Source: an uncultured Candidatus Saccharibacteria bacterium (GTDB taxonomy: Bacteria > Patescibacteriota > Minisyncoccia > Phycocordibacterales > JABMNX01). Taken from it: a stretch of DNA of 64,000 bases. This document shows, piece after piece, positions 1-64,000 of this stretch. The notes under the pieces were generated by a model. It was not told the DNA's origin, did not search any database, and saw only the letters and a program-made list of their open reading frames with translations. The position numbers and the translations under genes are program-made. The number at the start of each line of letters is the position of its first letter. Position 1 is the first letter of the stretch. Location of the stretch: the NCBI GenBank assembly GCA_964575755.1, contig CAZNRH010000001.1, forward strand, positions 115,347 through 179,346, given 5' to 3'.

Positions 1-1766
<1,766 letters not shown>

Positions 1767-1780
1767 GTAGCTGAATAACT

Positions 1781-4700
1781 ATGATAAAAAAAGACACACA
1801 TAATGTACATAATTTTGATTCGATAGCTATTAAACTGGCAAGCCCAGAACGTATTTTAGACTGGTCATTTGGAGAAATAACAAAACCAGAAACTATTAAT
1901 TATCGAACACAAAGGGCAGAAAAGAATGGGTTATTTGACGAGAAAATATTCGGCCCAGAAAAAGATTTCGAGTGCTACTGTGGAAAATATAGGGGTATTA
2001 GATTTAAAGGGATTGTTTGTGAAAAATGCGGAGTAGAAGTAACTCGCTCTATTGTAAGGCGTGAGAGAATGGGTCATATTGAGCTTGCCACACCAGTATC
2101 TCATATATGGTTTTTGCGAGGTATTCCGTCACGTATTGCTCTTATTTTAGGCCTTTCAGCAAGTGATGTTGAAAAAGTAGTCTACTTTGCAGGGTACATA
2201 ATTACAAAAGTAAGTGAAGACGAAAAAGCTAGATTCTTTAAAGAACTAGAGACAGAATACAAAACGAAAGTAAAAGCAGCGACAGATGCTAAAACAAAAA
2301 CAAAACTTAAAGAGATGTTCACTAAAATCAAGAAGGAAATCGACTCTGTTAAAGAGGGAAGTGTTCTTGATGAGGTCTCATATCATACATTCTCTGTTAA
2401 ATTCGGTGGACTTTTTGAAGCCGAAATTGGTGCAGAAGCTATTCATAATATATTTAAAAACTTAGACTTAAGTAAGCTTTCAAAAGAGCTCGAAGAAAGG
2501 CGGGAGAAAGCCGGAGCAGTAGAAAGCGTCAAGCTAAACAAGCGTTTGTCACTCATTAACTCAATGGTTAGTGCAAATGTTCGACCAGAGTGGATGTTTT
2601 TGGTGCGCATTCCAGTTACTCCACCAATGCTTCGGCCGATGGTTGCGCTTGAGGGTGGCCGACATGCATCAAGTGACGTGAATGACCTTTATCGACGTGT
2701 GATTAACAGAAACAATCGACTGAAGAAGCTTATTGTTATCAATGCACCTGACGTAATTTTACGTAACGAAAAGCGTATTCTGCAAGAAGCTGTTGACGCC
2801 CTTCTTGATAACTCAATAAGACATGGCAACACAGCATTTTCTGCAATGAGTCAGTCTCAACGACGACCACTTAAATCCTTGTCAGATTACCTTAAAGGAA
2901 AACAGGGCTACTTCCGTGGAAACCTGCTTGGTAAGCGAGTAGACTATTCTGGACGTTCTGTAATTGTTGTAGGATCTAACCTTAAACTTGATGAATGTGG
3001 ACTTCCAAAACACATGGCTCTTGAGTTGTTCCGACCATTTGTTATTTCTAAACTCCTAAGTAAAGAGTTAGCATACAATATTCGTGGTGCAGGGCGATTA
3101 ATTGATGATGGTATCCCTGAGGTATGGGCAATTCTTGAAGAGGTTATTAAAGGTAAGCATGTTCTGCTTAACCGAGCACCAACACTCCACAGGCAAGGTA
3201 TTCAAGCTTTTCGTCCAGTACTTATAGAAGGAAACGCTATACAGATACACCCACTTGTATGTTCAGCATTTAACGCTGACTTTGATGGTGACCAGATGGC
3301 AGTACACGTGCCTCTTTCAGAGGAAGCACAGCTTGAGGCTAAAGAGATTATGTCTGCAAACCGAAACATTCTAAAGCCAGGAAGTGGTGAAGTAGTAACA
3401 AGTCCAAGACAAGATATTATTCTAGGATGTTACTGGATGACTAAAATGGTTGACGGAGAAAAAGGAGAGGGTAAATATTTTCAAACACCAAACAGTGCTA
3501 TCACCACATACGACTTCAACGAAGTAGGGTTCCGTGCACGCGTTAATGTTATGCCAACAGATAGTGTTAAATACGAGAAGTTTAACGGAGAAATATTTGA
3601 AACAACAGTAGGAAGACTACTCTTTAATAGTGTACTCCCAGGTGACTATCCTTTTATTAACGATGAGATGACAAACAGAAAGATGTCAAAACTCGTTGAT
3701 AATTTGATTAAAAAATATGGACTCAATGAACTACCTGAGATTATCGACAAAATCAAAGAGTTTGGATTTAAATACGCAACACACTCTGGAATCACTTGGA
3801 GTCTGTATGACCTTAATGTTCCAAAAGAAAAAGAAGCAATAATTAAAGAAGCAAGAAAAAAGACAGAAGAAATATTAAATCAATTTAATGAAGGTCTTTT
3901 GTCTGCAACAGAGCGGCATAGGATGGTAGTTGAGCTATGGCTTAAAGTTAAAAATGAAATTGAAGAAATCTTAACAAAGTCACTTGATCCAAATGGGTCA
4001 GTGAGCGATATGCTTGTGTCAGGTGCTCGTGGTTCTACAAGCCAGCTGTCACAGATGGCTGGTATGAAAGGCCTTATTCAGAATACAAAAGGAGAGACTA
4101 TCGAGTTTCCAATTGTAGCATCTATGAAAGAGGGACTTTCTCCTATTGAGTATTTTATTACGACTCACGGTTCAAGAAAGGGTATGACTGATACAGCTCT
4201 TCAGACTGCGAAAGCGGGGTACCTTACACGTCGCTTGTTTGATGTTGCACAAGACGCAATTATTACAGAGAAGAACTGTAAAACAAAAGACAATGTGCGT
4301 ATTACAAGAGAAAGTGCTTCAGGAATCCAGATTTCAGTAGCAAAAGATATATCAGGACGATACTTAGCCGAAGATGCAACTGACCCTAAAGGTAAAGTTT
4401 TGTACAAGAAGGGAGATATGATACAACAAAAAGAAGCTCAAGAGATAGAAGAATCAGGAGCAGAAGAAGTATTTGTACGATCTCCTATGACATGTAAATC
4501 AACCCATGGAATCTGCCAGACATGTTACGGAATTGATATGTCAAAAGGCGAGTTAATAGATATTGGAGAAGCGGTTGGAACAATCGCAGCTCAAGCTATT
4601 GGAGAGCCAGGAACACAGCTTACTATGCGTACATTCCATGCTGGAGGTACAGCTTCAGCTGGTGGAGACATTACTCATGGACTTCCTCGTGTTGAAGAAG

Positions 4701-5455
4701 TTTTTGAAAAACGAATACCAAAGAGTGCTGCTATTGTTATGCATATCTCAGGTACCATATCAGAGATTAACGAAGAAGAAAAAGGACGTGTACTTATATT
4801 ACTCCCAGACGAAGAAGGTAAGAAAGTTAAAAAGAAAGACATAGAATATCCCGTACACTTCCTTCGAACATTAAATGTAAAAGTTGGTGACCATGTTGAA
4901 ATGGGACAGATTGTAACAGATGGTTCCGTAGACATAACAAGTCTATTTGCGTATGCAGGTAAAGAAGTTGCCCAGAAATATATTATTACTGAAGCGACTA
5001 AGATATATGAGCTTCAGGGAGTAACAATTTCACGAAAGCATATTGAGATAATCGTAAAACAAATGTTCTCTCGTCGTAAAATTACAGCAGAAGAAGATTC
5101 TAAGTTTGCAGTTGGAGATGTTATCGAAGAGTCCGAGCTTATAGTAGAAAGCAAAAAACTTAAAGAAGAAGGTAAGACAGCGCCAGTAGCTGACTCTCTA
5201 GTTCTTGGCATCACAGAAGTTTCTTTGACTCGAAAGAGTTTCTTGTCAGCATCTTCATTCCAAAACACTACAAGAATCCTTATAAACGCAGCAGTTAGAG
5301 GCAGTACAGACGTGTTGAAGGGCCTTAAAGAGAACGTTATTATTGGACGTTTGATTCCAGCAGGTACAGGATTTAAAGATAGTCCAAAAGCTCTGATGAT
5401 TGAATCTCTACAGAAAGAACTTGATGGCAACAAAGAAGACAATAAAGAAGTGTAG
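1781..5455 (+). CDS. rpoC: DNA-directed RNA polymerase subunit beta'
   Basis: 1224 aa; catalytic [14 protein letters not shown] motif; zinc-binding CxxC...CxxC near N-terminus; directly downstream of rpoB. Confidence 0.97.
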
Positions 5456-5540
5456 TTCATATAAGTTTCGTTTAGTGCACTGTTGTAGTATAGGTATATA
5501 AGTTTCTAGGATTAAGCTAGTAAAACAAATATTTTATCGT

Positions 5541-7280
5541 ATGTCTTCACCAGTAGAGCAAATCAAAGAAAGATTAAGTATTGAAGAAGTAGTTTCTCAG
5601 TATGTAAAACTTACCAAAGCTGGCAAGAATTACAGAGGGCTTTCACCGTTTAGTAATGAGAAAACTCCTTCATTTTATGTTTCTCCAGATAGAAACATGT
5701 TCTATTGTTTTTCTACAAACCAAGGTGGCGATATCTTCACGTTTGTGGAGAAAATGGAGGGGCTTGATTTTGCTGGAGCACTTAAGATACTTGCAGAAAA
5801 AGCTGGAGTGGAACTTGTCCATGAGAGCAAAGAAGTTAGAGATAAAAGGACTAGGTTGTATGATGCACTTGAGAAATCAAAAAATGTGTATCAACTCTTT
5901 ATCAAGCAACATGATGAAGTAATTAAGTATCTTGAAGACAGAGGTATTACACAAGAGTCAATCGACCGTTTTGATGTAGGTTTTGCTAAAGATGAGTGGA
6001 GGAGTTTGTACGAGTATTTAAAGAAAGAAGGTTATACAGAAGGTGACTTACTCGATGCAGGGCTTATAAAGAAAGCACAGAATGATAACGGGAAGGAGAA
6101 TTCGAGGCATTACGATACATTTCGGGGCAGGGTAATGTTTCCAATACACGATAGTGCTGGAAGAGCCATAGCTTTTTCAGGAAGAATACTGCCGTCTCTT
6201 GATGAGGGCAAGACTGGTAAATATATCAACAGTCCAGAAACAGCCCTTTATAATAAATCAAAAATTCTTTACGGATATGATATCGCGAAAGGTGGTATAA
6301 AGAAGTTTGATTTCTCTGTGCTTGTAGAAGGACAGATGGACGTGGTTATGTCTCATCAGGCAGGGTATGTAAATACAGTAGGAGTATCTGGCACAGCACT
6401 AACTCGCAACCAGTTAACACTCCTCAACAGACTTTCGGAGAATATCGTAATGGCTTTTGATCCAGACAGAGCTGGATTAGCGTCTGCTGGTAAGGGCGCA
6501 GCATTGGCACTTTCTATGGGTATGGATGTTAAGGTCGCTCATTTGCCTGACGGAGTAGACCCAGCCGATTTAATAAAAGAAGATAAAGATAAATGGAAAA
6601 AGGCAATTAAAGATTCAGTGCATATTGTAGAGTTTTACATCACACATCTTCGTAGCTTAGGGTATGACGATCGTAAGTTTAAGCTAAAAGTTCAGGAGAT
6701 AGTGTTGCCATTTGTTACACAAATTAAGAACACTATAGACCAGAACCATTTTATACAGCTTGTGGCGAGAGAGACCGGAGTTTCGGAAGACGTAATTCGA
6801 TCAGAGGTTGAACGAATAACAAGCAATATAGAGAAACAAGATACTAAAGTAAGTACAGAAGTCGAAGTCAAGTCAGACGGTGGCATTTTACAAAGAAGTT
6901 CGACAGAGGAGAAATTGGCACAAATAATTTTATGGCAAGATTCACTTGAAAGTCCAGCAATAGACACAGAAGCAGTAAGGAATTCATTTGAAGCAGTAGT
7001 AGGAAAAGACCACATAAAAGAGTTGCTAGATATATCAGAAAGTAAAAAGCAACAGGATATTTTTAAAATCGAATTGCTCTACGAGAAAGATCAACAGTTA
7101 AAGGAAGATGTAGATGAGTTACTTCACCATCTTACCTACCGGTTGACAAAGAGAGAGCTTGAAGAAACGATAGCAGGGTTAAGAAAAGCAGAGAGTGTTG
7201 GAGATACTGCCACATCTTCAAAACTACTTGAGAAAAGCAAAGAGATAGCGGATAAGTTAAAAGCATTCGTTGGCAAGTAA
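5541..7280 (+). CDS. dnaG: DNA primase
   Basis: 579 aa; N-terminal primase zinc-ribbon region homolog (SPFSNEKTPSFYV...FYCFSTNQGGD); TOPRIM region (LVEGQMDVV, MAFDPDRAG). Confidence 0.9.
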   Translation: MSSPVEQIKERLSIEEVVSQYVKLTKAGKNYRGLSPFSNEKTPSFYVSPDRNMFYCFSTNQGGDIFTFVEKMEGLDFAGALKILAEKAGVELVHESKEVRDKRTRLYDALEKSKNVYQLFIKQHDEVIKYLEDRGITQESIDRFDVGFAKDEWRSLYEYLKKEGYTEGDLLDAGLIKKAQNDNGKENSRHYDTFRGRVMFPIHDSAGRAIAFSGRILPSLDEGKTGKYINSPETALYNKSKILYGYDIAKGGIKKFDFSVLVEGQMDVVMSHQAGYVNTVGVSGTALTRNQLTLLNRLSENIVMAFDPDRAGLASAGKGAALALSMGMDVKVAHLPDGVDPADLIKEDKDKWKKAIKDSVHIVEFYITHLRSLGYDDRKFKLKVQEIVLPFVTQIKNTIDQNHFIQLVARETGVSEDVIRSEVERITSNIEKQDTKVSTEVEVKSDGGILQRSSTEEKLAQIILWQDSLESPAIDTEAVRNSFEAVVGKDHIKELLDISESKKQQDIFKIELLYEKDQQLKEDVDELLHHLTYRLTKRELEETIAGLRKAESVGDTATSSKLLEKSKEIADKLKAFVGK

Positions 7281-7308
7281 TTTTAAAAGTAAATATACAT
7301 AACATAGT

Positions 7309-8625
7309 ATGACTACAAAAAATAAAGTAACAAAGAAAAAGGTTGTAAAAAAGACTGTAAAAAAGAAAATAAAGAAGACAGTTAAGAAAGCACCTAAAAA
7401 GGTTGTAAAAAAGGTGAAGAAAAAAGCACCTAAAAAGGTAGCAAAGAAAAAACCTAAGAAGGTTGTCAAAAAGAAGATAGTAAAGAAGAAAGTTGGTAAA
7501 AAGCCCTCAAAAAAAGCTCCCAAGAAAGTAGTAAAGAAAAGAAAAAGCCAGAAGTCTATGGAAGCTAAAGCAGCGAAGTTGCTTGCTAAGGGGCGAGAGC
7601 GTGGATATGTAACATATGACGAAATCCTTAAAGAGTTCCCTAAAATAGAAGAAGATGTGTTTTTCCTTGAAGAGATGTATGAGAGATTCAGCACAGCTAG
7701 TATTGACGTACTTGAGAGTGGAGGGTTTCTTGGTGGTAATGAAACAGAAGAAGATCTCCTTGGGAAGAAGAATTTATATCGACGGTCAGAATCTTCTTAC
7801 GATTCAATTCAAATGTACCTACGTGAGATAGGTCAGTACCAACTTCTTAACGCACAAGGTGAGCGAGACTTAGCTAAACGTATCCTTGATGGAGATGTAG
7901 AAGCTGTTAACTTACTTGCACGAGCCAACTTACGTCTAGTGGTGTCTATTGCTAAAAAATATGTAGGACGAAGTCTCGATCTCACACTACTAGACCTTAT
8001 TCAAGAGGGTAATATAGGCTTATTTAAGGCAGTAGACAAGTTTGACCATACAAAAGGGTATAAGTTCTCAACATACGCAACGTGGTGGATTAGACAGGCT
8101 ATTACACGTGCACTTGCAGACCAATCAAGAACAATACGTATTCCAGTTCACATGGTTGAGACAATCGCAAAATACAAACAAAAAGTACGTCAACTAAGTC
8201 AAGATCTTGGACGAGATCCACTTCCAGAAGAAGTAGCAACTGAGATGGGGCTTGATGTAGAAAAGATTCACAATATAGAAAAAATTAATCAAGATACCGT
8301 TTCACTAGAGACTCCAGTAGGGGACGAGGGGGATGACAAGTCTACACTTGCAGACTTTATTGCAGACGATAAGATTCTTTCACCAGATCAAGAGTCAGCA
8401 CAGCGCATCTTAGCTGATCAAGTCAGAGATATTTTAAACGAACTGTCGCCAAAAGAGCGAAAGATTCTTGAAATGCGTCATGGTCTAGAGGATGGTATAT
8501 ACAACACACTTGAAGAAGTAGGGAAGGAATTTGGAGTTACTCGTGAGCGAATACGTCAGATTGAAGCAAAAGCCCTAGAGAAAATCCGCTCCCACGAGAG
8601 AGCAAGCCAGCTGAAGAATTACTAA
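7309..8625 (+). CDS. rpoD: RNA polymerase sigma-70 factor with lysine-rich N-terminal tail
   Basis: Regions 1.2-4.2 present ([50 protein letters not shown]); about 80 N-terminal residues of KKxxKK repeats encoded by an A-rich repetitive tract. Confidence 0.93.
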
Positions 8626-8658
8626 ACAACCCACATTTAAGTTTCAACTTATAAGAAA

Positions 8659-8694
8659 ACACCCCACACACACGTAGCGTGTGTGTGGGGTGTT
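8659..8694. terminator. bidirectional intrinsic terminator hairpin between rpoD and the GNAT gene
   Basis: Perfect inverted repeat caccccacacacacg-tagc-gtgtgtgtggggtg with A/T flanks. Confidence 0.7.
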
Positions 8695-8698
8695 GAGT

Positions 8699-9277
8699 TT
8701 AGAAGAGATGTTCTTTTTTAAACTTCCTCCAAAGTGGCATAAAGTCTTTCTTAAAGACTGCCAATAGAATTTCGTCAACATATCTACCGTTGGCGAAGTT
8801 GTGTTTTTTTAGAGTTCCTTCCTCTATATATCCACACTTTTTACTATACCCGTAAGAGCGTTTATTGAATGCAAGTACAGAAGAACATACTTTACGTAGA
8901 TTGAGGGTATTAAAAGCATAGTTGAGTAAAAGCATCTTAGCTTCGGTTCCGTAACCCTTACCCCAACAGTCTTTTACTCCAATAAGAGCTCCAGTTGTTG
9001 CAGTTCCATTCATGTGATTAATTCCATGAAGCCCCATTGTGCCTATCGGCTTATTTTCATTAACTAGACATATCATAAGCACAACATCTTTGCCTTTATT
9101 TTTATGTAAGTCATCTATCCATTTCTCCTCATCCTCCTCCATTGCTGGATGGCAGGACATGAGATACTCGTAGATATCAGGATCGTTTATCCATTTTAAA
9201 AGAAGAATAACGTCTCTTTTAAGTAATGGGCGTAAATACACTTTTTTACCCTTTAGGAATTTAATATTCATTTTCAT
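8699..9277 (-). CDS. GNAT family N-acetyltransferase (RimJ/RimL-like)
   Basis: 192 aa; GNAT acetyl-CoA motif region GVKDCWGKGYGTEAKMLLLNYAFNTLNLRKV. Confidence 0.75.
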   Translation of the reverse strand: MKMNIKFLKGKKVYLRPLLKRDVILLLKWINDPDIYEYLMSCHPAMEEDEEKWIDDLHKNKGKDVVLMICLVNENKPIGTMGLHGINHMNGTATTGALIGVKDCWGKGYGTEAKMLLLNYAFNTLNLRKVCSSVLAFNKRSYGYSKKCGYIEEGTLKKHNFANGRYVDEILLAVFKKDFMPLWRKFKKEHLF

Positions 9278-9308
9278 CTCCTATGTTAAAGAACAAATAC
9301 TAAACAAA

Positions 9309-9339
9309 AACCTCGGCTTCTGTTCAGCCGAGGTTTTTC
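9309..9339. terminator. hairpin followed by T-run (cctcggct-tctgttc-agccgagg-ttttt); also reads as a terminator on the minus strand
   Basis: 8-bp GC-rich stem with a poly-T tail on both strands; no annotated gene ends here on the plus strand. Confidence 0.45.
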
Positions 9340-9555
9340 TGTGAAGGAGTTTCTTTATATATTTAAGAAAATACAAACATACCACGGCTGAATACAAGCG
9401 CTTTTGCGTATACAGGAGAAATAAGCCCCGCATCAAAGCGACAGTTATTTTTCATATTCATTTGTGTATGGTTGCTTACCATTACCTTAGTTTATATCGT
9501 ATACCTTAATAGATGTCAAGCATCCAAATGTTGTAGTGCAGGTATAATAACTCTT

Positions 9556-10410
9556 ATGAAGAAGCAGAAAACACCTAAAACTAGCTCCAAACGGTCTAAA
9601 AAACCACCAATTGAGCATTGGAGCTATTCATCTTTAATGTCACTTATGAACAACCCTTTGTCTTGGTACAAGCGTTATGTAGAAAATGTGCGGGATATGC
9701 CATCAGGACCAGCTTCTTTTATAGGCAGAGCATGTCATACTGCACTTGAACATTTCTATAAAGGAGTATCAAAAGAAGAGTCAACAAAACGGGGCCTTGA
9801 AGCTCTTAAAAATGTAGCAGATTTTGAAATTAATTTCGGTACAGCGAAAACCAAAACAGCTCAGAAAAAGAAACGCAAAAGTATGGAACAAGAATATCTA
9901 AAGTCCATCGGCTACTATCTTAAGCGCGCTCCAAAATACAAAGTACTTGGTGTAGAAGCTGTAGGGCTTGCAGAAGTAGACGGTATAGAACTTCCACTAA
10001 AAGCGATTTCTGATTTAGTTGTAGAGTCGAAGATAGATAAAGACGCAGTTGATATCGTTGATCATAAATTTGTAGCTTCTTTTAGTAAAGACGCTGTTAA
10101 TAAAACTATGTACATAATGCAGGCAATATTTAATTACTACACAGTTAGCGCTTTATATAACAAGCCTGTTAAAAGGTTTATTATTCAAGAATGCAAACGA
10201 TCAAAGAATAAAGATGCTTCTTCTCAGATGCGTAAACATATTATAAATTTCGATGAGTGCAAAGATGAGTTTATTATTTTCCATAAACTTATTAATGATG
10301 CAACTAAAGAGATTACACGCAACAGAGTATATTTACCAAACCCTTTAGATATGTTTGAAGGGGAAAACTCTTTCGACATCTATCGCCTCGGTCTCGTAGA
10401 AGAAAACTGA
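9556..10410 (+). CDS. hypothetical protein, possible PD-(D/E)XK nuclease superfamily member
   Basis: ATG at 9556 is in frame within the longer ORF 9472..10410; basic N-terminus; candidate motifs GRACHTALE, ISDLVVES, DIVDHKF, QAIFNYY are arranged like PD-(D/E)XK motifs I-IV. Confidence 0.4.
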   Translation: MKKQKTPKTSSKRSKKPPIEHWSYSSLMSLMNNPLSWYKRYVENVRDMPSGPASFIGRACHTALEHFYKGVSKEESTKRGLEALKNVADFEINFGTAKTKTAQKKKRKSMEQEYLKSIGYYLKRAPKYKVLGVEAVGLAEVDGIELPLKAISDLVVESKIDKDAVDIVDHKFVASFSKDAVNKTMYIMQAIFNYYTVSALYNKPVKRFIIQECKRSKNKDASSQMRKHIINFDECKDEFIIFHKLINDATKEITRNRVYLPNPLDMFEGENSFDIYRLGLVEEN

Positions 10411-10433
10411 CAATAAAACCAAAAATTACAAAT

Positions 10434-10486
10434 AGGTGGACATTGGTCTATGGACATGATTTCTTGAGAAAAATCAGATGTCCACC
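10434..10486 (+). terminator. nested hairpin (ggtggacat...atgtccacc) downstream of the nuclease-like gene
   Basis: 9-bp outer stem with an internal tgattt/aaatca sub-stem. Confidence 0.4.
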
Positions 10487-10509
10487 AATTTGTAAACTAA
10501 CTTAAAATT

Positions 10510-10541
10510 AAATAGCCAGAGTGCTCTGGCTATTTAATTCA
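10510..10541 (-). terminator. intrinsic terminator of the dsbA-like gene
   Basis: aaatagccagag-tg-ctctggctattt perfect stem, then a T-run on the minus strand. Confidence 0.65.
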
Positions 10542-10575
10542 GCTCTAGTAAGCCGTATTTTGATGTTTTGAAAAC

Positions 10576-11343
10576 TTAAAAAGTTGGTACTACTGGCACA
10601 CTCTCGCTGTTAGAATCATTAAGAAGTGTTTCGATAACTCGGCGCATTGCTTCTATTGGCTGAGCTCCCTCAATTGGTGCTTGTTCTCCATTTACAAATA
10701 TAACATTATACGGTGTACCTCGTGCTCCTGATGCAATAACTTCGTCAAATTGAGCTTGAATCTTGTCTGTATACTTACCACTATCAACACAAGCTTGTAG
10801 TGCAACAGGGTCAATGTCAACATCTTCTGCTATCACAGAGAGTAGATTCAAATCAAGTCCATTATTTGACGGTGTGATTTCAAACAACCTATCTATATAA
10901 TCCCAAAACCCTTGATTGCCACCAAGTTCTGCTGCACACTCTGAAGCCTCGGCTTCTTTAGCAGCTTTTGAGTGGAGTTGAGTAATAGGAAAGTGTCTGT
11001 ATACCCATGCAACTTTTCCACTTGCTCCATACTCATCAATAATTTTATGCATGGTGCTGTGGAAGTTCTTACAGAACGGACACTCAAGATCAGAATACTC
11101 AACAATAATAACTTGTGCATTTGGGTTTCCTAGAATATGGTCACTGCCTGAAACCTCTGGAACACCAACCTGAGTTACAGGATCGGATTTAGTGTCTATC
11201 TTAATATCGTCTGGTTTGTTGCTAAAATATAAAGCACCTGCCACAAGGACACCAGCAATAATAATAGCTACAGGAATAGTGTATTTCTTATTATTGTTTA
11301 CCAATTCTACTTGATATTGTTGTTCGTTATTGTTTTCTTCCAT
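10576..11343 (-). CDS. DsbA-family thiol:disulfide oxidoreductase, membrane-anchored
   Basis: 255 aa; N-terminal TM helix; CPFC active site in a thioredoxin-fold context. Confidence 0.85.
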   Translation of the reverse strand: MEENNNEQQYQVELVNNNKKYTIPVAIIIAGVLVAGALYFSNKPDDIKIDTKSDPVTQVGVPEVSGSDHILGNPNAQVIIVEYSDLECPFCKNFHSTMHKIIDEYGASGKVAWVYRHFPITQLHSKAAKEAEASECAAELGGNQGFWDYIDRLFEITPSNNGLDLNLLSVIAEDVDIDPVALQACVDSGKYTDKIQAQFDEVIASGARGTPYNVIFVNGEQAPIEGAQPIEAMRRVIETLLNDSNSESVPVVPTF

Positions 11344-11392
11344 GTTTATAAATTATAGTTAATTAGCGTAAGTCTAGTGTATCATATATAGG

Positions 11393-12190
11393 ATGGATAT
11401 CATTTCAGCATTCATATTAGGCGCAGTACAGGGACTCACAGAATTTATACCGATTTCTTCATCTGGGCACCTTGTTGTAGCAAGAGAGATACTTGGTATT
11501 GCGACAAACCACAGTCTCTCTATTGATGCAATGCTACAGCTTGCCACATCTCTCGCTATATTGCTTTACTTCTGGAGAGACTTTTGGGGTATGGCAGTTA
11601 CATCATTTAATTGGGTTAGGGGACATATAATACCTTCAGAAGAAAAGATTCTTATTGGAGCATTGGTTGTTGGTACAATTCCAGCTGTGATTTTAGGTTT
11701 GTTGCTTGAAGATATTATGGAAACTTCTTTCAGGAACGCAGAGTTAGTAGCGTGGACACTGCTCCTTGGCGCAGCACTGTTTTGGGTAGCAGAAAAGCTT
11801 GCAAAACAAAAGCAAGAACTTAATATTAAACGTGGTTTTTGGATAGGAATGTTTCAAGCACTAGCACTTATTCCAGGCATGTCTCGCTCTGGTATGACCA
11901 TCGCCGGTGGGTTATTGCTTGGGCTTTCTCGAGAGCGTGCAACACGGTTTGGTTTTATGCTTGGTTTCCCAATCATTTTTGGTTCTGGGATGAAGAAATT
12001 TATCGAGCTTTACGGAAGCGGGGGATTGGTAGAGTTAGGTCTACCTTTAATACTTAGCACAGCGACGGCATTTACAGTAGGAATACTCGCTATGCACTTT
12101 ATGGTGAGGTACTTACGCAATCACACGCTTAATATTTTTATAGTCTATAGAATAATATTTGCCCTTCTTATATTTATGTTCATTGTGTAG
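11393..12190 (+). CDS. uppP: undecaprenyl-diphosphate phosphatase
   Basis: 265 aa polytopic membrane protein; N-terminal GLTEFIPISSSGHL and later PGMSRSGMTI motifs typical of BacA/UppP. Confidence 0.93.
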   Translation: MDIISAFILGAVQGLTEFIPISSSGHLVVAREILGIATNHSLSIDAMLQLATSLAILLYFWRDFWGMAVTSFNWVRGHIIPSEEKILIGALVVGTIPAVILGLLLEDIMETSFRNAELVAWTLLLGAALFWVAEKLAKQKQELNIKRGFWIGMFQALALIPGMSRSGMTIAGGLLLGLSRERATRFGFMLGFPIIFGSGMKKFIELYGSGGLVELGLPLILSTATAFTVGILAMHFMVRYLRNHTLNIFIVYRIIFALLIFMFIV

Positions 12191-12199
12191 ACCTTTATA

Positions 12200-12781
12200 T
12201 TAAAACGGAAGGGAATGCGTCATAGAGCTACCGTCTTCTTTTTTTTTCTCCCAGTTGGAGGTGTCGAGTTTTATTTCTTTTTTTTCTGATAAATCCATAT
12301 AGTGAACTTTTCCATTTTTAAGAGCGAAATCATACACCTCTTTCGTGATTCTTACATCGTCAAGACAATACTTTCGTATTTTATCAATCTCGCCAGTATT
12401 CCACCACCTTACTGCATCAAGCCCGTGTCCGCTCTTCTTTTCTCCTAGAGTGCCCTCTGCAACTGAATCAAGACGAAGTCGTCTGCCAAACGACTCTTTT
12501 ATTTCTTTAAGTAAGTCAAGACTTTTAATTTGTGTTAAATCGCCGTGATAGTACTTATTAAGAAGCGGAATATCAAAATGGTCTGAGTTGTATCCAATCA
12601 ACATGTCTGTTTTTTCTAAAATGGGCCAGAGTTGTGGTAGTTCTTCTTGTAGGTATGAATGATATGAATTAGTATCGTAGTCATATATGCAAACTATCGA
12701 GATATCTAAAAGCGCTGGGTCTGCTTTCCCAACATCTTCAAATGTGTTTCTTGTTTCAATATCAAAAACTATTTTCTTCAT
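12200..12781 (-). CDS. DEDDy-type 3'-5' exonuclease domain protein (RNase H-like fold)
   Basis: 193 aa; Exo I FDIET, Exo II GYNSDHFDIPLL, Exo III YCLDDVRITKEVY; a T9 homopolymer lies near the 3' end. Confidence 0.6.
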   Translation of the reverse strand: MKKIVFDIETRNTFEDVGKADPALLDISIVCIYDYDTNSYHSYLQEELPQLWPILEKTDMLIGYNSDHFDIPLLNKYYHGDLTQIKSLDLLKEIKESFGRRLRLDSVAEGTLGEKKSGHGLDAVRWWNTGEIDKIRKYCLDDVRITKEVYDFALKNGKVHYMDLSEKKEIKLDTSNWEKKKEDGSSMTHSLPF

Positions 12782-12900
12782 CCCGAACGAAATAGGACAC
12801 GGACTTAAACAATCCTTGTCTCTAGATTAGATTTTTTGTTAATTATCGACTTATTTTCCATATATTATATTTGTATCCGTGATTTCGTACAGGATTCATT
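12782..12900 (-). repeat. copy A of a ~118-nt duplicated upstream region (promoter/5' leader), abutting the exonuclease start codon
   Basis: About 85% identical to the reverse complement of 15368..15485, including an identical 45-nt block aatctaatctagagacaaggattgtttaagtccgtgtcctattt and the cggg-ATG junction. Confidence 0.8.
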
Positions 12901-12911
12901 TCCTTTAATAT

Positions 12912-14156
12912 TTAGATTTTAGAAAATATATAGTCTGCAATAGCACTTTTCTCAAGTGTTTTTTCTTCGCCACTCTCTAGGTGTTTTATGGTAAAAGGTT
13001 CATTCTTTATTTCGTCTTCACCAATACATATTACAAAAGGTATATTTTTCTTATCAGCACTCTTTATTTGATCACCAACTTTTTTAGTTGAAAGGGATAC
13101 TTCGACATTGATATCTTGTTCTCGAAGTTCTTTTGCTAAAGCTTGGGCATAAGCATTTGCTTCAGAAGATAGTGTACAAAGATAGAGCTCTGTTCGAGGG
13201 GTGTATTCTGGAAGTAGGTTGTGTGTCTTAAGGAAGTCGGTAATAGTGACATCCCCCATACCAAAGCCAACAGCAGGAATTGATTCACCACCAAATAGCT
13301 CAAGTAGATTGTCGTAGCGACCTCCACCAAACAGTGACCGATTGTTTTCAGATGATGTATCGAATACTTCAAATACTACGCCTGTGTAGTAGTCAAAGCC
13401 TCGAATTATTGACGTGTCTACTACTGTATTAGTAATACCAAGGTTCTTTAATTGAGTTGTTATAAGTTCTAGGTTCTTGTTACTGCTTACACTTTCTAGC
13501 TTCTGTGTAAATGCTTGTGTATTTTCTCCTAACAACTCACCAAGTTTCGAGTCAAAGTCATCAATTTTATCTCTCTTGTCTAACAGGCGCATAGTTTGTG
13601 CTTGCAGTTTCTCTGAAATGGCAAGTTCTTCAAATATTGTGTTAAGTATGTTTCTGTCACTTATACGTATTTCAAAATCATCTTCTTCTGCTCCAAATGC
13701 TTTCATAATAGAGTGAGCAAGTGAAATTATCTCAATTTCTGCTTCTATTCCAGAAACTCCAAATAAGTCAGCGTTAAGTTGCCAGTGTTCTCGTACACGG
13801 CCACGTTGTGGTCGTTCGTATCTAAATACATTAGGTATTGAATACCAACGAAGAGGGAAGTTGAGATCATGACGCTTTCCTGCGACCATACGAGCAAGTG
13901 TTGGTGTCATTTCAGGGCGAAGAGTAACTTCTCTGTCCCCGCGGTCTATAAATGTGTACGTTTGCTCATTTACTATTTCGTCACTGGTTTTACTTCGATA
14001 AAGTTCAGATGGCTCAAGTATTGAAGCGCTGTATTCTGCATACCCAAAACTCTCAACAACACGACTCATTGTGTCGAAGATAAAGCGTTCTATATACATA
14101 TCCTTAGGATAGAAGTCACGTACTCCTTTATATGGGTCTGTACTTAATTTATTCAT
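12912..14156 (-). CDS. hisS: histidine--tRNA ligase
   Basis: 414 aa; class II motifs (FRYERPQRGRVREHWQ, GGGRYD); typical HisRS N-terminus DPYKGVRDFYP. Confidence 0.95.
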   Translation of the reverse strand: MNKLSTDPYKGVRDFYPKDMYIERFIFDTMSRVVESFGYAEYSASILEPSELYRSKTSDEIVNEQTYTFIDRGDREVTLRPEMTPTLARMVAGKRHDLNFPLRWYSIPNVFRYERPQRGRVREHWQLNADLFGVSGIEAEIEIISLAHSIMKAFGAEEDDFEIRISDRNILNTIFEELAISEKLQAQTMRLLDKRDKIDDFDSKLGELLGENTQAFTQKLESVSSNKNLELITTQLKNLGITNTVVDTSIIRGFDYYTGVVFEVFDTSSENNRSLFGGGRYDNLLELFGGESIPAVGFGMGDVTITDFLKTHNLLPEYTPRTELYLCTLSSEANAYAQALAKELREQDINVEVSLSTKKVGDQIKSADKKNIPFVICIGEDEIKNEPFTIKHLESGEEKTLEKSAIADYIFSKI

Positions 14157-14184
14157 AGTCGCTCAATTGTAGCCGAAATAATAC

Positions 14185-14712
14185 TTAAAATCTAGAAGTA
14201 TGTGAAGTATTCGTTTTAGCATCAATATGTTGAAGAATCTTTCTTTTTACATGCTCGGGGTTTGCTATACCTTTTATAAGAAACTCCTCACTCTCTCCTG
14301 CAGTTTGCACGAGCACATTTCCAAAATTAAGAACAGTCGCGACAATACCATATACTTCTAGAGTGACGTCTTGTATTCGCTCCATACGAAGAGTCGATAC
14401 CTCTCGATTAAAGAGACCCCTTTGGTCAATGTTAACTATACGTCTATCAGTCACTATCCAAATATCAAGGTAGTAATCAGTCCAGATACTAAAGATTTTT
14501 ACCCACAAAAGTAGCACCCACGTGCTTGAGAGGAATAAAAGTAAGGAAGGGTTTATTGATGGTAACGAAAAGCCCGCTTGATTTGTTAAAAACTTCCAGC
14601 CGATAAATGGAATAAGAAATACAATAAATATCCCGAATGATTCACGAAATAATAAGAACCAGTGTTTTCGAGCTTTTATATCTATACGTTCTCCTTCTTG
14701 TAAATGAAGCAT
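14185..14712 (-). CDS. membrane protein with bacterial PH (YdbT/DUF304-like) domain
   Basis: 175 aa; two TM helices after the N-terminal segment, then a PH-like beta region; co-oriented with hisS. Confidence 0.5.
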   Translation of the reverse strand: MLHLQEGERIDIKARKHWFLLFRESFGIFIVFLIPFIGWKFLTNQAGFSLPSINPSLLLFLSSTWVLLLWVKIFSIWTDYYLDIWIVTDRRIVNIDQRGLFNREVSTLRMERIQDVTLEVYGIVATVLNFGNVLVQTAGESEEFLIKGIANPEHVKRKILQHIDAKTNTSHTSRF

Positions 14713-14740
14713 ATTAATAAATAATATTATTTTAAATAAG

Positions 14741-14974
14741 TTAAGAAATTAAAGATACAAATGACATAATCATAAGTATTAAAATAATTCCACTAACACC
14801 AGAATATATAATTGTTGCGAGTACTGACATAAGGAAGTTCATACCATATCTAAACCAATGGTAGATTAAAAATATACTATAAAAGAAAAAGATTAATATA
14901 GCGCCAATAAATACATACCATAGTGCATCAGAGTTTAAAGGCAGGAAAGTGCTAAGTTCGTTGTTTGGTAACAT
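14741..14974 (-). CDS. small hydrophobic membrane protein (2 TM)
   Basis: 77 aa hydrophobic ORF with no similarity recognised. Confidence 0.35.
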   Translation of the reverse strand: MLPNNELSTFLPLNSDALWYVFIGAILIFFFYSIFLIYHWFRYGMNFLMSVLATIIYSGVSGIILILMIMSFVSLIS

Positions 14975-15043
14975 TACATACTATTTTCTCATAAAACTGC
15001 TATATAATCCAAGGTAAGTAGTGTCGTACTGTGTATTTAGAAA

Positions 15044-15092
15044 TAAAAAGGAACACCCAAGCCCGAAGACTGAGATGTTCCTTTTTATTGCC
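15044..15092. terminator. hairpin with flanking A/T runs (aggaaca...tgttcct + ttttatt)
   Basis: 7-bp stem, ~18-nt loop, T-run; sits in a 400-bp non-coding gap. Confidence 0.4.
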
Positions 15093-15367
15093 CGTTCAGC
15101 TCCTTGGTTGGAGATAGATCCGTTTTATTTAATGTGGGAGTGTGTCCGCACTCTGTGGTGAGGCTCTAAGATTCCCTTATTGTTTAATTAAGTGGAATCT
15201 CCATAACTAGAAGTTAACGTACTATTAAGTATTGTACTTTCAATGCACATGTCAATATGCATTTGGTGATAAAACAGAGGAAAAGCTGTTGAAAGAATGT
15301 ACATAACTTGTGAACAACTCTGAGAGAGCATTAATTAAGTGGAGTATATGATATACTCACGTCTCAT

Positions 15368-15485
15368 ATGAATCCCGTAGGAAATCACGGACACTAACAC
15401 TATATATGGAAAATAAGTCGATAATTAATAGAAAATCTAATCTAGAGACAAGGATTGTTTAAGTCCGTGTCCTATTTTGTACGGG
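15368..15485 (+). repeat. copy B of the duplicated upstream region, abutting the SET-domain gene start codon
   Basis: See copy A; the same cggg-ATG junction. Confidence 0.8.
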
Positions 15486-15887
15486 ATGAAAAATATTTTC
15501 GATAAAAAAGATTTTACAGTGGTCCGAGCGCGCAAGGGTGCTGGTCTTGGTATTGTTACTAATCGTTCTTTTAAAAATGGTGATTTCGTTATTGAGTATA
15601 CTGGGCCAATTCTTTCGAGAGATAAAGCTAATGAAAAAGGAGGGAAGTATCTTTTTGATATTAACTCGAAATGGGCTATAGACGGAACAACTAGAAGTAA
15701 TCTAGCACGGTATATTAATCATTCATGTAAACCAAACTGTGAAGCAGACGTTTCTGGTAAAAAGGTTTTTATCTATGCATTGAAAAGAATTAAAGAAGGG
15801 GAGGAACTGACCTATGATTATGGAGGAGAATATTTTGACGAGTATATAAAACCTTATGGATGCAAGTGTAGTAGTTGTATTTCTTAA
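15486..15887 (+). CDS. SET-domain protein-lysine N-methyltransferase
   Basis: GLGIVTNRSFKNGDFVIEYTGP (SET N region), INHSCKPNC (NHSC motif), ELTYDYG, C-terminal Cys cluster (post-SET CKCSSC). Confidence 0.8.
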   Translation: MKNIFDKKDFTVVRARKGAGLGIVTNRSFKNGDFVIEYTGPILSRDKANEKGGKYLFDINSKWAIDGTTRSNLARYINHSCKPNCEADVSGKKVFIYALKRIKEGEELTYDYGGEYFDEYIKPYGCKCSSCIS

Positions 15888-16019
15888 AATAAATAAATGG
15901 CCGAGTATAAGAACTCGACTGTTTATTTATTTCAATTAATCCAGAAAGGATTTTACTGACTCATCTTTGCGATCATCCACACTGCGGTTGGTCTTAGAAT
16001 TTGGCTTGGGATTTTAAAC

Positions 16020-16056
16020 TCTTCGACGTCGCCTAACAAGCGACGTCGTCTTTTTT
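16020..16056 (+). terminator. intrinsic terminator after the SET gene
   Basis: cgacgtcgc-ctaacaa-gcgacgtcg followed by tctttttt. Confidence 0.7.
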
Positions 16057-16066
16057 GTATACAAAA

Positions 16067-16110
16067 CAAAAACCCCCGCTCTTACGAGCAGGGGTTTTTG
16101 TTACTTCGTC
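16067..16110 (-). terminator. terminator of the cspA-like gene (bidirectional)
   Basis: aaaaacccccgctc...gagcaggggttttt hairpin with an A-run upstream and a T-run downstream. Confidence 0.65.
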
Positions 16111-16123
16111 TAATCAATAAAGA

Positions 16124-16324
16124 TTAAACTCGGCTTACGTTTACTGCTTGAGGGCCTTTTTGTCCTTCAGTAACTTCGAATTCCACTGCATCTCCTTCGT
16201 TTAGAGATTCAAAATCTCCACCTTGGAATTCGTTAGCATGAAAGAAAAGATCCTTGTCGCTGTCTTCTGTCTTGATAAAGCCGTAGCCCTTATCCATAAG
16301 ACGTGCAATAGTTCCTTTTTGCAT
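16124..16324 (-). CDS. cspA: cold-shock protein CspA family
   Basis: 66 aa; RNP1-like KGYGFI and RNP2-like FFHANEF motifs. Confidence 0.93.
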   Translation of the reverse strand: MQKGTIARLMDKGYGFIKTEDSDKDLFFHANEFQGGDFESLNEGDAVEFEVTEGQKGPQAVNVSRV

Positions 16325-16595
16325 TGCTGTAAAAACTAAATCGAATAAATCTCAAAATCACTCTAAAAGATTAAACTCGACATAGTCATCTATCTAGTAG
16401 CTATTTGATGCGGGTATTGTATTACATTATGGATATAATGTCAATACTTTTGTAAACTAATAGTATTATGAGTATTTATGATTTTCTAAATATTTTAATG
16501 CAATTAAAGACATCATTTAAAATATAGTTTTCCAGTAATAGTAGTGGTTGCGCTGTAATTCATTTGATAGAATATAGAGTAACAATGCTCATACT

Positions 16596-17018
16596 ATGGA
16601 AGAAGATAAAGCAACAAATCAATTTGAAGAAAGTACAGATGCGCAAGTGGAAAGTCTTTCTGGGTCACCTCATGGCGCGCTTTATAATAAATATCTAAAA
16701 TTAATAAAAGATAAGTCCACATATCTCAAGATTTCTGCGCTTGCGGTTATATCAATTTTTATCATAGCAGGGACATCATCTTTATATTTTAAATTAATAG
16801 GCCCGAGCTTAGATGGGCAGTCGGACACTCAATATATTAATTTTACCTATCAGCAAAAAGAGGATATTTTAAAATCTTTAAGCAGTGATTCTATTCAAAC
16901 CAACGTGTCTTCAGAAGAAAAACATAAAGAATTGGACCAACTAGCCAAACAATCTGAAAATACGAGTCAATTAAGAGATTTCGAAAAAGTTAATATTTTA
17001 AAAAATTTAAGCCGATAA
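16596..17018 (+). CDS. hypothetical membrane-anchored protein
   Basis: 140 aa; single TM (ISALAVISIFIIAGTSSLYF); acidic/Ser-rich; precedes the secreted-protein cluster. Confidence 0.4.
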   Translation: MEEDKATNQFEESTDAQVESLSGSPHGALYNKYLKLIKDKSTYLKISALAVISIFIIAGTSSLYFKLIGPSLDGQSDTQYINFTYQQKEDILKSLSSDSIQTNVSSEEKHKELDQLAKQSENTSQLRDFEKVNILKNLSR

Positions 17019-17037
17019 CTCTAAAAGCAACAATTAT

Positions 17038-18204
17038 ATGCAAACACACAACATATTAGTTAGTAAAACAAGACAAAATAAAAGCAGAGTAACACTTTTT
17101 CTAATGGCTATAATTGTGTTAGTTGCCTTTTTTGCGATTGACTCTGGCTTACGTAATAAAGAAGTAAGTGCGGAAGTGTCTCATAATGTATCTGGATACG
17201 CGTGGAGCGATACAGTGGGGTGGATTAGTTTCAATTGCACCGATGCAGGCTTTTGCGGGACGTCAAATTACGGAGTCGGAGTTAACGAAGCTGATGGAGA
17301 TTTATTTGGTTATGCGTGGTCATCAAATATCGGTTGGATAAGTTTTAATGAAAGCGACCTCATAGGATGCCCTGGTGGTGGTACGTGTACAGCAAATCTT
17401 TCAGGAAGTACTCTTTCTGGCTGGGCTAAAGCACTTTCTTCGTCAGATTCTGAATCTGGAGGGTGGGATGGATGGATTAGTCTAGACGGGAGTGATTACG
17501 GAGTAACCTATGATTCTAATAGTGGTGAATTCAGTGGCTATGCATGGGGGTCTGCAATTATTGGTTGGGTAGATTTTAATCCTCAGTATGGCGGGGTAGT
17601 AAAAAGTGCTCTTATAGCGTCATTGTCAGTTTCTAGTTCAAATATATCTAATGGAGGTTCAGTAACTCTTACATGGACAAGCACCCTAGCAACAGACTGT
17701 TCTGGTACAAACTTCTCTACTGGAGGTGCGACGTCAGGGAACGTGGTTCTTACTCCGGATTCGACTACAACCTATACACTTACCTGTAGTAATAGTTTTG
17801 ATTCGGTAGATGATGTAAAAGAGGTACAGGTGTGGAATACAGAATGCGCTGATGGAGTAGATAATGATCTCGATGGAGATATAGATTTAGCTGATTTAGG
17901 TTGCTCTGGTCTGGGAGATGACAATGAGTCCAGTGCAGAATTTGTAGTAATGGATATTTCAGTTAGTGCACCATTTGTTCAGTCAGGGAATTCAGTAGTG
18001 ATAACGTGGAGTGCTACTGGTGTTAACAGTTGCTCAGTTACAGGAACTAATGGAGATTCTTGGTCAGGAATTTCTGGGTCACAAAACACAAGTGACATCT
18101 TTGAGCAAGTGATATATACACTTTCATGTTTGGATGTTGAAGATCATGCAACAACACCACAAAGTGTGACGGTATCTCTATCGCCAATATTCCAAGAGTT
18201 TTAA
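17038..18204 (+). CDS. secreted repeat protein (4x GYAWS-x-IGWISFN repeats plus two Ig-like Cys-containing domains)
   Basis: 388 aa; N-terminal signal anchor; tandem repeats SGYAWSDTVGWISFN / FGYAWSSNIGWISFN / GWDGWISLDG / SGYAWGSAIIGWVDFN; C-terminal beta-rich domains with conserved Cys pairs. Confidence 0.55.
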   Translation: MQTHNILVSKTRQNKSRVTLFLMAIIVLVAFFAIDSGLRNKEVSAEVSHNVSGYAWSDTVGWISFNCTDAGFCGTSNYGVGVNEADGDLFGYAWSSNIGWISFNESDLIGCPGGGTCTANLSGSTLSGWAKALSSSDSESGGWDGWISLDGSDYGVTYDSNSGEFSGYAWGSAIIGWVDFNPQYGGVVKSALIASLSVSSSNISNGGSVTLTWTSTLATDCSGTNFSTGGATSGNVVLTPDSTTTYTLTCSNSFDSVDDVKEVQVWNTECADGVDNDLDGDIDLADLGCSGLGDDNESSAEFVVMDISVSAPFVQSGNSVVITWSATGVNSCSVTGTNGDSWSGISGSQNTSDIFEQVIYTLSCLDVEDHATTPQSVTVSLSPIFQEF

Positions 18205-18228
18205 TTTTTTACATATGATAAACCATTC

Positions 18229-18981
18229 ATGAACCAATTACTCAACAACATAAAAACAAGCCTGAAAGAAAGCATTAAAGTAGCAACAATTGCACTCGCT
18301 ATTACTCTCGGCGTAACTTACGCATTTGCATCGTGGACTGGACCAGTAGCAACACCACCAAATAATAATGTAGAAGCACCTATTAATGTTGGTACAGTAG
18401 ATCAAATAAAGAGTGGTGGTCTTGGAGTTGATACACTTGCGGTGTATGGAAACGTTGGAGTATCTGGATATATACAGGTTGGAACTACAACTTCATCATG
18501 TAGCTCGGGTGTAGAGGGTGCTCTAAAATATGTCTCTGGTACTGGAATGCAGTATTGCAACGGCTCTTCATGGTCCACTTTGGGTGGTACAGGAGGTGAT
18601 GGTAGCTATACAGGATCCCTTACAACAGGTTCAAATACAGGAGCAGATTGTACAAACGCAGGAGGAGTTCCAATTGATATTGGTGGTGGAGACTATGTAT
18701 GTAAATTTATAAGTAGTTCTTGTGCGGCAGGTTGGACAAAGTACCTAGATTGGACCACAACGCAGACAACATCATGTACTGGGACGTCAAACCTATCTAG
18801 GTTGTGCTCCCCGACGTCTTGTACAACTTCTTCACATGTATTTTCAGACAATACACGAGAAACGTGTGGATATAGAGACAGTAACTACCAATCATGGGGT
18901 GGTGATGATTCAGGGACTTCTTGTACTCTTACTACTCAAAGAACATGTACCGCTTCAATACAGGAGATTGGTTGTTATTAA
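18229..18981 (+). CDS. secreted paralog 1 (conserved ~75-aa N-terminal cassette, Cys/Thr/Gly-rich C-terminus)
   Basis: 250 aa; N-terminus MNQLLNNIKTSLKESIKVATIALAITLGVTYAFASWTGP...PPNNNVEAPINVGTVDQIKSGGLGV is shared with the next two genes. Confidence 0.6.
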   Translation: MNQLLNNIKTSLKESIKVATIALAITLGVTYAFASWTGPVATPPNNNVEAPINVGTVDQIKSGGLGVDTLAVYGNVGVSGYIQVGTTTSSCSSGVEGALKYVSGTGMQYCNGSSWSTLGGTGGDGSYTGSLTTGSNTGADCTNAGGVPIDIGGGDYVCKFISSSCAAGWTKYLDWTTTQTTSCTGTSNLSRLCSPTSCTTSSHVFSDNTRETCGYRDSNYQSWGGDDSGTSCTLTTQRTCTASIQEIGCY

Positions 18982-18994
18982 AGTAAAAAACTCT

Positions 18995-20029
18995 ATGGAG
19001 CCACTTATCAGTAATATTAAAGAAAGCATTAAAGTAGCAACAATTGCACTCGCTATAACTTTAGGTGTAACCTACGCATTCGCATCATGGACAGGGCCTA
19101 CTTTGACACCACCAAACAATAATGTAGAAGCACCTATTAATGTTGGTACAGTAGATCAAATAAAAAGTGGGGGACTCGGAGTTAATACACTTGCGGTGTT
19201 TGGTAACGGAGCATTTAGTGGGTATCTAAAAGTTGGGAGTACTACATCAACATGCAATACTTCTCTAGAAGGATCATTACAATTCAAAACATCGGGTAAC
19301 AGTTGTTTACAATTGTGTGTTGATTCAGGTTGGCAGGATGTGAGTTGTGGGGATGTTCCGGTAACAGCTGTAAGTTGTAAAGAATTATTTGATTCAGGAG
19401 TTACCGAAAGTGGAATATATCAGATTTATCCAAATGACTTAACTCTTGATGTATATTGCGATATGGTCACTGAGGGAGGCGGGTGGACATTAATAGGCAA
19501 AATGACAGAGGATTCAGCTGTATGGTCTAAGGCAACAGAACCTGATTTATGGAGAACAACAGGGGTTCTTAATGATAGTGACCTAACTTTAGATCATGGA
19601 AATTCAAAGTATGAATCGTATAATAACGTTGAAGTAACTTATGTTATGGGTATATCTTATAACCCTGACGACGTGTTCGTGATACAACTCCCTGCAACAC
19701 ATTTAAATATGTACGACTTAATTATGAATGGACCAAATAATTATGGTACTGCAATAAAACAGCCACAAAGCGGTACTTATTTAAGTGGATATTCAAGTAG
19801 TGGTGGGCATACGGATTGGAAAATTAGACCCTATAGTTATCTTGAAGGGTGGAGAGGTGGAATGGCTTGGATTGGTTCTTCTTGGGAGTATTATGTGGAC
19901 TGTACTATGGCGGACAGAGAATCAACAGGTCTAGGGGTCTACCATTCTACTGCTACAGGTTGTAGCGGTTACTTATATGGTGCATGGGGAGTCAAAGGCC
20001 CTGACTATGCTACGTTATGGGTACGATAG
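18995..20029 (+). CDS. secreted paralog 2 with fibrinogen-related domain (FReD)-like region
   Basis: ATG at 18995 (the ORF-track N-terminal extension overlaps paralog 1 and is rejected); contains CKELFDSGVTESGIYQIYPNDLTLDVYCDMVTEGGGWTLIGKM, which matches the FReD signature ...VYCDM.T.GGGWTV... Confidence 0.6.
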   Translation: MEPLISNIKESIKVATIALAITLGVTYAFASWTGPTLTPPNNNVEAPINVGTVDQIKSGGLGVNTLAVFGNGAFSGYLKVGSTTSTCNTSLEGSLQFKTSGNSCLQLCVDSGWQDVSCGDVPVTAVSCKELFDSGVTESGIYQIYPNDLTLDVYCDMVTEGGGWTLIGKMTEDSAVWSKATEPDLWRTTGVLNDSDLTLDHGNSKYESYNNVEVTYVMGISYNPDDVFVIQLPATHLNMYDLIMNGPNNYGTAIKQPQSGTYLSGYSSSGGHTDWKIRPYSYLEGWRGGMAWIGSSWEYYVDCTMADRESTGLGVYHSTATGCSGYLYGAWGVKGPDYATLWVR

Positions 20030-20094
20030 CATATTGTTAATATATCCATAAATTATCGATACATTTTATTTTTTTATACACTCTATAAATAGTC

Positions 20095-20469
20095 ATGAAC
20101 CAATTACTCAACAACATAAAAACAAACATAAAAGATAGTATAAAAGTAGCTGTCTTAGCACTTGCTATTACACTAGGAGTAACCTATGTATTTGCAGCGT
20201 GGGTTGGACCCATAGCAACACCACCAAACAGCAATGTCTCGGCACCCATCAATGTAGGATCTACTGATCAGATTAAAGATGGAGGACTTGGTGTGGATAC
20301 ACTTTCTGTATTTGGAAATGGTGCATATTCAGGATATATACAAATAGGGCAGACAGCAGTTACATGCGGTGTTTTAACAGATGGGTCCCTACGTTTCAAT
20401 ACATCAAATAAGTGCTTACAATTATGTGTAGATTCAGGTTGGCAGGATGTCACATGCTCAACTCCATAA
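20095..20469 (+). CDS. secreted paralog 3 (short; retains the N-terminal cassette and the LQLCVDSGWQDVTC motif, lacks the FReD region)
   Basis: 124 aa; its first 30 nt are identical to paralog 1; ends just after the motif shared with paralog 2. Confidence 0.55.
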   Translation: MNQLLNNIKTNIKDSIKVAVLALAITLGVTYVFAAWVGPIATPPNSNVSAPINVGSTDQIKDGGLGVDTLSVFGNGAYSGYIQIGQTAVTCGVLTDGSLRFNTSNKCLQLCVDSGWQDVTCSTP

Positions 20470-20602
20470 AAACATTAATTCGGCGACTGTGTCGCCGAAT
20501 TAATCAAAACAGTCAAAAACAGTGTTATACTTTTTATGGTCTTATATATCCTGTTACGCTCTAGGTTTTACTTAGGGCTTTAATTATTAATAAAAACTAG
20601 TT

Positions 20603-21268
20603 ATGAAAAACACATATCTCACCTACGGGATAATTATTATTTTAACGCTAATAACTGCATCATATTTTATGTCATCACAATCAGAAGAAAATAACTTAGA
20701 CAAAACACCAGAAAGTACGACACCAACGCAAATAAATGACTCAAGTGTAGAAGAGACTATAACCACAAACATTTTGCAAAAAGACGAGGTATTTGTAGCA
20801 GTAATGTCTACATCAATGGGAGATATAACAATTAAATTAAACTCCAATGACGCGCCAAACACAGTCGCAAATTTCGTAAAATTAGCTAAAGGTGGATTTT
20901 ATGATGGAACGAAGTTTCATAGAGTAATTCCAGATTTCATGGTTCAAGGTGGAGACCCGTTAACGAAAGATGACTCTCTTATGGGTCAATGGGGTACAGG
21001 TGGTCCAGGGTATGCATTTGAAGATGAAATACATGAAAATAATTATAATAAAGTAGGAACAATATCAATGGCAAACTCTGGTCCAAATACAAACGGAAGC
21101 CAATTCTTTATAAATGTTGCAGATAATAATTTCCTAGATGGAAAACACACCGTATTTGGGATAATCACAGGTGGTATGGACGTAGTTAACAGTATCGCCT
21201 TAGTACCAACAGAGGGGGCGGATCGCCCAGTAGAGGCTGTCATTATTAATTTTGTGACAATTAAGTAA
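20603..21268 (+). CDS. ppiB: peptidyl-prolyl cis-trans isomerase, cyclophilin type, exported or membrane-anchored
   Basis: 221 aa; N-terminal TM/signal; cyclophilin motifs FHRVIPDFMVQGGDP, SMANSGPNTNGSQFFI. Confidence 0.9.
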   Translation: MKNTYLTYGIIIILTLITASYFMSSQSEENNLDKTPESTTPTQINDSSVEETITTNILQKDEVFVAVMSTSMGDITIKLNSNDAPNTVANFVKLAKGGFYDGTKFHRVIPDFMVQGGDPLTKDDSLMGQWGTGGPGYAFEDEIHENNYNKVGTISMANSGPNTNGSQFFINVADNNFLDGKHTVFGIITGGMDVVNSIALVPTEGADRPVEAVIINFVTIK

Positions 21269-21284
21269 ACAATATTCTGTATTT

Positions 21285-22958
21285 ATGAAGCAGGAAACAG
21301 CTCTCGGAATATTAAAGACAGGACGTAATGTGTACTTAACAGGCGCCGCTGGCGCTGGTAAGACACACGTACTTAATGAATATATTAAGTTTCTTAAAAA
21401 ACATAATGTAGGGGTAGGAGTTACTGCTTCAACAGGTATAGCTGCTACACACTTAGATGGCATGACCATACACGCATGGTCAGGTATAGGTATTAAAGAT
21501 TTTTTAACGGATTTTGATATTGATGCACTCACACAAAGACAGTCTCTAGTAAAACGTTTCGAACGCACAAGCGTGTTACTTATAGATGAAGTATCTATGT
21601 TGCGCCCAGAGATATTAGACATGATAGACCAGGTTTCGCGCGCTATGAAGCGGTCTGAAGAACCCTTCGGAGGTATGCAAGCAGTACTTTGTGGTGATTT
21701 CTTTCAACTGCCACCAGTAGTTCGTGGTGGCAACAGTGACTCTTTTGCTGACAGCGCACAAGCGTGGATAGATGGCGATTTCCGCATATGTTATTTAACT
21801 GAACAGTACAGGCAAAAAGGTGGAAAGTTGTTAAATATATTAAATGACATACGTGATGGAGAAATAAGTATTGAGTCACAAGAGTCCCTTGAAAGTAGAA
21901 TGAAAGCTGGTGCAGGACACAGTGAAAAGGTTGGCAAGAATAAGGCTCCACATATACACGACTCACGCGCAATAGTTTTACACACACATAATACTAATGT
22001 AGATACTCGCAATTACGAAGAATTATCTAAGCTAGACACAGAAAGTGTTTCTTTTGGGATGGTGTCAACAGGGCGAGCTAATCTAGTAGAGTCGTTAAAG
22101 AAAAACGTCCTAGCCCCAGTCGATTTAGAGTTAAAGGTAGGGGCACGTGTGATGTTTGTGAAGAACAGCCAAGAAAGAGAATACGTAAACGGTACACTGG
22201 GGGAAGTAATTGACCTTAATGGTTCGTATCCAATAGTAAAAGTAAACAGTGGTAGAGAAATCATGGCACATCCTGTGTCGTGGGAAATGGTTGATGACGG
22301 CAAGGTACTTGCTTCAGTCACACAGGTACCACTTCGTCTAGCTTGGGCAATTACAGTCCATAAAAGCCAAGGGATGAGCTTGGATAGAGTGGAAGTAGAT
22401 CTTTCGCGTGCATTTACCCCAGGGCAGGGTTATGTAGCGCTTTCTCGAGCCCGCACATTAGATGGACTTATTTTACATGGACTTAATGCGACTGCGCTCA
22501 GAGTCCATCCATATGTACAGGAGAGGGACGGCACTATGAAAACAGAATCAAATAAATGGGAGAAAATATTTAATGAATTTACACAAGCAAAAATATCAGA
22601 TTTACAAAAAGATTTTATACAAAAAGTTGGACGGACTAAAAGTGAAGTAGAAAAAGACAAGCCCATCCCGACACATTTAAAGACGCGTACGTATCTCGAG
22701 AGAAGTGAGTCGATAGAATCAATAGCAAAAGGGCGTGAAATGACAAAGGGTACTATTATTGCACACCTAGAAAAGTTAAAAGACGCAGGGGATTCAGATA
22801 TCTTTTCATACCTATCTCCAAGTACTGCACATATTGCCAAGATAAAGAAAGCGTTTAAGAAGTCAAAAGACACAAAACTAGCTCCAGTACACAAAATTTT
22901 AAAAGGGAAGTACAGCTACGATGAATTACGTCTAGCACGTTTATTCATTAATTATTAA
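21285..22958 (+). CDS. ATP-dependent DNA helicase, Pif1/RecD-like family, with a ~150-aa C-terminal extension
   Basis: Walker A GAAGAGKTHV; DEVSML; the GDFFQLPPV motif typical of Pif1; AITVHKSQGMSLD motif. Confidence 0.8.
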   Translation: MKQETALGILKTGRNVYLTGAAGAGKTHVLNEYIKFLKKHNVGVGVTASTGIAATHLDGMTIHAWSGIGIKDFLTDFDIDALTQRQSLVKRFERTSVLLIDEVSMLRPEILDMIDQVSRAMKRSEEPFGGMQAVLCGDFFQLPPVVRGGNSDSFADSAQAWIDGDFRICYLTEQYRQKGGKLLNILNDIRDGEISIESQESLESRMKAGAGHSEKVGKNKAPHIHDSRAIVLHTHNTNVDTRNYEELSKLDTESVSFGMVSTGRANLVESLKKNVLAPVDLELKVGARVMFVKNSQEREYVNGTLGEVIDLNGSYPIVKVNSGREIMAHPVSWEMVDDGKVLASVTQVPLRLAWAITVHKSQGMSLDRVEVDLSRAFTPGQGYVALSRARTLDGLILHGLNATALRVHPYVQERDGTMKTESNKWEKIFNEFTQAKISDLQKDFIQKVGRTKSEVEKDKPIPTHLKTRTYLERSESIESIAKGREMTKGTIIAHLEKLKDAGDSDIFSYLSPSTAHIAKIKKAFKKSKDTKLAPVHKILKGKYSYDELRLARLFINY

Positions 22959-22987
22959 ATATGTGCGAAGCTTAGCTTCGCACATAT
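22959..22987 (+). terminator. perfect 13-bp-stem hairpin immediately after the helicase stop (atatgtgcgaagc-tta-gcttcgcacatat)
   Basis: Palindrome seen directly; a second, shorter copy lies at about 23222..23248. Confidence 0.55.
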
Positions 22988-23119
22988 TTAAACTTGGCGG
23001 TCCAGCAGTCAAGTTTGAATACAGTATTCAGTGGTCGAACCGCTGTAGGAGTTATGCTTTTTAGATTTTAATTAGAAGTACAGTATATAAGTAAGTATTT
23101 AGATATTGAGAAAAAATAA

Positions 23120-23151
23120 AATCCGTCAACAGGTGCACCTGTTGACGGATT
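23120..23151 (-). terminator. perfect 32-nt palindrome (aatccgtcaacaggtgcacctgttgacggatt) with a T-run only on the minus strand
   Basis: 16+16 perfect inverted repeat centred on gtgcac; on the minus strand it is followed by ttatttttt. Confidence 0.5.
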
Positions 23152-23405
23152 ATGAGAATTGCTTAATGAACTATAGATCATTGTATGTAATATCACGTAC
23201 AATATATTTGTCAAATTTACTTACTATGTGCGAAGCTTAGCTTCGCACGCTTGCTTCAAGCAACGGCTAAAATACCTCTTCAAAAGACACAAAACTTACC
23301 CAAGTACAAATAAGATACTAATATCGATAAAAGTGATAGAATTACCATGGAAGCAGGGTATTTGGTAGACATATTGAATTAAATATAAAAAAAGATACTT
23401 ATTTT

Positions 23406-24947
23406 ATGATGAAACACAAGAAGAAAATTATTATAGCTGTTGCAGTAGGCATACTTGTTATTATAGTAAGGATGTTGTTTGGTGGGGCCGAAGAAATTTC
23501 ATACGACACTGTTATTGCAGAGCGTATTAACCTTGTTCAAGAAATCAACGCTGTCGGCAGAGTAGAAGCAGTTGAGAGCGTTGATCTTGCTTTTGAAAAC
23601 AGTGGTCGTGTTGCTAGGGTATATGTAGATGTGGGAGATAAGGTTTATAGAGGCGAGACTCTCGTCGTCCTTGGAAATTTAGAAGAAGTAGCGAAAATAG
23701 CGCAAGCTGAGGCTATCTTAGCTAAAAACGAGGCAAAGCTCTTAGAATTAAAAAATGGAGTGCGTCCAGAAGAAATACTTGTACAGAAAATAAAAGTCAA
23801 CAATACTGAGACTTCTTTGAGAGATGCAGTAAGGGGTATTGTGGACGAATTACGTGACTCATATACAAAAGCTGACGACTCTGTAAGAAGTAAGATAGAT
23901 CAATTCTTTAGTAATCCACGTACACCTAGTCCTCAGTTAGATTTTTACGCAGATTCTCAATTAAAAAGTGATATAGAACAAGAGAGGTTTTTTGTAGAAC
24001 TAATGTTAGGGGAGTGGGGTAATTCCTTACTCACCTTAACAAACTCAAGTGATATTGAAGCATATACAAGAGAAGCAAGCCAGAATCTTTCAATGATAAA
24101 ATCTTTGTTAGACAAATCCGGACTTGCTGTTAACAGCTTAACCGTTACAAGCAGTATCTCACAAACAACTATAGACGCATGGAAACTAGACGTATATACA
24201 GCGAGGATAAATATAAACACCGCAATAGCAAGTATCACGTCAGCAAATGAAAAAGTAGAAATAGCAAAGTCTAGCTTGTCGTTAGCTAAGCAAGAGCTTG
24301 CACTTAAAGAGTCTGGAACCATAGGGGAGTTGATAGTTGCACAAGAAGCACAAGTAAAAGAGTCTGAAGCTAATGTAAAATATTACAAAGCACAATTTAG
24401 GAAATCTATTATAAGCTCACCAATAAATGGGGTAGTCACTACACAAAACGCAAAGGTTGGGGAAATAGTAGCAGTTAATGCTGTGGTGGTTTCTATTATT
24501 TCAGATGGAGAATATGAAATAGAAGCGTTTGTAGTGGAGGCTGATATTGCCAATCTTAGAGTTGGTAATGTGGCAACTTTTTCACTCGATGCATATACAG
24601 AAGAAGAGATATTCACTGCGGTAGTTGAAAGTATTGACCCGGCAGCACAGTTATTTGAAGGAGTTGCAAATTATAGAACCATATTAAGACTACAAGATGT
24701 AGACGATAGGGTACGTGCAGGTATGACAGCAGACTTAGATATAGTTACAGATGAGCGAGAAAATGTAGTGTCTATTTTACAGAGAGCTGTTATTTTTAAA
24801 GACAATAAGAAAATAGTCAGGAAGCTTATTGATGGTGTTATTCAAGAAGTTGAAGTTAAAACAGGGACAACAGGAAACAGGGGGCAAATAGAAATACTTA
24901 GTGGAGTGGAAGAAGGTGACGTTATTGTGACATCAATCAAAAAATAA
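23406..24947 (+). CDS. HlyD-family periplasmic adaptor / membrane fusion protein
   Basis: 513 aa; N-terminal TM; long coiled-coil; biotinyl/lipoyl-like and beta-barrel regions; immediately upstream of an ABC ATPase and permeases. Confidence 0.8.
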   Translation: MMKHKKKIIIAVAVGILVIIVRMLFGGAEEISYDTVIAERINLVQEINAVGRVEAVESVDLAFENSGRVARVYVDVGDKVYRGETLVVLGNLEEVAKIAQAEAILAKNEAKLLELKNGVRPEEILVQKIKVNNTETSLRDAVRGIVDELRDSYTKADDSVRSKIDQFFSNPRTPSPQLDFYADSQLKSDIEQERFFVELMLGEWGNSLLTLTNSSDIEAYTREASQNLSMIKSLLDKSGLAVNSLTVTSSISQTTIDAWKLDVYTARININTAIASITSANEKVEIAKSSLSLAKQELALKESGTIGELIVAQEAQVKESEANVKYYKAQFRKSIISSPINGVVTTQNAKVGEIVAVNAVVVSIISDGEYEIEAFVVEADIANLRVGNVATFSLDAYTEEEIFTAVVESIDPAAQLFEGVANYRTILRLQDVDDRVRAGMTADLDIVTDERENVVSILQRAVIFKDNKKIVRKLIDGVIQEVEVKTGTTGNRGQIEILSGVEEGDVIVTSIKK

Positions 24948-24960
24948 ACTCAATATTATT

Positions 24961-25671
24961 ATGAATATAATTGAGGTAAAGAACATAGTACGAACATATG
25001 GAGATGTTGTAAAAACATATGCATTAAAAGATACATCCTTTTCAATTAAACAAGGTGAGTTTGTTTCTATTATGGGTCAGTCTGGTTCTGGTAAATCTAC
25101 CCTTATGCATGTTCTTGGTTTATTGGATAGAGCTACATCAGGTGAGTATTTGTTTGAAGGACGGGATGTATCTACACTAGACGATAATGAGTTAGCATTA
25201 ATACGTAATGAAAAGATAGGGTTTGTATTTCAGGCATTTAATTTACTTCCACGCACAACAGTATTAAAGAATACAATGTTGCCACTTAACTACTCAAGAG
25301 ATAAAACAGGTCATGAGGTAAAAGCAAAGGCTATTTTAGAGAAAGTCGGACTTGGTCATCGGTTAGACTATTTTACAAATCAAATCTCTGGAGGAGAAAA
25401 ACAACGCGTTGCGATAGCTAGAGCCCTTGTAAATAATCCATCAGTAATATTTGCAGATGAACCAACAGGAAATCTTGATTCAAAATCGGGAGATAGGGTT
25501 ATGCAAATCTTTCAAGAATTAAACAAAGAAGGACATACAGTTATCTTAGTAACTCACGAGAGAGAGACAGCGGGGTTTGCAGACCGTATTATCACCATAA
25601 AAGATGGAAGTATAATAAATGACAGCCCTGTGCAGAAAAAGAGCACAACAGATACAGTCAGTAGTAATTAA
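24961..25671 (+). CDS. ABC transporter ATP-binding protein (MacB/LolD-like)
   Basis: Walker [10 protein letters not shown], signature [15 protein letters not shown], Walker [12 protein letters not shown]. Confidence 0.95.
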
Positions 25672-25678
25672 ACCACGT

Positions 25679-26929
25679 ATGCTCGACAGAATTACAAAGT
25701 CAGTAGCTATATCTCTAGACTCGTTGTGGGCAAACAAAATACGAAGCCTTATTACCATGCTTGGTATCATTATTGGGGTTGCTTCCGTAGTATTAATTAT
25801 ATCAATAGGTGCTGGAGCTCAAGGTCTCATATTGTCTCAATTTGATAAACTCGGTACAAATCTAATAGTGGTATCTCCAGGGTACACAGAAGAAGGAGGG
25901 ACATTAGCTGTGCTTTCAAACTTTTCTATTACTACACTGAAATACGAAGACATATTGTATTTAAAAGATAACAGTGAAGCACCTAACATAACGTCAGTCT
26001 CTGGATTTAGTAAGGGTTTTGGATTAGTAACATGGCGTTCAGAAAGCTATGATACTTCATTAAATGGAACTACGGCAAGTTATCTAGATGTAGAAAAAAG
26101 TGAGATAGAAATAGGTCGTTTTTTTACAGAAGAAGAGGAGAGGAATTTTTCACGAGTAGCAGTTTTAGGTAGTGCTGTAAAAGAGGGTTTATTTGGAGAA
26201 AGTGATGCAGTTGGACAGCGTATTAGGATAAATGATTCAAGTTATAACGTTATAGGTGTAATAAAAGAGCGTGGAAGTATAGGGATAGAAGATTTTGATG
26301 ATCAGATTCTACTTCCTGTAAAGACTTTTCAACGCTCTGTCGGTGTTAACCATATGGGGCTTATTCGAATACGTGTAGATGTAGAGGAAAATGTAAATAA
26401 AACAATCGAAGATATCAAAATATTATTAAGAGAACAGCATGACATTAGAGATCAAAGTGGCAAGAGTGACGATTTTACAGTAGCTAGTTCCGTACAAGCT
26501 GCTGGCATCATAACAACAATCACAGACAGTATTCGTTATTTTTTAACAGCGATGGCAACGCTTTCTTTGGTGGTTGGCGGAATAGGCATTATGAATATCA
26601 TGTTAATTTCAGTTACTGAACGCACTAGAGAGATAGGTTTAAGAAAGTCTATAGGTGCAAACAATACAGTTGTATTGGAGCAGTTTTTGTTTGAGGCGGT
26701 TATTGTGACAGGAATAGGTGGCTTGATTGGCGTGATTCTCGGTGTAGCATCTTCTTTTATTATTTCAACAGTAATCCAATTACTTGGGTTTAGTTGGGTG
26801 TTTGTCGTTTCAATAGAATCAATATCACTTGCTTTATTTGTGTCAGTATTTATAGGATTGTTTTTTGGATTTTATCCTGCTTATAAAGCCAGTAAACTAG
26901 ACCCTATAGAAGCCTTACGTTATGAATAA
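25679..26929 (+). CDS. ABC transporter permease, FtsX/MacB family
   Basis: ATG at 25679 in frame with ORF 25619..; N-terminal TM, a large periplasmic domain, C-terminal FtsX-like 3-TM bundle (LSLVVGGIGIMNIMLISVTERTREIGLRKSIGA). Confidence 0.85.
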   Translation: MLDRITKSVAISLDSLWANKIRSLITMLGIIIGVASVVLIISIGAGAQGLILSQFDKLGTNLIVVSPGYTEEGGTLAVLSNFSITTLKYEDILYLKDNSEAPNITSVSGFSKGFGLVTWRSESYDTSLNGTTASYLDVEKSEIEIGRFFTEEEERNFSRVAVLGSAVKEGLFGESDAVGQRIRINDSSYNVIGVIKERGSIGIEDFDDQILLPVKTFQRSVGVNHMGLIRIRVDVEENVNKTIEDIKILLREQHDIRDQSGKSDDFTVASSVQAAGIITTITDSIRYFLTAMATLSLVVGGIGIMNIMLISVTERTREIGLRKSIGANNTVVLEQFLFEAVIVTGIGGLIGVILGVASSFIISTVIQLLGFSWVFVVSIESISLALFVSVFIGLFFGFYPAYKASKLDPIEALRYE

Positions 26930-26949
26930 ATTTGCATACAAATAGAAAA

Positions 26950-28242
26950 ATGGACATAATTATTACATCAATAGAATCAGCGCTTACAGCCTTTAAAGCA
27001 AATAAAATACGCACAGCTCTTGCTGTGCTTGGGATTACAATTGGTATTATAAGTATCATTATAGTCTTTGTTGCTGGAGAAGGGATGAGAGGTTTACTTA
27101 ATGAGCAAGTAGAATCCTTTGGGGCAGATGTAGTGCAGACTGAAGTTAAAGTCCCGTCTAGTAAAAAAGGTTTTGCTGGTGAAAAACAAAGTGCAGCAAG
27201 TTTACTTCTAGGGGCTCAGGTTACAACAATGAAGATTGATGACCTAGAAGACGTTCTCGAACTACCAAATATTTTGGCAGGATACGGGCTTTTTATGACA
27301 CAAGAATCCGTGTCTTATCGTTCTGAAATAGAGAGTGTAACTATGTGGGCTACAAGCGCTGCATTTATTGATATAGATCAGACCGGTGTAGGAAGTGGGC
27401 GGTTTTTCTCAGAAGCAGAGAATCGTTCTTTGTCCCAAGTTGCAGTCTTAGGGTCTGAAATAAAAGAAAAATTATTTGGAGAGAGTGACCCAGTAGGTAA
27501 GACAATCAAGGTACGTAATACACGATTCCGTGTGATTGGTGTTATGGAAGAGCGTGGGAGTGTTATGTCCATGAATTTCGACACAATGGTATATGTCCCA
27601 ATTAAGACACTGCAAAAAAGGGTAATGGGAATTGACCACATACTTAGCTTCATGGTGAAAATAGAAGATATGAGCAAAGTAGATTCAACAATGGAAGATA
27701 TACGAGTTATCTTGAGGGATAATCACGACATAGATCCACCAGAAGAAATAAGGAAAAGTATTTTCGATACAGGTAAGGACGATTTCCGCGTAGTTTCTAT
27801 GATAGAGGCACTTGAGATATTTGACAGTGTATATTTTTACCTTACGTTATTATTGCTCTCAATAGTTGCGATATCGCTAGTAGTTGGAGGAGTAGGGGTT
27901 ATGAATGTTATGTACGTAATAGTAAATGAGCGCACCCCAGAGATAGGTTTAAGGAAAGCGGTTGGAGCAACATACAGAGACATAATGGCACAGCTTCTTA
28001 TAGAGTCGGTACTTATAACTCTAGTGGGAGGAGTTGTAGGAGTGATAATTGGAATAATGATAGCTTTTGGAATATCGATTGGTGCAGAGTCTATGGGATT
28101 CACATGGAAGTTCGTAGTACCAATAGAGGCATTTATAACAGCATTTCTATTCTCAGTAGTATTCGGTGTTGTGTTTGGACTTTATCCAGCGCGCAAAGCA
28201 GCACGTATGAATCCAATAGAAGCACTACAGCACAATAAATAA
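26950..28242 (+). CDS. ABC transporter permease, FtsX/MacB family (second paralog)
   Basis: Same architecture (VVGGVGVMNVMYVIVNERTPEIGLRKAVGA); start chosen at ATG 26950 (TTG at 26932 is also possible). Confidence 0.85.
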   Translation: MDIIITSIESALTAFKANKIRTALAVLGITIGIISIIIVFVAGEGMRGLLNEQVESFGADVVQTEVKVPSSKKGFAGEKQSAASLLLGAQVTTMKIDDLEDVLELPNILAGYGLFMTQESVSYRSEIESVTMWATSAAFIDIDQTGVGSGRFFSEAENRSLSQVAVLGSEIKEKLFGESDPVGKTIKVRNTRFRVIGVMEERGSVMSMNFDTMVYVPIKTLQKRVMGIDHILSFMVKIEDMSKVDSTMEDIRVILRDNHDIDPPEEIRKSIFDTGKDDFRVVSMIEALEIFDSVYFYLTLLLLSIVAISLVVGGVGVMNVMYVIVNERTPEIGLRKAVGATYRDIMAQLLIESVLITLVGGVVGVIIGIMIAFGISIGAESMGFTWKFVVPIEAFITAFLFSVVFGVVFGLYPARKAARMNPIEALQHNK

Positions 28243-28255
28243 TGCTTCTAACAGT

Positions 28256-28918
28256 CTAATCTAAGCGAGGTTTCTTAATCACTTGAGTAACAAGACCAGT
28301 GATATTAAAATCATCGTCTTCATGGATAAATATAGGAGGGAAGTCTTTAGTTGACTCAGAGAGAAGTACAACGCGGTTATTTTCTTGGTCCCAGTGGAAT
28401 TTCTTTACGTTAGCTACTCCGTCAAATACAGACACAACAACGTCACCATTTTCTGGTTTCTTGTTTATGCTTCCAACAATAATATAATCACCGTCTTCAA
28501 TATTTTTACCGCCAATGTTTGCTCGGTTCATAGAGAGACCATTTGCCTTGATTGCGTAAATGTCTTTTTTCCTTTTAAGTAGAGCAGAAGAAATCTTTAA
28601 ATATCCCTCGAAGTTAGTATCTGCATAAAAAGTTGCTGGGCCACAGTCCGCGGTACCAAGTATAGGTATAGACAGCAGGGAAGTACTCGCTATTTTACCT
28701 GGTTCTGTGCGTTTAATAGTGCCAGTTAGTTTTGCAATTTTAAGAAAACCTTTTTTCTCAAGCTGTCCGAGGTGATGCTTAATCTTTTGAGGAAATTTTT
28801 CCCCTATAAGCTCACCAATTTCACGCAGGGTCATCTGACCGAGGTTATGGTTTTTTGAAAGTTCTAGGATGTTTTGTTGTATTTTATGCATACTGATTAG
28901 GAAATGAAATAATGCCAA
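28256..28918 (-). CDS. lexA: LexA repressor
   Basis: N-terminal winged HTH; C-terminal S24 peptidase with the Ala-Gly cleavage site, Ser (GLSMN) and Lys (VKKF) catalytic dyad; TTG at 28918 has an AAGGAT SD, with an alternative ATG at 28891. Confidence 0.9.
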   Translation of the reverse strand: MALFHFLISMHKIQQNILELSKNHNLGQMTLREIGELIGEKFPQKIKHHLGQLEKKGFLKIAKLTGTIKRTEPGKIASTSLLSIPILGTADCGPATFYADTNFEGYLKISSALLKRKKDIYAIKANGLSMNRANIGGKNIEDGDYIIVGSINKKPENGDVVVSVFDGVANVKKFHWDQENNRVVLLSESTKDFPPIFIHEDDDFNITGLVTQVIKKPRLD

Positions 28919-28992
28919 TGTCTAATATCCTTATATTACGTGATGTAAAGACATAAGTCAACAAGTTATCCACAGTTCTAGAAAGCTGGAAA

Positions 28993-29030
28993 AGTTGACA
29001 AAGTTGACAAAGAAAATATACTAAACACAA
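28993..29030 (+). promoter_or_regulatory. near-consensus sigma-70 promoter (TTGACA-16-TATACT) facing the small ORF; overlaps a TTGACAAAGTTGACAA direct repeat in the lexA divergent region
   Basis: agttgacaaagttgacaaagaaaatatactaaac seen directly. Confidence 0.5.
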
Positions 29031-29189
29031 GTTAGGCAATTAGTAATATTAATCAACAAAATATGTTCAACGATTTACAAACAAAGACAGCTCGTATGAA
29101 AGGGTTGCGTCATAGAAACTCAATAGTCGTGAAGTTTATGAAGATACTTTTATCAGATATAAAATTACAATATTAAACACATACGAATC

Positions 29190-29384
29190 ATGTCACGAAT
29201 TACACTAAAGACAATTATGGAGAAAGAGATAAACCGCTTAAACAAGCGTATAGATAGAAAGATTATAAGAGGGAGGTCATACTACAAAGATGCACAAAAA
29301 CACCAAGCATTAGTAGTAAAGTATCGCCGTATAGAGTTAAGTAGAAATAGAAATATATCTATTGGCACTCTTTTAACTACATAA
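29190..29384 (+). CDS. small basic protein (64 aa), divergent from lexA
   Basis: K/R-rich ORF with its own promoter and a downstream terminator. Confidence 0.4.
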   Translation: MSRITLKTIMEKEINRLNKRIDRKIIRGRSYYKDAQKHQALVVKYRRIELSRNRNISIGTLLTT

Positions 29385-29401
29385 AACATATAGTTATTTA
29401 G

Positions 29402-29432
29402 AATAGACGCAGATAAAAACAGCCCACATGTG
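29402..29432 (+). terminator. intrinsic terminator (aacagcccacatgtgggttgttttttt)
   Basis: Perfect stem cagcccaca/tgtgggttg with a T-run. Confidence 0.7.
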
Positions 29433-29459
29433 GGTTGTTTTTTTATTAACGACGTAGAG

Positions 29460-29680
29460 CGAGCGCAATGAGAAAATGAAGAGAAGCGCTCCAGTTTTGT
29501 CCAAGAGCGAAGCGATTGGTTAACAAAACGCAGTACCCTTGTGGTGAAATTTTCTCATTGCTGAGCCGAGGAGTTAACAAAGGTCTAACACCTCGGCCTT
29601 CAAGCCGAGATGCACGAGCGGAGCGAGTCCGACAATACTTCGTGCCTTCAGGACGGAGAGCCTTTATTTTTATGTATAAT
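29460..29680 (+). promoter_or_regulatory. structured leader region upstream of truB (long-range stem gcgcaatgagaaaat/attttctcattgc enclosing several GC-rich hairpins)
   Basis: Multiple complementary segments seen by eye; no known family assigned. Confidence 0.3.
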
Positions 29681-29691
29681 AGAGAGGTTTT

Positions 29692-30537
29692 ATGAAGAAA
29701 TACATAATATTAGATAAAAAAGTAGGAGAAACACCACTTGTGGTATTGGAGAAATTTAAAGCTAGTAATCCACGTATTGCAGATAAAAAACTAGCATATG
29801 CAGGGCGTCTAGATCCAATGGCTAGTGGCAAACTTCTAGTGTTAATAGGTGATGAGTGTAAGAAACAAGACAAATACCTTAAGCTTGATAAAGAGTACAT
29901 GTTTGAAGTACTTATAGGGTTTAAAAGTGATACAGGTGACGTCCTTGGACTTGCTAGTGCAGACGATTCTTCGCAAAGAATCGTGCCAACAGACCATAAA
30001 TCCAAAGAATTTACCGATAAAGAATTAAAAGAGGTGGCGAGAAAATTAGAAGGAGAACAAAACTTTCCTTTCCCAAGATATTCATCAAAGACTGTACAGG
30101 GTAAACCACTTCATGTATGGAGTGTTGAGGGGCGTATTGATGAAATAGAGATACCACACAAAGCGTCAACAATTCACAGCCTCCACTTCAACAGTTCATA
30201 TATCCTAAGTAAAGAAAAAGTAAGTGAGAAAATCTTTGAAAAGATTAATTCAATTCCCGAAGTTACAGAAGAGTCAAAGGCACTCGGTAGAGATTTTAGA
30301 CGTGAAGAAATACGAGACAGATGGAGTAAGCTTTTTATAGATACAGAAAGAAAAGAGTTCCAAATAGCACGTTTTACATGCGTAGCATCATCAGGTACGT
30401 ACATGCGTACACTAGCTGGTGAGATAGGGAAGTTGCTTGGTGCAAAAGGGTTAGCATATTCGATACACAGGACTAGGATAGGTCTCTATAAAAAAGTATT
30501 CAGTAACTGGAGCTTTTGGATAAAGATCTTTAGATAA
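29692..30537 (+). CDS. truB: tRNA pseudouridine synthase, TruB family
   Basis: 281 aa; catalytic-Asp motif region AYAGRLDPMASGKLLVLIGDECKK. Confidence 0.75.
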   Translation: MKKYIILDKKVGETPLVVLEKFKASNPRIADKKLAYAGRLDPMASGKLLVLIGDECKKQDKYLKLDKEYMFEVLIGFKSDTGDVLGLASADDSSQRIVPTDHKSKEFTDKELKEVARKLEGEQNFPFPRYSSKTVQGKPLHVWSVEGRIDEIEIPHKASTIHSLHFNSSYILSKEKVSEKIFEKINSIPEVTEESKALGRDFRREEIRDRWSKLFIDTERKEFQIARFTCVASSGTYMRTLAGEIGKLLGAKGLAYSIHRTRIGLYKKVFSNWSFWIKIFR

Positions 30538-30696
30538 TTTTATTTGTAAACCTTTTTATGTTAGTAGTTTGTCCATATACCAAGAAGTACTCCAGTATAA
30601 TGCACAATAACGTATGGAATTAGAATCTTATCCATTTTTATATAAAATATGCCGCCTAACATAAAAGTTAGGCGACACTTTTAGCAACTGATGCAA

Positions 30697-30969
30697 CTAA
30701 GCGGCTTCTTTTGACCACCTGTTGTTATTCATCCTAAAGAAACTATCTTGTCGACTGATCTTCACATTGGAGATAATGAGTAGACTTTGGCGGTCCGTTT
30801 CATCGCCTCCTGAAGTGACTACGAGACGTTTGATTTTGCCTCTGATAGACTTCAGTCTTTTATACTCTTCAGCGGTTGGATGTTGTGACGAAGTGTCAAC
30901 AATTGACATAAGCTGATTGCCGAGTTCCTCGATACGTGCGTGTGCATTCATCTCACTACTCCTCTCCAC
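30697..30969 (-). CDS. hypothetical protein (island ORF)
   Basis: 90 aa basic ORF in a GC-elevated segment; no recognisable domain. Confidence 0.35.
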   Translation of the reverse strand: MERSSEMNAHARIEELGNQLMSIVDTSSQHPTAEEYKRLKSIRGKIKRLVVTSGGDETDRQSLLIISNVKISRQDSFFRMNNNRWSKEAA

Positions 30970-31093
30970 TGTGTTTCATCTGCTTTTATTGTACTTGTCA
31001 ATGTTGACTAAAGTAAAGAAGAGTTATCCACCCCTCTTTTTGGTCGTTTAATTTGCCTGGTAGACGAAGTTTAAACTTGTTTATTTGTCATAG

Positions 31094-31288
31094 CTAACTA
31101 ACATCTTTTTCTAAAAATCGATACGTTATAATTGAAGACCAAATGAGAAAGTTAGCTAAGCCAATAACGAAAAAAGTTGGAGCTATTTGTACTGGAACCA
31201 ATTCTTCAAACCAAATTAATGTCAACACTGAACCTGCACACAAAAGCATTGCTATCCAAAATACTCTGAGTGTAATCTTTTCAATCAT
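31094..31288 (-). CDS. small 2-TM membrane protein (island ORF)
   Basis: 64 aa hydrophobic. Confidence 0.35.
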   Translation of the reverse strand: MIEKITLRVFWIAMLLCAGSVLTLIWFEELVPVQIAPTFFVIGLANFLIWSSIITYRFLEKDVS

Positions 31289-31384
31289 TACCTTATATTA
31301 CTCAGTGTGAATAATATTAGTTACACCACACCTTTCGTTTGGAGGACGACGTTCGAACCTCAGTGGTGTTGGAGTTGATTGTAT

Positions 31385-31430
31385 AAAAACAAAAACCGCC
31401 CACTAGAGCGGGCGGCTCTAGTGGGCATAT
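31385..31430 (-). terminator. terminator with two mutually exclusive overlapping hairpins (ccgccc/gggcgg and cactagagc/gctctagtg)
   Basis: Seen directly; T-run on the minus strand downstream of ORF 31442..31921. Confidence 0.55.
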
Positions 31431-31441
31431 TATGTAGAAAT

Positions 31442-31921
31442 TCACAAAGAGGAGGAAGAACTAATACCGAATAGTGGGAAGAACCCAACTTCGCCTACGT
31501 TCATTTTATCCTCCTCATCAAGAATCGTTACCGTCTCTTCAAAATGATTCAAGTAACGGTTCAGTTCTTCACGAAGTGCGTCCTTTGAGAAAGAAGAGTG
31601 CTGTACATGAACCCCTTCAATTTCACAACCAAGAAGTTTGAGTTCATTGAACACCTCTGAGAAATCACCATCTTCTACGTCTATAAACGCAGGTAATGAA
31701 TTCCAAGCAACCACGTCCTCTGTTACGTCACGACAGCAATGTAAAAGATACGCATAGTTATTTAAAGAAGACTTTCGATACTTCAACGCAAGTTGGGTTG
31801 GGAGTTCTTTGATGAGTTTCCGCATCAAACAACGCAACACTACCTGTTGGAGTATAGAGAGTTTAATGTCATTCATTGGAACCTCCACCAAAATAATATC
31901 TAATTTAACAATACCACACAA
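31442..31921 (-). CDS. hypothetical protein (island ORF; alternative start at 31876, MNDIKL)
   Basis: 159 aa ORF with no recognisable motif. Confidence 0.4.
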   Translation of the reverse strand: MCGIVKLDIILVEVPMNDIKLSILQQVVLRCLMRKLIKELPTQLALKYRKSSLNNYAYLLHCCRDVTEDVVAWNSLPAFIDVEDGDFSEVFNELKLLGCEIEGVHVQHSSFSKDALREELNRYLNHFEETVTILDEEDKMNVGEVGFFPLFGISSSSSL

Positions 31922-32159
31922 ATCAAAACTTGTCAGCTCCGTCTATTGAGTTTAATAAGAACCTCTATACTAGAGTTAGACCAGTTTGAAATTGCATGCA
32001 TTCAAAATTATTGTAATGCATTTGGCGGGGAAGGTACTCAAGATAAATCTACTACGTGAAATGTTATGCTATTTTGAAGCTTGATTGACAAACGTGTTTA
32101 AATTAGTTTTAATGAAGCTGTAAGAGTACATTTACATCAACTTTAACCAGAATCGGAGT

Positions 32160-32822
32160 ATGAAAATGGGAGCCATGAATAAGCACCCTTCTTGTCAGTC
32201 CACATGGCTTGTGACTACCAATGCAACTCGTTGCGTCTCGAGTTCATTTGCTGACCTTATGTTGGCTAACACCTTTTTAGAGCAAGCATTGATTGCTGAA
32301 ATGGAAGGTGGTTGCGACAAAGACGCTGTCACGAACATGATCCAGTCGGCAGTGAAATCCCGGGACACTATTCGCGAGGCCAGCGACTTACTTGTTGAGG
32401 CGATACAGTTGGGAGAGCAGACGGGTACACCGTACGCCGAACAGTTCTCTTCGCTTGTCCCTCACAAGCTCGGATTGCTCTGGAACACTTCCATTGTTCC
32501 TGGGCAAATGGAAACGGTCGTTGAAGTTTCAGCGGAAATCAAGGGCGACCACCTTGCTCCGTCCAGACGATTTGTTTCCGATCTCAGGCGTCTTGAAGAA
32601 CTCACCGACAGTGTCGTTGTGGCGTTCGAGTCTCTTGTGACATTCGCGCACGACGGAAATCTTCGACTGGCTTTGGAAGAGAATCGGGTGCCAATTCAGG
32701 CCGACTTTGCTCTTCTTTTGACAAAGTGGATGAAGTTCCTTGGGGAGTACGTTATTGACTCTCTTGTGGCGACCCATGTTGCGTTCGAAGCAAAAGGTCA
32801 TCAAGCCCTGGAAGCTTCTTGA
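32160..32822 (+). CDS. hypothetical protein (island ORF, about 50% GC)
   Basis: 220 aa; strongly GC-elevated codon usage compared with neighbours; no recognisable motif. Confidence 0.45.
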   Translation: MKMGAMNKHPSCQSTWLVTTNATRCVSSSFADLMLANTFLEQALIAEMEGGCDKDAVTNMIQSAVKSRDTIREASDLLVEAIQLGEQTGTPYAEQFSSLVPHKLGLLWNTSIVPGQMETVVEVSAEIKGDHLAPSRRFVSDLRRLEELTDSVVVAFESLVTFAHDGNLRLALEENRVPIQADFALLLTKWMKFLGEYVIDSLVATHVAFEAKGHQALEAS

Positions 32823-32904
32823 TTCGGCACGGAAGTCAAAAAATACATGAGTGCGGGTAGTAAAGTCTACTCGTACTCATTTTTTTTATTACCTTTTTTA
32901 TATA

Positions 32905-33720
32905 TTAAGTGCAAAAGTTTTCAATAAATTCGCACCATTCTGTTTTTTGGATTGTTAATAAGTCCGACAGAGGAATATTTTTTATATTAAATGTTTCTAC
33001 TAGACTCAGTCCTAGATAATACCCAGCACGAAATGTCCGGACATCCTGGTCATTATTAGCGAGAAATAATTCTTTACTTGAGGTTCGTCTATCTAAAGAT
33101 AATTCTTCTTGAACTTCTTTCCATAAGATTTCTTTTTCTTCTTCGCAATCAGAGAACCATTTTTGTGCAACTTCTTTATCTAAGAAGTCTGCCCATAAAG
33201 CTTCATTCTTTGTAATACCCATAACCTTCATAGATAAGTACGTAGATAACCCTTCTGTTACAAGCTGTCGTCTTAATGACTCTTTTTCTTCTTTATTTGA
33301 AAAATAAAATTCTGGATTTTTTGAATAATGAAGAGAGTGTAGTATTTCGTGCGTAAGAAAAGCGTCAATTTTGTCAGTCGTGTCGTAAGACTCAATCGCA
33401 ATCCAAGTAATAAAAGAGTTTTTATATTTAAACGAATGCCCATTGGAGCTATTAGATCCTACAAAAAGGATAATTTCTATTGAGTCTGTATTAAAACTAT
33501 TTTCCTTTAATTTCTTTTCTATATAATCTAGTCGAGAAAGAATAAGATCTCGTTGTGTTACTGCACCTGTTTCATCTAGAGTCGGTTTGAAATATTTTTC
33601 TTCTGCCCAATATGTAAAATAATGTTTAAAAAGCTCAGGATGCACCTTTTTATACGAAGATATGTTGTCTTCGTGTAGTACTTTTTCTATATATTCTCCT
33701 GTTAAGTCCGTAATTCTCAT
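32905..33720 (-). CDS. putative zinc-dependent peptidase (HExxH motif, DUF2268-like)
   Basis: LTHEILHSLHY HExxH motif; start set at ATG 33720 (MRITDL) because the longer ORF-track start would overlap the tRNA 3' exon. Confidence 0.5.
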   Translation of the reverse strand: MRITDLTGEYIEKVLHEDNISSYKKVHPELFKHYFTYWAEEKYFKPTLDETGAVTQRDLILSRLDYIEKKLKENSFNTDSIEIILFVGSNSSNGHSFKYKNSFITWIAIESYDTTDKIDAFLTHEILHSLHYSKNPEFYFSNKEEKESLRRQLVTEGLSTYLSMKVMGITKNEALWADFLDKEVAQKWFSDCEEEKEILWKEVQEELSLDRRTSSKELFLANNDQDVRTFRAGYYLGLSLVETFNIKNIPLSDLLTIQKTEWCEFIENFCT

Positions 33721-33836
33721 AAGTAAAGTATAGCAAATGGTTCGAATCCTGTCGGGGGTCAACCAAAAGAGCCTTATTTGAAAGGCTCTTAAATCGGGCT
33801 CCGGCGACAGGACTCGAACCTGTGACATCCTCGTTA

Positions 33837-34408
33837 CACTTATCCTATTGTTTCCATTAGGGGTGGACTATATCATCATCCTTTTACACATGAAGTGTGA
33901 AGTGGGATGCAAGGCGCTTCGACCCTGTAAACTACAGGGGCTACTCCCGTAAGGGATAGTCTCTGAACCTTCAATGCACATAAGTGCAAAGCTTGGCTGC
34001 TGATTGCCCACAACATTACTTGCTAGGGTTTCCAGACAGTTCACCTTGTTTTCAATCCATGATTACTCATGAATGCTGCGTTTTCCGCCATGTACTTCTC
34101 TGTAACAATTTGCGCATAGGAGTATGCATCTATCTGCTTCAGCCTTTATTTTCTCCCAAGATCTGGTAAGTCCGCGGACAGACAGAATTCTTTTTGAGAT
34201 GGATCAAGGTGGTGCAAATCAAATGCTTCTGCATAACAACTATATCCACAAAGTTTACATTTACCGCCTTTATACTCAATGACCATTTGCTTCAACTTTC
34301 GTCGACGTTTTGCAACGGCTTTTATTAAGTACTCTCTGCGATCAGCGTACGTTCTTTTATCTGACATAGTATAAGTATACTATGTAAATTAGACGGGAAT
34401 TGTGTTCC
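33837..34408 (-). mobile_element. group I-like self-splicing intron carrying an HNH homing-endonuclease ORF
   Basis: 5' exon ends in U; the intron ends in G; candidate IGS GCAGC (complement of 34074..34078) pairs with exon end GCUGU including a U-G wobble; P2 hairpin CAUGA-GUAA-UCAUG; P7 strands GACUA...UAGUC; P9 hairpin CCUAAUGGAAACAAUAGG before omega-G. Confidence 0.65.
34146..34367 (-). CDS. HNH endonuclease (intron-encoded)
   Basis: 73 aa; CKLCGY ... FDLHHLDP (CxxC plus HH of the HNH motif); lies entirely inside the tRNA intervening sequence. Confidence 0.7.
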   Translation of the reverse strand: MSDKRTYADRREYLIKAVAKRRRKLKQMVIEYKGGKCKLCGYSCYAEAFDLHHLDPSQKEFCLSADLPDLGRK

Positions 34409-34455
34409 ACAGCGAGGCGCTCTACCAACTGAGCTACACCGGAATATATTTTACT

Positions 34456-34502
34456 TCTGGCAAGCAGGTCATCAACTGAGTCGGCAACCTACTTGCCAGA
34501 AT
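34456..34502. other. 10-bp-stem hairpin immediately upstream of the tRNA-Asn 5' end (ttctggcaag...cttgccagaa)
   Basis: Seen directly; T-run on the plus strand after it. Confidence 0.35.
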
Positions 34503-34614
34503 ATGTTCTTTTTTAAAGAACTCACATATTTTACAACAGTATGGCGTTATTGCAATCATTTTTAGGCTTTTACTCGTGTTATACTTTAAGCATTAAAAAT
34601 CACCGAAAATTTAT

Positions 34615-34911
34615 ATGTTGACACTATATGTGAGGAATGGATGTCCGTTTTGTGAGATAGTGCTTGCAAAAATAAAGTATCTCGATTTAAAAATAGAATT
34701 AAAAGATATTGCAGATGAAGAAGTCACTCAAGAACTTATAGCAAGAGGCGGCAAAAAACAGGTGCCGTATTTTACCGACTCTGACCGCAATGTTGAAATG
34801 TATGAGTCGCACGATATAAATATGTACTTGAGTGATAATTACGGAGCGACTTCAAGTGAAGGAGGTATAAAAGAAGAAAGTAATTCACCGAAAGTATGTA
34901 CGTTAGAGTGA
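34615..34911 (+). CDS. glutaredoxin-like protein
   Basis: 98 aa; N-terminal CPFC active site in a thioredoxin-fold context. Confidence 0.8.
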   Translation: MLTLYVRNGCPFCEIVLAKIKYLDLKIELKDIADEEVTQELIARGGKKQVPYFTDSDRNVEMYESHDINMYLSDNYGATSSEGGIKEESNSPKVCTLE

Positions 34912-35114
34912 TAGCACATCCAGGTGCAAAGAAGGAGCGTATATTAAAGGAATCCGATTCAGAATATACTATATCTGTACGCGAGAAAGCTGAGCGTAAC
35001 CTAGCGAACAAGAGGATTGTTACAATAATTGCACAAGAGCTTAATGTTGAAGAGAGTAGGGTTCGTATATTAAGCGGACATCGCTCCCAAAGAAAACTTA
35101 TTAGTATAGAATAA
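34896..35114 (+). CDS. DUF167 (YggU) family protein
   Basis: 72 aa; VRVIAHPGAKKERI...RVRILSG pattern typical of UPF0235/YggU. Confidence 0.65.
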   Translation: MYVRVIAHPGAKKERILKESDSEYTISVREKAERNLANKRIVTIIAQELNVEESRVRILSGHRSQRKLISIE

Positions 35115-35119
35115 TTAAT

Positions 35120-35482
35120 ATGCACTACAATATTAAAAGCACAGACTTTGACATGACTCCAGAGATATCTAAGTATCTCGATGATAAGTTAACAACAATA
35201 GAAAAATATCTAGACAAAGATGATGAAAGTATTAAATGTGATGTAGAAATAGGGAAGACAACAGACCATCACAAGACAGGAAATGTTTATAGAGCTGAGA
35301 TAAACGTATCAGTAGGGAAGAAGATGTTCCGAGCAGTGGCAGAAGAAGAATCGATATACGCAGCAATTGATATTGTTAAAGATGAAATTACAAAACGACT
35401 AAAACGTCAAAAAGGCAAAAACTTCGCGCTACTTAAGCGAGGCGGAGAAAAGATGAAAAACCTACTTAGATTTGGAAGATAA
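35120..35482 (+). CDS. hpf: ribosome hibernation promoting factor / RaiA family
   Basis: 120 aa; beta-alpha-beta-beta-beta-alpha pattern; MHYNIKSTDFDMTPEISKYLDDKL...YAAIDIVKDEITKRLKRQKGK. Confidence 0.8.
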   Translation: MHYNIKSTDFDMTPEISKYLDDKLTTIEKYLDKDDESIKCDVEIGKTTDHHKTGNVYRAEINVSVGKKMFRAVAEEESIYAAIDIVKDEITKRLKRQKGKNFALLKRGGEKMKNLLRFGR

Positions 35483-35555
35483 AATTCGATATTGTATGAA
35501 AAGTTCAGATTTTTACGAATAGTTTAAAATAAAAGAGTATAAGTATTTCAATCTT

Positions 35556-35939
35556 TTGGTGCATGGAAATCAGTCAAACCTTGGACGCGCAGTAGTGTGG
35601 CTTTTAAAAGAAGGAAGAATGCAACGTCTTTCGCATATATCTAGAGATGAGCGAGAGGAGTTATTTTCTGTGATAATGCCAGAGTACGAAAAAGCACTTG
35701 AAAGACTGTGGAAACCTGACTACATGAACTATTCTTGGCTCGGAAATAACTTTGGAAGTCACGAAGGACACGGACATATGCATCTTATTCCACGCTACGA
35801 ATCCTCACGAGGATTTGAAGATCATATATTCACTGATGAGCGATGGAGTAAAAACTATTCTCCCAGTCCACATAGCGATGCTTCAAAAGAAATTGTCCTC
35901 AATATAAAAAAAGCTATTCAGAACGAAATAAACAGCTGA
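35556..35939 (+). CDS. HIT-family hydrolase (start uncertain: TTG 35556, GTG 35559 or ATG 35616)
   Basis: Histidine triad HGHMHLIPR. Confidence 0.6.
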   Translation: MVHGNQSNLGRAVVWLLKEGRMQRLSHISRDEREELFSVIMPEYEKALERLWKPDYMNYSWLGNNFGSHEGHGHMHLIPRYESSRGFEDHIFTDERWSKNYSPSPHSDASKEIVLNIKKAIQNEINS

Positions 35940-35953
35940 GGTACCTCAGCTGT

Positions 35954-36808
35954 TTATTTTATAAAGTCAGAGTAGTTTATCTCGTTTTTACCCTCTGGTA
36001 TTATGCGGATTATTTTAAGTTTATTATTTTCTATTTCTGCATCAATAATTTTTATACGCTTCTCATCAACAAAAAAATATGTTCCAGGCCATCCTTCATA
36101 CGCTCGTATTTTAAGTAGGTTTTGATACGGGTCGTCATCTAGATTTATTAGCCCGTCTTTCTTTGTAATTTTTTTCGTTAAGGTTGCTTTGCTGTGATCT
36201 TGCTCTGTTGGTGTTATTTCTCCTTTAATCCACTTTGGGAGTAAACCTGCAAGCATCTTACCTCCGTGTCGAGCAAGTTTTTCTTCTAACTCGCTAGCAT
36301 GTGGAGGCCACTGTGATACTTCAATTTTATCTTGTGCAAGCATTGGTCCATGGTCCATCTCATTATCAACAAGCATTATTGTTACACCAATTTCTTTTTC
36401 ATCTGCTAAGATCGCTCCGCGGATTGGGTTTGCTCCACGTAGCTGTGGTAGTAGAGAAGGGTGTACATTAAGAACTTCATGCTTTGGTATCTTAAGTAGG
36501 CTCTTTGGTAAAAACTTTCCATATGCAGCCACAACAAATACATCCCATTCACCCTGTGGAGCTTTATCTTTAAGTTCTATCAAGAACTCGTCATCAATTT
36601 TATCTGGTTGTAGTACTGGAATACTATGCACTTGCGCCCATACTTTGGTTTCAGATGGTGTGATTACCATTTTTCTCCCTTGTGGCTTGTCTGGTGTTGT
36701 AACAACGAGTGATGGTACGATGCCTCCTTTTTCTAGTTCTTCAAGTACAAACACAGAAATCTGTGGAGTCCCAAAGAAAACTATTTTGTAATCATATTCA
36801 TTACTCAT
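35954..36808 (-). CDS. fmt: methionyl-tRNA formyltransferase
   Basis: 284 aa; KIVFFGTPQ N-terminus, NVHPSLLPQLRGANPI catalytic region; overlaps def (def-fmt operon). Confidence 0.93.
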   Translation of the reverse strand: MSNEYDYKIVFFGTPQISVFVLEELEKGGIVPSLVVTTPDKPQGRKMVITPSETKVWAQVHSIPVLQPDKIDDEFLIELKDKAPQGEWDVFVVAAYGKFLPKSLLKIPKHEVLNVHPSLLPQLRGANPIRGAILADEKEIGVTIMLVDNEMDHGPMLAQDKIEVSQWPPHASELEEKLARHGGKMLAGLLPKWIKGEITPTEQDHSKATLTKKITKKDGLINLDDDPYQNLLKIRAYEGWPGTYFFVDEKRIKIIDAEIENNKLKIIRIIPEGKNEINYSDFIK

Positions 36809-37358
36809 CAGCTGTTTTGTCCTCTGTTTTTATCTCTTTAATATCGCTTGCGTGGTCTATATAGAGAATACCGTTAAGGTGATCGATTTCGTGTTGGAAG
36901 ATTTGAGACAAAAGACCACTTGTGCCTTTTGTAAACTTAACGCCGTGTTCATCGTACGCTTCAATAGTTACCTTATCTATACGTTTTACAGTACCGTAAT
37001 ACCCGTCAACAGAAAGACATGCTTCTTCAAGTTTATTAGTTTTCTTTGATGTCTTTATAATTTTTGGGTTTATATATACTAGTTTAAACTTTTTTCTATC
37101 CTCGTTTTTTACTCCTTCGGGTTGTATTCCAACTTTGTCTTTACTTCTATTCTCTAAAACTTTACTAGCTACAATAAATATTTGCTTAGACACCCCTATC
37201 TGAGGTGCAGCAAGAGCAACGCCATGCTCTTTTCCATCAAGAACATCAAACATATCTTTAATAAGCGATTGTATATCATCGCTTTTAATATCTTTCACAG
37301 GCACTTCCTCAGTTTTTTTATGAAGTATCTCTGTTTCTTTTTGAACAATTTCTTTCAT
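36801..37358 (-). CDS. def: peptide deformylase
   Basis: Motifs GVALAAPQIG, EACLSV, HEIDHLNG. Confidence 0.95.
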   Translation of the reverse strand: MKEIVQKETEILHKKTEEVPVKDIKSDDIQSLIKDMFDVLDGKEHGVALAAPQIGVSKQIFIVASKVLENRSKDKVGIQPEGVKNEDRKKFKLVYINPKIIKTSKKTNKLEEACLSVDGYYGTVKRIDKVTIEAYDEHGVKFTKGTSGLLSQIFQHEIDHLNGILYIDHASDIKEIKTEDKTADE

Positions 37359-37430
37359 ATATGGTTTTACTATACTCTCACACTAATTTTATTTCCACCG
37401 TATGTGATTTATTTAAGAATAAATAAAGAT

Positions 37431-39335
37431 TTACAACAAGCTCTCGGGGTCTACTTTTATAAGGATTTGTGGTGGTAGAGAGCGAAGTTTTTTCAGTAGG
37501 TCTTTGGCTTGCTCAGGGTTAGACCACATCTCTGGTTTAATTTTAATAAGAGCATGACTGGTCTGCTTTCCGTGCCCTGAGGGTATAAACGCAGAGAATA
37601 CTCGCAAATCATAATCTTTAAATAACTCTTCGAGCATGTCGAGCCCCTTAGAGACAGCTATTTTAGTGCCTGAAATAGTGAGCTTAATAAATAAAGAAAA
37701 GGGCGGATATTCAAGATCTTTTCTTAACTTAATTTCTCTACGGTAAAACTCTAACAGGTTTCCATGCACAGCATCTTTGAGTACTTGTTGTTCCGGATTA
37801 CGTGTTTGTAGTAGAAACGATTGTTGAGCCAAAGAGCGCAGCGTGAGTAGTATGGAAAATATTTTTGTTTCAATTTTAAAGTCTGGAATAGACAGCAGAG
37901 AGTCCATTGATGCAATAGCAATATGCTCTATTGGATCCTCTATGTGAGAAAGCGCCATCTCTGTACCAATTAATACACTTCCTGGTGTATTTTTCCATTG
38001 CTCAATAACTACTCTGGCTTTTTTATACGTACTTGTTACATCGCTATCAATACGGAAAAAGATATGTTTTGGAAAACGTTCTTTTAGTTGCTCTTCTATT
38101 AGCTGAATCCCTGCGCCAAGTGCTACTAATTTCCAACCACCACAAACACGACATGTTTCGTTTGCCGAGCGCACCTCGCCATTTTGATGACAATAAAATA
38201 TATTACCCTTACTTGTTTTATGAAGAACCATTGGAGTGTCAGAATACTTACTTATAACCGTTGCGCCACAGTCTGAACACACTGTTGTCGGTGAAAGACC
38301 TCTCCGTGCACTGAAGATAAAGAGATGCGCCGCGCTTTGTTTCGTCTGGTCGACTATATCAGCCAACTCGTCGCTGATTATATCGTACCTACCTTTTAGA
38401 GTCGGTTTGTACTCTCTCATGTCTACTATTGAGTGCTTCGCTGGAGATAGTGGTCTAAAACGAAGGGGTGCAAGCTCAGTAAAAGACCCTTCGTAGTAGT
38501 AGTGAAGTGTTTCAATACGCAGAAATGAATCGGCAAAGATAATGCGTGCCTCTATTTTCTTGGCTAGCATATCTGCAAATACCCTTATATCGACATATGG
38601 ACGTACAAGAGACTTGTATGCACCAGAGCTTTCACGTTCAATTATTATCGTCTTAATATCAGACCGTGGAATTGACAGAAAGATGCCAGTTCCGATTATT
38701 GCTACTGGGTGGTCTGTTTTAAGTGCCTTGTTCCAACGCTCCTGCATTCGTTTTTTAGTGAGACTACTGTGAAGTCCAAACATATATGAATCTATACCTT
38801 TTTCTGACTTTGAAACAAATTGTTCTACATCGTGAAATGTTGGCATGCAGATAAACACAGACTGCTTACGAGCAAAAGCTTCACGAACGAGACTTCTATA
38901 TGTAGAAAAGCGCTCATCTTTATCTGTTTGAAGTACAAGTTTCTCGTAGCTTATTGTTGAAACAGTATTTTTCTTTGAAATAATACTGTGTGCTTCTTGA
39001 GGATTCTCAAGGATAGCTTTAGGTACAAGTAAATTAATAACAGCACCGGCGGTTCCTGTTGTGTAATCTGCCATATCAAGGACTGCCGACATAAATTCAG
39101 GAGAAAAAATTTCATCTTTTTTAACCTCGTCAATCTTTTTAATAGGGTAGGGGGAGAGCTTTAGTCTCGTTTTAACATCTTTCACTTCTTCAGTATATTC
39201 AACAATTGCTGACATCTGCCTGCTTCGAATTGGTACAGTAACAACCGCACCTTTCGGTATGTCTTTTTTTGAAAAATATGAAAGACGGTCTTTGGTGATA
39301 CCGCGCGATATTGGGATTACGTGGACTAGATACAT
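37431..39335 (-). CDS. priA: primosomal protein N' (PriA) homolog with degenerate helicase ATPase motifs
   Basis: 634 aa; N-terminal 3'-DNA-binding domain; Cys-rich zinc-finger insert (CSDCG...CHQNG...CRVCGG); the positions of Walker A (QTDKDERFS) and Walker B (IIIERESS) are non-canonical. Confidence 0.75.
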   Translation of the reverse strand: MYLVHVIPISRGITKDRLSYFSKKDIPKGAVVTVPIRSRQMSAIVEYTEEVKDVKTRLKLSPYPIKKIDEVKKDEIFSPEFMSAVLDMADYTTGTAGAVINLLVPKAILENPQEAHSIISKKNTVSTISYEKLVLQTDKDERFSTYRSLVREAFARKQSVFICMPTFHDVEQFVSKSEKGIDSYMFGLHSSLTKKRMQERWNKALKTDHPVAIIGTGIFLSIPRSDIKTIIIERESSGAYKSLVRPYVDIRVFADMLAKKIEARIIFADSFLRIETLHYYYEGSFTELAPLRFRPLSPAKHSIVDMREYKPTLKGRYDIISDELADIVDQTKQSAAHLFIFSARRGLSPTTVCSDCGATVISKYSDTPMVLHKTSKGNIFYCHQNGEVRSANETCRVCGGWKLVALGAGIQLIEEQLKERFPKHIFFRIDSDVTSTYKKARVVIEQWKNTPGSVLIGTEMALSHIEDPIEHIAIASMDSLLSIPDFKIETKIFSILLTLRSLAQQSFLLQTRNPEQQVLKDAVHGNLLEFYRREIKLRKDLEYPPFSLFIKLTISGTKIAVSKGLDMLEELFKDYDLRVFSAFIPSGHGKQTSHALIKIKPEMWSNPEQAKDLLKKLRSLPPQILIKVDPESLL

Positions 39336-39345
39336 ATCTACAGCA

Positions 39346-39480
39346 TACCAAAATTAGAACATGTGTACTTGGCGCACTTCTTTGTTACTTCACAGAACAC
39401 ATCAGTCACCATACGTCCGTATGCCTTCTTCTGTGTTCCGCTCGTGCCTCGAATTGCATCCAAGTACACACGTTCTAATT
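39346..39480 (-). promoter_or_regulatory. large stem-loop (21-bp terminal stem, ~90-nt interior) between the ClpX-ZBD ORF and the priA start
   Basis: aattagaacatgtgtacttgg / ccaagtacacacgttctaatt; the single mismatch becomes a G-U pair only in the minus-strand transcript; the stem ends ~10 nt before the priA ATG. Confidence 0.5.
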
Positions 39481-39589
39481 AATATTGTTAGATCGTTTAG
39501 ATTTAGAGAACTCAATAATTGAAATTAAAAAAAGAAAACCGCCCTTTCGAGCGATTTTGTTACGAGTGAGTAGGTTAGTTTCAAACTCA

Positions 39590-39904
39590 TTATCCTTCAT
39601 TGTCTAGTTGTTTGATAGTCACTGCGAATTCAGCTCGTGCTAACATATCAACCAATGGTTTTTTAAGAACGTCTTCAGGAATTTTTTCTTCGGTATTTAT
39701 ATCCAGTTTTTTTAGAATATATTCTAAATTAAAATCATCCGTGCCAGAATTCCCGTTAGGGTCAAGAATGATATCAAGACACAGTACAACGCACTCGTTG
39801 CATATAAATACTGTTGGTCCAGCAACCAGTTTACGCACTTCATTTTGTGATTTTCCACAAAACGAACAGTAGAGAGTGCTTTTAGATTCGTTACCTTCAC
39901 ACAT
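39590..39904 (-). CDS. stand-alone ClpX-type C4 zinc-binding domain protein
   Basis: 104 aa; [36 protein letters not shown] is near-identical to the ClpX N-terminal ZBD; no AAA+ module follows. Confidence 0.7.
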
Positions 39905-40014
39905 TTTTAGACTCCCATTATTTAAATGTTGGCTTCTTGTCTGATTCTTAAACTAACACTGATAGTGTCCCATGTCAACTTTTGCTTAGCTCATCATTAT
40001 TTGTAAAACATTCC

Positions 40015-41349
40015 ATGAGCGCATACAATACACTCATGCAAGAAAGTCTATTTATAAAAGGTCTCGATGGAGAGAAAACACTTAAAGGTGAGATAACTGT
40101 AAATGCTGCAAAAAATGCAGTGCTTAAAGCAATGATATCGAGTGTTCTTTTTGAAGACGAAATGACCCTTGTAGATGTGCCAAATATAGAAGACGTGCAC
40201 ACTACTGCAGACATACTAGAAGACTTAGGAATCACAGTGAAGATGCATAAAGAAGGAAGTAGGATTAGCTACACTTTCAAGGTTAACGGAGATGCGTCAA
40301 CAAGTCTTAATAAAGAGATTTCAAAAAAGATAAGAGCGTCGATAGTTTTTACAGGTCCAATTCTTTCTCGTTTTGGGAAAGTCACTTTCCCGCATCCTGG
40401 AGGAGATGTAATTGGTGCTCGACCTATCGATATCTTTTTAAATGGGTTTGAAAAATTTGGCGCAGAGGTAACTCATAAAGATGGAAATTATGAACTAAAA
40501 GCAAAAGGAAACAAGTTAAAGGGCGCAGATATATTTTTTGAAAAAATGACGCACACAGGTACAGAAACAATGATGATGACCGCGGTTCTTGCAGAAGGAA
40601 AGACTATACTTAAAAACTGTGCGATGGAGCCAGAAGTTAAAGACTTAGCTGATTTCCTTAACAACTGTGGTGCACATATCTCAGGGGCAGGTACGTCAAC
40701 AATTGAGATAGAGGGAGGAGACCCCCTTAGAGCAAACGGCAGAGAACACAGAGTCATACCAGACAGGCTAGAGGCAGGAAGTTTTTTAATCTTTGGAGCA
40801 CTGTGTGCAGACGAACTTGTTATAAACAATTGTAACCCGTCTCATTTAGAGTCTTTGATAGAGTTACTGCGTAAGTCAGGGGTTTCTATTGATACTGAAG
40901 TGGATAGAATTATTTTAAAGAACGGAAGTAAGAAACCAAATAAAGATTTAAAAGCAGTTGATATTAAGACTCATGAATATCCTGGGTTTGCCACAGACCT
41001 TCAGGCGCCAATGGTTGTGTATGCAACACAGGTGTCAGGTGAGAGCCTTGTGCACGAGACGATATTTGAGGGTCGTCTCAATTACACAGATGATCTAGTG
41101 AGGATGGGTGCAGATATCATAATGTGGGATTCTCATAGGGCTCAAGTGAAAGGACCAGCGCAACTTACTGGAAGATCTCTAGGGAGTCCAGATATACGAG
41201 CAGGGCTTGCTTATGTGATAGCTGCGTCAGTTGCAAAGGGTAATTCACTAATTAATAATGTGTATCATATTGACCGAGGATATGAGAGGATAGAAGAAAG
41301 ACTCAAGAACCTAGGGCTTGATATCACGCGTACAAAAAGAACAGAATAA
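40015..41349 (+). CDS. murA: UDP-N-acetylglucosamine 1-carboxyvinyltransferase
   Basis: EPT-family fold throughout; the active-site loop reads GGDVIGARPID (Asp at the usual Cys position). Confidence 0.9.
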   Translation: MSAYNTLMQESLFIKGLDGEKTLKGEITVNAAKNAVLKAMISSVLFEDEMTLVDVPNIEDVHTTADILEDLGITVKMHKEGSRISYTFKVNGDASTSLNKEISKKIRASIVFTGPILSRFGKVTFPHPGGDVIGARPIDIFLNGFEKFGAEVTHKDGNYELKAKGNKLKGADIFFEKMTHTGTETMMMTAVLAEGKTILKNCAMEPEVKDLADFLNNCGAHISGAGTSTIEIEGGDPLRANGREHRVIPDRLEAGSFLIFGALCADELVINNCNPSHLESLIELLRKSGVSIDTEVDRIILKNGSKKPNKDLKAVDIKTHEYPGFATDLQAPMVVYATQVSGESLVHETIFEGRLNYTDDLVRMGADIIMWDSHRAQVKGPAQLTGRSLGSPDIRAGLAYVIAASVAKGNSLINNVYHIDRGYERIEERLKNLGLDITRTKRTE

Positions 41350-41361
41350 TTCATAACAATA

Positions 41362-42375
41362 ATGTCATTTTTTACACCAAAACTAGGAATAGATTTAGGC
41401 ACCACATACACATTGGTGTATGTTCCTGGTAAAGGAGTTGTGTTAAATGAGCCGTCAGTAGTTGCAGTGTCAGAAATAGATAACAAAATACTTGCAGTAG
41501 GCAACGGTGCAAAGGACATGATAGGCCGAACGCCAGAGAGCATCATCGCATATCGCCCAATGAAAGATGGCGTTATTGCAGATTATAAAGTGACCGAGGC
41601 AATGCTTCGCTACTATATGAAGAAAGCACTTCCGTCGTGGAACGTATTTCGACCTGAAGTAATGATTTCAGTGCCAGCAGGAGTAACATCAACAGAAAGG
41701 CGAGCTGTGATTGAAGCTGCAACCAAAGCGGGTGCAAAAAGTGCATATGTGGTGAAAGAGCCAATACTCGCTGCAATAGGGGCTGGTATCCCAATACAAG
41801 AAGCGTGTGGACATATGATAGTGGACATAGGAGGGGGAACTATTGACGTAGCAGTGATTTCGCTTGGCGGTATTGTAGCTTCAACATCAGTAAAGTGTGC
41901 AGGGAACCGTATTGACCAAGCGATAGTAGATTACATAAAAAAGACATTTAACCTCGCTGTGGGGGACAAGACAGCAGAGGATATTAAAATTAAAGTAGGT
42001 TCAGCAGTACCTCTTGAAGAAGAGTTGGTGATGGTAATAAAAGGGCGAGACTTTTTAACTGGGTTGCCACGCTCTACTGACATACGAACAAATGAAATAG
42101 TGAAAGCAATCTCAAGAGAGCTGAGGGAAATGATTAAAGCGATTCGTGATGTACTACAAGATACACCACCTGAGCTCTCGGCTGACATTATTGATCAGGG
42201 GATAATCATGACAGGAGGTTCGTCATTACTACGAAACCTCCCAGAGTTAGTATTTCGTCGAACAGGGGTAAAAGCACATCTTGCTGATGACGCAAAATAT
42301 TGCGTAGCAAACGGTACAGGTATAGCACTCAATCATTTAGATACATATAAAAAGAGCATATTAGCGAAAAGGTAA
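41362..42375 (+). CDS. mreB: rod-shape-determining protein MreB (paralog 1, stand-alone)
   Basis: 337 aa; actin-fold phosphate motifs (DLGTTYTLVYV, DIGGGT). Confidence 0.9.
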   Translation: MSFFTPKLGIDLGTTYTLVYVPGKGVVLNEPSVVAVSEIDNKILAVGNGAKDMIGRTPESIIAYRPMKDGVIADYKVTEAMLRYYMKKALPSWNVFRPEVMISVPAGVTSTERRAVIEAATKAGAKSAYVVKEPILAAIGAGIPIQEACGHMIVDIGGGTIDVAVISLGGIVASTSVKCAGNRIDQAIVDYIKKTFNLAVGDKTAEDIKIKVGSAVPLEEELVMVIKGRDFLTGLPRSTDIRTNEIVKAISRELREMIKAIRDVLQDTPPELSADIIDQGIIMTGGSSLLRNLPELVFRRTGVKAHLADDAKYCVANGTGIALNHLDTYKKSILAKR

Positions 42376-42556
42376 GGGGTCGCTCGTTTTCTCTCTTTAT
42401 AAGACGAATGTTTCAGTAGTTGAAAATTAAAGTCGTATTAATAATAAAAAGTCCAAGACTCACTGCAAAAAGGTAGTTCAGACAATTGGACTTTTTTTAT
42501 TGCAACTCCTTAATTTTCTAACCACCTTTCGCAAGTCTTATAAAGAGAGAAAGCTC
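42376..42556 (+). repeat. TIR-bounded structured element 1 (starts at the mreB stop with TAAGGGGTCGCTCG; ~20-bp terminal inverted repeats ttctctctttataagac / gtcttataaagagagaa; internal terminator-like hairpin)
   Basis: Seen directly; shares its 5' box and architecture with the element at 53827..53985. Confidence 0.55.
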
Positions 42557-42620
42557 ACTGTGACTGACTCCGCCTTTTCTTTTTATGATTTTTTGTATGG
42601 TTTTGTTACTATAAGGGGTA

Positions 42621-43316
42621 ATGAAAGATATAGCATCACTATTACCAAAAAATCTTCACCATGCGTATGTTATTGAGGGTGGTGAAAGCATTAAGGAACA
42701 ACTACTTCAGTATGTTGAGGACTCTCTTGGAATGAAGACGAGAGGTAATCCAGATATATATATTCGTGAACATGACGTGTTTGGTATAGCTGATGGCAGA
42801 GAAATACAACGATTCGAATCTAATCGCCCAATACACGGCGACAAAAAGATTTTTATACTCTTATTTAAATCAGTCACACTAGAAGCACAAAACTCACTCT
42901 TAAAAACATTTGAAGAGCCGACAGTTGGTACTCACTTTTTTATCATCACACCATCGTCAGAGAATCTTCTTAAGACACTACTTTCACGTGTGCATGTTAT
43001 ACAAGGAACGGAAAAGAATAAAGCACCTTCTATTTTTGCTAAAAAATTTCTAGCTTCACATCCTGCAGATAGACTCGCACTTATTGCGGACATAATCGAA
43101 TCAAAAGACAAACACGAAGCCATCGAGCTTGTTAATGGGCTTGAGGTTGGACTGTATAAGCATAATCATACAAAAAGGCCTGCGGGCACGATTTCATCTC
43201 AGGATGAAATCGCGTTTGAATCACTCCGAGATGTTCGCTCGTATTTAAACGATAGATCTTCTTCTGTGAAAATTCTTCTTGAACACTTATCAGTAACCTT
43301 ACCTCGTATTACATAA
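42621..43316 (+). CDS. holB: DNA polymerase III subunit delta'
   Basis: 231 aa; HAYVIEG at the usual Walker A position, which is typical of delta'; AQNSLLKTFEEP and LLSRVHVI sensor motifs. Confidence 0.7.
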   Translation: MKDIASLLPKNLHHAYVIEGGESIKEQLLQYVEDSLGMKTRGNPDIYIREHDVFGIADGREIQRFESNRPIHGDKKIFILLFKSVTLEAQNSLLKTFEEPTVGTHFFIITPSSENLLKTLLSRVHVIQGTEKNKAPSIFAKKFLASHPADRLALIADIIESKDKHEAIELVNGLEVGLYKHNHTKRPAGTISSQDEIAFESLRDVRSYLNDRSSSVKILLEHLSVTLPRIT

Positions 43317-43317
43317 T

Positions 43318-44274
43318 ATGTTGTCTCAAAAAACATCAGTAGTACTCACAGCAACATTTATATTCTCACTATTGGTGTTGCCAGCGTTTGGTGCGCTTGA
43401 TACTAAATACGTTGGTTTCGTAGACTCATCACTTTGGTTTGACAGAGAACCATTTTTCTCTGGCGAAGAAGTACGAATATATACGACACTTGCAAACAGC
43501 TCGAGTGCTGACTTCAAAGGGTCTGTTGAGTTTTACGATGGTGATGCTGTTATAGATAGCGCCGATGTTACGCTTGAGCGAAACGGAGGTTTCCAAGTGG
43601 TGTGGGTTGATTGGACTCCTACTGAAGGAGACCACTCTGTAGGTGTAAAAATTGTTGATGCAACATTAACTCCTCCAGGAGGAGAACCAGAATCAGTTGT
43701 ATATGAAAACAATAATACATATTCACAAGACAGGTTTATAGACACAGACACAGACGGAGATGGGGTAGGGAATATAGAAGATTTAGATGACGATAATGAT
43801 AATATTCTTGACTCAGAAGACGAAGAGCCTCTTATCGCTACTATTTATGACGACAAAGAAGAATCTCTTAAAAAAGATCTAGAGGAAAAAAGCACTGAGA
43901 TAGTTTCAAAATTAGGAGAGTTTGCTTCAAGCACATCTCCTAAAATAGCCACAGCGGTAGAAAAGACAATTGACGCAATTGAAGAATTTCGTGTTACACA
44001 AAGTAAAAATATTAAAGAAAAGATACAGGAAACAAAGAAGAAAATAGACAAGGAAAAAGCAAGTTTAGAAGACGGGTATTTAGATGAAACAGGAGAAAAA
44101 AAGAAAAACGCACCATTTAACCAACTCCAACTTCTTGCACTTACTACGGCAGGATATACACTAAGTAACAAGATAGTATTTTATATAACGGGTGTATTTA
44201 TCTTATATTTCATTCTTAAGAAAATTATTCCATGGATATATAGGTTGATGAGAGGAAGAAGTGAAGAATATTAA
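43318..44274 (+). CDS. surface protein with signal peptide, Ig-like domain, Asp-rich Ca-binding-like repeats, coiled coil and C-terminal TM anchor
   Basis: 318 aa; DTDTDGDGVGNIEDLDDDNDNILDSEDEE thrombospondin-type-3-like stretch; C-terminal hydrophobic helix followed by RLMRGR. Confidence 0.5.
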   Translation: MLSQKTSVVLTATFIFSLLVLPAFGALDTKYVGFVDSSLWFDREPFFSGEEVRIYTTLANSSSADFKGSVEFYDGDAVIDSADVTLERNGGFQVVWVDWTPTEGDHSVGVKIVDATLTPPGGEPESVVYENNNTYSQDRFIDTDTDGDGVGNIEDLDDDNDNILDSEDEEPLIATIYDDKEESLKKDLEEKSTEIVSKLGEFASSTSPKIATAVEKTIDAIEEFRVTQSKNIKEKIQETKKKIDKEKASLEDGYLDETGEKKKNAPFNQLQLLALTTAGYTLSNKIVFYITGVFILYFILKKIIPWIYRLMRGRSEEY

Positions 44275-44320
44275 GAATTAGTTTTTAGTTGATGGTGAGT
44301 AGTTTATAGTCAAAAACAAC

Positions 44321-44629
44321 ATGCAAACATTTACTTTAATTATAATTGGGGTTCTCGGGATAGCGCTCGGGCTTATTTTGGGGCGTGCTGGATCCAATAA
44401 ACACTTAAGTAATTTTGTAAACAAAGAAAGATACCCACTTAAAGAGCGTAGGAAAACAATGCTTTTAAAACATCTTAAAGATCGAGAGAGACTTACTAAC
44501 AGCAAAGCTCAAGAATTGCTTGGAGTGTCAGATACTACAGCCGTTAGGTATTTTGATGAGCTAGAGGAAGAAGGCTTAGTGGTGCAGAAAGGTGAACATG
44601 GACGCGGAGTGTATTACGAGCTTGTCTAA
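44321..44629 (+). CDS. small membrane-anchored winged-helix DNA-binding protein
   Basis: 102 aa; N-terminal TM; C-terminal HTH (AQELLGVSDTTAVRYFDELEEEGLVVQKG). Confidence 0.55.
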   Translation: MQTFTLIIIGVLGIALGLILGRAGSNKHLSNFVNKERYPLKERRKTMLLKHLKDRERLTNSKAQELLGVSDTTAVRYFDELEEEGLVVQKGEHGRGVYYELV

Positions 44630-44644
44630 CTAATATATAAGCCA

Positions 44645-44695
44645 CAAAAGAATGCCCCAACCACTTGGGGCATTCTTTTTATGGCTTAAACAGAA
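44645..44695. terminator. strong bidirectional terminator (21-bp stem aagccacaaaagaatgcccca / tggggcattctttttatggctt)
   Basis: Seen directly. Confidence 0.7.
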
Positions 44696-44787
44696 CTCTT
44701 TACAGGCAGGCATTAATGTTATTTATTTTACACACAGACATGAACATATTATACATAAAATAGATAATCTGGAAAGGGAACATTATC

Positions 44788-45276
44788 ATGCAAGGCATTT
44801 TAACAGATAGTCTGGTGACCAGAGCGTTTGATTTGGTTCGCCCATGTATTGAGCTCACTATGAGGTCAGGAATTACTAGCGGTGAAGATCTTGCTGTTGT
44901 AGTAACAGCAACTAACGATATAAATCCATGGACGCCGGAAGCTGACGGGAAGTCTTTCGAGGACTCTTGTTATCTGGTTGCCTCGATCGGAAAACTGGAA
45001 CGCCACACATACCCGATTGCTAAAATAGCACTCAGGAAAGCAGAGCAATCAGTAAGGACGGGGTTACCAACTTCGAAATTAGCACCACAGTATTTACTTG
45101 GTGATGACACTCTTTATTGGGGCAGTGTGGTTGTCGATGGTATCGTCGTCGCCTGTTCTGGTCTTAAACCGTACCACGATGAAATGTTTGCCTATTGGAT
45201 TGCCACAGCAATTCAAGCAGAGGCAAAGAGCAGGTATGAAGAATTGCTCGCTGGCGGAGGAAGCTTCGTCGAGTAG
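44788..45276 (+). CDS. GlcG/DUF336-like (putative heme-binding) protein, GC-elevated
   Basis: 162 aa; GSVVVDGIVVACSGLKPYHDEMFAYWIATAI resembles the DUF336 C-terminal G-rich motif; composition about 47% GC. Confidence 0.4.
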   Translation: MQGILTDSLVTRAFDLVRPCIELTMRSGITSGEDLAVVVTATNDINPWTPEADGKSFEDSCYLVASIGKLERHTYPIAKIALRKAEQSVRTGLPTSKLAPQYLLGDDTLYWGSVVVDGIVVACSGLKPYHDEMFAYWIATAIQAEAKSRYEELLAGGGSFVE

Positions 45277-45283
45277 GGTTTTA

Positions 45284-45340
45284 CAACCCGTTAAAAACAG
45301 TCCGTTGGACTCGTTTTTAACGGGCTGTTTTTTTGTTTAA
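45284..45340 (+). terminator. compound terminator (outer 12-bp stem cccgttaaaaac/gtttttaacggg, inner agtcc/ggact) with a T7 run
   Basis: Seen directly. Confidence 0.75.
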
Positions 45341-45377
45341 AAATTATTTTGAAACTTCGTGCCATTTTTCTACTTTT

Positions 45378-45400
45378 AACTTTATACTTTATACTTTATA
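45378..45400 (+). repeat. 7-bp tandem repeat (tttatac) x3 upstream of frr
   Basis: actttatactttatactttatact. Confidence 0.6.
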
Positions 45401-45410
45401 CTAGTTCTAT

Positions 45411-45962
45411 ATGACATACGATTTTTCACAATTAAAACAAAAGATAGAGGATACGGAAGTGTGGCTTAAGAAAGAATTTCAAGGAATTCGCACGGGGCAG
45501 GCAACACCAACTCTTCTTGATAATATTCAAGTTGAATCATATGGTACTCGTGTACCGCTTAATCAGGTAGGGAATGTAGGTGTAGAAGACGCACGAACAC
45601 TACGTGTGAGTATATGGAATGTAGAGCAAATAAAAGATGTTGAGAAGGCAATAACAGACGCTAATCTTGGCGTAGGTGTTTCACCTGACGAAAGTGGCGT
45701 GCGTGTTACATTTCCAGAACTTACTTCAGAGAGACGAGTCACATTGATTAAGCTTTCAAAGGACAAGCTTGAAGAGGCGAGAATATCACTACGGAACGAA
45801 CGTGACACTGTGTGGAATGATATACAAAAGCAAGAAAAGGCAGGCGATATAAGCGAAGACGAAAAGTTTGGCAGTAAAGAGGAGATGCAAAGACTTATCG
45901 ATGAAGGAAACAAATCTCTTGATACGCTAGGAGATAAAAAAGAAGCTGAAATTAAATCATAA
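45411..45962 (+). CDS. frr: ribosome recycling factor
   Basis: 183 aa; full-length RRF similarity. Confidence 0.95.
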   Translation: MTYDFSQLKQKIEDTEVWLKKEFQGIRTGQATPTLLDNIQVESYGTRVPLNQVGNVGVEDARTLRVSIWNVEQIKDVEKAITDANLGVGVSPDESGVRVTFPELTSERRVTLIKLSKDKLEEARISLRNERDTVWNDIQKQEKAGDISEDEKFGSKEEMQRLIDEGNKSLDTLGDKKEAEIKS

Positions 45963-45972
45963 CCTTTAACTA

Positions 45973-47097
45973 ATGTCTATATTAATATTCTTAGGAGTTC
46001 TTATAGTTCTTATTATCGTCCATGAATTTGGGCATTTTATTGTTGCAAAACGCTCTGGTATCCGTGTGGACGAGTTTGGAGTAGGTTTTCCGCCAAAACT
46101 TTTTGGCAAGAAATATGGTGAGACGGAGTACACTGTAAATGCTTTACCGTTTGGTGGATTTGTAAAAATATTTGGTGAGAATCCTGATGACGAATCAATG
46201 AATGGTCCAGATAGCTCTCGCGCACTTATCCATAAGCCAAAATTAATTCAAGCGGCGGTACTTTTTGCGGGGGTGTTTTTTAATATTTTGTTTGCTTGGC
46301 TTTTGTTCTCTATAACATTAATGGTTGGTATGCCAACACTTGTAAACACGCAAGATGAAAGTGTCTCTAAATATATTTCAAATGAACGACTTGTGATAAC
46401 GCAGGTTTTACCTAACTCTCCCGCAGAAGAAGTATCGCTTACTCCTGGAGATGAAATAATTTCTCTTTTCCCTCCTATTTATTCATCTATCCCGTCTATA
46501 CATCCAGAGAATATGGAAGCAGTCAGCACTTTTATCAGTGCACACAAAGGGGAAGCTATAACCATAGAGCTTATACGTAGTGGTAAAGAGGAGAAAGTTA
46601 CAGTTACTCCAGAAAGTGGGTTGATAGATGGATCGCTAGACACTCCAGCTATTGGTATTGGTATGGGGATTGTTGGAGACTTAAAGCTCCCAATTCATCT
46701 TGCAATACTTGAAGGAGGCAAGAAAACCATAGACATGTTTTACCGCATTACTGTGGGTATAGGAATGTTCTTGTATGATGTTATCTTGTTTAAAGCAGAT
46801 TTATCATCAGTTGCTGGTCCTATTGGCATAGTTGGACTTGTTGGCGACGCGTCTGCACTTGGATTTTTGATACTTCTTAACTTCACCGCTTTAATATCAC
46901 TAAACCTTGCTGTGATTAATCTTATCCCGTTTCCTGCACTCGACGGTGGGCGGTTACTATTCCTTGCGATTGAGGCAGTTAAAGGTACCCCTATAAAACC
47001 ACACGTTGCTAATGCATTTAATTTTATTGGGTTTGCACTTCTAATACTCCTTATGCTTGTTGTTACATACGGCGATATTCTCCGTATTGTTAAATAA
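45973..47097 (+). CDS. rseP: RIP metalloprotease RseP (site-2 protease)
   Basis: HEFGHF zinc motif in TM1, a PDZ domain, C-terminal LDGG motif. Confidence 0.9.
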   Translation: MSILIFLGVLIVLIIVHEFGHFIVAKRSGIRVDEFGVGFPPKLFGKKYGETEYTVNALPFGGFVKIFGENPDDESMNGPDSSRALIHKPKLIQAAVLFAGVFFNILFAWLLFSITLMVGMPTLVNTQDESVSKYISNERLVITQVLPNSPAEEVSLTPGDEIISLFPPIYSSIPSIHPENMEAVSTFISAHKGEAITIELIRSGKEEKVTVTPESGLIDGSLDTPAIGIGMGIVGDLKLPIHLAILEGGKKTIDMFYRITVGIGMFLYDVILFKADLSSVAGPIGIVGLVGDASALGFLILLNFTALISLNLAVINLIPFPALDGGRLLFLAIEAVKGTPIKPHVANAFNFIGFALLILLMLVVTYGDILRIVK

Positions 47098-47176
47098 GAT
47101 AGTTAAGCAAAGCAAATCACCACATCGCTTAGTTGTCCGACCATTAAGTGACGTTATTAGTGATATTATTAATGTA

Positions 47177-47848
47177 ATGAGAAAAACTCCTTTTATAACT
47201 GGTGAGTATTATCATATCTATAATCGCGGAGTAGAGAAAATAGATACATTCAAGGACTTACATGACGCTCAGCGTTTTTTGCAGAGCATGGAAGAGTTTA
47301 ATACTATTGAACCCATAGGAAGTATTTATGAAAATAATTTTCGTAAAAATAACCAACTTAGTGGTCGGACCACTAAGTCAGAAAGATTAGTGGAATTTTT
47401 GTGTTATTGCGTCAATCCTAATCATTATCATTTTGTATTATTACAGGTGGTTGATGGAGGTATAAGCGAATTCATTAGAAGGTTATCTGGTGGATATACA
47501 CGGTACTTTAATCACAGACATAAACGTTCTGGCGTGCTGTTTCAGGGGAAATTTAAATCTGTACACATAGATTCTAATGAATATTTATTACATTTAAGCG
47601 CATATGTAAATCTAAATAATAAAGTCCATAAACTTAGTGGTCCGACTGCTAAGTTAGTGAGATCAAGTTGGGATGAATATATCGATGGAAGTAGAAGAAA
47701 TAACAAAGAATGTTTTTGCAAGAAAGACATTATTTTAGGACAATTCAAAAACAAATCTGAATATAAAAAATATGCGGAATCTTCATTAAAAGACATGGTA
47801 AAAATAAAAGAAGTTACTAAAGGATTGGAAGATTTGCTATTAGAATAA
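47177..47848 (+). mobile_element. IS200/IS605-family Y1 (HUH) transposase, RAYT-like
   Basis: HUH motif NHYHFVL; C-terminal YTRYFNHRHKRSGVLFQGKFKS matches the RAYT/TnpA-IS200 consensus (RHGRSGHLWQGRFK) with the catalytic Tyr. Confidence 0.7.
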
Positions 47849-47859
47849 GTTACTCAGTT

Positions 47860-47894
47860 CTCTTCACTTAGTGGTCGGACCACTAAGTGAAGAG
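47860..47894. repeat. REP-like perfect palindrome downstream of the transposase (ctcttcacttagtggtc-cg-gaccactaagtgaagag); related copies at 47357..47377 (in-frame inside the gene), 47632..47656 (degenerate, inside the gene) and 47125..47152 (degenerate, upstream)
   Basis: The 22-nt core cttagtggtcggaccactaagt is identical between the internal and downstream copies. Confidence 0.7.
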
Positions 47895-47953
47895 AATGGT
47901 AAGAATGTATGCAAAAAACACTGTTTTGACCGTAGCGATTAGATACGATACTA

Positions 47954-49225
47954 TTGCTTGTAATGAGACAAAGTAAATTATTCACAAAAACCAGAAAAGA
48001 GGCTCCAAAAGATGAGGTGTCAAAAAACGCTCAGCTTTTAATCCGTGCAGGGTATATTCATAAAGAGATGGCAGGTGTGTATTCATTCCTACCTCTAGGT
48101 GTGCGAGTAATGGATAATATTAAAAATATTATTCGTGATGAGATGAATGTTATAGGAGGGCAGGAAGTATTTATGTCATCACTACAAGATCCTGAACTTT
48201 GGAAGAAGACAGACAGATGGAATGATGAAGTTGTTGATGTTTGGTTTAAATCTAAACTCAAAGCAGGTGGCGACATAGGTTTTGCGTGGACGCATGAGGA
48301 AATGATTACACGAATTATGTCAGAGTATATTCGTTCGTACAAAGACCTACCACTCTATACGTATCACATACAAAATAAATTTAGAAATGAAGTTCGTGCT
48401 AAAAGCGGTATTATGCGTACGAGAGAGTTCTTTATGAAGGACCTGTACTCTTTCTCTCGAACACAGGAGGAGCACGACAAGTTCTATGCTGAATCAGCAG
48501 AGACTTACATGCGTGTATTCAATAGGCTTGGTATAGGAGATAAAACATACAAGACATTTGCGTCAGGGGGCGCATTTACAAAGTTTAGCCACGAGTTTCA
48601 AACACTATCAGAAGCCGGTGAAGATATTATTTATATTAATGAAGAAAAGGGCATAGCAGTAAATGAGGAAGTTCTTGCTGACGCCGACTTATCTGAGCTT
48701 GGAGTAACCCGTGAAGAATTGGAAAAAAGAAAAAGTATCGAAGTTGGCAATATATTTTCTTTAGGTACTAAGTTCTCAGAAGCTTTGGGATTAAAGTATG
48801 TAGACGAAGCAGGGGAGGAGAAGCCAATTATTATGGGATCATATGGTATTGGGCCAGCTCGTGCAATGGGTACTGTCGTCGAGCTTCTTTCAGATGACAA
48901 AGGTATTGTGTGGCCAGAAGAAGTTGCACCATTTAAGATTCACCTTGTTGAAATTGGAGGAGGGGACGAGAAAGTGCAGGTATATGCTGATGAATTGTAT
49001 AAGAAATTTGCCGACACTGGTATAGACGTGTTGTATGACGACAGAGACGCTCGAGCAGGAGAGAAATTTGCCGACAGTGACTTACTGGGCATTCCTACTC
49101 GTGTCGTTATAAGTAAAAAGACACTTGAAGGTGGGGCTGATAATAATTCTGGTAACAATATAGAGCGTGTTGATAGAAAGACAGGAAAGGTCGAGATGGT
49201 TAGTGAGGCTGAACTTTTCTCTTAG
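47954..49225 (+). CDS. proS: proline--tRNA ligase (short form without INS editing domain)
   Basis: 423 aa; class II motifs; ProRS catalytic core and C-terminal anticodon-binding domain; too short to hold the bacterial INS domain. Confidence 0.85.
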   Translation: MLVMRQSKLFTKTRKEAPKDEVSKNAQLLIRAGYIHKEMAGVYSFLPLGVRVMDNIKNIIRDEMNVIGGQEVFMSSLQDPELWKKTDRWNDEVVDVWFKSKLKAGGDIGFAWTHEEMITRIMSEYIRSYKDLPLYTYHIQNKFRNEVRAKSGIMRTREFFMKDLYSFSRTQEEHDKFYAESAETYMRVFNRLGIGDKTYKTFASGGAFTKFSHEFQTLSEAGEDIIYINEEKGIAVNEEVLADADLSELGVTREELEKRKSIEVGNIFSLGTKFSEALGLKYVDEAGEEKPIIMGSYGIGPARAMGTVVELLSDDKGIVWPEEVAPFKIHLVEIGGGDEKVQVYADELYKKFADTGIDVLYDDRDARAGEKFADSDLLGIPTRVVISKKTLEGGADNNSGNNIERVDRKTGKVEMVSEAELFS

Positions 49226-49367
49226 AGGATTATGAATCCCGTTAAAGATAAGTCGTACGTAAATGACTGTCGGACACTGAAACAGAATATGAAACAAGGT
49301 CAACAATTACAAATATATTTAATTTTAGGACAAAGGTTGTTTACGCCGGTGTCCTATCTCTAACGGG

Positions 49368-50447
49368 ATGGATATTAAAAAGACTTTCAAAGACTATTTC
49401 GACAAGTTTTATAGATTATTTTCAAATGATATCGGCATAGATCTTGGTACAGCAAATACATTGGTTTACCTGCGTGGGCGTGGAGTGGTTATTAACGAAC
49501 CTTCTGTGGTTGCAGTTAATCAGAAGACAGGGCAAGTAGTCGCTGTTGGTAAACAAGCGAAAGAGATGTCTGGGCGTACACCAGGGCATATTGTAGCAAT
49601 ACAGCCGCTTGTTGAAGGCGTGGTTTCTGACTTTGAGGTAACAGAAGAAATGCTTGCGTATTTAATTAATAAAGCCCAAGAACACAGGCGAACTTTTCTG
49701 GGACCACGTGTGGTTATTGGCGTGCCATCTGGTATTACAAGTGTTGAAATAAGAGCAGTAAGAGACGCTGCAAGAAATGCAGGAGCGCGAGAAGTTCATA
49801 TTATAGAAGAGCCGATGGCTGCCGCAATAGGTATTAAGCTACCTGTACATGACCCCATTGGAAGTATGATAGTGGATATAGGTGGAGGTACTTGCGACGT
49901 GGCTATTATCTCACTTGGAGGCATAGTCCGATCTAAGAACATTCGAATAGCAGGAGATAAACTCAATCAGGATATTTCGAGCTACATTAGAAGTGAGTTT
50001 AAAATACTTATAGGAGACAAGACAGCAGAGGCACTTAAAATAAAAGCAGGTTCATTGGTTGAAGGTGATGAGCCGATTGAAGCTACTGTGCGAGGGCGTG
50101 ACCTTGTTACTGGACTACCAAGAGAAGTAATAATAACTGACGCAGACATACGTGAGGCAATCTCGGGCTCTATTAACCATCTCGTTGATGCTATTAAAGA
50201 AGTTCTTGAAACAACTCCACCTGAAATACTTTCTGATGTTATGCAAAGAGGTATGTATATTGCAGGCGGTGGGGCGTTAATTCAAGGCCTTTCAGAGGTT
50301 ATTGCAGAGTCAATTAACATACCAATATACGTGACCAGTGATCCGCTTACATCAGTTGTTCGTGGTACAGGTATTGTTCTTGAGGACATAGATAAATTTA
50401 AAGACATGCTAATAGAGAACGACAATGAGCTTACTCCAACAGAATAA
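49368..50447 (+). CDS. mreB: rod-shape-determining protein MreB (paralog 2, in the mreBCD-mrdA cluster)
   Basis: 359 aa; IGIDLGTANTLVY, DIGGGT. Confidence 0.9.
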   Translation: MDIKKTFKDYFDKFYRLFSNDIGIDLGTANTLVYLRGRGVVINEPSVVAVNQKTGQVVAVGKQAKEMSGRTPGHIVAIQPLVEGVVSDFEVTEEMLAYLINKAQEHRRTFLGPRVVIGVPSGITSVEIRAVRDAARNAGAREVHIIEEPMAAAIGIKLPVHDPIGSMIVDIGGGTCDVAIISLGGIVRSKNIRIAGDKLNQDISSYIRSEFKILIGDKTAEALKIKAGSLVEGDEPIEATVRGRDLVTGLPREVIITDADIREAISGSINHLVDAIKEVLETTPPEILSDVMQRGMYIAGGGALIQGLSEVIAESINIPIYVTSDPLTSVVRGTGIVLEDIDKFKDMLIENDNELTPTE

Positions 50448-51225
50448 TTTAAGTTTTAATAAAAGATCACGTTTTCCTAAACCATTACTTGTGGCTGTTG
50501 TTTTGATTATTATTATTTTAGTAAATGATTCTGCACTTGGATTTGTATCTAAAGTCACTTATTCAATAGGTGGTTCTATATGGAAGACTCAGTCGGTTGT
50601 GGTAAATACGTTTAATAATATTGCGACCGCATTCAAAGACAAACAAGGACTAGAAAGAAAGAATCAAACATTACATGAAGAGATTGATCGACTAGAACTT
50701 TCCTCTATATGGACGGAAGTTCTTCGGCAAGAAAATGATAGTCTGCGAGAATTACTTAATCGAGAAAGTGAGAAGAATTTCATAGCAGCCTCTATATTAA
50801 CAAGACCAAATCAGACACTCTATGACACATTTGTTGTTGATGTTGGCAGAAGAGACGGGGTTAATGTTGGGGCTCGTGTGTTTGGTGTTGAGAAAATAGC
50901 CATTGGCTCTGTCACAGAAGTATATTTAAGGACGTCTCTTATTAGTCTGTATTCATCACCTGGACGTTCAATTGATGTGCTTTTAGGTGATGAGTCTGTT
51001 TCTGTTAAAGCGGTTGGTCGCGGAGGTGGAGATTTTGAGGTGCGAGTTCCTCGTGGTGTGGATGTGTCAAAAGGTCAAGTGGTGCTCTCGCCAGGATTAG
51101 ATAATGGAGTTTTTGGCGTCGTGGAAGAAGTAGTTGCTCTACCAGCAGACTCTTTTCAAACAATTCTCTTCAGTAGTCCTATTAATATACAGTCACTTCG
51201 TATGGTTGCGATTATGTTACGATGA
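50425..51225 (+). CDS. mreC: rod-shape-determining protein MreC
   Basis: 266 aa; N-terminal TM, coiled coil, then two beta-rich domains; position between mreB and mreD. Confidence 0.75.
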   Translation: MSLLQQNNLSFNKRSRFPKPLLVAVVLIIIILVNDSALGFVSKVTYSIGGSIWKTQSVVVNTFNNIATAFKDKQGLERKNQTLHEEIDRLELSSIWTEVLRQENDSLRELLNRESEKNFIAASILTRPNQTLYDTFVVDVGRRDGVNVGARVFGVEKIAIGSVTEVYLRTSLISLYSSPGRSIDVLLGDESVSVKAVGRGGGDFEVRVPRGVDVSKGQVVLSPGLDNGVFGVVEEVVALPADSFQTILFSSPINIQSLRMVAIMLR

Positions 51226-51494
51226 TTCGTCACACTCTCATAACAATTTTATTTTTCTTAAGCATATTCATGTTTCCGTGGTATGTGACCGTATTTCTAG
51301 CTTTTGCTTTAATCGCAGTAGCGCCAGGGTACGAGATAATCATTGGTGGAATTGTTATTGATTTCTTATATGGGGTTGTGACGCCAAGCTTATTCTTTAG
51401 TCCATTTTCATTTACAGTGTTTTTTGTAATAGTATATATCTTAAGTCATTTTATAAAAAAGCGTTTAGTTTTTTATCAAAACAGTAGAGAGTAG
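51222..51494 (+). CDS. mreD: rod-shape-determining protein MreD-like small membrane protein
   Basis: 90 aa polytopic; overlaps the mreC stop; position. Confidence 0.5.
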   Translation: MIRHTLITILFFLSIFMFPWYVTVFLAFALIAVAPGYEIIIGGIVIDFLYGVVTPSLFFSPFSFTVFFVIVYILSHFIKKRLVFYQNSRE

Positions 51495-51525
51495 GAGTAT
51501 CCAAAAATGATACAATGGATTTATA

Positions 51526-53241
51526 ATGCACAGATATAGAATTAAAAAATTACTACGACGCTTGTTTAAAGGGTCTCAGAAGAGGGAAATTGAGCCAGAT
51601 GAAATATTTCTTGATTCGAGTAATTTACCACAGTTTGATAGAAATCAATTCGAAGGACGAATAGAAAAACCAATTGGTAAAAAAACACAACTTTTTGTTG
51701 CTGTTGTATTTTTCCTTGTTATGATTTTGTATATTGGACGTGTCTTTTCTCTGCAAATATACGATGGGGAGTCTTTTGCATATCTTAGTGAGAACAATCG
51801 TTTACGACATTCTATAATCTTTTCAGAGCGTGGTGTTTTATACGATAGAAATGATGTAGAGCTTGTGTGGAATGAGTCCGAGTCCAGCAATATAGAAGAA
51901 GAGTTTGCACTGCGTACGTATATTAAACTAAATGGACTTTCTCACGTTCTTGGATATATTGGATATCCTCTTAAGGATGTGTTAGGTAATTATTATCAAG
52001 ATGAGTTTATTGCTAAGGACGGAGCGGAATTATTTTTTGATGACAGACTTAAAGGTGTAAATGGTTTAGAGATAGTTGAAGTAGACGCACTTCAAGAAGT
52101 AAAATCAAAAAATACGATTCGTCCACCTAAAGACGGGGAGAGTATAACTCTATCAATAGACTCACGTTTAAATGAGGCCCTGTATAGGTTCTTAGGAGAA
52201 AGGGCAGAGAGGTCTGGCTTTGTTGGAGGTGCTGGAATACTTATGGATATAACAAACGGTGAGATTATTACGCTCGCAAGTTTTCCTGAGTTTAGTTCAC
52301 AGGTTCTAACTGATGGGAAACCAAGTGACACGATTGCGTCGTATGTAGAGGACGAGAGGAAGCCGTTTCTTAATCGTGTGATTTCAGGCTTGTATACACC
52401 TGGTTCTATTGTAAAGCCGATAGTGGCTATTGGGGCTCTATCAGAGGGTGTTATAACCCCAGAGAAAGAAATATTAAGTACAGGCTCCATTCGTCTTCCA
52501 CACCCATATATAGATGGTGTATATTCAGTATTCGTTGACTGGAAGGCTCACGGATATGTAAATATTCGTGAAGCAATAGCAAATTCTTCCAATATATATT
52601 TTTATGAAGTTGGTGGTGGCTTTGAAGACCAAGAAGGTATCGGGATTGATGGTATAAATAAATACGCGGAGCTGTTTGGACTAGGGAGAAGTACAGGGTC
52701 TATGTTTGACGACAGCAGTGGGATAATTCCAAATCCAGAATGGAAAGCAGAGATGTTTGATGGAGATGAGTGGCGTATAGGTGATACATATAACACAGCA
52801 ATAGGTCAGTATGGCTTTCAGGTAACACTAATTCAAATGGTCAGAGCGATAGGTGCCATAGCAAATGGCGGCATGTTGATGTCTCCAATTCTCGAAAAAG
52901 GAGAAGCTGTTACGTATGAATCAGTTAAGATTGATGACGAAATATTACAAATAATTAGAGAGGGAATGCGCATGGGTGTTGATAGCGGGATAGTAAAGGC
53001 TCTTAATACTCCTTATGTAAAAGTCGCAGCGAAGACGGGCACAGCTCAACTTGGTGTTTCTAAGAAGTTTGTGAATTCGTGGGTGGTTGGATTTTTCCCA
53101 TATGAAAAGCCTAAATATGCTTTTGCAATTATTATGGAAAAGGGTCCTGAGCATAATCTTATTGGAGCATCTTCTGTAATGCGTGAGTACATTGAGTGGA
53201 TTAACACACACGCGCCAGAGTATTTTAATACTGTCAATTGA
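51526..53241 (+). CDS. mrdA: penicillin-binding protein 2 (peptidoglycan D,D-transpeptidase MrdA)
   Basis: 571 aa; N-terminal TM; transpeptidase motifs SIVKP (SxxK), SSN, KTGTA. Confidence 0.85.
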   Translation: MHRYRIKKLLRRLFKGSQKREIEPDEIFLDSSNLPQFDRNQFEGRIEKPIGKKTQLFVAVVFFLVMILYIGRVFSLQIYDGESFAYLSENNRLRHSIIFSERGVLYDRNDVELVWNESESSNIEEEFALRTYIKLNGLSHVLGYIGYPLKDVLGNYYQDEFIAKDGAELFFDDRLKGVNGLEIVEVDALQEVKSKNTIRPPKDGESITLSIDSRLNEALYRFLGERAERSGFVGGAGILMDITNGEIITLASFPEFSSQVLTDGKPSDTIASYVEDERKPFLNRVISGLYTPGSIVKPIVAIGALSEGVITPEKEILSTGSIRLPHPYIDGVYSVFVDWKAHGYVNIREAIANSSNIYFYEVGGGFEDQEGIGIDGINKYAELFGLGRSTGSMFDDSSGIIPNPEWKAEMFDGDEWRIGDTYNTAIGQYGFQVTLIQMVRAIGAIANGGMLMSPILEKGEAVTYESVKIDDEILQIIREGMRMGVDSGIVKALNTPYVKVAAKTGTAQLGVSKKFVNSWVVGFFPYEKPKYAFAIIMEKGPEHNLIGASSVMREYIEWINTHAPEYFNTVN

Positions 53242-53358
53242 CTCTTTTTTTATAGCTAGTACAATTCTTTTAAATTATTAGTGACATGTTTGCTTACAAA
53301 GTAATAAGATAATATAAATTAACACTTCGTAGTATTATTGCGAAAATTCTTTATACTC

Positions 53359-53826
53359 ATGACTGACAATAACAACTATCTAACACAAGAAAAATTCGAG
53401 GAGCTAACAAAAGAGCTTGAATATTTAAAGACAGAAAAACGAAAAGAAATCGCAGATAGTTTAGAGTATGCACGTTCGCTTGGGGATCTTTCTGAGAATG
53501 CTGAATATCAAGAAGCACGTGAAATGCAGGCTTCAACAGAAGATCGCATAAAACAATTCGAAGAAATCTTAAAAGATCCACAAATTGTTTCTCATAAAAA
53601 AAGTGACATAGTGGGGCTCGGCTCAACAGTCGTAATCAAAAAGGACGGAGGTAAGGATACCCACGAGTACCATATCGTTGGTTCAGAGGAAGCAGATATG
53701 CAAGAGCGAAAGATTTCGTACAACTCTCCACTAGGAGACGCAATGATGGGTAAGAAGAAGGGAGAAGAATTTACATTTGAGACTCCAAACGGAAAGCAGG
53801 ATTATAAGATTAAGTCTGTTGTCTAA
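53359..53826 (+). CDS. greA: transcription elongation factor GreA
   Basis: N-terminal coiled-coil with acidic tip (LGDLSENAEYQEA), C-terminal FKBP-like domain; ATG at 53359. Confidence 0.9.
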   Translation: MTDNNNYLTQEKFEELTKELEYLKTEKRKEIADSLEYARSLGDLSENAEYQEAREMQASTEDRIKQFEEILKDPQIVSHKKSDIVGLGSTVVIKKDGGKDTHEYHIVGSEEADMQERKISYNSPLGDAMMGKKKGEEFTFETPNGKQDYKIKSVV

Positions 53827-53985
53827 GGGTCGCTCGCTATTACATTTTAGAAACACACATAAGCCCCCAACGGGGGCTTTGCTATGCTCGGCACACGATT
53901 CCGTCGCTGTTGCTGAGGCAACATATGAGCGACGGACACCGTGCTGCGTGTGCCTGCGCAATGTTTCTAAAATGTAACAGCTCGC
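53827..53985 (+). repeat. TIR-bounded structured element 2 (starts at the greA stop with TAAGGGTCGCTCG; terminal inverted repeats ttacattttagaaaca / tgtttctaaaatgtaa; internal GC hairpins gcccccaacgggggc and gtcgc...gcgac)
   Basis: Seen directly. Confidence 0.55.
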
Positions 53986-54029
53986 TTAAATGGAAAATGT
54001 GCTGTGAATTTTTGTAAATGAAAAAATTG

Positions 54030-54062
54030 CCGCTCCTGAAGGGCGGCAATGAAGGTGGTCAA
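54030..54062 (-). terminator. terminator of the membrane-protein gene (attgccgc-tcctgaag-ggcggcaat plus T-run on the minus strand)
   Basis: Seen directly. Confidence 0.65.
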
Positions 54063-54068
54063 ATCTGG

Positions 54069-54518
54069 CTAGTTTATTTGGAGAATTGGTTTCTTGCGAA
54101 ATCCTTGGATGAATGAAAGGACTGCGAGAGCAATTCCCGTGATACCCGTGACCCACATAACGTTTCTTGTTTCGATATGTGGATAATCGTACCAGAAGAT
54201 CGATGGTGCACCAATCAGAAGACTTATTCCAATGGTGTACCAGAGCCAGTGTGGTTTGGCATTTCTCCACAGAGAGTCATTTTTGATGATGTACTGCCAC
54301 ATAAATCGCGTGACGCACTTCATCATCAATAGCATAATCCACAAAATGTGCCCGACGGCCCACATAAAGAACACTATTCCCGTACTGAAGGAAATGCCGA
54401 AACCAAGCGCATCTCGCACCTCGCGGTCATGCTCAGGTGTTTGTAGCGCCACCAAAAAGAAACCAAAAACAAGTACAATACCCACGACAAAGCAAGACCA
54501 GTTCCAAATTCGATACAT
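54069..54518 (-). CDS. hypothetical polytopic membrane protein
   Basis: 149 aa; four predicted TM helices; Trp-rich. Confidence 0.45.
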   Translation of the reverse strand: MYRIWNWSCFVVGIVLVFGFFLVALQTPEHDREVRDALGFGISFSTGIVFFMWAVGHILWIMLLMMKCVTRFMWQYIIKNDSLWRNAKPHWLWYTIGISLLIGAPSIFWYDYPHIETRNVMWVTGITGIALAVLSFIQGFRKKPILQIN

Positions 54519-54629
54519 GACATACCCCCAATTGAAAATTTCGACAATGAAGCTAAATTTAATGTATCACGACCAAGCTCTTGTGTCAAGTGTATAGGTT
54601 TTCTTTGTTAATACGGTACAATAGTCATT

Positions 54630-56210
54630 ATGTTTTGGGCAGATACAATAACTGAAAAGTTTGTTACAAGTAGAAAGAAAATAATTGATTCCAAGGAGTC
54701 AGTTGTAATTCGTGATGAAAAAACTGCATCTGGGAGGATGCTTATTAGTGCTATGCGTGGAGCTGTAATTCACGGAATTCTTTCAGAAATTTTCTCTGAA
54801 AGTAAACTGTCTCACCAATTTCTTTGGGAGATAAATGATACAGATGCGTTTAGAAAAGTCCCAAAGAATCTTGATGAAAAGAAATATCAAAAATATCTTG
54901 GTATGCCGTTGTATGCTCTACCGTCACCAAAAGAAAGTTCAGAGAACTACCCAGAATTCTTTGCACAAGAATTTACTGATGTTATGGAGCATCTTGGTTT
55001 TGCGCCGACATATTATAGGTCAAGTACGGCGTATAAAGAAGGGAAGTTTAACGACACTATTAAAACAGCGCTTGAGAACGCAGAATTGATAAGGAAGATT
55101 TATAGAGAAGTGTCGGGATCTGAAAAACCTTCGGACTGGCTTCCTCTTTTTGTCGTGTGTGAAAAGTGTGGCAAAATTGGGACAACTAAGACTGTAGCTT
55201 TTGACGGGGAGAAAGTAACGTACGTATGTGAGAAAGATATCGTTGAATGGGCACAAGGATGTGGATACAAAGGCTCAGTATCTCCATTTAATGGTAATGC
55301 AACTTTACCGTGGAAGGTTGAGTGGGCAGCAAAGTTTAAAGTATTTGAAGTTGATATGGAGGGTGGAGGTAAAGATCTTTCGACCAAAGGGGGTGCTCGT
55401 GATGTTTCTAATCACATTGCACGAGAAGTATTTGATTATCAGCCACCGTTTGATATACCGTATGAGTTCTTTCTTACAGATGGTAAGAAGATGTCTACTT
55501 CAAAAGGTAATGCACCAGCTGCATATGATGTCATATCTATTCTACCATCACACATTTATCGTCTTGTTTTTTTGGGTAAGAATTATAAGCAAGCAATAGA
55601 ATTCAATCTAAAAGGTGAGACGGTACCAACTCTATTTGATACATATGACAGGCTTGCTGAAAAGTATACAGCTGGAATAAAGGATGACGACACTAGGTTG
55701 TTCTCTCTTATTCACAAAAAAAGAAAAATAACATCTAGATTTCTTCCACGTTTTTCTCAGATTGTATTTTTAGTACAGATGCCTCACATGAATGTTGAAG
55801 AAGAAGTATCTAGTATTAAAGGTTCAAAATTAACTGATGAAGACAAGAAAGAGCTTGAAGAGCGTGTTGTGTACGCTCGTCAGTGGATTGAGAAATATGC
55901 GCCAGAGAGATATGTATTTGAGCTTCAGTTAGAAAAAGCACCAGAAGAAACAAAAAACTTTTCAAGTATGCAGAAAGATGCACTAAAAAGAGTACTAGAA
56001 GAAATTAAGAAGATGAAAAAATTAGACGGGCAAGATCTACATACAGCTCTCCATGATATAAGGAAAGAAACAGACATAGAACCGAAGGAGTTTTTCAGTG
56101 CGATTTACATAACATTTCTTGGTAAAGAGAGTGGCCCAAAAGTAGGTTGGTTTTTAAGCGTGCTAGATAGGGGATTTCTAGAAAGTCGTTTAGAGGAAGT
56201 AAGTAAATAA
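54630..56210 (+). CDS. lysK: lysine--tRNA ligase, class I
   Basis: 526 aa; class I Rossmann-fold aaRS with KMSTSKG (KMSKS) motif and a zinc-binding Cys cluster CEKCGK...C; no class II motifs. Confidence 0.75.
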   Translation: MFWADTITEKFVTSRKKIIDSKESVVIRDEKTASGRMLISAMRGAVIHGILSEIFSESKLSHQFLWEINDTDAFRKVPKNLDEKKYQKYLGMPLYALPSPKESSENYPEFFAQEFTDVMEHLGFAPTYYRSSTAYKEGKFNDTIKTALENAELIRKIYREVSGSEKPSDWLPLFVVCEKCGKIGTTKTVAFDGEKVTYVCEKDIVEWAQGCGYKGSVSPFNGNATLPWKVEWAAKFKVFEVDMEGGGKDLSTKGGARDVSNHIAREVFDYQPPFDIPYEFFLTDGKKMSTSKGNAPAAYDVISILPSHIYRLVFLGKNYKQAIEFNLKGETVPTLFDTYDRLAEKYTAGIKDDDTRLFSLIHKKRKITSRFLPRFSQIVFLVQMPHMNVEEEVSSIKGSKLTDEDKKELEERVVYARQWIEKYAPERYVFELQLEKAPEETKNFSSMQKDALKRVLEEIKKMKKLDGQDLHTALHDIRKETDIEPKEFFSAIYITFLGKESGPKVGWFLSVLDRGFLESRLEEVSK

Positions 56211-56232
56211 ACAGCCAGAGTACTCAAGCCGT

Positions 56233-56757
56233 TTAATTATCCCAAAGGGAATCATCATATTCGATTCGATCAAATGTTTCTTCATCTTCTCCTGGAGTTC
56301 CTTTAATTTTAAAATGTATATGAGCGGAGACTTTTTCTCCATTAAATACTTTTTCCATCCATATTGAGTCAGCCTTCCACATTTCATCATATGGAATTTT
56401 TTTAAGTGTATGCCACTGCGGTATCATTTCATCTGTCTCAGTGACTTCTCCAACCCAATCTCGCACTAAGTATGAATGCATCAGAAACTTAGGTTCATCA
56501 TTAAAATAAAATTTAAGCACTGCGACTTTTTCTAAATCTTCTTCGTGTGCGCATAACCCACACTCTTCTTCGAGTTCACGTACAGTAGCTTCTTCAGGGG
56601 TTTCTCCTTCTTTAATTTTGCCACCAAAACCATTCCATTTTCCGGCACCGAAACGCACCTTTTTCCTTCCTAGAAGTATTTTTGAGTTTGTAATAGGTAT
56701 ACATAGAGTTGCGTGTTTCATTGTCTTTATAATGACGCTTTTTCTAATGTATTTCAA
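56233..56757 (-). CDS. NUDIX hydrolase
   Basis: Nudix box GFGGKIKEGETPEEATVRELEEECGL. Confidence 0.85.
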   Translation of the reverse strand: MKYIRKSVIIKTMKHATLCIPITNSKILLGRKKVRFGAGKWNGFGGKIKEGETPEEATVRELEEECGLCAHEEDLEKVAVLKFYFNDEPKFLMHSYLVRDWVGEVTETDEMIPQWHTLKKIPYDEMWKADSIWMEKVFNGEKVSAHIHFKIKGTPGEDEETFDRIEYDDSLWDN

Positions 56758-56862
56758 CCTACATGTCTCAAAAAAGCGGTGTGGATAAATGGTTTCATAG
56801 AGTGGGGCAAAGTGTAGTATAATGTGCTCATGGTGGGAAGAAGTGGGAAAGTAGAAAATAGC

Positions 56863-57297
56863 ATGCTAATAGGAGAATACACTCATTCATTAGATACAAA
56901 AAAGCGGTTGTCTCTACCAAAAAAGTTCCGTACAGAACTTGGAAAGAAGGTAGTTGTAACGCGTGGATTAGATAACTGCCTTTTTATGTATCCGATGTTA
57001 CAGTGGAAAGAAACAGCAAAGAAATTACAAAATCTTTCATTTACTCAAGCAGATACCCGCGGATTTAACCGCTTTATGCTATCAGGTGCAGTCGAAGTAG
57101 AGATCGATTCAGTTGGACGTATTTTAGTTCCAGAATATCTAAAGGATTTTGCAGGACTCAAGACGAAAGTGGTTCTAGCAGGAGTTCAAGACAGGGTAGA
57201 GATTTGGAATGAAAAATCATGGACACAGTATAAGGCAATGATAGAAAAGCAGGCAGATGCTATGGCAGAGAAGTTGGGGGAAATAGGAGCTCTCTAA
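56863..57297 (+). CDS. mraZ: transcriptional regulator MraZ
   Basis: MLIGEYTHSLDTKKRLSLPKKFR aligns to the MraZ N-terminus; duplicated MraZ domain; heads the dcw cluster. Confidence 0.85.
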   Translation: MLIGEYTHSLDTKKRLSLPKKFRTELGKKVVVTRGLDNCLFMYPMLQWKETAKKLQNLSFTQADTRGFNRFMLSGAVEVEIDSVGRILVPEYLKDFAGLKTKVVLAGVQDRVEIWNEKSWTQYKAMIEKQADAMAEKLGEIGAL

Positions 57298-57306
57298 TCT
57301 AGTCAT

Positions 57307-58197
57307 ATGCATACAACAGTTCTTTTACAAGAAGTTATAGATACGTTAGACATCAAAGAATATGATGTTGTTTTAGATGCCACTTTCGGCGGCGGCGGAC
57401 ACAGTAGGGCAGTTATAGACAAGTTAGGCAAGGAGGGTGTGCTTATTGGAATAGATACTGACGCAGGTGCATTAGAATCTCAGAAAGAACTACTATCCAG
57501 TAGTAAAGGCACTGTATATTTAAAGCAGTCAAACTTTCGCAATCTAGACGTTGTCCTAAATAATCTTGGCATTAGCAAAGTAGACAAGTTTATCTTTGAT
57601 TTAGGCTTTAGCTCAACTCAACTTGAAGAGGGCGGACGAGGGATAAGTTTCCAGAAAGATGAACCGCTTCTAATGACATTATCCGACAAGGTAACAGAAG
57701 AAACTCTTACAGCTAAACGTATCGTAAATGAGTGGGACGAAGAGAGTATAGAGGTCGTACTTCGTGGATATGGAGAAGAGAGTTTTTCAAAGCAAATTGC
57801 AGAAGCAATTATAGAAGCTCGAAAGGAGGAAGAGATTGAAACAACTTTCGACCTAATAGAGATAATTGAAAAAGCTACACCGCAGTGGTATCAAAAGAAA
57901 CGAATCAATCCTGCCACAAAAACATTTCAAGCACTTCGTATTGCAGTAAACGATGAAATCGAAACCGTAAAGGAAGGACTTGAAAAAGCTTGTTCATTTC
58001 TTAGTCCAAGTGGACGTATAGCAGTTATATCTTTTCATAGTATTGAAGACAGGGTTGTTAAGAGAACATTTCAAACATGGAAGAGAGATGGATTAGGAAA
58101 ACAAGATCCTAAAAAACTAATAACAGCAACAAGAGAGGAAATAAAAGAAAACCCACGTTCACGAAGCGCAAAACTACGTGTATTCAAAAAAACATGA
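57307..58197 (+). CDS. rsmH: 16S rRNA (cytosine1402-N4)-methyltransferase
   Basis: LDATFGGGGHS SAM-binding motif; FDLGFSSTQLE. Confidence 0.92.
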   Translation: MHTTVLLQEVIDTLDIKEYDVVLDATFGGGGHSRAVIDKLGKEGVLIGIDTDAGALESQKELLSSSKGTVYLKQSNFRNLDVVLNNLGISKVDKFIFDLGFSSTQLEEGGRGISFQKDEPLLMTLSDKVTEETLTAKRIVNEWDEESIEVVLRGYGEESFSKQIAEAIIEARKEEEIETTFDLIEIIEKATPQWYQKKRINPATKTFQALRIAVNDEIETVKEGLEKACSFLSPSGRIAVISFHSIEDRVVKRTFQTWKRDGLGKQDPKKLITATREEIKENPRSRSAKLRVFKKT

Positions 58198-58526
58198 AAT
58201 TAACAAAAAACATCTCATATAAACTACATGGAATAGAGCGAAAGCTCTGCATCAGTTTTATGATGTTAATTGTTGCTCTTTTTGGGCTTTATATATACTT
58301 TGTGGGTAAGTCCATTGTAAACGTTGTTGTTCGAGAAGAAGTAGAAATGAATATAGCCGAAGTAAACTCTGAAATCGCTGATCTTGAGCTCAAATATATA
58401 ACAAAGAAAGGTACTATCAACATGGTTCTTGCAAAGGAGATGGGCTTTAATCTTATTTCAAAGAAGATATTTATAAACAAAGGTACGCTTATGGGTGGAA
58501 GCCTGACACAGCGAAATGCGATCTAG
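58194..58526 (+). CDS. ftsL: cell division protein FtsL-like
   Basis: 110 aa; single TM then a short coiled coil; position between rsmH and ftsI. Confidence 0.6.
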   Translation: MKLTKNISYKLHGIERKLCISFMMLIVALFGLYIYFVGKSIVNVVVREEVEMNIAEVNSEIADLELKYITKKGTINMVLAKEMGFNLISKKIFINKGTLMGGSLTQRNAI

Positions 58527-60237
58527 CTTCGTACTACGTATAAGATTTATCCTCGGAGTCGTTATTTTTATAGCACTTATTCTATTAGTGCGTCTTTATT
58601 TTGTCCAGATAGTAGACGGCGACAAGTTTAGTGAGCGTGCAGATAGGCAATATGTACGCCCAAGTCAAAACTTATTTGACCGTGGCAGGATAGTCTTTGA
58701 ATCTTTAGAATCAGATAAAACAATACCGTGGTCTGCCGCTACCCTTAAAACAGGCTTTACTGTCTCGTTAAATCCAAGCATATTGGAGGACGCAGAGTAT
58801 GCTTATCAAGAAATATCAAAGATTATAGAAATAGACAAAGATATATTCTTTGCGCGTGCAAATAAAACTAATGATCCATATGAAGAGATAGCAAGACGAG
58901 TATCTACAAAAGACGGTATTGCAATAGACAACCTTGATATTACGGGCGTGCAGATACACAAAGAAAGATGGAGACTCTATCAGGGTGGAGACTTAGCTTC
59001 TCAAACAATAGGATTTGTTGGATATGACAAAGATGAGCTTTCTGGGCGTTACGGTCTAGAGAGATACTATAACGACACGTTGTCTAGAGATACAGATGGT
59101 CTGGATATTAATTTTTTTGCAGAGATATTTTCTAATGTACGCAAAACCTTGTCTAAGCAAAAGGTGAATAGGGAAGGAGACATAGTGACAACAATAGAGC
59201 TAAACACACAAAGATTTCTAGAAGGCCAATTGAAAGAGGTTCAAGAAAAGTGGGATTCAAAGCAGACAGCTGGAATTATTATAAACCCACAAAATGGAGA
59301 GATCTACGCAATGGGCGTGTACCCAGGTTTTGATATAAATAATTTTAAAGACGTTGAAGATCCTTCTGTGTTTTCTAACTTATTAGTCGAAGGGGTTTAT
59401 GAGATGGGTTCAATAATCAAACCACTTACAATGGCTGCTGGGCTTGATTCAGGCGCAATCACTGCAGACACTTCATATTATGACAGTGGTTTTGTCACAT
59501 CCGACGGAGCAACAATTTCAAACTACGATGGAAGGGGGCGAGGTAAAGTTAAGATGCAGGAGATATTAAGCCAATCACTTAACACAGGAGCTGCATTTAT
59601 TGTTGAAGAGATGGGTACTGATGTATTTCGTGAGTATTTTTTAAATTATGGAATAGGAGAAGAAACAGGGATTGATCTACCAAACGAAGGGGTCGGACTA
59701 GTCTCAAACTTAGAAAGCCCAAGAACTTTGGAATATTTAACAGCTTCTTTTGGCCAAGGTATCGCAATGACACCTATTGCTACTGTGCGTGCATTGTCTA
59801 CATTAGCTAATGGAGGTAAGTTAGTGACACCTCACCTAGGTAAGAAAATAGAATACGTAACAGGATTATCTAAGACTATATCTTATGTCGATGGACAAGA
59901 GGTTTTAAAAAAATCAACATCAGAAGAAATAACAAGAATGCTTGTTAAGGTAGTCGACGAAGCTCTTATGGGTGGCACGGTTGCTTTTGATAATTATAGT
60001 GTCGCTGCAAAGACAGGGACTGCACAAATTGCCAATAGAGAAGAACGAGGGTATTATGACGATAGGTTCTTACATTCCTTTTTTGGGTATTTCCCTGCGT
60101 ATGACGCTAAGTTCCTTATATTCTTAATTACACTTGAACCAAAAGGGGTCAAGTATGCATCACAAACACTCACTCGTCCTTTTATTAACACGGTAAGTTT
60201 TTTAATTAACCATTACGAAGTTCCGCCAGATAGATAA
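58516..60237 (+). CDS. ftsI: peptidoglycan D,D-transpeptidase FtsI (PBP3)
   Basis: 573 aa; N-terminal TM; SxxK (SIIKP), SLN (SxN), KTGTA motifs. Confidence 0.85.
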   Translation: MRSSFVLRIRFILGVVIFIALILLVRLYFVQIVDGDKFSERADRQYVRPSQNLFDRGRIVFESLESDKTIPWSAATLKTGFTVSLNPSILEDAEYAYQEISKIIEIDKDIFFARANKTNDPYEEIARRVSTKDGIAIDNLDITGVQIHKERWRLYQGGDLASQTIGFVGYDKDELSGRYGLERYYNDTLSRDTDGLDINFFAEIFSNVRKTLSKQKVNREGDIVTTIELNTQRFLEGQLKEVQEKWDSKQTAGIIINPQNGEIYAMGVYPGFDINNFKDVEDPSVFSNLLVEGVYEMGSIIKPLTMAAGLDSGAITADTSYYDSGFVTSDGATISNYDGRGRGKVKMQEILSQSLNTGAAFIVEEMGTDVFREYFLNYGIGEETGIDLPNEGVGLVSNLESPRTLEYLTASFGQGIAMTPIATVRALSTLANGGKLVTPHLGKKIEYVTGLSKTISYVDGQEVLKKSTSEEITRMLVKVVDEALMGGTVAFDNYSVAAKTGTAQIANREERGYYDDRFLHSFFGYFPAYDAKFLIFLITLEPKGVKYASQTLTRPFINTVSFLINHYEVPPDR

Positions 60238-60252
60238 AGTAACTCACAGCCT

Positions 60253-60300
60253 TTAGGCTCCCTGTTTGTATAAGAGCCACAGCGATTATATACAAACAGC
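60253..60300 (+). other. imperfect long hairpin in the ftsI-murF intergenic region (ctccctgtttgtata...tatacaaacag(cagtg)cagggag)
   Basis: Seen directly. Confidence 0.35.
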
Positions 60301-60402
60301 AGTGCAGGGAGGTCTCCAGACCGAGTCGTGAAAAAATTGATTAAAAAATGACGTACTAAATACAGCCTGAGATCTATAACCTGTGATCTAATACCTGAAA
60401 AA

Positions 60403-61683
60403 ATGAAATCAATATTTAAAAAGATAATAGTCGCAATATTGCAGCGGGAAGCTTCTTTGATATTGAAAAAATATAAACCGAAGATTATTGCTATAACTGG
60501 TAGTGTCGGGAAGACCTCAACAAAAGATGCAATTTTTACAGTAATGAAAGAGAGTTTCTTTGTTCGTAAAAGTGAAAAAAGTTTTAACAGTGAAATAGGA
60601 GTACCTTTGACTATTTTAGGTTGTAGTAATGCATGGAATAATCCTATTTTGTGGTTGAAAAATATTGCAGAAGGATTGATGCTTATACTCCTAAAGAACC
60701 ATTATCCTAAGTGGCTGATCTTAGAGGTTGGTGCTGACCGCCCTTTGGATATAAAAGACCTAACAAAGTGGCTCAAGCCAGACATAGTCGTTATTACTAC
60801 ACTTCCAGATGTACCTGTACACATTGAGTACTTTGATTCACCAGAAGATGTTATTAAAGAAAAAGAGTACTTAGTTAAGGCGCTTAAGTCAGATGGAGTT
60901 TTGGTACTTAACTATGATGATAAAAAAGTCTTAGAATTAGAAAAGAAATATCAATATAAAGCCGTAACATTTGGTTTTGACAGAGGTGCTACTTTCTTAG
61001 CTTCACACTACAGAGGTGATATATATAAAAAACAGATATCTTTTAGGGTAGATGTAGATGGTAGTAGTGTGCCTGTATTAGTAAAAAATTCTTTAGGTCG
61101 TCAGCATATTTATCCTGCACTAGCTTCATTTGCTGTTGGGCGTTCTCAGGGGCTAGACGTTGCATCAATGGTATTAGCATACGAACATCACGAAATTCCG
61201 CAAGGTCGCATGAAACTTATTGATGGTATAAGGAAGTCAATTATTATAGATGACAGTTATAACTCTTCACCGATTGCAGTAGAAGAAGCCTTAAAGGTTC
61301 TAGAAGACGTATCTGTTTCTGGAAGAAAGTTTGCTATTCTTGGAGACATGATGGAATTAGGAACCTATTCTATGGAAGAACATAAAAAAGTTGGGGTACG
61401 TGTAGCACACAGCGCTGACAGGCTTATTACCGTTGGAATACGTGCACGTGACATAGCAGAAAGCGCAATAAAAAATGGCATGAAAAAAGAGTATATATTT
61501 CATTTTGAAGACTCAATGAAAGCAGGGAAAGAACTTAAAAACATGTTAGAAAAAGGTGATGTAGCTTTAATAAAAGGTTCTCAATCAATACGCATGGAGA
61601 AAATAGTTAAAGAAGTGATGGCTCACCCAGAAAAAGCAGGGGAGTTATTGGTACGGCAAGATAAAGAGTGGGAGGTGAGGTAG
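60403..61683 (+). CDS. murF: UDP-N-acetylmuramoyl-tripeptide--D-alanyl-D-alanine ligase
   Basis: Mur ligase P-loop ITGSVGKTSTKD; IDDSYNSSP motif typical of MurF; position after ftsI. Confidence 0.75.
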   Translation: MKSIFKKIIVAILQREASLILKKYKPKIIAITGSVGKTSTKDAIFTVMKESFFVRKSEKSFNSEIGVPLTILGCSNAWNNPILWLKNIAEGLMLILLKNHYPKWLILEVGADRPLDIKDLTKWLKPDIVVITTLPDVPVHIEYFDSPEDVIKEKEYLVKALKSDGVLVLNYDDKKVLELEKKYQYKAVTFGFDRGATFLASHYRGDIYKKQISFRVDVDGSSVPVLVKNSLGRQHIYPALASFAVGRSQGLDVASMVLAYEHHEIPQGRMKLIDGIRKSIIIDDSYNSSPIAVEEALKVLEDVSVSGRKFAILGDMMELGTYSMEEHKKVGVRVAHSADRLITVGIRARDIAESAIKNGMKKEYIFHFEDSMKAGKELKNMLEKGDVALIKGSQSIRMEKIVKEVMAHPEKAGELLVRQDKEWEVR

Positions 61684-61840
61684 GCTACACAGTAGATTTT
61701 CATAGGCTTTAGGTTGCTAGGGGTTTCTAAACTTGCAAAAGTATCAAAACTATTGTATTATTTCAAACAGCTTTAGAGGTCTAGAACCTCATTGTTCCAA
61801 TTTATTTAAACCTTTGCATCTTTATATGGAGGACTAATCA

Positions 61841-62206
61841 ATGCCTATGATTGACTTTGGCTATGATCTCGCCACATACACCGAAGATCAAATGAAGCGT
61901 CTCGGTAGAAAAATCGAATGCGCGTTGCGGCACGCAATCAAGACAGCTCGGCCCAGTGTGAACCAGAAATATGGTATTACCGTCCATGGGCGTGAATACG
62001 GACCCATTGTCAGTAATATGCCTGACCTGAATATCCACATCGACTACCATCAAGAGTGGGACTTCACCGATGCAGAGCTCGGCAGTATTGCAGAAGTGAT
62101 GAAAGATGCTGTGAAGCTGATACTTGAAGAAGCGGACGCTTGCATTAACAATGTAAAGATTCGTTTATATTCTCGCACCGGTCACAAAAGTGCATCGCTT
62201 CCTTAA
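61841..62206 (+). CDS. hypothetical protein, GC-elevated; N-terminal Met-Pro (possible tautomerase-superfamily fold)
   Basis: 121 aa; about 47% GC; MPMIDF start; followed by a hairpin and T-run terminator at about 62212..62268. Confidence 0.35.
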   Translation: MPMIDFGYDLATYTEDQMKRLGRKIECALRHAIKTARPSVNQKYGITVHGREYGPIVSNMPDLNIHIDYHQEWDFTDAELGSIAEVMKDAVKLILEEADACINNVKIRLYSRTGHKSASLP

Positions 62207-62293
62207 CTCAAGCACACCTCTCGCCAACAAGAAAAACATTCTCGTTTTGGCGTGAGGGTGTTTTTTATTAATCTAGATAGATTTGCTGTAATT

Positions 62294-62566
62294 CTACACA
62301 CTAACGATTTCTTTTTCGAATTCTTTGAAGTAGTCGTTTATTTGTTGTAAGTTAAAGTTTTTTAAGATAGATTCCTTTGGTTCGCGAGCCAGTAGAAATA
62401 CAAAAGATTTTTCAATTAACTCAGTAGGTTCTAGTATTCCTCTGGTTAGCTTGTCACAATATTCTTTATCTAAATCTACTGAATATTCCAAACCTTTAAT
62501 TTCCACTAGAAAGTTCCACCCTTTCTCAGTTTCTTTTTGTTTTGTTATTTTTATAGTGGGGGTCAT
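62294..62566 (-). CDS. hypothetical protein
   Basis: 90 aa; in an operon with the upstream ORF. Confidence 0.35.
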   Translation of the reverse strand: MTPTIKITKQKETEKGWNFLVEIKGLEYSVDLDKEYCDKLTRGILEPTELIEKSFVFLLAREPKESILKNFNLQQINDYFKEFEKEIVSV

Positions 62567-62573
62567 GTGATGT

Positions 62574-62918
62574 TTAGGAGATTAAAAAATCCAACTGTTC
62601 TTTTGGCACACCAACTGAGAGACCGTATGCGACAGCGTCTTTCCATGTTTCTTTATTATCGGAGTTGATATGAAATATCTTATCTCTAAATACAACAGTC
62701 ACTTCTTCGCCTTGCCAGAAGTGCATATACCAACCATCTTCACGTTTTAGATAGTCTTGAAGCTTTTTAATTTCCTCTTGAGAGACTTCCACGTCATATA
62801 GATGCCATGTATCATCTGAATTATCTTGATTTACTTCTGAGTATTCTGAAACAACCTTAATTGTTTTGAGTATTACTGGATCAGTTAGACTCTCTTTAAT
62901 TATTGTTCCTTTGTACAT
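62574..62918 (-). CDS. hypothetical protein
   Basis: 114 aa; no recognisable motif. Confidence 0.35.
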   Translation of the reverse strand: MYKGTIIKESLTDPVILKTIKVVSEYSEVNQDNSDDTWHLYDVEVSQEEIKKLQDYLKREDGWYMHFWQGEEVTVVFRDKIFHINSDNKETWKDAVAYGLSVGVPKEQLDFLIS

Positions 62919-63139
62919 ATTATGTGTTTTTATTATACATGGAATCGGCGTAGGTTTCTAAACCTCTTTGTGTCACCCGTCACTAAGTATAATTTTCGTC
63001 CTTCAAACTCAATTCTACTAAGTGCGCTTGAAGCTTTGCACTTGATTTTCTAATTCGTTCCTCATAATAAAATCTACGCACGCCTCAGTGTCACTCGCTT
63101 CACTCGTGACATCTTCCGGCTTCACAAATCGCACGAGAG

Positions 63140-63176
63140 ACAAGCAGTTGCCTCTCTAGAAAAACGCGCACTATTT
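63140..63176 (-). terminator. terminator downstream of tRNA-Glu (acgcgcact-attt-agtgcgtgt plus T-run on the minus strand)
   Basis: Seen directly. Confidence 0.6.
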
Positions 63177-63190
63177 AGTGCGTGTTTTTT

Positions 63191-63262
63191 CTGCGATTTG
63201 TGACCCTACAGAGAATCGAACTCTGATTACCAGATTGAGAACCTGATGTCCTAACCGTTAGA
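63191..63262 (-). tRNA. tRNA-Glu(CUC)
   Basis: Minus-strand cloverleaf GGCCCTA-TC-GTCT-AACGGTTA-GGAC-A-TCAGG-TTCTCAA-TCTGG-TAAT-CAGAG-TTCGATT-CTCTG-TAGGGTC-A; Glu-type D-arm and 4-nt variable loop. Confidence 0.75.
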
Positions 63263-63492
63263 CGATAGGGCCAATAAACAAGCTGTTAGGTTTTAGTTTA
63301 CAGGTTTTAGCTAAAAATTAAAGCCTTATTAAATACCCCAGATGGTTGGGGCATTTAATATAATACAGTATTTATACATCTGGGTAAATAAATAGATAAA
63401 TTGTAAAAGAAAATGCCCGCCCTGGTTTCCCAGGGCGGGCACGTCGCTAAAATCCTTATTTAAGGAACTAACAAGCTAGGGGGAGGCTTTGA

Positions 63493-64000
63493 TCAGGCCG
63501 AGTTCGGGGCCTGATTATCTTGATTGCCAGTGATACTTGTGTTGTCGCCGGCCGTTTTACCAGGCGCCGTTGCATCATCGAGGCGTTGCTCGAGAGACAA
63601 GATGACAGTTTTGACTGCGTCGATATCCTGCAGGCTCAGGCGCTGTGCGTTGTTGGCCAAGTTCGTGAGAACACCGGTAAGGTTATCTTTCGGAATATCG
63701 CTTCGAGTGACGAGGTCACACAAGAACGAGAATGCCGAGGCCGGCGGATGGTTAAAATGAATAATCATGTCACCGACGGTGCCGATATTCTCCATAACAG
63801 CGACGATGGAATCGTGGAATGACATTAGGTTGTCATCGTCCGTGATGTCGCCGTCCATACGAGCTTTCAAGACATACAAAGCATTCTTGACCCAGGACTT
63901 GGAAGAGACGCTGAGATGCTTGGCTTGGTTTTCGATACCGGTAATGATCAGTGTGAGATCATTGGTCGGAATCTTGGTGCAGGTAGCGATAGCGATGGCG
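63493..64000 (-). CDS. hypothetical protein, 5' partial (frame stays open to the window end), strongly GC-elevated (about 52%)
   Basis: The minus-strand frame has no stop between 63880 and 64000; no recognisable motif; composition unlike the rest of the window. Confidence 0.4.
   Translation of the reverse strand, partial: AIAIATCTKIPTNDLTLIITGIENQAKHLSVSSKSWVKNALYVLKARMDGDITDDDNLMSFHDSIVAVMENIGTVGDMIIHFNHPPASAFSFLCDLVTRSDIPKDNLTGVLTNLANNAQRLSLQDIDAVKTVILSLEQRLDDATAPGKTAGDNTSITGNQDNQAPNSA

Follow-up and report, generated by a model that had tools for sequence, protein, structure and literature searches.

Rickettsia palindromic elements (RPEs) are short palindromic units of ~100-150 bp that sit in frame within coding sequence, where they are tolerated in loops, and we know of no cognate enzyme for them. 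The E. coli REPs are imperfect palindromes that carry a 5′ GTAG and exist in hundreds of copies. In-frame REPs have been described inside tnpA(REP) genes themselves, for subclass 2.4 (Quentin, Siguier, Chandler and Fichant 2018, PMC6006769), and the copying of REPs by RAYTs is presented in the abstract of PMC8266576 as still poorly understood. Here, we analyzed a stretch of 64 kb (the window) in which a RAYT-like gene is both flanked and interrupted by copies of one palindrome. The original prediction had called such embedding in the cognate transposase unusual; the subclass 2.4 cases reported in PMC6006769 mean that it is not unprecedented.

The gene occupies positions 47177..47848 of the + strand, stop codon included, and encodes a 223-aa protein with an NHYH motif (47420-47431), a catalytic-type Tyr143 (47603-47605) and the segment RHKRSGVLFQGKFKS. 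Pfam Y1_Tnp (PF01797) spans aa 65-145 with 29.4 bits (cut-off 23), and H83, H85 and Y143 are invariant across 117 homologues collected as metagenome proteins. In the AF2 model (pLDDT 80.5), Y143 sits in helix 134-145, and the best Foldseek match is 4ER8_A, a structure of the E. coli RAYT in complex with a REP hairpin (E 8.7e-5, probability 1.0); further matches are 2A6O, 2VJV and 2XM3, and the TnpA proteins of IS608 and ISDra2 rank after 4ER8_A. The family profile, run against PDB sequences, retrieved nothing beyond chance hits; it took a fold search to make the link to 4ER8. The NCBIfam RAYT equivalog NF047646 scores 27.7 bits, far under its cut-off of 80. The Tyr motif of the clade, YVNLN[NDFY] (YVNLNN in the window), has no conserved Pro and so departs from the class 2 Y---NP motif, and YIHLNP is found in distant paralogues on the same contigs. 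Judged by its domain match, its motif and its modelled fold, the window gene is a RAYT/IS200-type Y1 HUH enzyme, as the original prediction of a RAYT/IS200-like HUH transposase had proposed.

The palindrome, 21 nt long and of the form CTTAGTGGTC[G/C]GACCACTAAG (also written CTTAGTGGTCNGACCACTAAG), has four copies at this locus, at 47128, 47357, 47633 and 47867. With ≤3 mismatches allowed over 64 kb, the core matches are an upstream copy at 47128-47148 (3 mismatches, + strand), a first internal copy, int1, at 47357-47377 (0), a second, int2, at 47633-47653 (3), and the core of the downstream copy at 47867-47887 (0). At this threshold there is no fifth copy of the core in the window, the chance expectation being 0 (100 shuffles). 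The same pattern search confirmed that internal and flanking copies are one element. All four copies that had been predicted exist, with small corrections to the coordinates of the upstream copy and int2 and a core of 21 nt. The downstream palindrome had rightly been placed after the stop codon and called perfect; however, it measures 39 nt (47858-47896, with 19-bp arms and a central G), not 35 nt, and begins 10 nt, not 12, past the stop codon, which ends at 47848. The upstream copy, 28 nt from the ATG, is degenerate, with 8/10 stem pairs and a central C. Since the two flanking copies are cognate and mutually inverted, their arms (47125-47151 and 47864-47890) being 89% complementary, the proposed REPtron-like layout is upheld.

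Both internal copies start on codon boundaries, at offsets 180 (int1) and 456 (int2) from the ATG at 47177, and are translated in frame, as had been claimed. A perfect palindrome, int1 reads CTT AGT GGT CGG ACC ACT AAG and encodes LSGRTTK (aa 61-67); int2, which has 8/10 Watson-Crick pairs plus two G:T, reads CTT AGT GGT CCG ACT GCT AAG and encodes LSGPTAK (aa 153-159). The orientation of int2 is inverted relative to int1, and the two are separated by 276 nt (92 codons). Folding as ssDNA gives -18.8 kcal/mol for the downstream copy (z -11.2), -8.8 kcal/mol for int1 (z -6.2), -5.6 kcal/mol for int2 (z -2.6) and -2.1 kcal/mol for the decayed upstream copy (z -0.4). A 14-nt direct repeat, TGTAATGAGAaAAA, found at 47173 and 47959 and spanning both start codons, was weighed as a possible target duplication and discarded as chance-level, about one being expected, by our estimate, in 1.2 kb of AT-rich DNA.

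We compared the locus with 79 related species-representative loci and, separately, with the 117 metagenome proteins. When a site is scored as occupied if its palindrome has ≥9/10 stem pairs, the upstream site is occupied in 67/77 cases, int1 in 58/80, int2 in 46/80 and the downstream site in 67/79. Both internal palindromes lie at conserved family positions, one in the disordered loop that precedes the HUH strand and the other in the loop that follows the catalytic-Tyr helix, and across most of the family the consensus of the two peptide segments is QLGGxTSK ... LGGxTSKLV. In the AF2 model of the window protein, the int1 peptide falls in the sole internal segment with pLDDT <50 (aa 60-67), flanked by helix 50-59 and strand 72-79, and the int2 peptide comes directly after the Tyr143 helix. 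The alignments show the internal copies to be ancient, in-frame, family-wide features, and the four-site layout is, as far as sequence comparison goes, common to thousands of such genes in a Patescibacteria-wide clade; homologues number more than 5000. Internal copies are nonetheless dispensable, since one or both are absent in 20-40% of loci under a stricter related-site criterion. Clean presence or absence of the 7-codon units was not seen among the loci compared; linker lengths with and without a palindrome overlap, and several palindrome-free sites resemble decayed copies (e.g., QIEGEVSKLVR and SLSGKVPKLIK).

The foot of the hairpin is conserved as CTTRG/CYAAG, or in its longer form (C)ACTTRG...CYAAGT(G), and the upper stem and loop are variable; loop orientation also varies. 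The canonical 5′ GT[AG]G guide is absent at the hairpin foot, and GT[AG] is present on the 3′ side, paired within the stem. As a separate observation, the symmetry of the DNA shapes the protein: residues pair up as the palindrome dictates, for instance G with T, S, P or A, and "LVK" behind int2 is the mirror image of "xHQ" in front of it.

Copies at one locus resemble one another and differ from those of other loci. The inner 13 nt show a mean difference of 1.38 within a locus versus 6.09 between loci, and pairs of copies with ≤1 mismatch make up 78% within loci versus 2.1% between them. The independent protein set agrees, the six non-central residues of both peptides being all identical in 67% of proteins, compared with 5.5% across different proteins. 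All four Watson-Crick pairs are used at stem positions 6 and 7, with few mispairs, while positions 1-5 are conserved, and paralogues in the same genome, 48-75% identical, each carry their own palindrome at all their sites. Aligned in this way, the copies show that stems co-vary to keep pairing and that each locus has one sequence, which differs among loci and among same-genome paralogues. Quasi-palindrome self-correction, it should be said, can keep stems perfect without any selection. We also considered that enzyme specificity might be written in the inner stem; this is doubtful, given a rho of -0.24 between protein identity and hairpin distance and the existence of mosaic loci.

The window and a second locus, L027, share the order rseP-gene-proS, with RseP 34%, ProS 49% and the RAYT-like protein 59% identical; their palindromes differ, and L027 also has int1. 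L037, L046 and L050 are likewise syntenic, and in syntenic loci the RAYT-like gene is conserved as much as, or more than, its housekeeping neighbours. By their gene order and divergence, these loci have a long history of vertical inheritance, during which their palindromes changed in step. L050 is also a mosaic, where the upstream copy is of the ancestral GGACAT type and int1, int2 and the downstream copy are of the GGAAGC type; other mosaic loci are L002, L008, L031, L054 and L068. Such copy-by-copy differences show sites being replaced one at a time.

We propose, with a probability of roughly 60%, that the locus is a REPtron-like unit of a Patescibacteria-wide RAYT-type Y1 HUH clade, vertically inherited at low copy number, whose hairpins would be recopied into four fixed sites. 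The cognate element would be the 21-nt hairpin-forming palindrome, in which the foot, (A)CTTRG...CYAAG(T), is conserved and the upper stem and loop vary; its sites would be in or just before the promoter, in the loop before the HUH strand, in the loop after the catalytic-Tyr helix and just after the stop codon. The enzyme may recognize the conserved foot on ssDNA, as E. coli TnpA(REP) does its REP, and the current hairpin variant may be repeatedly recopied into every foot-bearing site, either through enzyme-catalysed cut-and-rejoin at the feet or through replication template switching between them. The intragenic sites probably persist because the unit is exactly 7 codons long, has no stop in the frame used and falls in flexible surface loops; the copies there would be tolerated passengers, which may add self-limitation.

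In many relatives, a putative leaderless promoter has the upstream copy between its -35 and -10 elements, so that binding or extrusion of the hairpin probably represses the gene. The window itself has a candidate extended -10, TGaTATTAT (47161..47169, + strand), 7 nt before the ATG, which would imply a leaderless mRNA. A simple sigma-70 scan found no two-hexamer promoter at the window's upstream copy, which is decayed and 28 nt from the ATG, and the argument for autoregulation therefore draws on the relatives. There, the upstream copy is found some 36-50 nt ahead of the ATG and often overlaps the promoter: a -10-like hexamer (≥5/6 positions) follows 28/61 upstream copies, versus 0-7 at the other sites, with a modal spacer of 17 nt and a modal distance to the start codon of 6 nt. 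The arrangement TTGGNN-17 nt-TAnnnT is seen in 21 relatives, and the -10 element of 17 stops 6 nt short of the start codon. RNA-level structure was considered and set aside, since Rfam matches no family here, sense-strand non-Watson-Crick pairs show no excess of wobble pairs (G:T 14 versus A:C 31) and the upstream copy is upstream of the -10 in relatives.

Outside the gene, 22 orphan copies were found in 1.09 Mb of flanking sequence of relatives, concentrated in a few genomes and mostly intergenic. A marine-sediment assembly, ORDP01, holds a RAYT-like gene (L100) that is 63% identical to the window protein and has the window's exact palindrome; it additionally holds 7 single-copy contigs with an orphan palindrome. 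When metagenomes were scanned for the exact palindrome, the genome of the window was not recovered (blastn gave no match), and some of the matches, on G-rich Ga0314... contigs, represent unrelated context. As the 64 kb contain no dispersed copy, REP mobilisation may be inactive in the window genome.

The original prediction likened the internal copies to RPEs inserted in frame in coding sequence. That a dispersed REP/RPE-like element entered the window transposase gene in frame, recently and in this gene only, would agree with the sameness of internal and flanking copies, and cognate palindromes of some relatives do enter unrelated genes in frame, namely ligA, mnmA and a sulfatase-family gene. 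It would also agree with distant paralogues (29-48% identity) that carry unrelated in-frame palindromes, three of them near the int1 position (L012, L034 and L077) and one at a different position, after the HuH strand (L062). However, in most of the 117 homologues and 79 loci both segments occupy conserved alignment positions and are not private insertions, int1 is also present in the syntenic L027, where housekeeping neighbours are only 34-49% identical, and neither donors nor further copies exist elsewhere in the 64 kb. The conserved positions and the missing copies are the two points by which the original prediction had let itself be judged, so the recent RPE-like insertion fails and we consider it most improbable. 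In-frame insertion is still the likely origin of the internal copies, one that is ancient and recurrent, given that distant paralogues gained their own unrelated palindromes. We would be equally surprised by an ordinary active IS200-type insertion sequence with subterminal hairpins as transposon ends and incidental internal copies. The locus appears in 64 kb as a single copy; paralogues in the same genome are only 48-75% identical and have different palindromes; synteny is kept across deep divergence, with the gene at least as conserved as its housekeeping neighbours; the Tyr motif is YVNLNN and not the Y---Q of IS200; and the gene is bordered by those for an M50 peptidase and a class II aminoacyl-tRNA synthetase, with no tnpB beside it. 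The Y1 HUH fold, the size of ~0.8 kb, the hairpin at each end and the neighbour genes, which differ in most loci (150 neighbours falling into 123 clusters), are what such an element would display.

It is reasonable to ask whether the palindromes need the HUH enzyme at all. They could be dsDNA operators of a dimeric regulator or host-made RNA terminator or stabiliser hairpins, as suggested by the downstream copy just past the stop codon, the mostly intergenic orphans and the T-run that follows minus-strand int1 with a terminator-like score. We give this little credence: each same-genome paralogue has its own palindrome at all sites, which a generic host factor would not call for, the downstream copy has no T-run after it, the upstream copy of relatives precedes the -10 element, there is no G:U enrichment, and Rfam has no match at the locus. 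Moreover, an upper stem that uses all four Watson-Crick pairs fits base pairing and not a fixed operator. A selected role linked to the enzyme is possible, if rather unlikely: the internal hairpins could be cis-regulatory elements, bound or cut on replication ssDNA or on mRNA, that limit the expression or activity of their own gene and are not passengers. Such selection is consistent with how common the internal copies are (58/80 and 46/80 loci) and how perfect they remain across very deep divergence, with independent acquisition in distant paralogues, with the promoter overlapped by the upstream copy and with int1 and int2 bracketing the catalytic core exactly, from HUH to Tyr. On the other hand, many loci lost one or both internal copies with HUH and Tyr intact, loop orientation is not fixed, the G:T and A:C counts on the sense strand give no sign of mRNA structure, and conversion alone can explain persistence.

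A further conjecture, which we find doubtful, is that the intragenic hairpins are working recombination sites, at whose feet the RAYT would cut so as to swap or excise hairpin-bounded segments of its own gene, such as the 276-nt in-frame HUH-to-Tyr core. If so, this would be a self-editing and self-limiting HUH gene, its fixed "landing pads" would be natural reporters of REP copying, and the mosaic loci would record enzyme-catalysed hairpin replacement, the long-sought step of REP dissemination. The clade offers thousands of natural replicates of one hairpin variant at four fixed, alignable sites, two of them under coding constraint, so that the sequences themselves reveal where hairpins were replaced, arms became chimeric or loops flipped. 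It also takes REP/RAYT biology, together with in-frame insertion of the RPE kind, into the reduced genomes of Patescibacteria; a literature search on RAYT or REP in Patescibacteria found no paper linking them.

As described in PMC6006769, subclass 2.4 resembles the present unit in having cognate palindromes that flank the gene and sit inside it without frame break, in peripheral loops, and in its low copy number and divergent paralogues. Compared by motifs only, it has NH[IFV]H, WQ and YIxNNP versus NHYH, FQ and YVNLNN in the window; its hosts are mainly Cyanobacteria and Bacteroidetes versus Patescibacteria here, and its insertions lie "generally between HuH and Y" versus, here, positions that precede the HUH strand and follow the Tyr helix. 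The palindrome here is also short (21 nt), perfect and without a 5′ GT[AG]G foot, unlike that of subclass 2.4, and clade-fixed sites evolving in concert receive no mention for that subclass in the passages of PMC6006769 consulted. The E. coli REPtron with its TnpA(REP) (4ER8) is the best structural match and shares HUH and Tyr, inverted flanking cognate hairpins with a conserved foot and variable stem, and a single vertically inherited gene, at only 13% sequence identity to the window protein; unlike the E. coli REPs, the palindromes here show near-perfect symmetry and a CTTRG foot, and outside the gene there are few of them or none. Unlike RPEs, which are likewise short palindromic units, the unit here is 21 nt, belongs with one particular HUH gene and is maintained with the same sequence at several sites. 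IS200/IS605 elements (IS608, ISDra2) have the same Y1 HUH fold and hairpins near the unit ends, whereas the present unit lacks multiple identical copies, tnpB and the Y---Q motif and keeps its synteny across deep divergence. Subclass 2.1 (Bertels group 1; "TIRYT") is alike in several motifs and in length: NH[YF]H, FQ, SS after the core and ~220-240 aa, with the Tyr motif Y[IV]HLNP matched in part. It is described in PMC6006769 as having no nearby REP-like sequences and as carrying a C-terminal HTH-like domain, whereas the clade here has flanking and internal palindromes. Taken as a comparison of sequences, what is new here is the presence of in-frame cognate palindromes in a different, Patescibacteria-wide clade with motifs resembling those of subclass 2.1.

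The sole gene in the region 47100–47900 is a RAYT-like gene (suspected REP-associated tyrosine transposase; 47177–47848, forward strand) encoding 223 aa from MRKTPF onward, with genes for an M50 peptidase (RseP-like) and a class II aminoacyl-tRNA synthetase (ProS-like) as neighbours, one on each side. The 21-nt palindrome CTTAGTGGTC[G/C]GACCACTAAG is located upstream (47128), twice inside the gene (int1, 47357; int2, 47633) and downstream (47867). Both internal copies begin at codon boundaries and encode LSGRTTK and LSGPTAK, respectively. The downstream copy lies within a perfect 39-nt palindrome (47858–47896; −18.8 kcal/mol as single-stranded DNA), while the upstream copy is decayed (8/10 stem pairs) and its fold as single-stranded DNA lacks significance. 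The original prediction was thus right about four copies, the internal ones in frame, and off in small coordinate details. At up to three mismatches, no further copy is present in the 64-kb window, and chance expectation is 0.

Two further features were noticed at this locus. On the minus strand (47353–47381), TTATTTTTAC comes directly after the int1 hairpin, and the site scored as intrinsic-terminator-like; A-rich codons 5′ of int1 are also found in many relatives. A 14-nt direct repeat, TGTAATGAGA[A/C]AAA (47173–47186 and 47959–47972), spans the starts of the RAYT-like and downstream proS-like genes; it is at about chance level for an AT-rich stretch, although its placement over both start codons is curious.

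Pfam Y1_Tnp matches the protein at 29.4 bits (cut-off 23; aa 65–145), and its score of 27.7 bits misses the NCBIfam RAYT equivalog cut-off of 80. More than 5400 homologues of approximately 220 aa were found, the best about 60% identical, and the majority of the named ones come from Patescibacteria/CPR lineages. HUH residues H83 and H85 and Y143 are invariant in an alignment of 117 homologues. For the AlphaFold model from this alignment (mean pLDDT 80.5), the best match among solved structures is the REP-associated tyrosine transposase of E. coli with a bound REP hairpin (4ER8_A; E 8.7e-5), followed by IS608 TnpA and ISDra2 TnpA; a PDB search by sequence alone with the protein family found nothing. 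In the model, the int1 stretch (aa 60–67) is the only internal segment with pLDDT <50 and forms a loop between helix 50–59 and strand 72–79, and the int2 peptide (aa 153–159) comes after the Tyr143 helix.

The internal copies had been likened to in-frame insertions, as with Rickettsia RPEs. A recent insertion private to this gene is contradicted, since both peptides occupy conserved alignment columns (consensus QLGGxTSK and LGGxTSKLV): the embedding is real, but ancient, conserved and concerted. Residues change in pairs, as a DNA palindrome requires: a G encoded by GGN is matched by T, S, P or A encoded by NCC, and an S encoded by AGT is matched by a T encoded by ACT. Motifs of both types are present in 75 of 102 metagenome proteins, and in this set the six non-central residues are all the same at both sites in 67% of cases within proteins versus 5.5% across different proteins. 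Main-clade genes that lack the palindrome often have a decayed copy as linker, not a clean 7-codon gap. The TGA-producing loop orientation is avoided inside the gene, and two loci (L002 and L059) have TGA loops solely in flanking copies. The int2 palindrome is often lengthened to 31–39 nt, e.g., GCGCACCAACTTGG...CCAAGTTGGTGCGC, coding AHQLG..SKLVR; therefore, the “LVK/R” 3′ of int2 mirrors the “xHQ” 5′ of it.

We compared as DNA 79 loci of species-representative genomes, drawn from the 80 best-ranking among 587 confirmed relatives. Nearly all of these best-ranked loci share the layout of four palindrome sites: approximately 40 nt 5′ of the ATG, at about +175 and +450, and directly 3′ of the stop codon. 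Among them, at least 9/10 stem pairs are kept at 67/77 upstream, 58/80 int1, 46/80 int2 and 67/79 downstream sites, and the unit is invariably 21 nt, CTTRG-N4-N3-N4-CYAAG. Stem positions 1–5 are conserved, and positions 6–7 show all four Watson–Crick pairs with few mispairs, which is strong compensatory covariation. When position is the sole basis for picking sites, copies differ over the inner 13 nt by a mean of 1.38 within a locus versus 6.09 between loci; no more than one mismatch separates 78% of copy pairs from the same locus and 2.1% of those from different loci. Same-genome paralogues (48–75% identical) each have their own palindrome, and loop orientation differs among sites and among loci. 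Non-Watson–Crick stem pairs on the sense strand (14 G:T versus 31 A:C) do not support an mRNA hairpin.

Neighbouring genes are mostly unrelated among loci (150 neighbours in 123 clusters). The rseP–gene–proS order is nevertheless common to the window and L027 (RseP 34%, ProS 49% and RAYT-like protein 59% identical), and despite this synteny their palindromes are unlike, CTTAGTGGTC... versus CTTGGACGTC...; L037, L046 and L050 are also syntenic. L050 is a palindrome replacement caught midway: its upstream copy is of the GGACAT type, as in syntenic relatives, and int1, int2 and downstream are of the GGAAGC type. Other mosaic loci are L002, L008, L031, L054 and L068. Deep synteny and mosaic palindromes therefore indicate that the gene is vertically inherited under purifying selection, with palindromes exchanged in place. 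A hopping insertion sequence, which we considered, is rejected on the same synteny with four loci.

Paralogues at 29–48% identity on the same contigs are flanked by unrelated palindromes, and four of them have such a palindrome within the reading frame as well: at +168 (L012, encoding YVKHRVFDI), +170 (L034), +182 (L077) and +266, after the HuH strand (L062). In-frame acquisition of a cognate palindrome therefore happened repeatedly. Away from the gene, 22 copies of locus-specific palindromes were found in 1.09 Mb of flanks, clustered in few genomes and chiefly intergenic, with the form TTCACTTGG...CCAAGTGAA. Three lie in frame inside real genes of relatives: the adenylation domain of the NAD-dependent DNA ligase LigA (L038, 1598; LGSSTPK), a sulfatase-family membrane protein (L039, 2055; LGGFTAK) and, in another frame, MnmA (L077, 19966; TWKLSFQV). 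These are RPE-like behaviour in Patescibacteria. A metagenome scan for the window's exact palindrome did not recover the genome from which the window comes, but it found this palindrome in a marine-sediment assembly. There, a RAYT-like gene whose product is 63% identical to the window protein has it at both internal sites and downstream, and seven other contigs have one copy each.

In relatives, a −10-like hexamer lies directly 3′ of the upstream copy's right arm, matching at least 5/6 at 28/61 upstream sites versus 0–7 at the remaining site classes. The modal layout of upstream copies in the 79 loci is TTGGNN (palindrome left arm), 17 nt, TAnnnT, 6 nt and the start codon. From this hexamer, spacer and start distance, the upstream palindrome would therefore lie inside a probably leaderless promoter, and the family's mRNAs are probably leaderless in many Patescibacteria. 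The window has a candidate extended −10 element, TGaTATTAT (47161–47169), as the only promoter element readable there; a simple promoter scan at the upstream copy found no promoter.

Other elements were noticed in the window. An intergenic gap of 448 nt without an ORF of at least 50 aa has two copies of another perfect 21-nt palindrome, GTGCGAAGCTTAGCTTCGCAC, unrelated to the first (22963–22983 and 23228–23248, spaced by 265 nt; chance expectation 0), with a 32-nt palindrome (23120–23151) between the copies. The inner stem of GTGCGAAGCTTAGCTTCGCAC, GAAGCTTAGCTTC, is identical to that of some relatives' RAYT palindromes, and the two copies may be what is left of a lost RAYT unit, or may form a REPIN-like pair. 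Five other long perfect palindromes with 14–17-bp arms, each unique (8658–8694, 10506–10539, 20474–20504, 35926–35959 and 44646–44679), may be terminators. A group I intron (Rfam; 33844–34117, minus strand; 72.7 bits, E 1.6e-16) may split a putative tRNA gene: directly 3′ of it, CACAGGTTCGAGTCCTGT...CGCCGGAGCC resembles a tRNA T-arm and acceptor end, and Rfam gave no rRNA match anywhere in the window. Directly upstream of the intron is an ORF of 73 aa (34146–34367, minus strand) that includes an HNH-like motif.

The 4ER8 complex suggests, by analogy, that the conserved hairpin foot (CTTRG/CYAAG) on single-stranded DNA is probably what the enzyme recognises. We hypothesize that the current hairpin variant is recopied into each foot-bearing site, either through cutting and rejoining at the feet or because the template switches from one foot to another; either route would explain within-locus identity, mosaics and chimeric arms. 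Intragenic sites would persist because the unit equals seven codons and lies in flexible loops. Such copies may also dampen the activity of their own gene, and the upstream copy likely links hairpin binding with promoter repression.

In the literature searched, no paper linked REPs or RAYTs with Patescibacteria. The canonical 5′ GT[AG]G foot is absent from the palindromes of the window and its relatives. By its motifs (NHYH, FQ, YVNLNN, SSW), the protein resembles subclass 2.1 as described in PMC6006769; that subclass is described there without REPs, whereas the window gene has flanking and internal palindromes. Conversely, subclass 2.4 motifs (NH[IFV]H, WQ, YIxNNP; same source) are unlike those of the window protein in this motif comparison, yet subclass 2.4 TnpA(REP) is the one reported there to carry in-frame REPs inside the gene, inserted into peripheral loops that as a rule lie in the stretch from HuH to Y. 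Since REPs within tnpA(REP) genes are already described in that source, this kind of feature is known, and the present case is of value chiefly because it offers a natural system in which REP copying can be read.
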